Shown here one piece after another: positions 1 through 32,000 of a DNA stretch of 32,000 nt (the stretch's first letter is position 1; every line of letters starts with the position of its first letter). Made by a program: the position numbers and the translations under genes. The stretch is from Acinetobacter wanghuae (GTDB lineage Bacteria > Pseudomonadota > Gammaproteobacteria > Pseudomonadales > Moraxellaceae), in NCBI RefSeq assembly GCF_009557235.1, contig NZ_CP045650.1, positions 600,001 through 632,000 of the forward strand. The letters are read 5' to 3'. The notes beneath the pieces are model-generated. The model worked only from the letters and a program-made list of their open reading frames with translations, was not told where the DNA came from and made no database searches.

Positions 1-1085
<1,085 letters not shown>

Positions 1086-1105
1086 ATTTTTGCGATTTTA
1101 AAAAG

Positions 1106-1128
1106 ACCGTCCATAAGGGCGGTTTTTT
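1106..1128 (+). terminator. Rho-independent terminator after hisG
   Basis: ACCGTCC-ATAA-GGGCGGT hairpin (one G-U pair) followed by TTTTTT, 20 nt after the hisG stop. Confidence 0.6.
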
Positions 1129-1282
1129 ATGTCAGCCTAAAATTCCATGAATAGCGGTTCAATCAATTTTAGCGAATGTCATTTCCAATAAAACTCATAC
1201 GGATAGTCGCATCAAGCTGCCGACAAATGTCGATAAAACAGGTAAACTAAAGCTTCCCTTTATTTCCATTGTGGATAAATTG

Positions 1283-2584
1283 ATGCGACGTTTATCGACT
1301 CAAGATCAAAATTTTAAACAAGTCTTTGCCGATTTGTTGGCTTTTGAAACTGTGAGTGACCCAGAACTTTTAAAAACCGTAGATCAAATCATTGCTGATG
1401 TTCGTCAGCATGGTGATGCTCATGTTCTTAAACTCACACAACAGTTCGATCGACATCCAGCGCATCAATTTTCTGAGCTAGAACTGACTCAAGAACAATT
1501 AAAAATAGCATTTGAAGGTTTAACGCCCGAAGTGCGTGAAGCGTTAGAGCTTGCAGCAAACCGTGTGCGTGAGTTCCATCAAGCGCAAAAGCAAGATGGT
1601 TGGACTTATGTGGATGCTTTGGGCAATACCTTAGGTCAAAAAGTCACACCGCTCGATCGTGTTGGTATTTATGTGCCGGGTGGTTTAGCGTCTTATCCAT
1701 CATCCGTTTTAATGAATGCTGTTCCTGCGCATGTGGCAGGTGTTTCTGAAATTATTATGGTTGTTCCTGCACCGAATGGTGATTTAAATCCATTGGTCTT
1801 GGCGGCTGCGTATTTGGCAGGCGTGCATCGCGTATTCACCATTGGTGGCGCACAAGCGGTTGCCGCACTCGCTTACGGTACAGAAACCATTCCTCGTGTG
1901 GATAAAATTACTGGTCCGGGCAACCGCTTTGTTGCTGCGGCGAAACGTGCAGTATTCGGTCAAGTCGGCATTGATATGATTGCTGGACCTTCAGAAATTT
2001 TAGTTTATGCCGAAGGTCAAAATAATGCTGAATGGTTGGCAATGGATTTATTGTCACAAGCTGAACACGACACCGTTGCACAAGCAGTATTTATTACGCC
2101 TGATGAAGACTTGTTAAATGCAGTGGGTGAATGGATTGAAAAACACTTAGAAGCTTTGCCAAAAGCCGAGATTGCACGTACTTCAATTGAAAACCGCGGC
2201 GCATTGGTCTTAGTCAAAGACCGTGCTGAAGGTGCTGAACTGATTAACCAAGTTGCACCTGAGCATTTAATGCTGTGTTTAGATGAAGCCAAACAAATGG
2301 CAGAAGATATTCGTCATGCCGGTGCGATCTTCATGGGGCGTTATACCCCAGAAGCAATTGGTGATTACTGTGCAGGTCCTAATCACGTACTGCCAACCTC
2401 GGGTACAGCACGTTTTTCTTCACCGCTTGGCGTGTATGATTTCCAAAAGCGTTCAAGCTTGATTATGTGCTCTGAACAAGGTGTGAAATCTTTGGCGAAA
2501 ACAGCAGATGTATTGGCTCAAGAAGAAAATCTTGATGCGCATGCGCGTTCTGCACGTTATCGTTATCAAGATTCATTTATTTAG
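1283..2584 (+). CDS. hisD: Histidinol dehydrogenase
   Basis: MRRLSTQDQNFKQVF... is a typical HisD N-terminus. Motifs IDMIAGPSEILV, SQAEHD and GDYCAGPNHVLPT are present. The ORF track starts at GTG 1271, but ATG 1283 with GTGGA upstream looks more likely. Confidence 0.9.
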   Translation: MRRLSTQDQNFKQVFADLLAFETVSDPELLKTVDQIIADVRQHGDAHVLKLTQQFDRHPAHQFSELELTQEQLKIAFEGLTPEVREALELAANRVREFHQAQKQDGWTYVDALGNTLGQKVTPLDRVGIYVPGGLASYPSSVLMNAVPAHVAGVSEIIMVVPAPNGDLNPLVLAAAYLAGVHRVFTIGGAQAVAALAYGTETIPRVDKITGPGNRFVAAAKRAVFGQVGIDMIAGPSEILVYAEGQNNAEWLAMDLLSQAEHDTVAQAVFITPDEDLLNAVGEWIEKHLEALPKAEIARTSIENRGALVLVKDRAEGAELINQVAPEHLMLCLDEAKQMAEDIRHAGAIFMGRYTPEAIGDYCAGPNHVLPTSGTARFSSPLGVYDFQKRSSLIMCSEQGVKSLAKTADVLAQEENLDAHARSARYRYQDSFI

Positions 2585-2657
2585 TTCATCTTTTAGATAA
2601 ATGTTTGAGTAGAGCAAAATCTAAAGCTAGATGAATTCAATTTAGAAATGAAGTGTT

Positions 2658-2726
2658 CCTCTCCCTGTGGGAGAGGTTAGGAGAGGGATTTTGACCTCAC
2701 CCTAACCCTCTCCTAAAAAGAGAGGG
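2658..2726. repeat. REP-like compound palindromic element (two inverted hairpin units)
   Basis: CCTCTCCC-TGT-GGGAGAGG (2658-2676) is followed by TTAGGAGAGGG (2677-2687). That tail is the exact reverse complement of CCCTCTCCTAA (2706-2716). A second hairpin CCCTCT..AGAGGG ends at 2726. Same unit type as at 3841-3903. Confidence 0.7.
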
Positions 2727-2742
2727 AATATTGAGATAAAAA

Positions 2743-3837
2743 ATGTCTATTACAAATGAAAAAATGCGCTTTTGGAGTCCCGATGTACGTGAATTAGAAC
2801 CGTACACACCGGGTGAACAACCGAAAATCCAAAATATTTTAAAATTAAATACCAACGAGAACCCGTATCCACCGTCACCGAAAGTGGCGGAAGCGGTACA
2901 AAAGGTATTAGCAAACTCAGCAGATGTTTTGCGCTTATATCCAGACCCAGATGCATCTGAACTCAAACAAGCCATTGCAAAACAGCAACATGTACCTGTT
3001 GAACATGTTTTTGTGGGTAATGGTTCAGATGAAGTGCTTGCACACATCTTTAAAGCATTCTTTGTGCAAGAATTGCCTGTGCTTTATCCGGATATTACCT
3101 ATAGTTTTTATCCTGTTTATAGCCAATTCTTCGGGATTGCGGCAAATACCAAAATTTTGCCACTCAATGATGATTTTGAAATTGTAGTTGATGATTATAA
3201 GCAACCCAATGGCGGGATCATTATTACCAATCCAAATGCGCCAACCAGTATTGCATTAGGATTGTCTGCGATTGAGGAAGTGCTACAAGCCAATCCAAAT
3301 TCAGTCGTGGTGATTGATGAAGCGTATGTGGATTTTGGTGCGGAATCTGCGGTGAGCCTTGTTGAAAAATACGAAAACTTGGTGGTATGTCAAACGACTT
3401 CTAAATCACGTTCACTTGCGGGTTTACGTGTTGGTTTCGCCATTGCACAGCCACACTTAATTGCGGCACTTGAAGCAGTCAAAAATAGCTTTAACTCATA
3501 TCCGATGGATCGTTTTGCGATTGCCGCAGCTGTGGCTTCATTTGAAGATCAAGCCTACTTTGAAGCGCAAAATGCTAAAGTGATTGCGAGCCGTGAAAAG
3601 CTTGTCGCTCAACTGACTGAGATTGGTTTTAACGTTTTACCATCGAAAGCGAACTTTATCTTTGCGAGCTTGCCTCATAAAGATGCGGGCGAATTAGCTG
3701 CGGAACTTCGTGAACGTGGCATTATTGTGCGTTACTTTAACAAGCCACGTATCAATCAATTCTTGCGCATCACGATTGGTACAGATGAGCAAAATCAGCG
3801 TTTAGTGGATACGTTGAAAAATGAGATTTTAGCATAA
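2743..3837 (+). CDS. hisC: Histidinol-phosphate aminotransferase
   Basis: 364 aa. Motifs [18 protein letters not shown] and VIDEAYVDF are present, and [14 protein letters not shown] contains the PLP-lysine motif. Follows hisD. Confidence 0.9.
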
Positions 3838-3840
3838 TCT

Positions 3841-3903
3841 CCCCAAACCCCTCTTTATGAAAGAGGGGCTTTCTCCTCCCTTTGAAAAGGGAGGTTAGGA
3901 GGG
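3841..3903. repeat. REP-like compound palindromic element, same family as 2658-2726
   Basis: CCCCAAA + CCCCTCTTT-ATG-AAAGAGGGG (3848-3868), then CCTCCCTT-TGAA-AAGGGAGG (3875-3894) + TTAGGAGGG. Two hairpin-plus-TT(A/T)GG(A)G(A)GGG-type tail units in inverted orientation. Confidence 0.7.
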
Positions 3904-3908
3904 ATTCA

Positions 3909-3940
3909 TAAAAAAGCGACTCAATTGAGTCGCTTTTTTA
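3909..3940. terminator. Bidirectional rho-independent terminator between hisC and pabB
   Basis: Perfect 18-nt palindrome GCGACTCAATTGAGTCGC (3916-3933) flanked by an A-run and a T-run. The genes converge here. Confidence 0.8.
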
Positions 3941-5263
3941 TTGAGTTTTATAATAAGTATTTAACAAATCTAACATCGCTTCGACTTTATCAAAGCATTC
4001 TTGATATTCGGCATCACACTCGGACGCAATGGTAATGCCGCCACCTGCCCAGAGTGAAACCTCTTCTTGGTACTTTTGAATAGACCGAATCAGGATATTC
4101 CAAGAACCCGTCCCATCTTCATTAAAATAGCCCATTGACCCGCAATATGCACCGCGTGGTGCACCTTCAAGTTCTTCAATAATTTGCATGGCGCGGATTT
4201 TTGGTGCGCCTGTAATCGATCCACCGGGCAGGGCAGCCATCAGCACATCAAATGGATGAATGTCAGCTTTTAAAGTCGCTTCTACTTCACTGACCATGTG
4301 ATGCACTTGATTAAAACTTTCAATATTGAAGAGCTTTGGCGTTTTCACCGAGCCTGTTTCGGCATATACGCTTAAATCATTACGCAGTAAATCGACAATC
4401 ATGACATTTTCAGCCATATCTTTTTCGGAGTTGATTAACGTTTGTTTGGATGCTTCATCTTGTTGTGGATCTGCATAGCGTGGCATCGTGCCTTTAATCG
4501 GTTTAGTGATCATTTTCCGATGGGGTGCAAAGTCGATAAACAGCTCAGGCGAGCAGCTTAAAAGCTCAAAATCGTCAATACGTAAATAGCCAGCATAGGG
4601 TGCATCGGTCAGTTGCCAAAAAGCATTTGCGCTTGTGAGTAATGGACCTTGTGCTTTTGCTTTAAATTCTTGAGTCAGATTAATTTGGTAACAATCGCCT
4701 GCGACAATATAGTCCTGAACCTTTCGAAACGCTTCTACATATTGCTGTTTGTTCCAGCGTGCTTTGCATTGCTCAGTGAGTTTAAAAGGACGTTGAGCAG
4801 CGCTTTCTGTAATTAAACGGTGTATATGTTGGAAGATGTTCACTGCATTTGGATCAGAACTTTCAAAGATCCAAGTTTCATCACATAAGCGTAAAAAGCT
4901 TTGGAAATAGCCCATAAAAAATGCAGGTTGCGCGCGCTGTGATGCATTCACTTCTTGCGCTGCGGCATGGTCATAGCCTACAAAGCCGACATAAGCATTG
5001 TGTTGTGTCTGTTCGTTCTGCTGATATGGGTTAAGTGCGACATCAAAGGGTTGTGTCGATGCGACATATTCATTCCAAGCACGGGCAGCAAAAACTTGCG
5101 TGGTATTGTTTTGAATGATTTGAAATCGCGTGGCATTCAAGGCGATAAACGGCTGCCCATTGTTATTTAAATAAATCACATGATGCAATGATTGTAATGC
5201 AGCTAAAACTACGGCAGGTGCGGCAGTGCTTTGTAAAGATTGGCGAAAAATAGGAGAAGTCAT
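3938..5263 (-). CDS. pabB: Aminodeoxychorismate synthase component I (chorismate-binding enzyme)
   Basis: 441 aa. PGGSITGAPKIRAMQIIEELE and RGAYCGSMGY are signature motifs of chorismate-utilising enzymes. Size and lack of a TrpE context favour PabB. Confidence 0.8.
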   Translation of the reverse strand: MTSPIFRQSLQSTAAPAVVLAALQSLHHVIYLNNNGQPFIALNATRFQIIQNNTTQVFAARAWNEYVASTQPFDVALNPYQQNEQTQHNAYVGFVGYDHAAAQEVNASQRAQPAFFMGYFQSFLRLCDETWIFESSDPNAVNIFQHIHRLITESAAQRPFKLTEQCKARWNKQQYVEAFRKVQDYIVAGDCYQINLTQEFKAKAQGPLLTSANAFWQLTDAPYAGYLRIDDFELLSCSPELFIDFAPHRKMITKPIKGTMPRYADPQQDEASKQTLINSEKDMAENVMIVDLLRNDLSVYAETGSVKTPKLFNIESFNQVHHMVSEVEATLKADIHPFDVLMAALPGGSITGAPKIRAMQIIEELEGAPRGAYCGSMGYFNEDGTGSWNILIRSIQKYQEEVSLWAGGGITIASECDAEYQECFDKVEAMLDLLNTYYKTQ

Positions 5264-5374
5264 GTTGGCTAAAATCGTGAAGCATCATGCGCTATTCTAG
5301 CCCAAGCCTAATGAAAAAAAGATAAAAATAATCAAATACCGTTTGTCGGGTAACTGCAATTTACGACCAACAAC

Positions 5375-5403
5375 TGTTGATCAATTTTTGAGTTCCATAT
5401 AAT
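5375..5403 (+). promoter_or_regulatory. Candidate sigma70 promoter for the secreted-subunit gene
   Basis: TGTTGATC region (-35-like TTGA core) and a perfect TATAAT at 5398-5403. Spacing is 15-17 nt depending on register. Would give a ~110-nt leader. Confidence 0.3.
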
Positions 5404-5521
5404 TTAAATGGGCGAGCAAATCACTCAAGGATTGGTTGTTTGTGACGTTCAAAAACAAAAAAAACATCACAGGCATAGAGTGATTCACAACCAAAAAAAT
5501 AATACTCTTGGGAGAGTACAC

Positions 5522-6676
5522 ATGAAAAAATTCACTAAATTAGCTTTGGCTGCTTCAGTTGCACTTAGCGCAAACGCAATGGCAATGCAAGCAATGGACG
5601 ATTCAACGCTAAGTGCGACGACTGGTCAAGACGGTATCAATATTGGTATTGGTATATCTAAGATCACGATTGATAAGTTATTTATACACGACAATGATGG
5701 TTTAAATCCAACACTAAAGGGCGGTAACCTTGTTGATGAAAATGCTGACGGAACCGCTAATGTAGGAAATCCTGCAATAACAGGTAGTTTAAAGGGTACA
5801 GGTGTAGCTGGTGCAATTGTTATTCAAGGTGTTACAGATGCTAGCCGTGCCGTAACCCATACATTAACGAAAGCAAGTTCTTCACTTCCAGATCAGACAT
5901 TCAATACTGCGGATCATGGTTTGTATATTGGTGCTAACTATTCTGATGGTGGTGCATATTTACTCGCTTCTAGAAATTTGGCAGATTTACAGATTGATAG
6001 CGATGCTGGTACTAAAGAGAACGGCGGAGCATTCATTAATGTTGCGGCTCAAGTATCAGGTCTTGAAATTCATATTGGTGAGATTGGTGTTGCAGCATCT
6101 GCAACTCAAGCTGCTGACTCTATTCGCCGTGGTGCTACGTTTACACAAGTTGCTGGTAAAGGGGAAACGACTGGTAACTATAATGCAATCTTAAGTGGTT
6201 TAAGTATTTTAACAGGTCAGATTGAAGCAAATATTCAATTAGGTGCTGCGCCACAGGGTGCTATGATCAAGCTTGATACTAAAATGCTTGGTGGTCTAGA
6301 AATCAAAAATTTAGGTATTCTTGATAGTTCAACAATTGCTCGTGATGACGCTGGGGTTGCTACTGGTAAACGTACAGCAGGTGAAATCTTTATTGAAAGT
6401 ATTAAAATTGCAGATGAAGGCAAGAAAGATCTAACTATTAGTTCTAATATTTCTGTATTTAACACTGATACTACCGTTGGAAAAGAAAAAGAAGCACATA
6501 TCCGTATCGTAAGTAATGATACAGGTGCAACTGACCAATATATTAAAGGTATTCGTTTAGGAAGCCGTACAGCTGCTTCAATTGGTGATGTAGAAATTCA
6601 AGGTCTACAAACTTACTACTCTCCATCCGCTAGCGTTTACACTAAAGGCGCGGTTATTACTATTTCTGGTCACTAA
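5522..6676 (+). CDS. filA: Secreted beta-rich, Cys- and Trp-free putative fibre subunit (uncharacterised family; FilA-like)
   Basis: ATG 5522 is preceded by GGGAGAG. Sec signal MKKFTKLALAASVALSANAMA. The 384-aa product is G/A/T/I/N-rich with no C or W and has recurring alternating-hydrophobic strand motifs (GLEIHIGEIGV, GLEIKNLGILD, GDVEIQGLQT). The upstream part of ORF 5408.. lacks an RBS and is His/Lys/Gln junk. The symbol is tentative and from memory of Acinetobacter annotation. Confidence 0.75.
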   Translation: MKKFTKLALAASVALSANAMAMQAMDDSTLSATTGQDGINIGIGISKITIDKLFIHDNDGLNPTLKGGNLVDENADGTANVGNPAITGSLKGTGVAGAIVIQGVTDASRAVTHTLTKASSSLPDQTFNTADHGLYIGANYSDGGAYLLASRNLADLQIDSDAGTKENGGAFINVAAQVSGLEIHIGEIGVAASATQAADSIRRGATFTQVAGKGETTGNYNAILSGLSILTGQIEANIQLGAAPQGAMIKLDTKMLGGLEIKNLGILDSSTIARDDAGVATGKRTAGEIFIESIKIADEGKKDLTISSNISVFNTDTTVGKEKEAHIRIVSNDTGATDQYIKGIRLGSRTAASIGDVEIQGLQTYYSPSASVYTKGAVITISGH

Positions 6677-6690
6677 TCTCATCTAAAAAA

Positions 6691-6714
6691 AGCGCGTTTC
6701 GACGCGCTTTTTTT
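6691..6714 (+). terminator. Strong rho-independent terminator after the subunit gene
   Basis: AGCGCGT-TTCG-ACGCGCT (7-bp GC stem, UUCG tetraloop) followed by a 7-T run, 15 nt after the stop. Confidence 0.85.
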
Positions 6715-6740
6715 ATGTCAAAATTTCTATTCATCTTATA

Positions 6741-6770
6741 TTGTAAAAAACACTATTTTTTTTGTATAAA
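6741..6770 (+). promoter_or_regulatory. Candidate extended -10 promoter for the downstream five-gene operon
   Basis: TTGTAA (6741-6746), an 18-nt spacer including TG, then TATAAA (6765-6770). Confidence 0.3.
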
Positions 6771-6861
6771 AAGAAGTATCTTCATGTGACAAGGATGTAG
6801 AGTTTTCACTCTAGAATAATAACGAAAAGACGCACAGCGTCAGACTTGAAAAGTAAAAATT

Positions 6862-7701
6862 ATGTTAGAGATTGCACTCGGCTCGGCATTGATCTATTAC
6901 GCTGCCAAAGAAGCCTTCGATATAAAAGAACAACCTGCAGAGGCGGTTCGCTATACGGAAACTCTAGATTCCCGTCAGGACTCTTTTGTGCGTATGCATC
7001 GCGAGCCTGTGCTGATTCAACCTGCACTTGCAGATCAATTTCGTGGCATTGTCCGTCAAGCCTATGACTACAGTTGCGGTTCTGCTGCACTCACCACTTT
7101 ACTGAATGGCTATACCAATTTAGACGTTAAACTCACCGAAGAAAACGTGATGAATGGTTTGCTCAAATTCGGTGAAACTGAAAAAATTATTGAACGCCGT
7201 AGCTTTTCATTACTTGACATGAAACGCTTTGTGACTGCCATTGGCTTAGAAAGTGGTGGCTATAAAGGCGAATTTAGTGACTTGGTTTCGCAAGGTCAAC
7301 CCGCAATCGTGCCGATCTCATATGCAGGCTTCAAACATTTTGTGGTCTATAAAGGCTATAAAGATGGACGTGTGTACGTGGCAGATCCGGCTCTAGGCAA
7401 TATCAGTTTTGATGAAATTCGCTTTCAAGAAATTTGGGAAAACAACACCCTCTTCTTAATTAATGTTGCGCCAGAGAAGCGTAAGAATTTATTGGCATTA
7501 AACGAACGTGATATGCGTCATGTTGATGATGCAACCGTAAACCGTTATGCCTTTGTTGATATGCAATATCCGCAGTTCTATGTTGAAAAAATTGCAGATA
7601 AAGCATCGACCATTCGTTTAGATAAAAATACCAATAAAGATTCAGAGTCTTATGGGCAATCAAATTATAACTTCTTACGTCTTTATTATAAGAATAAGTA
7701 A
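6862..7701 (+). CDS. filB: Stand-alone C39-family (papain-like) cysteine peptidase (FilB-like)
   Basis: 279 aa. RQAYDYSCGSAALTTLL gives the Gln66/Cys72 oxyanion-nucleophile spacing, and GFKHFVVYKGYKDGRVYVADPALG gives His159 and Asp175. This is the C39 bacteriocin-processing fold without any ABC-transporter domain. The N-terminus is weakly hydrophobic (MLEIALGSALIYYAA). Symbol tentative. Confidence 0.75.
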   Translation: MLEIALGSALIYYAAKEAFDIKEQPAEAVRYTETLDSRQDSFVRMHREPVLIQPALADQFRGIVRQAYDYSCGSAALTTLLNGYTNLDVKLTEENVMNGLLKFGETEKIIERRSFSLLDMKRFVTAIGLESGGYKGEFSDLVSQGQPAIVPISYAGFKHFVVYKGYKDGRVYVADPALGNISFDEIRFQEIWENNTLFLINVAPEKRKNLLALNERDMRHVDDATVNRYAFVDMQYPQFYVEKIADKASTIRLDKNTNKDSESYGQSNYNFLRLYYKNK

Positions 7702-7750
7702 GTTTTATTGGGTTTAAAGAAAGAAAAATAAAAATTTGGTGGGATGAAAC

Positions 7751-8914
7751 ATGAAGAGTAAATGGATGAACAAAACACTACTTGCGATGAGTATTCAGCT
7801 GGTCATGGGCGCGGCATATGCTGCGAATGAACCGAGTTTAGGTGAATATGAGGCAATGGAAGAACAGACCGTTGTATCATCAACCGAACCTACAAGTGAT
7901 ACAAGTTTAGGCGAGTACGAAACAGTACAAGAAGCTGAAACTGTTGCAGAAACCCAAGCTTCTACGGCTGCTGATACGACTTCTCAGGCATCAACTGCAT
8001 TACAACAACAAGAAGGCGATACCACCCAAGAAGCTAACTTACAGGAAGTGTTTACCTCAAGTGAGCGTCAATACTCGTTGATTAAAAAAGGTGATATTTC
8101 ATCTTATTATGACTTAGATTATACCTACTATCGTGACACACAACTTGATATGGAAATGGCGCAAGGTCAGCTTTATCAATTACGTGTCCAAGAAAATGCT
8201 ACGCATACCCTAACCAATACATTTACGGCTCAATATGGGCTAAGAGACAACTTAACCCTGACAGCATCTGTGCCATTGGTTGCGAAATCGGATCTTCTCA
8301 AAGATGCCACAGCGGCAGGCTTAGGAGATATTAGCCTAGGTGCACGTTGGGAGCCATTCCCACTGAAGGCTGGACGTCTACCATTAATTCTGTTTGGTAA
8401 TGTCTCGACCAAAACAGGCGATAGTCCTTATGAAATCAATCCTAATCGGGATTTATCAACAGGTAAGGGCTATTACTCAGTCGGAGCAGGCGCAAGTACA
8501 CGTAAATATATCGACCCTGTGGTTTTATTCGCCTCTGTTTCAGCCAACTATGGCTTTAAAGAATCGGGTTTAAATCAAATACGCGGTCCTCGCATCATTG
8601 AAGAATTTGAACCAGGAATTAGTGGTGGTTTTGCCTTCGGTTTTGCTTACTCGTTTAACTATGATGTCTCGATGACGATGTCATATCAACAGAGTTTCAA
8701 TACGGGTTCAGAGTTTAGATATAACACAGGTGAAAGCTATTCACCGGCAGATCAAACCAGTGCTACTTTTGCAATTGCACTTGGCGTACGTGTGTCACCA
8801 GAGACCATTGTCAATGGCACACTGGGAATTGGCTTAACTGAAGATGCACCAGATGTGTCATTAGGTCTGTCATTCCCATTGGATATTTTAGGCTTCGGTA
8901 AGAAAATCCGTTAA
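7751..8914 (+). CDS. filC: Outer-membrane beta-barrel protein, MetA/phenol-degradation-like 'transporter' family, with acidic N-terminal extension (FilC-like)
   Basis: Signal peptide MKSKWMNKTLLAMSIQLVMGAAYA. A ~100-aa E/T/S/Q-rich extension carries a duplicated SLGEYE motif. This is followed by alternating-hydrophobic barrel strands and LGDISLGARWEPF, typical of that family. The family call is by eye. Symbol tentative. Confidence 0.6.
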   Translation: MKSKWMNKTLLAMSIQLVMGAAYAANEPSLGEYEAMEEQTVVSSTEPTSDTSLGEYETVQEAETVAETQASTAADTTSQASTALQQQEGDTTQEANLQEVFTSSERQYSLIKKGDISSYYDLDYTYYRDTQLDMEMAQGQLYQLRVQENATHTLTNTFTAQYGLRDNLTLTASVPLVAKSDLLKDATAAGLGDISLGARWEPFPLKAGRLPLILFGNVSTKTGDSPYEINPNRDLSTGKGYYSVGAGASTRKYIDPVVLFASVSANYGFKESGLNQIRGPRIIEEFEPGISGGFAFGFAYSFNYDVSMTMSYQQSFNTGSEFRYNTGESYSPADQTSATFAIALGVRVSPETIVNGTLGIGLTEDAPDVSLGLSFPLDILGFGKKIR

Positions 8915-8926
8915 GAGGGCAGTCGT

Positions 8927-10591
8927 ATGAAAAGAAGTCGACTTCGCCCCTTAGTCTCTGCGATTTTATTAACGGGCTTTTCCAGTGCTGCATTTGCGCA
9001 ATTGGGGACAAATTTATCAGTTGATTTAAGATCATTGGCTCTGGGTAATGCGGTAACCGCAGATCCACCCGGTGTTAATGCGGTACATTTTAACCCGGCT
9101 GGCTTGACTAAAATTCAAGGCTTGCAGACTGAACAGCAAATTATTGTCGCGGATTTTGATATTCAGCGCGAATTTACTGTGCCTGCTGGATATAACGTTT
9201 TTGGTTATTCAGATGACCCTTTGGTCTGTAATGATGGCCCAGAAGTCAATTCTGACTTATGTACAGATTTTAAAGGACCCGTATCTGGCGATGTAGAATA
9301 TGTCAGTCTATATGTTCCAATTTTGAAAAAAATGGTGGATTTAGGTAAAGGTGTACCGATGGTCGCACCGACGATGGGTATTGCCTACAATCCGCCAGGC
9401 TCTAAAGCAACCTATGCGACAGCCGTATATGCACCATTGATGGCAGGTTTCGGTGCTGAAGATGGTAATCCGGGTAACTTTATGGGACAGCAAGTTGCGC
9501 TAGAACGGATTACCTATTTATCACCAAGTGTGGGTTATCAAGTGAATGATCAACTCTCCATTGGTGGTGGGATCGGCATGTCCTATCAAGCCGTTGCCAT
9601 GAAAACAGATTTACGTTTTCCCAATGAATTGATTGGTATGTTGCGGATGATTGATGAAGTGGTGTGTACACCCTTTAAAGACAACTCCGATATTATTACT
9701 GACATTTTGCTCTTGGGGATGTGTAATGCCCAAGAGGGGATGAACCCATTTGGCAAGTTTGGTCAAATGCAATTGGCTTTGGAACAATCCTTAAGTCCAA
9801 GTTTCAACTTAGGTATTTTGTGGGAGCCGACTGAAGATTTTGGTTTTGGTTTGGTCTATCAAAGTGCAGCAAAAATGCGCTTAAAAGGCAAATATCACAT
9901 TGATAACGCGCGTGCACCACAAGAACTGATTAATGGTTTGATGTCATCACCGACAGGTCAAATCTTGGCAGCCATCTTAGGTTTTCCTAATTATATTCCT
10001 TCGAGTGAATCTGGTTTGGTATCCATGGATTTTGAATATCCAGCCCATATTCAAGCCGGTATTAAATATAAAATCATGCCAGATTTACAGATTAACTTTG
10101 ATGTCGGTTGGTCTGATTTTAAAGCATGGGATAAATTTAAATTTGAGTTTGATCGTCAAATTTCGGCACTTAAAATTGCAAAATTACTTTCAGCTGATGT
10201 CACAGATTCCTCACTCGCTTTACCTTTAGGTTTCCAATCTGCATGGAACTTTGGTATCGGTATGGAATACTCTGTGACGGATCGTTTAAAACTACGCGCA
10301 GGCTATGAACCACGTGGTAGTGCGATCCCAGATAACAAACGAAATACTATGGTGCCGATTAACAACGCTCAACTGTTTGGTCTAGGTGTTGGTTATCAAT
10401 TTGATGCAGATACGGAACTAGATTTATCCATTGGGCATTTGCGCAGTAAAGATAATATTCCAGCTAACACGAGTAGTTTGGCAAACCAAACCGGCGTCAA
10501 CAATTTACTGCTTAACCCTTACGCGGGTTTAAATGTAAAAACCGATACGAAAGTGACCATTCTAGGTCTGAATTATAGAACTCGATGGTAG
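8927..10591 (+). CDS. filD: FadL/TodX/OmpP1-family outer-membrane transport protein (FilD-like)
   Basis: Signal peptide ...GFSSAAFA. LALGNAVTADPPGVNAVHFNPAGL is the FadL-family N-terminal hatch motif. The C-terminus is the aromatic-ended strand LNYRTRW. Starts 12 nt after the previous gene. Symbol tentative. Confidence 0.75.
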   Translation: MKRSRLRPLVSAILLTGFSSAAFAQLGTNLSVDLRSLALGNAVTADPPGVNAVHFNPAGLTKIQGLQTEQQIIVADFDIQREFTVPAGYNVFGYSDDPLVCNDGPEVNSDLCTDFKGPVSGDVEYVSLYVPILKKMVDLGKGVPMVAPTMGIAYNPPGSKATYATAVYAPLMAGFGAEDGNPGNFMGQQVALERITYLSPSVGYQVNDQLSIGGGIGMSYQAVAMKTDLRFPNELIGMLRMIDEVVCTPFKDNSDIITDILLLGMCNAQEGMNPFGKFGQMQLALEQSLSPSFNLGILWEPTEDFGFGLVYQSAAKMRLKGKYHIDNARAPQELINGLMSSPTGQILAAILGFPNYIPSSESGLVSMDFEYPAHIQAGIKYKIMPDLQINFDVGWSDFKAWDKFKFEFDRQISALKIAKLLSADVTDSSLALPLGFQSAWNFGIGMEYSVTDRLKLRAGYEPRGSAIPDNKRNTMVPINNAQLFGLGVGYQFDADTELDLSIGHLRSKDNIPANTSSLANQTGVNNLLLNPYAGLNVKTDTKVTILGLNYRTRW

Positions 10592-10602
10592 ATTAAAAAA
10601 CG

Positions 10603-11775
10603 ATGATAAATTTAGGGATGAAATCAATATTATCGCTTGCTGTCTTACAAGGCACGGTTGTATACGCGGGTACATTTCATACCATTATTGGCCCAGATGG
10701 TCGACCACTGGTGGTTCAACGGAATGAATCACCCAAGCCAAAACATGAAAGAGTAAAAAATGTGACGCCTCAAGTGACCACGCCAACAGTGGTCACACCT
10801 TCATCAAATCAACCAATGACCCAACCGCCTGGCGTTTCAACATCACCTACACAGCAGCCTGCACGACAGCAACCGAAACCACTTGAAGACAAACCAATCG
10901 TGCCTTCTGTTGCTGTATTCCCACAGTCTCAACAAGAAGTCGTTGTAAAACTTATTCAGGTTGATAAAACGCCTGAGATTCCACCTAAAACTGAGGTCGT
11001 CGTAACACAGAAATCGGTTGAAGCAGAGGTCGCTGAGCCTGTATCAAAACCGGTTCAAAAGTTAACAACCCCATCAGGTTTTAATGATTTAGATGGTGAA
11101 CAATATGTCAGTAATGAATATTTAGAAGATAAAGAATTTAATCTTGAAGGCAAAAAACGTTTTTACACCATGCCTGAAGGAGTGATGGACAGTAAAGGTG
11201 GAAGTATTCGTTTACAAACCATTGAACGTGAAAAAGGCGTTGGAAAATCAGTGATACAAGCACTGTTTAGGAACAATCGTGTAGCGGACACTGGTCCGAT
11301 TGTTTTAGCATCGACTTATTATCGTGTATCTCAAAATGACAGTATTGAAGGCTTGGGTAAAGCATGTTTCTCGGACAAAAAAATCAAAAAATCTAAAGTC
11401 TTGGTGAAAGATAAAGATGTCAATTTGTGGCCACGTGCACCTTTAGCCAATGATTTTGATTATGAAGTGGTCAAACTAGAAGCACCTGTTCAAAATGTCA
11501 AAATTCATTCTTATGCAGCACGTGAAAACAATCCAACGTTCTATTGGCCTTTCGTGGTGTTTTTAGATGATCAAGCTTGTGTTCTAGAAGGTGCAGGCGG
11601 CTACAAAAACCAAGAATTAGAATCAAATGCCATTCAGCACATGCATATCGAAGGCATTGTGCAAGTACCCAAAAACAGCCATTACATATTAATGACGCCA
11701 TTAGCATCGGCCATTGATGTTGACCAACATGGACTGAGTAATCAAGGTCAACTCAAACTGAGCGTCATCCGTTAG
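10603..11775 (+). CDS. filE: Periplasmic protein with Pro/Gln/Thr-rich spacer and MalM-like C-terminal domain (FilE-like)
   Basis: Signal peptide MKSILSLAVLQGTVVYA (alternative start 10618). A ~120-aa P/Q/T/V-rich segment follows. C-terminal strings IHSYAARENNPTFYWPFVVFLDDQ, HYILMTP and GQLKLSV parallel E. coli MalM strings TSEVNKQTSVFAPNVLILDQN, LYVLVFT and GLLKLKV as I recall them. The domain call is low confidence. Symbol tentative. Confidence 0.55.
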   Translation: MINLGMKSILSLAVLQGTVVYAGTFHTIIGPDGRPLVVQRNESPKPKHERVKNVTPQVTTPTVVTPSSNQPMTQPPGVSTSPTQQPARQQPKPLEDKPIVPSVAVFPQSQQEVVVKLIQVDKTPEIPPKTEVVVTQKSVEAEVAEPVSKPVQKLTTPSGFNDLDGEQYVSNEYLEDKEFNLEGKKRFYTMPEGVMDSKGGSIRLQTIEREKGVGKSVIQALFRNNRVADTGPIVLASTYYRVSQNDSIEGLGKACFSDKKIKKSKVLVKDKDVNLWPRAPLANDFDYEVVKLEAPVQNVKIHSYAARENNPTFYWPFVVFLDDQACVLEGAGGYKNQELESNAIQHMHIEGIVQVPKNSHYILMTPLASAIDVDQHGLSNQGQLKLSVIR

Positions 11776-11780
11776 GGATA

Positions 11781-13811
11781 ATGAAAAAGAGAATAAAGAT
11801 GAAACGTAATAAAAAAATTTTAGCTTTTACACTGACTGTTTTAGCTTCGGCACTCACAGGATGTGGTGGTGAAAGTGCAAATGTCATTCCTGAGAAAAAT
11901 GAAACGACCTCTCTTAATGGATCATGTCTGAGTGGTAGCAATGGCTGCTTTGAGTTTGCACTTGATTATCCTATCGATGGTTTAAATTTCTACTGCGGTA
12001 GTGATACCGAAAATTCATACGTCACTTTGTATGACTTGAATGATGGAACTTCAAGTGGTGCGTGTAAAGCCGGTGATCAAATCACGTTCTTCTTACAAGG
12101 ATCAGACAAGCATAAAGTAGAATTGGGTAAATTCTCACTCGATAAAATCGGTAACATGTCTGTTTCACAGATGCCACGTTTGAGTATTTTAGATATCGCA
12201 GAAGGCATTCGCACCACCGGTGGCAATGCAAACCTAAAAACATCACGTGAAATTGCCATTCGCTTAATCCGTATCATTCAAAGTATTGGTTTAAATGTAA
12301 ACCCGCCACAATCGAGTGCAGCATTAAATTCAAATACAGATATACAACCGATTTTAATTAATGATTCGGTAAGAACTAAACTTGATCTGATGCTGAGTAA
12401 TATCACAGTCGATCAATTTAAAAACACCACAGATAGAGAGTTTGAAAGTCTATTGTCTAAGTGGTTAGATATTTCCAAAGTCTCCAATGCAGACGCTGCA
12501 ATCGTCCTTGATAAACTCCTGATTATTTCAAATGCCGCCGTCTATCAACCTGAATTCTCACTGTTCTCAACTTCAGATTTGATCAATAGTTATCTGAGTG
12601 GTTCCGAGGGATTGGTGGGTTGCGAGGCAGGCAAAGAATGTAAAGCAAGCAATACCACTGTTTCACATCTATTCGGTCACTTTATGCTCATGACAGACCG
12701 TCAGGGGCGTACTTTTGGTAGTGGTTTACAATGGCGTGGTATTCCACAAAGTGCAGCAGGTAGTACCACTGGTTTTGAAACACTCGGTGGATTAAATGCA
12801 CAGTTGATTCGTCAAGTAGCACCTGTTCAAATGACCGCAGCTCCACAAAAGTCTTGGATTGGTAAAGAAGATAAAGCAATTCCTGCAAATCCAGGGTTTG
12901 TCTTTAAAACGCATGATTCGACTGCTGAGACAATGACCATTTATCAAGGGCGTCTATATAACGATTACATGATTGCGGGTACAGAACGTTTTTATAAACT
13001 TTTGACGGGCAAGAAAACTGAGGATGTACTGACACCTGCGCAGAAAAATGAGCTTGGCTTATGGAAGCAATCGGGCGGTTCAAAAGACTATGCCGGAACG
13101 ATGGATCTTTATAAAATTTATCCAATCAGCTATTTAGACAATCGTGTCTTTAAAACCAAAGATAATGTGCAGTCTGGAAATACTTATATTTTTCCGCTAT
13201 ATGCCAATTTAAACTTTAAATTCACGGATACGAGTATTGCATCACAAACGGTACCTGTCGTGATTGATGAAAATGGTGATATTCGTACCAATTTCAAACC
13301 ATCTTCAGCATCAGTTGATGAATGTTCTGCAACTTACGATACCGCAACGATGCAAAGTAACTATGGCGGTACTGTGGAGCAGCAGTACCCAATTGGTACA
13401 GTGTCGCGTGCATTTGTAGCAAATGCGACCTCTCAGCCGACGGATAATACCATTTCAATTCGTTTAATTTTGGGCAATCAAAAATTTGGGAATTTGAATG
13501 GTGCATTAGTTGGCATGAACTCAACCATCAAAACATCAACAGCGAATACAGATGCGATTGTGATCGGTGGTGCGCTAGTTAAACTTCAAAACTTACTCAA
13601 AGCTGATGAAAATACGGCATTAAGCAGTACAAGTACGCCAATTACTGATTCCTCGGGTGCGACTGTCAAATGGGCAAATAGCTTCGCGAGCTTCAATAAA
13701 GTTTTTAGCGGGCAGAATCCAGATGATACGCAGTCTAAAGAATTGGCGAAACTCTCGGGTGGTGAACTCGATTTACAATTGGCATCGTGCTATCGCGTGA
13801 AGAAAAAATAA
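11781..13811 (+). CDS. filF: Large lipoprotein of unknown function (FilF-like)
   Basis: Lipobox LASALTGC after a basic N-terminus (alternative start 11799). 676 aa with several Cys pairs and no domain recognisable by eye. Starts 5 nt after the previous stop. Symbol tentative. Confidence 0.7.
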   Translation: MKKRIKMKRNKKILAFTLTVLASALTGCGGESANVIPEKNETTSLNGSCLSGSNGCFEFALDYPIDGLNFYCGSDTENSYVTLYDLNDGTSSGACKAGDQITFFLQGSDKHKVELGKFSLDKIGNMSVSQMPRLSILDIAEGIRTTGGNANLKTSREIAIRLIRIIQSIGLNVNPPQSSAALNSNTDIQPILINDSVRTKLDLMLSNITVDQFKNTTDREFESLLSKWLDISKVSNADAAIVLDKLLIISNAAVYQPEFSLFSTSDLINSYLSGSEGLVGCEAGKECKASNTTVSHLFGHFMLMTDRQGRTFGSGLQWRGIPQSAAGSTTGFETLGGLNAQLIRQVAPVQMTAAPQKSWIGKEDKAIPANPGFVFKTHDSTAETMTIYQGRLYNDYMIAGTERFYKLLTGKKTEDVLTPAQKNELGLWKQSGGSKDYAGTMDLYKIYPISYLDNRVFKTKDNVQSGNTYIFPLYANLNFKFTDTSIASQTVPVVIDENGDIRTNFKPSSASVDECSATYDTATMQSNYGGTVEQQYPIGTVSRAFVANATSQPTDNTISIRLILGNQKFGNLNGALVGMNSTIKTSTANTDAIVIGGALVKLQNLLKADENTALSSTSTPITDSSGATVKWANSFASFNKVFSGQNPDDTQSKELAKLSGGELDLQLASCYRVKKK

Positions 13812-13824
13812 AACCAATCAAAAA

Positions 13825-13849
13825 AGCCCATCAATTGATGGGCTTTTTT
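13825..13849. terminator. Bidirectional rho-independent terminator
   Basis: Perfect 20-nt palindrome AGCCCATCAATTGATGGGCT flanked by AAAAA and TTTTT. Lies between convergent genes. Confidence 0.85.
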
Positions 13850-13871
13850 ATAGCTTCATTGAAATGATGAG

Positions 13872-14432
13872 TTAACCAGTTTGGTCTAAACGTGAACCTA
13901 AGGTTTCTAAATGCATCGGATAAACTGCATTTTTACGATCTTCAAAATAATGTCTCAACGTGCGTTCTACACTTGGAAAAGCCAATTCACCCCAAGGAAT
14001 ATCAGCTTCATCAAAGAGTCGACTTTCAATGGTTTCTTCACCTGCGCCAAATTTTCCATCGACTAGGTTGGCTTTAAATAGGACATAAATTTGTCCAATA
14101 CGTGGAATATTGTACATACAGTAAAGTTGTTCAATCTCTACTTCCGCTTCGGCTTCTTCGCGCGTTTCACGGGCTGCACCTTGTTCCATAGTCTCTAGCA
14201 TTTCCATGTAACCTGCAGGGAGGGTCCATAAGCCATAACGAGGTTCTATGGCACGTCTGCACAACAGGACTTTATCTTCAAAGAGTACCAATGCACCGCA
14301 GATGACTTTCGGATTGACATAATGAATATAACCACAGCTTTCGCATACACGCCGTATTTTCTGATCGCCTAAAGGGATCTTTTCTGTTGTTTTATGCCCG
14401 CATGCTACACAAAAGTTCATATTCATCATCAA
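13872..14432 (-). CDS. NUDIX hydrolase with N-terminal zinc ribbon
   Basis: CVACG...CESCG is a four-Cys ribbon. The Nudix box is GYMEMLETMEQGAARETREEAEAEV (GX5EX7REUXEEXGU pattern). Confidence 0.8.
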   Translation of the reverse strand: MMMNMNFCVACGHKTTEKIPLGDQKIRRVCESCGYIHYVNPKVICGALVLFEDKVLLCRRAIEPRYGLWTLPAGYMEMLETMEQGAARETREEAEAEVEIEQLYCMYNIPRIGQIYVLFKANLVDGKFGAGEETIESRLFDEADIPWGELAFPSVERTLRHYFEDRKNAVYPMHLETLGSRLDQTG

Positions 14433-14545
14433 GGATAAAAAGTAGAATCAGGATAACTGAAAAATCAAATTTTGGCATCATTTCTATCCGCATGATTCAA
14501 AAATCAGCTATGATAAAAATCAAACAATAATGGAATGCGGTGTAT

Positions 14546-15163
14546 ATGAATGAGCGTGAATTAACATTAAAGTTGCAACAGCGTTTACGGTTTTCGAAAC
14601 GTATTCAGCCTGCGCATGCCGCGGTGTTAATTGCGATTACAGATGAAGCCGATCCGAAAGTATTGCTGACTCGCCGTTCTGCTTATTTAAATAATCATCC
14701 GGGTGAAGTGTCTTTTCCTGGAGGAAAGCGCGATCCTGAAGACACCAGTAATATTGTCGTGGCATTGCGAGAAGCCTTTGAAGAAACGGCACTTAATCCA
14801 TTTGATGTCAATTTGATTGGTGATTTGCCGATGCAAAAAGCCAAAAATGGCATGTTAGTAAAGCCGATTGTGGGGCTGATTCCGCCACAGGTACAACTCA
14901 CACCTCAGCCTTCTGAAATTGATCGCATCTTTTTTGCCTCATTGCGCCAAATCATTGAAACTAAACCAACTCCGTATGAAGTACGCTTTGCGCAGCAATC
15001 GGTGTATTTTCCGAGTATACGGGTTGAAAATGAAGTGGTTTGGGGTTTGACCGCACGGATGCTCATCGCACTCTTTAAATATGGTTTAGATTATAAAAAA
15101 GAATGGCCATTCTTGCTTAATTCGCCTGCATTCCGCCCGATAAAACTCTTTAAAGATCAATAG
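14546..15163 (+). CDS. CoA pyrophosphatase-type NUDIX hydrolase
   Basis: LLTRRSAYLNNHPGEVSFPGGKRD matches the CoA-pyrophosphatase signature (LLTxRSxxxxxHxGxxxFPGG), followed by REAFEETAL. The track starts at GTG 14540, but ATG 14546 is likelier. Confidence 0.8.
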   Translation: MNERELTLKLQQRLRFSKRIQPAHAAVLIAITDEADPKVLLTRRSAYLNNHPGEVSFPGGKRDPEDTSNIVVALREAFEETALNPFDVNLIGDLPMQKAKNGMLVKPIVGLIPPQVQLTPQPSEIDRIFFASLRQIIETKPTPYEVRFAQQSVYFPSIRVENEVVWGLTARMLIALFKYGLDYKKEWPFLLNSPAFRPIKLFKDQ

Positions 15164-15173
15164 GAAGTATTCG

Positions 15174-15704
15174 ATGATTTATCGCTATCAAGGATACAGT
15201 CCCACAGCATTACATCAGCCATGGGATGGTTGGATTGCACCTAATGCAACCGTACTCGGTCAAGTTGAGATGGGTAAACAAGTCAGTATTTGGTTTGGCG
15301 CTGTCGTGCGTGGCGATAACAGTAAAATTCGGATCGGGCATTTTAGTAATGTGCAAGAAAATGCAGTGCTACATACCGATGTAGGGATTGAAATGAATAT
15401 TGGTGACTATGTCACGATCGGTCATCAAGCGATGCTACACGGCTGCACCATTGGCGATAACACCTTGATTGGCATACAAGCTGTGATTTTGAATCATGCT
15501 GTGATTGGTAAAAACTGTATTATTGGCGCGAATGCGTTAATTCCAGAAGGCAAGATTATTCCTGACAATTCTGTCGTGATGGGTTCACCAGGTAAAATTG
15601 TCAAAACGGTTGATGAGGCGACCATTGAAAAGTTGAAAATGAGTGCAATGCACTATGCCAATCATTTCCAAAATTTTAAAGAACTGGTCGAAATCCAACT
15701 TTAA
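15174..15704 (+). CDS. Gamma-carbonic-anhydrase-like / hexapeptide-repeat (YrdA/PaaY/CaiE family) protein
   Basis: 176 aa. IAPNATVLGQVEMG..SIWFGAVVRGD..IGHFSNVQENAVLH..IGHQAMLHGCTIG is a left-handed beta-helix hexapeptide pattern with the conserved His residues. Confidence 0.8.
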   Translation: MIYRYQGYSPTALHQPWDGWIAPNATVLGQVEMGKQVSIWFGAVVRGDNSKIRIGHFSNVQENAVLHTDVGIEMNIGDYVTIGHQAMLHGCTIGDNTLIGIQAVILNHAVIGKNCIIGANALIPEGKIIPDNSVVMGSPGKIVKTVDEATIEKLKMSAMHYANHFQNFKELVEIQL

Positions 15705-15842
15705 ATCGTTTTTCGTACTTGAATAGTCGATGTCGTTGCCCCGATTTGAATGAAATTGTAGCGCACGATGGAAAATGTCGCGTAGTTGCAGGGAGTGGAG
15801 TATTATAATTCACGTTTTTTACTCTCCGAATTAAGGTTGTGC

Positions 15843-16508
15843 ATGAAAGTGCTGGCATTGGAAACTGCCAATGAGCAGTGTTCCGTCTCTGTTATTGATG
15901 ACACTCAAGAATTGTTCTTCCAACTCGATACGCGCGCGAAGGCACAAACACAAACGATTCTCCCTATGATCGAGCAAGGGCTAAACAGCCTGAATATCGA
16001 CGTTTCAGAATTAAGCGCGATTGCCTTTAGCCGTGGACCCGGTTCATTTAGTGGGGTGCGTATTAATGCGGCAGTGACGCAGGCTTTGGCATGGGCGAAT
16101 GATTTATCTGTTATTCCGGTATCGACATTACAAGCTTTAGCTCAAGCAGCCCATCGCTTACATGGTTTGACTGAAGTGACTGCGGTGCTCGATGCGCGTA
16201 TGAGTGAAGTCTATATCGCAAGTTATCAGCTAGATGCCAATGGCATTATGCAAGCCGTCAATGAAGAACAGTTGTTAAATTACAACTTAGGCGCTGAAGC
16301 GGTTGTGTATACACCGATTGGTTCGGGTGCCGATTTAGTTCAAGCTGACGCATCTTTATATAAAAATGTCACTGCGAATGCACAAGACATTGCAAAAATT
16401 GCACGTATTGCAGCCAATTCGCAAAATTGGGTCAGCGCTGAATTGGCATTGCCTGTATATTTACGGGACAACGCGTGGAAAAAAATTCCAGAACAAGGTA
16501 AAGCATAA
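15843..16508 (+). CDS. tsaB: tRNA t6A37 threonylcarbamoyl-transfer protein TsaB
   Basis: MKVLALETANEQCSVSV... and FSRGPGSFSGVRI are TsaB/YeaZ motifs. ATG 15843 (AAGG upstream) is preferred over the TTG 15786 ORF-track start. Confidence 0.85.
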   Translation: MKVLALETANEQCSVSVIDDTQELFFQLDTRAKAQTQTILPMIEQGLNSLNIDVSELSAIAFSRGPGSFSGVRINAAVTQALAWANDLSVIPVSTLQALAQAAHRLHGLTEVTAVLDARMSEVYIASYQLDANGIMQAVNEEQLLNYNLGAEAVVYTPIGSGADLVQADASLYKNVTANAQDIAKIARIAANSQNWVSAELALPVYLRDNAWKKIPEQGKA

Positions 16509-16524
16509 TTAATTAGGATAAAGC

Positions 16525-17349
16525 ATGGATCTTTTACTGCTCCTTAAAGCAGCCATTATGGGTATTGTGGAAGGGATTACTGAATTTTTACCCATTTCCA
16601 GTACAGGGCATTTGATTCTTGCCTCAGAACTCATGAATTTCTGGACAAAAGAAAAAAGTGATGTTTTTGTGATTGCGATTCAAATGGGTGCGATTGCTGC
16701 GGTCATTTATGAATATTGGGCACGTCTTTGGGGTGCTGCAACAGGGATTGTGAGTGGTGAGCCGCAAGGTCGCCGATTGGGCATTGGTTTAATTCTGGCA
16801 TCGATTCCTATTATTTTGGTTGGACTCACCTTAGGGCAAACAGTAAAAGAGCTCTTGTTTAATAATATTGCCATTGCGATTGGGTTGATCGTTGGTGGTT
16901 TAATTATTATTTGGATTGAGAAACATCCACCTAAAGTCCGTGCGCAAGAAGTAGAAGATTTAAGTATTAAAGATGCTATTTGGATTGGTTTGATTCAAGT
17001 CTTGTCTTTAATTCCGGGGACATCACGTTCAGGGGCAACCATTATTGGTGCAATGTTCTTAGGCGTTTCACGTAAGGCTGCGACTGAGTTTTCTTTCTTC
17101 TTGGGTATTCCTGTGATTATTGGTGCAGGGCTGCTCGATTTGTATCAAAGCTATGATGTATTTGATGCGACTCAAGACTGGTGGGTGCTGGGTGTTGGAA
17201 CATTGGTCTCTTTTGTTTCGGCGTTAATCCTCATTCGTGCCTTAGTTGCTTACGTGGCAAAGCGTGATTTCATGGTCTTTGCATGGTATCGCATTGTGTC
17301 GGGTATCTTGATCCTCTTATTTGCATATACAGGTTGGAATTTATGGTAG
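16525..17349 (+). CDS. uppP: Undecaprenyl-diphosphate phosphatase
   Basis: [20 protein letters not shown] and [10 protein letters not shown] are BacA/UppP signatures. 274 aa and polytopic. Confidence 0.9.
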
Positions 17350-18161
17350 GCGTGATTCGCTTATATACTGAATCTGACGATCTCGAACAAGCACAGCAAT
17401 TTAAGGCTGTGCTTTTTGCTCGTGGGGTAGACGTCGAGCTACAGCAGATCGACAAATTGAATGCACGCTTTTTACGTTTGCATCCTGATTTGGCGCTTTG
17501 TGTCGATGCTGCGGGCTTATGGTTGTGTGCCAATGGCATGAAAATGCAACCTGATTGGCATGCGGAAGTTGGACGCTTGAAACGTGCTTCCTTGAAGTCT
17601 GAAATGATTGCACGCGCTTGTAATCTTGGGGAAAAACCAAACTTAGTGGATGCTACGGCAGGATTAGGACATGACAGTTTGTTGATGGCGCATTTGGGTG
17701 CAAATGTTACTTTGGTTGAACGTCATCCTATTTTGTTTACTTTGCTTGAAGACAGTCATACGCGTGCACAACAAGATGCCTTTTTGGCAAATGTCGTGTC
17801 GCGGATTCATTTGGTTTTTTCAGATTCAGCAGACTATTTAACAGCGCAAGCACAACAAAAAGCAGTCTTTGATGTAGTGTATTTAGATCCGATGTTCCCA
17901 CAGCGCGACCAAAACCAACAAGCCGTCAAAAAACAAGCACAGGTGAAAAAACAAATGCAGCTCTTGCATATGTTATTGCCTGAACATGGTGAGATGGATT
18001 TGGGCGATAATTTACTCGAATTGGCACAAAAAATTGCCAAACGTGTGGTGGTCAAACGTCCTCGATTAGCCGTATTTTTGGCAGGAAAAGAAACAAATCA
18101 TCAATGGCAAGGGGATGCGTGTCGTTTTGATGCGTATTTTCAGCATGATCTTGTATCTTAG
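17343..18161 (+). CDS. rsmJ: 16S rRNA (guanine1516-N2)-methyltransferase
   Basis: [29 protein letters not shown] and VVYLDPMFP are RsmJ-type SAM-MTase motifs. ATG 17343 overlaps the uppP stop (ATGGTAG). The longer 17283 start would overlap uppP by 67 nt. Confidence 0.8.
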
Positions 18162-18286
18162 CGGGATATTTGCTTCTAAATTAACCAAGGATTTGCTATA
18201 TAGTTGAAAAATAGCATTGATTAATACTTTATCAGGCATAAACTTATTGAGCGAATCAGCGAGCCACTTTATCTCCACGACATCCT

Positions 18287-19669
18287 ATGATCGATTTTAA
18301 ACCTTCCATTAATTTTTGGCATGATTTTAAGAGCAACCAAACTGCCGGAATATGGTTATTTCTCGGTTCAAGGCGTTCTTTACAACTGGTTCGACCATCC
18401 ATCATGCAATTGGTGTTCTGGGGAATCTTAGGTGGCTGTGCCAATAGTTTATTTAGCTGGCTCAGTTCAGGTCGTATGGGAGATTTTAACTCTCAAGGTC
18501 TGATTAGTTACGCACTTTGGCCGTTTATTGCGCTTATTGTGGGGATTTTCTTATCCCAACGCATTAACAACCCACGTTTGATGTTGGTGCCTGCCTTACT
18601 GTGGTTGGTACTCGACACGCATATCATGCTGTTTCAATGTCTTATTCAGTTCTTGGGTGACATTGATTATCTGCCTTATTTTTTATATGACTATGTTCCT
18701 ACGCTTTTTGTCGGACTGTTTGTTTGGCAAAGTTTGGCTGTGGTTTGGGTGTTCTCACGTGAATTAAAGTGGCCATGGTGGGAACGTGCCTTAATTATGC
18801 TGGCAACCTTGGCAACCTTAGTTGTCTGGCAAATTTCCGTCAAAGATCAACCGATTTGGAAGGTTGAGCAACAATCGCCGAGTTTTGCTGAAGATGCCTT
18901 TTATGCTCAGCCGACCTTACTCAATAAAGCACTAGATAATATTCAGTTTGGTGAGTTTGCCCAGTCGCATTGGTACTTTATGGGCGTTGCGGGTGCGAGT
19001 TATCAAGATGTTTTCCAATTTGAAATTTCACGGATACGTGAACAGTTTGATACTCGCTTTGGAACTTTTGGTCGTTCAATTTCACTGATTAATCATCCTG
19101 CTACGCGGACAGAAGTTCCCATTGCTACCAAAACCAGTATGGAATTGGCACTGCGCCGTATTGGGCAGCAAATGAACCGTGAAGGCGATGTGTTATTTTT
19201 ATATATGACCTCACATGGTTTGCCGAATACCTTTGAAATGGAAAATGCGCCCTTAGATTTGGCGCAAGTCGATCCAAAATGGTTAAAGCAAACTTTAGAT
19301 GCTTCAGGTATTCGTTGGCGTGTGATTGTGGTGGGTTCATGTTATTCGGGAAGTTTTGTACCCGCATTACAAGATGACAATACTTTGATTATTACTGCAT
19401 CTGCAGCAGATCGTCAGTCTTTTGGTTGTTCGAACGAAGCAGACTATACTTACTTTGGGCGGGCTTTCTTTGATGAAGCGATGCGTGAGCAAAGTTCATT
19501 TAAGGGCGCATTTGAGCAAGCGCGTACAACCGTTGCGAAATGGGAAGCGGCTCAAGGTTTTGAACCTTCTGAGCCACAGTGGTCGATTGGTAAAAATATG
19601 GAATTGATGCTGCCACAATTAGAGCAGCGCTTATTTCCACCTGCGACCACCGCATTAAAAACACCTTAA
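18287..19669 (+). CDS. Membrane-anchored C13-family (legumain-like) cysteine peptidase
   Basis: The N-terminal ~190 aa carry several hydrophobic helices. The C-terminal domain has VLFLYMTSHGLP (His-Gly) and VIVVGSCYSGSF (catalytic Cys), as in peptidase C13. The start codon is uncertain. Confidence 0.65.
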   Translation: MIDFKPSINFWHDFKSNQTAGIWLFLGSRRSLQLVRPSIMQLVFWGILGGCANSLFSWLSSGRMGDFNSQGLISYALWPFIALIVGIFLSQRINNPRLMLVPALLWLVLDTHIMLFQCLIQFLGDIDYLPYFLYDYVPTLFVGLFVWQSLAVVWVFSRELKWPWWERALIMLATLATLVVWQISVKDQPIWKVEQQSPSFAEDAFYAQPTLLNKALDNIQFGEFAQSHWYFMGVAGASYQDVFQFEISRIREQFDTRFGTFGRSISLINHPATRTEVPIATKTSMELALRRIGQQMNREGDVLFLYMTSHGLPNTFEMENAPLDLAQVDPKWLKQTLDASGIRWRVIVVGSCYSGSFVPALQDDNTLIITASAADRQSFGCSNEADYTYFGRAFFDEAMREQSSFKGAFEQARTTVAKWEAAQGFEPSEPQWSIGKNMELMLPQLEQRLFPPATTALKTP

Positions 19670-19704
19670 AATGTCATGATCAATGCCTGTAGGCAAAGAG
19701 GGGA

Positions 19705-20547
19705 ATGCACGTGGAATTATTACAGAACAACAAAAGCTTTGATGGCGAGCAGCGTATTTATGCCTTTGAATCGCACGTCCTAAAAAATAGCACGAAGTTT
19801 GGGATTTATTTACCATCTCAAGCCTTACAAGGACAAAGCTGTCCTGCCTTATTTTATTTGGCGGGCTTAACCTGTAATGAAGAAACCTTTGCCATTAAAG
19901 CGCATGCACAACGTTTGGCTGCGCAGTTGGGTCTCATTTTGATTACGCCAGATACTTCACCGCGTGGCGAGGGTGTGGCAGAAGGTGACCATTGGGATAT
20001 TGGTCAGGGAGCAGGTTTTTATATCAATGCCACACAAGCGCCATGGGCTGAGCATTTCCAAATGGAAAGCTTTATAGTGGATGAGCTTTATCAATTAGTG
20101 AATCAAGAATTCGACATTCAACAAGACAGTATTGGTATTTTTGGGCATTCAATGGGTGGACATGGGGCATTAACCTTAGCCTTTAAATATCCAGAAAAAT
20201 TCAAATCTGTCTCAGCCTTTGCACCCATTTGTGCACCGAGCCAATGCCCTTGGGGTGAAAAAGCTTTTTCAAATTATTTGGGCGATGATCGTGAAGAATG
20301 GCTGCAACATGATGCGACTGCATTGATCCAAGCCAAAGGTGCGCTCTTTAGTGATATTTTGATTGATCAAGGTTTTTCAGATCAATTTTATAGTCAACTG
20401 AATCCTGCTTTATTGCAACAAGCCTGCGATGCAGTCGGACAAAAGCTGAGTTTACGTGAACATCAAGGCTATGATCATGGTTATTATTTCATTCAAAGCT
20501 TTATTGATGATCATTTGCAATTCCATGCGGTTCAATTACAAGCTTAA
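19705..20547 (+). CDS. fghA: S-formylglutathione hydrolase (esterase D family)
   Basis: ELLQNNKSFDGEQ..., YLAGLTCNEE, GHSMGGHGAL (nucleophile elbow) and HQGYDHGYYFI are present. GTG 19711 after GAGGGG may be the real start. Confidence 0.85.
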   Translation: MHVELLQNNKSFDGEQRIYAFESHVLKNSTKFGIYLPSQALQGQSCPALFYLAGLTCNEETFAIKAHAQRLAAQLGLILITPDTSPRGEGVAEGDHWDIGQGAGFYINATQAPWAEHFQMESFIVDELYQLVNQEFDIQQDSIGIFGHSMGGHGALTLAFKYPEKFKSVSAFAPICAPSQCPWGEKAFSNYLGDDREEWLQHDATALIQAKGALFSDILIDQGFSDQFYSQLNPALLQQACDAVGQKLSLREHQGYDHGYYFIQSFIDDHLQFHAVQLQA

Positions 20548-20659
20548 AACGCTATTGCATTCATTTTAAATTTTATGTGTGAAGGGCTGAGTGTGAATAA
20601 ACATCATCGCACTCAATCCTTACTGTAAAATACATTAAATAATAAAAATTAGGTCATCT

Positions 20660-21778
20660 ATGCAAAATAACGAAGAGTTTAATCCAGTACGACCCTCGTC
20701 ATTTGATTCACCTTTTCCACCCGAGATTCCTACAGATGACCGCTATGCGGTTAGACTGAATAAAATCCAACGCTTTGGCTTTCATGGCACAGGACTAGAA
20801 TATTTTGGTATTTGGATCGTTAATATTGTATTGATGATTGTGACCTTAGGGCTATATTCGCCGTGGGCAAAAGTGCGTCGTCTGCGCTATTTTTACGGTA
20901 ATACTGAACTTATACAACGGCGTTTTGACTTTACCGGTATACCGAGCAAAATTTTAAAAGGGCGTTTGATTGCACTCGCTATTTATTTTGCCATTTCAGT
21001 CATTTCAAACTTGTCTGTCAAATGGATGTTGATTGGATTACTCGTGGTTTATCTTGCCGTGCCTTGGTTGTTACGTGCCACCATCCGCTTTAATGCACGC
21101 AATAGTAAATTTAGTAATGCACGATTTTATTTTTCGGGTAGCAATAAACAAGCCTATTGGATCTTTTTTAAATCCATGGTGTTGTTTCTGTTGACAGCGG
21201 GTCTTATTTTTCCCGTGTTACTGTTATTTTATAAGCGCTATTGTTTTGATCATTTGTATGCAGGTCAGCTTAAATTTCGCTTTACCGCAACATGGCTCGA
21301 TTTCATGAAAGCCGTCTATGTTCCTGTGTTGGCATTGATGGCATTTTCAGTGATGTTATTGATGAGCGTTGGCATGCCAAAATTGGGCAATGTGATGTAT
21401 GACCCTGTTGCCTTAAGCGGCTTAGTTGGCTTGATCGCGTTGGCTTATGTCGTGTTGTTATTTGTATTTTGGCCATGGATTCAAGCGCGTATTTTTATGG
21501 CGACATGGAATAACGTGGTTTTAAGTCGTAGTAAGTTTCAAACCGATTGTAGTCAAGTGACTTTTGTTTGGATTGTAATCAGTAATTGGGTTTTAAGAAT
21601 CATCAGTTTAGGCTTGCTTACACCATGGGCTGCAATTCGTATTTATCGTTACAAGGTTGAATCACTCAGTTTATATTTAAATAATGATCCGAACACGATG
21701 ATGAATCAATTGCAAAAAGATCATAGTGCGATTGCTGAAGAAATTAGCGATATTTTTGATCTTGATATTTCACTTTAA
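20660..21778 (+). CDS. YjgN-family (DUF898) polytopic membrane protein
   Basis: FHGTGLEYFGIWIVNIVLMIVTLGLYSPWAKVRRLRYFYGNT and the repeated motif LLTPWAAIRIYRY are characteristic of DUF898 duplicated modules. Confidence 0.7.
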   Translation: MQNNEEFNPVRPSSFDSPFPPEIPTDDRYAVRLNKIQRFGFHGTGLEYFGIWIVNIVLMIVTLGLYSPWAKVRRLRYFYGNTELIQRRFDFTGIPSKILKGRLIALAIYFAISVISNLSVKWMLIGLLVVYLAVPWLLRATIRFNARNSKFSNARFYFSGSNKQAYWIFFKSMVLFLLTAGLIFPVLLLFYKRYCFDHLYAGQLKFRFTATWLDFMKAVYVPVLALMAFSVMLLMSVGMPKLGNVMYDPVALSGLVGLIALAYVVLLFVFWPWIQARIFMATWNNVVLSRSKFQTDCSQVTFVWIVISNWVLRIISLGLLTPWAAIRIYRYKVESLSLYLNNDPNTMMNQLQKDHSAIAEEISDIFDLDISL

Positions 21779-21792
21779 TAGGAAGCCCAGTC

Positions 21793-22827
21793 ATGTCTTT
21801 GCAGCCAATTCATGTGATTTTCTATGATGGGATTGTGTCACAACCACGCCAAGCAAAACTCTATGCGTGGAATAAGCATTCTGTGCAAATCGAATATCAA
21901 GACCATGGTACGGTCGAAAAGATCTATACCTACAAAGACATGACTTTGATTGGTGCCCTAGGTCAAATTCATCCAGTGATTGAACTCAAAGATGATGCAC
22001 GCATTGAGTTTTCAGAACCATTACCTGCTTGGTTTGATTTGGATCATAAAAATAAAAACAATTCGATTTGGAAATTAGAGCGTTCACCTTCACTTATTTT
22101 ATTTAGTGTGATTTTCGTGGCAGCTTTTGCTTTTGCGACTGTTAAATGGGGAATTCCAACAGCGGCCTATCAAGTGGCAAAATATTTACCTGCCGACACG
22201 TTAAAAAGTATCGGTGACCAAGCTGAAGAATATTTAATAAACGCCACTGCGCCAAGTCAATTACCTCAAGCGCGTCAGGATAAAATTACCGCGGATTATC
22301 AAAAGTTGTTTGGTCAGCAAAAACCTGCGAAAATTTTATTTAGACAGGGGGATAGTATTGGTGCGAATGCGCTCGCAATTCCCAATAATACGATTGTGCT
22401 GACTGATGAACTGGTGAAGCTAGCAGCAGATGATCGCGAAATCATTGGTGTTCTTGCTCATGAGCAGGGGCATTTAGCAGAGCGACATAGTTTGCAACAA
22501 GCCATCAGCAGTTTAGGTTTTAGTGCGATTGTAATTTTGATTACGGGTGACGCATCGGACTTAATTACGACAGTTCCTGTTGCTATGATCGGTTCGAGTT
22601 ATTCGCGTGATTTTGAAGCTGAAGCAGATCAGTACGCTTTAAAAACCATGTATCAGCATCAGATTTCGACTCAATATTTTGCGCAGTTCTTAGAGCGTTT
22701 GGCAAAGCATAATGGCGAACAAGACGAGAACGAAAAATCAATTCTAGAATTTTTAAGTAGCCATCCTGCAACCAAGGATCGTATTCAAGCGGTGAAAGAT
22801 TTTGAAATGCAGCATCAAGGACATTAA
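21793..22827 (+). CDS. M48-family zinc metallopeptidase with N-terminal membrane segment
   Basis: HEQGH (HExxH) sits in GVLAHEQGHLAERH, with a downstream EAEADQYAL glutamate motif and one TM helix (SLILFSVIFVAAFAFA). Starts 14 nt after the DUF898 gene. Confidence 0.75.
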   Translation: MSLQPIHVIFYDGIVSQPRQAKLYAWNKHSVQIEYQDHGTVEKIYTYKDMTLIGALGQIHPVIELKDDARIEFSEPLPAWFDLDHKNKNNSIWKLERSPSLILFSVIFVAAFAFATVKWGIPTAAYQVAKYLPADTLKSIGDQAEEYLINATAPSQLPQARQDKITADYQKLFGQQKPAKILFRQGDSIGANALAIPNNTIVLTDELVKLAADDREIIGVLAHEQGHLAERHSLQQAISSLGFSAIVILITGDASDLITTVPVAMIGSSYSRDFEAEADQYALKTMYQHQISTQYFAQFLERLAKHNGEQDENEKSILEFLSSHPATKDRIQAVKDFEMQHQGH

Positions 22828-22837
22828 TCCTTGATGC
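22812..22837. terminator. 10-bp perfect hairpin spanning the M48 stop codon, between convergent genes
   Basis: GCATCAAGGA-CATTAA-TCCTTGATGC. There is no long T-run, so function as a terminator is tentative. Confidence 0.4.
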
Positions 22838-22842
22838 ATGCT

Positions 22843-23118
22843 TTAATGCCATTCGGTTGTTAAGCGTTCATTTCCCATACGTTCTAAATGATTAATTACG
22901 ACTTGTTGTAAATGAACGAGATCAACACTTTCGTCATGCGCTTTGATCTCCACATATAGATCACTCAATGTCGGTGATAGGCGTAGTTGTGCTTTTGGCA
23001 TCTCAATTTCAATTGTATTTGTCGCAGTGTTCACAGGGAACTTATGTTCCCAATGTTTAGATAAGCGTTTTGCAATACGTGCGGCTTGTAGTGTTGCAAT
23101 GTGAGCTGAGCTTTTCAT
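22843..23118 (-). CDS. DUF2218-domain protein
   Basis: 91 aa. The pattern A..IAKRLSKHWEHKFPV...L.V.I.A.D...L..LQQVVINHLERMG...L...W matches my recollection of the DUF2218 family. Confidence 0.65.
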   Translation of the reverse strand: MKSSAHIATLQAARIAKRLSKHWEHKFPVNTATNTIEIEMPKAQLRLSPTLSDLYVEIKAHDESVDLVHLQQVVINHLERMGNERLTTEWH

Positions 23119-23254
23119 AAGGTCGCCTATGTCTTGATCGATCTATCATAAAGTGTGTTTTAGTCAACACAAACAGCTTTTATTTAAAATATTGTAAGGT
23201 CTTGAGCGCAGTATATAGATGCATTTGCTCAATCCGACAGGATTCATGACTATT

Positions 23255-23263
23255 TGCTATAAT
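23255..23263 (+). promoter_or_regulatory. Candidate extended -10 element upstream of rpe
   Basis: TGcTATAAT lies 35 nt upstream of the rpe ATG. No good -35. Confidence 0.3.
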
Positions 23264-23297
23264 GGGACATTGATCTCCATATACTTCAGGTTGTCCC

Positions 23298-23984
23298 ATG
23301 TCTAAGCCATTTTTAATCGCACCTTCAATTTTATCTGCCGACTTTGCACGTCTTGGTGAAGACGTTGAAAAAGTGTTGGAAGCAGGCGCAGATGTCGTGC
23401 ATTTCGACGTGATGGATAACCATTATGTACCGAACCTGACTTTTGGTGCGGGCGTATGTAAAGCCTTAAAAAAATACGGTATCCAAGCACCGATTGATGT
23501 GCATTTGATGGTCAAACCTGTGGATCGTATGATTGGCGATTTCCTTGAAGCAGGTGCAGATATTATTACGTTCCACCCTGAAGCGTCAGATCATATTGAT
23601 CGTTCATTGCAATTGATTAAAGCAGGTGGTGCGAAAGCAGGTTTGGTATTTAACCCTGCAACACCATTACATTACCTTGATTATGTACTTGATAAAGTCG
23701 ATCAAGTACTCTTAATGAGCGTGAACCCAGGCTTTGGTGGTCAGAAATTTATTCCAATGACCTTAGAGAAGTTACGTGAAGCACGCAAAATCATTGATGC
23801 ATCAGGTCGTGATATTCGCTTAGAAGTGGATGGCGGCGTTGGTCCTGCAAATATTCGTGAAATTGCTGAAGCGGGTGCGGATATGTTTGTATCTGGTTCA
23901 GCAATTTTTGGTAAACCTGATTACAAAACAGTGATTGATGAAATGCGTTTAGAATTATCAAAAGTGGGTCAAATTCAGCTGTAA
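23298..23984 (+). CDS. rpe: Ribulose-phosphate 3-epimerase
   Basis: [45 protein letters not shown] and EVDGGV are present. Confidence 0.92.
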
Positions 23985-24010
23985 TCGTTTTTAAATTTAA
24001 GCTGATTGCT

Positions 24011-24082
24011 TTTGTGGATAAGTTTATGGATAACTATGTAGATATCTATGTTGATAACCATATGGATATCTTGATTAAAATC
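24011..24082. repeat. Six head-to-tail 12-nt repeats containing DnaA-box-like 9-mers
   Basis: tttgtggataag / tttatggataac / tatgtagatatc / tatgttgataac / catatggatatc / ttgattaaaatc. TGTGGATAA (24013-24021) is the exact complement of the TTATCCACA box. 24025-24033 and 24049-24057 differ from it at one position. Confidence 0.6.
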
Positions 24083-24122
24083 TAGACGCTTGCAGTCATT
24101 ACGTTTAAATATTAGACGTTAT

Positions 24123-24160
24123 ATGTATAAAAAGAACTCAAATGAGTTCTTTTTATACAT
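24123..24160. terminator. Bidirectional hairpin / terminator in the rpe-gdx spacer
   Basis: Perfect 18-nt inverted repeat ATGTATAAAAAGAACTCA-aa-TGAGTTCTTTTTATACAT. A GAACTC/GAGTTC core is followed by TTTTT. Confidence 0.55.
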
Positions 24161-24506
24161 TCTAAGTACTGAAAATATCTGTTTATTTTATATTCGTTAT
24201 GTGAGGTTATTGCTACTCATTAATTGAGCATTACTAAAAATAAATCGACTTTAAATTAAGGGATAAATACAGATTTAATCATTTGATTAATGTGTATAAC
24301 TTGCTCAGTGCTGTGTTGTTATCCACACCAATTAGCTTGATAAGTAGTCAATTAAATAGATAAATCAAGTGAAATTTACCTAATGTGGATCCAAGCTCTG
24401 CCATTCACGCTATTAAATGATGTCGCACGAGTCCTTCAAAAATTGAGGCAATTTTGTAATTGATCTTCAATTTGTAACCACGATTTTATAAAATACTTGG
24501 AATAAT

Positions 24507-24573
24507 AGGAGGAACGACCTCCCTTGTTGTTATTCATGTGAATCTGACAAGTGTAATATTCAGGACGACCTGA
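24507..24573 (+). promoter_or_regulatory. Candidate guanidine-II (mini-ykkC) riboswitch
   Basis: Two small hairpins both carry ACGA in the loop. GGAGG-aACGA-CCTCC lies at 24508-24522 and (T)CAGG-ACGA-CCTG(A) at 24560-24573. They sit 8-70 nt upstream of the AAGGAG SD of an SMR guanidinium-exporter-type gene. The first loop has an extra A and the linker is ~38 nt. Confidence 0.5.
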
Positions 24574-24596
24574 TTCTTGAAAAGGAGTAAGGCGTG

Positions 24597-24914
24597 ATGG
24601 CCTGGATTACCCTCATACTGGCAGGATTATTTGAAATTATTTGGGCATATTCAATGAAAATGTCCGAAGGTTTTTCCAAATTAACGCCTAGTATTATTAC
24701 CATTGTTTTTATGATCCTGAGTTTCGGCTTATTGGCTTATGCCATGCGTACTTTGCCCTTAGGGACGGCATATACCATTTGGACAGGTATTGGGGCAGTG
24801 GGATCATTTTTAGTCGGCATTATGGTATTAGGTGAACCTGCAACCGCGATGCGTATGTTGGCTGCTGTTTTGATCATATCGGGTTTAGTGTTGATGAAAT
24901 TATCTTCAACGTAA
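24597..24914 (+). CDS. gdx: SMR-family guanidinium exporter (SugE/Gdx)
   Basis: 105 aa with four TM helices. MAWITLILAGLFEIIWAYSMK contains the essential Glu, and LGTAYTIWTGIGAVG is present. The track start GTG 24594 is one codon upstream. Confidence 0.85.
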   Translation: MAWITLILAGLFEIIWAYSMKMSEGFSKLTPSIITIVFMILSFGLLAYAMRTLPLGTAYTIWTGIGAVGSFLVGIMVLGEPATAMRMLAAVLIISGLVLMKLSST

Positions 24915-24926
24915 AACGAATCACGG

Positions 24927-24971
24927 AATCTGTGATATTTGCGCTAAGATCAATCGCCTGTATCACAGATT
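24927..24971. repeat. 11-bp inverted repeat abutting the ogt start
   Basis: AATCTGTGATA (24927-24937) and TATCACAGATT (24961-24971) are separated by 23 nt. Could be the gdx terminator (followed by TT) or an operator. The ogt ATG lies 3 nt after it. Confidence 0.4.
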
Positions 24972-24974
24972 TTC

Positions 24975-25469
24975 ATGCTCATGACGTTAAATTATCTTTA
25001 TATGCATTCGCCCGTGGGCAGATTGCAGTTAGTTGCTGATGAACAAGCATTGGTTGCTGTGCTTTGGGAGTGCGAAAAAGCCAATCGCGTTCGCTTGCAT
25101 CACTTGGTTGAAAATCAGAACAATATTATTTTGATTGAAACCCAAAAGCAGCTTAGTGAATATTTCCAAGGTTACAGACAACGCTTTGATCTACCTTTGA
25201 AATTGAATGGTACAGATTTTCAGCAGCAGGTTTGGCGAGCTTTACTTAATATTCCATATGGCGAAACACGCACTTATAAAGAAATTGCTTTAGCCATTGG
25301 AAATCTAAAAGCTGTACGTGCTGTAGGTAGTGCTATTGGACGTAATCCAATTTCGATTATTGCACCTTGTCATCGTGTGATTGGTGCTGATGGTAAGTTA
25401 GTGGGCTTTGCCGGCGGTTTAGCGAATAAAGAAATACTATTGAATCTTGAAAAGACAAATAAAATTTAA
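24975..25469 (+). CDS. ogt: Methylated-DNA--protein-cysteine methyltransferase
   Basis: IPYGETRTYKEIA, NPISIIAPCHRVIG (PCHRV active site) and GGL..K..LL are present. Confidence 0.9.
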   Translation: MLMTLNYLYMHSPVGRLQLVADEQALVAVLWECEKANRVRLHHLVENQNNIILIETQKQLSEYFQGYRQRFDLPLKLNGTDFQQQVWRALLNIPYGETRTYKEIALAIGNLKAVRAVGSAIGRNPISIIAPCHRVIGADGKLVGFAGGLANKEILLNLEKTNKI

Positions 25470-25487
25470 AAGTAGAAGAAATATTTT

Positions 25488-26138
25488 ATGGATAATCCAT
25501 TTTCAGCAATGTTTAGTTTCCTAACTTATTGGGTGTTAGGTGCAGGTCTAGTGGGAATACTTTTCCGTATTTTTCTACCGATGATTAAAGGTAAATTGGG
25601 AGAAAAGTATATTCGGGATGATTTTAAAAAATATTTAGTTGAACCTTATGTGCTTGTAAATGATGTGACCTTGCCAGATAACTAAGGTGGTACGACACAA
25701 ATCGATCATATTGTGATGAGCCCTTATGGCTTGTTTGTGATCGAAACTAAAAATTATAAAGGTTGGATCTTTGGCAGTGAAAGGCAAAAGCAGTGGACGC
25801 AAACGATCTATCGGCAGAAGCATAAATTTCAGAACCCAATTCATCAAAATTATAAGCATATTAAAACTTTGGAATCTTTATTCGCAGATTTAGTTCCACC
25901 TAATGTGTTTATCAGTATTGTTGTTTTTGTGGGAAGTGCTGAGTTTAAGTCCAAGTTACCTAAGGGTGTTTTTTTAGACCGAGATTGGATTGAATATATA
26001 AAAACATTCCAATCTGAAGTTATTTCGCCAGATCAACTTATGATGATTCATCAACGATTAGAAATTGCATCATTAGAAAAATCTTGGAAAACCAATCGAG
26101 AGCACGTAAAAAATTTAAGACAGCGCAAGCAGCCATAA
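25488..26138 (+). pseudogene. NERD-domain nuclease-related protein interrupted by one in-frame TAA
   Basis: ORFs 25488..25685 and 25713..26138 are in the same frame. Reading through TAA 25683-25685 gives ...YVLVNDVTLPDN*GGTTQIDHIVMSPYGLFVIETKNYKGWIFG...FQNPIHQNYKH, a contiguous NERD domain behind an N-terminal TM helix. Confidence 0.75.
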
Positions 26139-26163
26139 AAAAGCCCTTGCTTAATGCAAAGGC
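26137..26163 (-). terminator. Rho-independent terminator for dusC
   Basis: On the minus strand, GCCTTTGC-ATTAA-GCAAGGGC (one mismatch) is followed by TTTTTT, directly after the dusC stop. Confidence 0.6.
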
Positions 26164-26171
26164 TCATCGTA

Positions 26172-32000: not shown

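Follow-up and report, generated by a model that had tools for sequence, protein, structure and literature searches.

The fil locus of Acinetobacter wanghuae: a pilus operon that probably uses a Fap-type outer-membrane secretion module for a different subunit

The six genes located between positions 5522 and 13811 of the 32,000-nucleotide stretch of Acinetobacter wanghuae DNA analysed here (the window) are, judging by their predicted products, almost certainly the orthologue of the filABCDEF pilus operon of Acinetobacter, since all six proteins score above the cut-offs of the curated NCBIfam models pilus_FilA to pilus_FilF (bits versus cut-off: FilA 278/220, FilB 519/475, FilC 710/630, FilD 1076/970, FilE 430/100 and FilF 756/390). 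We propose as the probable reading that Fil is an ATP-independent outer-membrane secretion module of the Fap type, put to use for another kind of pilus subunit that is probably not an amyloid. The locus as such is not new, as NCBI-curated models exist for all six proteins. It is also known as A1S_0690-0695 in A. baumannii ATCC 17978, where it is regarded as a single operon (PMC5376624), and has been referred to as 'putative type III pili'. The orthologue in the window differs in nothing essential from the known locus and has the same gene order and flanks. The name filA-filF, which an earlier note on this DNA had given, is thus the right one according to the NCBIfam models.

All six genes lie on the forward strand and have the sizes and spacers first read from the sequence: filA (5522-6676; 384 aa from MKKF, in an open frame that extends back to 5408), filB (6862-7701), filC (7751-8914), filD (8927-10591), filE (10603-11775) and filF (11781-13811), separated according to the ORF coordinates by 185, 49, 12, 11 and 5 nt, respectively. 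The proposed check of gene-neighbourhood co-conservation came out in favour of a functional unit. The filA-filF order of the window is found in 72 of 80 Acinetobacter loci, the remaining eight being too short to hold all six genes, and in 70 of the 72 complete loci both flanks, pabB and the Nudix gene, are visible. Divergent relatives of FilA are followed by the same gene set, including those in an Agitococcus-like genome of the Moraxellaceae, where the order is kept and FilA is present in 2-4 copies; the window holds one filA copy as compared to the 2-4 tandem copies of some Moraxellaceae loci. Identity to the window proteins falls from FilD (75-88% among Acinetobacter loci, the most conserved of the six) through FilB and FilC to FilA, FilE and FilF, with FilF the least conserved (32-50%). 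These rates would fit the expected topology, in that the presumed machinery is conserved whereas the presumably surface-exposed FilA and FilF are divergent.

The case for Fap-type export rests on FilB and FilC, for which profile and structure searches of the six proteins returned Fap relatives in addition to the Fil families. FilB was expected to be a stand-alone C39 cysteine peptidase and indeed matches Pfam Peptidase_C39 (1.9e-15, 57 bits with a cut-off of 22) as well as NCBIfam C39_FapD (2e-29). Its Cys72, His159 and Asp175 are the same in all of 63 orthologues and five distant homologues, which identifies FilB, at the level of sequence, as a FapD-like C39 peptidase with conserved catalytic residues. 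The N-terminal segment MLxxxLGSA is invariant too, but no cleavable signal peptide of the canonical kind is present in FilB and its compartment is therefore uncertain. FilC carries a signal peptide and matches NCBIfam FapF (3e-20) and the FapF structure 5O65 in the PDB, both as a single sequence (5e-12) and as a profile (E 1.8e-18, covering chain residues 33-332 of 334), and is by these alignments a FapF-family outer-membrane barrel. As had been noted, the barrel is preceded by an acidic N-terminal extension (18 Asp+Glu versus 1 Lys+Arg in residues 25-110), which is of low complexity here and hypervariable between species. The trimeric N-terminal coiled coil of FapF is not evident in this extension; within the FilC family a coiled-coil-like stretch was noticed only in a 688-aa variant (L083). 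The description of FilC as a barrel of the MetA/phenol-degradation type holds in part, as the FilC of the window has no Pfam match whereas divergent homologues carry a precomputed match to PF13557.

The parallel with the Pseudomonas Fap system (fapABCDEF; FapF structures PDB 5O65, 5O67 and 5O68) drawn in the earlier note thus reflects real homology. Common to both systems are a Sec-exported fibre subunit, a stand-alone C39 peptidase (FapD/FilB), a dedicated barrel bearing an N-terminal periplasmic extension (FapF/FilC) and the lack of an ATPase, a chaperone-usher pair and a secretin. Orthology of FilC to FapF and of FilB to FapD was rejected, however, with scores below the NCBIfam equivalog cut-offs (72 versus 700 and 102 versus 330 bits, respectively), and since these scores are far under the cut-offs the functions of FilB and FilC could have diverged. 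The same note had inferred a distinct export route of undescribed mechanism. The second half of this claim stands, inasmuch as no description of how Fil filaments are assembled was found in the searchable literature. The first half is overstated, because the likely translocon and protease belong to the Fap family and Fil is thus a variant on a known secretion module.

As to the fibre itself, experiments in other Acinetobacter species have shown thin, curved surface filaments to be built from FilA subunits, a role transferred to A. wanghuae by orthology; between the FilA of the window and A. wanghuae FilA the identity is 100%. For Acinetobacter sp. Tol 5, Edman sequencing identified the subunit of such filaments as FilA; cells grown on triacylglycerol carry the curved fibres in abundance, and on SDS-PAGE FilA migrates as a monomer (PMC3498257). 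A proteomic study of the same strain names FilA the Fil pilus subunit (PMC11784438). Likewise, mass spectrometry detected FilA in purified thin, curved filaments of A. genomosp. 16 (PMC10980823, PMC11539960). Sequence analysis bears out that the protein has a Sec-type signal peptide and neither Cys nor Trp; a canonical double-glycine leader is absent. Its N-terminus matches DUF6160 (Pfam), and the AlphaFold2 model, of moderate quality (pLDDT 65), is all-beta, with no relative in the PDB by sequence or by fold. Conservation in this otherwise hypervariable protein family is highest at the termini, which are kept across 385 clusters at 50% identity and in all tandem paralogues. They comprise an N-terminal motif, A[LM][EQ]x[LM]xDxxLxxxT[GA]QDG, that leads into an alternating hydrophobic strand, and a C-terminal motif, IGDxExxGL...IxISGH. 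Mature residues 22-44 have a pLDDT below 50 in the monomer model and yet form the most conserved part of the protein.

The layout of expression signals suggests that subunit and machinery are produced in different amounts. A putative filA promoter can be read directly off the sequence at 5377..5403 on the forward strand (-35-like TTGATC at 5377-5382, a 15-nt spacer and -10 TATAAT at 5398-5403), and its -35 region is conserved among 59 distinct Acinetobacter filA upstream sequences. It is not listed by a consensus scan because the scan demands a spacer of 16-18 nt. Upstream of it, the block AATACCGTTTGTC (5336..5348, forward strand), at least 95% conserved in the same 59 sequences, is a possible regulator site for filA. 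The strong terminator proposed to close filA is borne out by a forward-strand hairpin at 6684-6715 (-17.5 kcal/mol, z = -5.25 versus shuffles), an intrinsic terminator or attenuator whose equivalent, with a T-run and compensatory changes in the stem, follows filA in 76 of 79 Acinetobacter loci; the filA terminator of A. baumannii even serves as a 'strong terminator' (bioRxiv 10.64898/2026.02.23.707608). At the other end of the locus, filF and the convergent Nudix gene have a bidirectional terminator in common (13819..13850; a 14-bp stem, then a T-run). Chaperone-usher pili such as Csu and type 1 likewise have an attenuating terminator behind a subunit gene that is highly expressed.

FilE and FilF, like FilA, match only their own Fil model among the NCBIfam models at E ≤ 0.01. 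FilE consists of a signal peptide, a short conserved N-terminal motif (FxTIxGPDGR), the anticipated spacer of about 120 residues (residues 41-165, with 21 Pro, 13 Gln, 13 Thr and 20 Val among 125), which is variable, and the Pfam domain FilE_C (PF22881, 2.5e-67) with an invariant cysteine pair, Cys255 and Cys326. The MalM-like domain that had been suggested for FilE found no support at the sequence level, as even at E ≤ 10 FilE_C was the only Pfam match, and no relative of FilE was found in the PDB. FilF is, as predicted, a 676-aa cysteine-containing lipoprotein (lipobox LTGC, 9 Cys). For its AlphaFold2 model (pLDDT 82.5, pTM 0.84) the best Foldseek match in the PDB has an E of 0.28, and the FilF profile matches no PDB sequence. 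FilE and FilF have conserved cysteines whereas FilA has none. FilF has also been tried as a vaccine antigen (PMC4751259).

Taken together, the following scheme can be put forward for the secretion of FilA, in which we infer every step, and with it the roles of FilB to FilF, from homology and conservation. filA would be strongly transcribed from its own promoter, and at the conserved terminator only a fraction of transcripts would read through into filBCDEF; such partial read-through would keep the subunit in large excess over the machinery, which is also the case for other pilus operons. FilA would be exported to the periplasm by Sec, where it could stay unfolded since it has no cysteines. The gated FapF-family barrel FilC, in which a variable periplasmic extension is combined with a conserved plug/linker, would then let FilA across the outer membrane without the aid of an ATPase, a chaperone or an usher. 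FilB, with its invariant hydrophobic N-terminus, may carry out a required proteolytic step. Outside the cell, FilA subunits would polymerise via their termini, with beta-strand complementation from one subunit to the next as the probable mode. FilD, FilE and FilF may be lineage-specific accessories for anchoring, nucleation or substrate handling, FilE as a periplasmic protein with its Pro-rich spacer and FilF as a putatively disulfide-bonded lipoprotein, reported from outer membranes and vesicles.

But what would FilD contribute to such a system? That it is a FadL/TodX-type barrel, as first surmised, is clear from its full-length match to Pfam Toluene_X (2e-64, 218 bits with a cut-off of 29.7), and its best PDB match is the P. 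aeruginosa outer-membrane protein 3DWO, with 'HFNPAGL' of FilD aligned to the NPA hatch motif of 3DWO. FilD thus belongs to the same family as the FadL, TodX and TbuX channels, but differs from them in that its gene is part of a pilus operon and is conserved together with it. FilD keeps the small-molecule hatch motif of FadL and may not act on protein at all. One might see the locus as a device for the capture of lipids, in which the FilA fibre would mainly keep cells at an oil or air interface, while FilD would take up long-chain fatty acids or hydrocarbons in the manner of FadL and have no part in the assembly apparatus. Besides the family membership and the retained motif, the position of FilD as the most conserved of the six proteins speaks for this view, as does the related locus (L081) of the Agitococcus-like genome, Agitococcus being a lipolytic genus. 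Moreover, air-liquid pellicles and biofilms show elevated FilF and FilC (PMC3203104, PMC8792954). Then again, FilD exceeds FadL by about 100 residues and has Cys-containing inserts that may mark a different role, and both transport by FilD and lipid binding by FilA are hypothetical. Lipid capture would also still require an export route for FilA and is therefore compatible with, rather than exclusive of, Fap-type export. As an explanation of the locus in its own right we consider it rather improbable.

We regard as quite unlikely an attachment complex akin to the type IX secretion system (T9SS), in which FilB, in the manner of the sortase PorU, would cleave a conserved terminal signal of FilA or FilF and hand the product to a surface complex of a PorV-like FilD and FilF, leaving FilC as a pore only. 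The co-conservation of a cysteine peptidase, a FadL-type barrel and a surface lipoprotein in one locus would suit such a complex, and so would the invariant Gly-Gly in FilF (C28-G29-G30) and FilA (G257-G258). The match of FilD to the PorV/PorQ family (2.8e-10) is weak, however, its 40 bits falling short of the PorV_fam cut-off of 90, and is accounted for by general FadL homology, so that FilD was rejected as a PorV/PorQ protein. In addition, C39 peptidases are not known to be related to the C25 sortase PorU, T9SS components are absent, and the monomeric state of FilA on SDS-PAGE (PMC3498257) argues against covalent linkage.

Equally doubtful in our opinion is a true functional amyloid, that is, a divergent Fap system in which FilA has replaced FapB/FapC as the cross-beta subunit. 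The homology of FilB and FilC with FapD and FapF would be in keeping with it, FilA is beta-rich with alternating hydrophobic strands, and the tandem FilA paralogues of some loci recall FapB/FapC. However, no internal repeats were detected in FilA (best hhalign probability between segments 7.6%), the protein is not Gln/Asn-rich (34 of 384 residues), and its sole NCBIfam match at E ≤ 0.01 is pilus_FilA. Furthermore, the Fil product is a discrete thin, curved pilus whose subunit is monomeric on SDS-PAGE, whereas Fap produces a matrix amyloid. As already supposed, the other components do not resemble Fap: relatives of FapA, FapB, FapC and FapE are missing from Fil, nothing in Fap corresponds to FilA, FilE or FilF, and the FadL-type barrel, FilE and the FilF lipoprotein are extra to Fil.

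That the six genes are mere neighbours of unrelated function, as the strong terminator and the 185 nt between filA and the other five might suggest, is very improbable given that order and spacing stay the same throughout the 72 complete loci and also in divergent Moraxellaceae, that the filB-filF spacers are just 5-49 nt, and that A1S_0690-0695 is regarded as one operon. Two known pilus types were discarded as well. Pfam and NCBIfam searches of the six proteins confirmed the reported lack of a chaperone, usher, secretin, ATPase, CsgG or TpsB. A chaperone-usher pilus was rejected as none of the six proteins matches a PapD-like chaperone or an usher; the conserved terminal strands of FilA do suggest strand complementation between subunits as in these pili, but FilA has no pilin fold match. 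A type IV pilus was dismissed since FilA starts with a Sec signal peptide and lacks an N_methyl match, and no ATPase or secretin is present among the six proteins. The window does contain type IV minor pilins, in a separate cluster at 27302-31985.

Fap-type export of a non-Fap subunit hence remains our preferred reading. Whether Fil amounts to a separate class of Gram-negative pilus is a bolder proposition, which we put forward tentatively. Such a class would unite Fap-type export, an unfolded, Cys-free FilA of new fold, self-assembly by terminal strands without ATP, chaperone or usher, an anchor or nucleator of novel fold in FilF, and FilD-coupled lipid uptake at hydrophobic interfaces. At any rate, the kinship of FilB and FilC with the protease and the channel of Fap provides a testable idea of how the thin Fil fibre may be exported.

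The fil locus consists of six plus-strand open reading frames, filA (5522-6676), filB (6862-7701), filC (7751-8914), filD (8927-10591), filE (10603-11775) and filF (11781-13811), separated by spacers of 185, 49, 12, 11 and 5 nt, a layout that had been read correctly in the earlier note, and is flanked by two minus-strand genes, pabB and a Nudix gene. All six proteins exceed the curated NCBIfam cut-offs (pilus_FilA to pilus_FilF) and therefore the locus name filA-filF, as given in the earlier note, is correct. Pfam identifies DUF6160 at the N-terminus of FilA, Peptidase_C39 in FilB, Toluene_X in FilD and FilE_C in FilE, has no match for FilC and FilF, and did not reproduce two labels assigned previously, MalM for FilE and Phenol_MetA_deg for FilC of the window. 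What had been said of the composition of FilA, FilC, FilE and FilF agrees with the residue counts throughout, and the strong terminator claimed to follow filA is present as a 3' hairpin at 6684-6715 (-17.5 kcal/mol, z = -5.25). All in all, the fil finding is real and its first description largely accurate. FilA of the window is 100% identical to an A. wanghuae protein, and none of the six Fil proteins matched the PADLOC defence models.

The fibre itself has been seen before. In Acinetobacter sp. Tol 5, Edman sequencing identified FilA as the component of long, curved 'Fil fimbriae', and Fil fibres are abundant on triacylglycerol-grown cells of this strain (PMC3498257). In A. genomosp. 16, the thin, curved filaments obtained together with type IV pili on purification were found by mass spectrometry to contain FilA, and were termed 'a pilus of unknown functions' by the authors (PMC10980823, PMC11539960); the purified FilA filaments of this species constitute 'Layer 1' in PMC11539960. 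The A. baumannii operon A1S_0690-0695 has been named 'putative type III pili' (PMC4256060, PMC5376624), pellicles and biofilms show raised FilF and FilC (PMC3203104, PMC8792954), immunisation with FilF as a vaccine antigen protected 50% of mice against a lethal dose (PMC4751259), and the role of the fibre is described as still awaiting experimental examination (PMC5757984). While name and fibre are already known, the assembly route is absent from the searchable literature: the full texts searched, those available without subscription, yielded neither a description of Fil fibre assembly nor a link between Fil and Fap.

We find that FilB and FilC are related to FapD, the C39 peptidase, and FapF, the outer-membrane barrel, of the Pseudomonas functional amyloid system. 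In NCBIfam, FilB matches the equivalog model of FapD at 2e-29, and the FapF model is matched by FilC at 3e-20; FilC moreover matches the FapF crystal structures as a single sequence (5e-12) and, as a profile of six sequences, the FapF construct over chain residues 33-332 of 334 (1.8e-18). The parallel with Fap drawn in the earlier note is thus borne out and is one of homology rather than of analogy. At the same time, both proteins score far under the Fap equivalog cut-offs of NCBIfam and, different from Fap, the locus contains no counterparts of FapA, FapB, FapC or FapE. Therefore, Fil is not a Fap system but employs a Fap-type module, which it has in common with Fap in the form of FilB and FilC.

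Cys72, His159 and Asp175 of FilB are kept in 63/63 orthologues as well as in five distant homologues; the protein is without a canonical signal peptide, and its N-terminus is hydrophobic and invariant. In FilC, residues 25-110 comprise 18 acidic residues versus a single basic one. Immediately N-terminal of the barrel lies a strongly conserved segment, ALxQQ...NLxEVFTSxExxYSLxKxG, preceded by a low-complexity extension that is hypervariable and about 60 to 380 residues long, and as judged from their sequences these two elements take the position of the plug and periplasmic region of FapF. In a 688-aa FilC variant from a related locus in another genome (L083:3803-5869), the N-terminal extension is longer by about 300 residues, with a Pro/Lys-rich spacer and a heptad-like stretch that has the look of a coiled coil. 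This variant shows the plasticity of the periplasmic part of the FapF-like barrel.

The fibre subunit FilA contains neither Cys nor Trp and belongs to a family of 385 clusters at 50% identity. Its middle is hypervariable and conservation is sharp in two regions, an N-terminal motif that adjoins the signal peptide and is followed by an alternating hydrophobic strand, and the C-terminal motif IGDxExxGL...IxISGH. The AF2 monomer (pLDDT 65) has an all-beta fold with long hairpins, and residues 22-44, the most conserved part of the mature protein, are unstructured in the model. Neither the single sequence nor the family profile matched PDB sequences, and a Foldseek search of the PDB with this model of pLDDT 65 retrieved no related fold (best E 0.79). 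We infer that the conserved termini form the subunit-subunit interface by strand complementation. No internal repeats were detected by hhalign between segments of FilA, which removes a Fap/curli-style repeat architecture. A canonical double-glycine leader was rejected too, as the conserved TGQDG motif departs from the GG-leader pattern.

FilD is a genuine FadL-family barrel (Toluene_X) in which the NPA hatch motif is kept. In FilE, a spacer whose length varies links a short, conserved N-terminal motif to the FilE_C domain. The Cys pair of this domain is invariant and fits a periplasmic location; residues 41-165 of FilE abound in Pro, Gln, Thr and Val, and the protein has no match among PDB sequences. 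FilF carries the lipobox LTGC and nine Cys. Its predicted model is confident (pLDDT 82.5, pTM 0.84) and has no neighbour in the PDB by Foldseek (best E 0.28), nor did the FilF profile give anything significant against PDB sequences. An invariant Gly-Gly directly follows the lipidated Cys of FilF (C28-G29-G30-E31-S32, 11862-11876), and another lies in a conserved strand of FilA (G257-G258-L-E, 6290-6301). Both are possible candidates for C39 peptidase cleavage and are offered as leads only.

A search with a narrow FilA alignment returned 80 loci, all from Acinetobacter, and the co-conservation that had been proposed as a check is evident: 72 of the 80 contain filA-filF in the order of the window, the other eight being too short, and 70 of the 72 complete loci retain both pabB and the Nudix gene. 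Identity to the window among the Acinetobacter loci is 75-88% for FilD, the most conserved of the six, 65-85% for FilB, 60-81% for FilC, 48-61% for FilA, 35-62% for FilE and 32-50% for FilF, a pattern that fits a conserved machinery alongside surface parts that diversify. Insertions between filA and filB, of about 1.1 kb (L006:10028-11137) and about 2.4 kb (L026:11035-13443), occur in loci of A. idrijaensis and of a strain of A. lwoffii; they probably represent mobile elements, by which filA is uncoupled from filB-F. In many draft Acinetobacter contigs (L003-L030 and others), a break lies about 9 kb 5' of filA, the filA match starting near locus position 9000, which suggests a repeated element (rRNA operon or IS) at a fixed distance upstream of filA, outside the window.

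Outside Acinetobacter, the system was found in five loci of metagenomic or MAG origin, of which one is linked to an Agitococcus-like member of the Moraxellaceae. In all five, the C39 peptidase, the FapF-like barrel, Toluene_X and FilE are retained together with a protein of about 650 aa; FilE_C is on record in four, the counterpart in the fifth (L085) being without Pfam match. In the genome that carries locus L081, a PAPS reductase clusters at at least 90% with Agitococcus and Moraxellaceae MAG proteins, and therefore the system reaches beyond Acinetobacter, within the Moraxellaceae. The divergent Moraxellaceae loci (L081-L086; for instance L086:9004-12813 and L085:10001-12938) contain two to four tandem FilA paralogues, all with the N- and C-terminal motifs. 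The last copy, adjoining filB, is set apart by the presence of Cys and by a C-terminus that reads G[IML] or GKN rather than GH. These differences suggest a minor or nucleator subunit, which the window lacks.

The filA terminator is kept in 76 of 79 loci, with compensatory changes in the stem, and that of A. baumannii serves elsewhere as a 'strong terminator' (bioRxiv 10.64898/2026.02.23.707608); a bidirectional terminator (13819-13850) stands at the end of the locus. The filA 5' region contains blocks at least 95% conserved among 59 distinct Acinetobacter upstream sequences (5336-5348, 5366-5384, 5424-5431 and 5499-5516). One conserved block, AATACCGTTTGTC, lies far 5' of the putative promoter and another, CTCAAGGA, in what is likely the 5' UTR. 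The blocks are candidate regulator or RNA elements.

Elsewhere in the window, a type IV minor-pilin cluster (27302-31985, minus strand), apart from and unrelated to fil, comprises four small ORFs with an N-terminal methylation motif, one of them with a ComP_DUS domain, and downstream of these a 900-aa ORF (27302-30004, minus strand) without Pfam match, which is perhaps PilY1/ComC-like. Downstream of fil, amid housekeeping genes, lie a gene for a 460-aa Peptidase_C13 (legumain-like) protein and an adjacent DUF898 and Peptidase_M48 gene pair (18287-19669 and 20660-22827, respectively).

But how would the fibre reach the cell surface? From the identity, homologies and co-conservation of the parts, together with the filament reported in the literature, we infer a route in which filA is transcribed strongly, with an attenuator after it, and Cys-free FilA would be exported by Sec. 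The subunit would then traverse FilC, the FapF-type barrel, in conjunction with a proteolytic step that depends on FilB, and polymerise extracellularly via its conserved termini, FilD, FilE and FilF being putative lineage-specific accessory parts. As a rival or a complement to this export route, the system may serve lipid capture with FilD as a true lipid channel, a reading supported by such a possible role of FilD together with the abundant fibres of Tol 5 on triacylglycerol.

Acinetobacter includes a WHO priority pathogen, and FilA fibres are plentiful on some strains. With the homology to FapF and FapD, what were 'putative pilus assembly proteins' become the subject of specific, testable hypotheses on the route of assembly. 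The homology also suggests that the Fap secretion module is not restricted to amyloid and serves outer-membrane export more generally. FilA and FilF are without detectable PDB neighbours in sequence or fold, and the structure of filament and machinery would probably establish folds and a principle of assembly that are new. Finally, a FadL-type partner alongside fibres that abound on triacylglycerol-grown cells hints that pili and the acquisition of lipids are linked.
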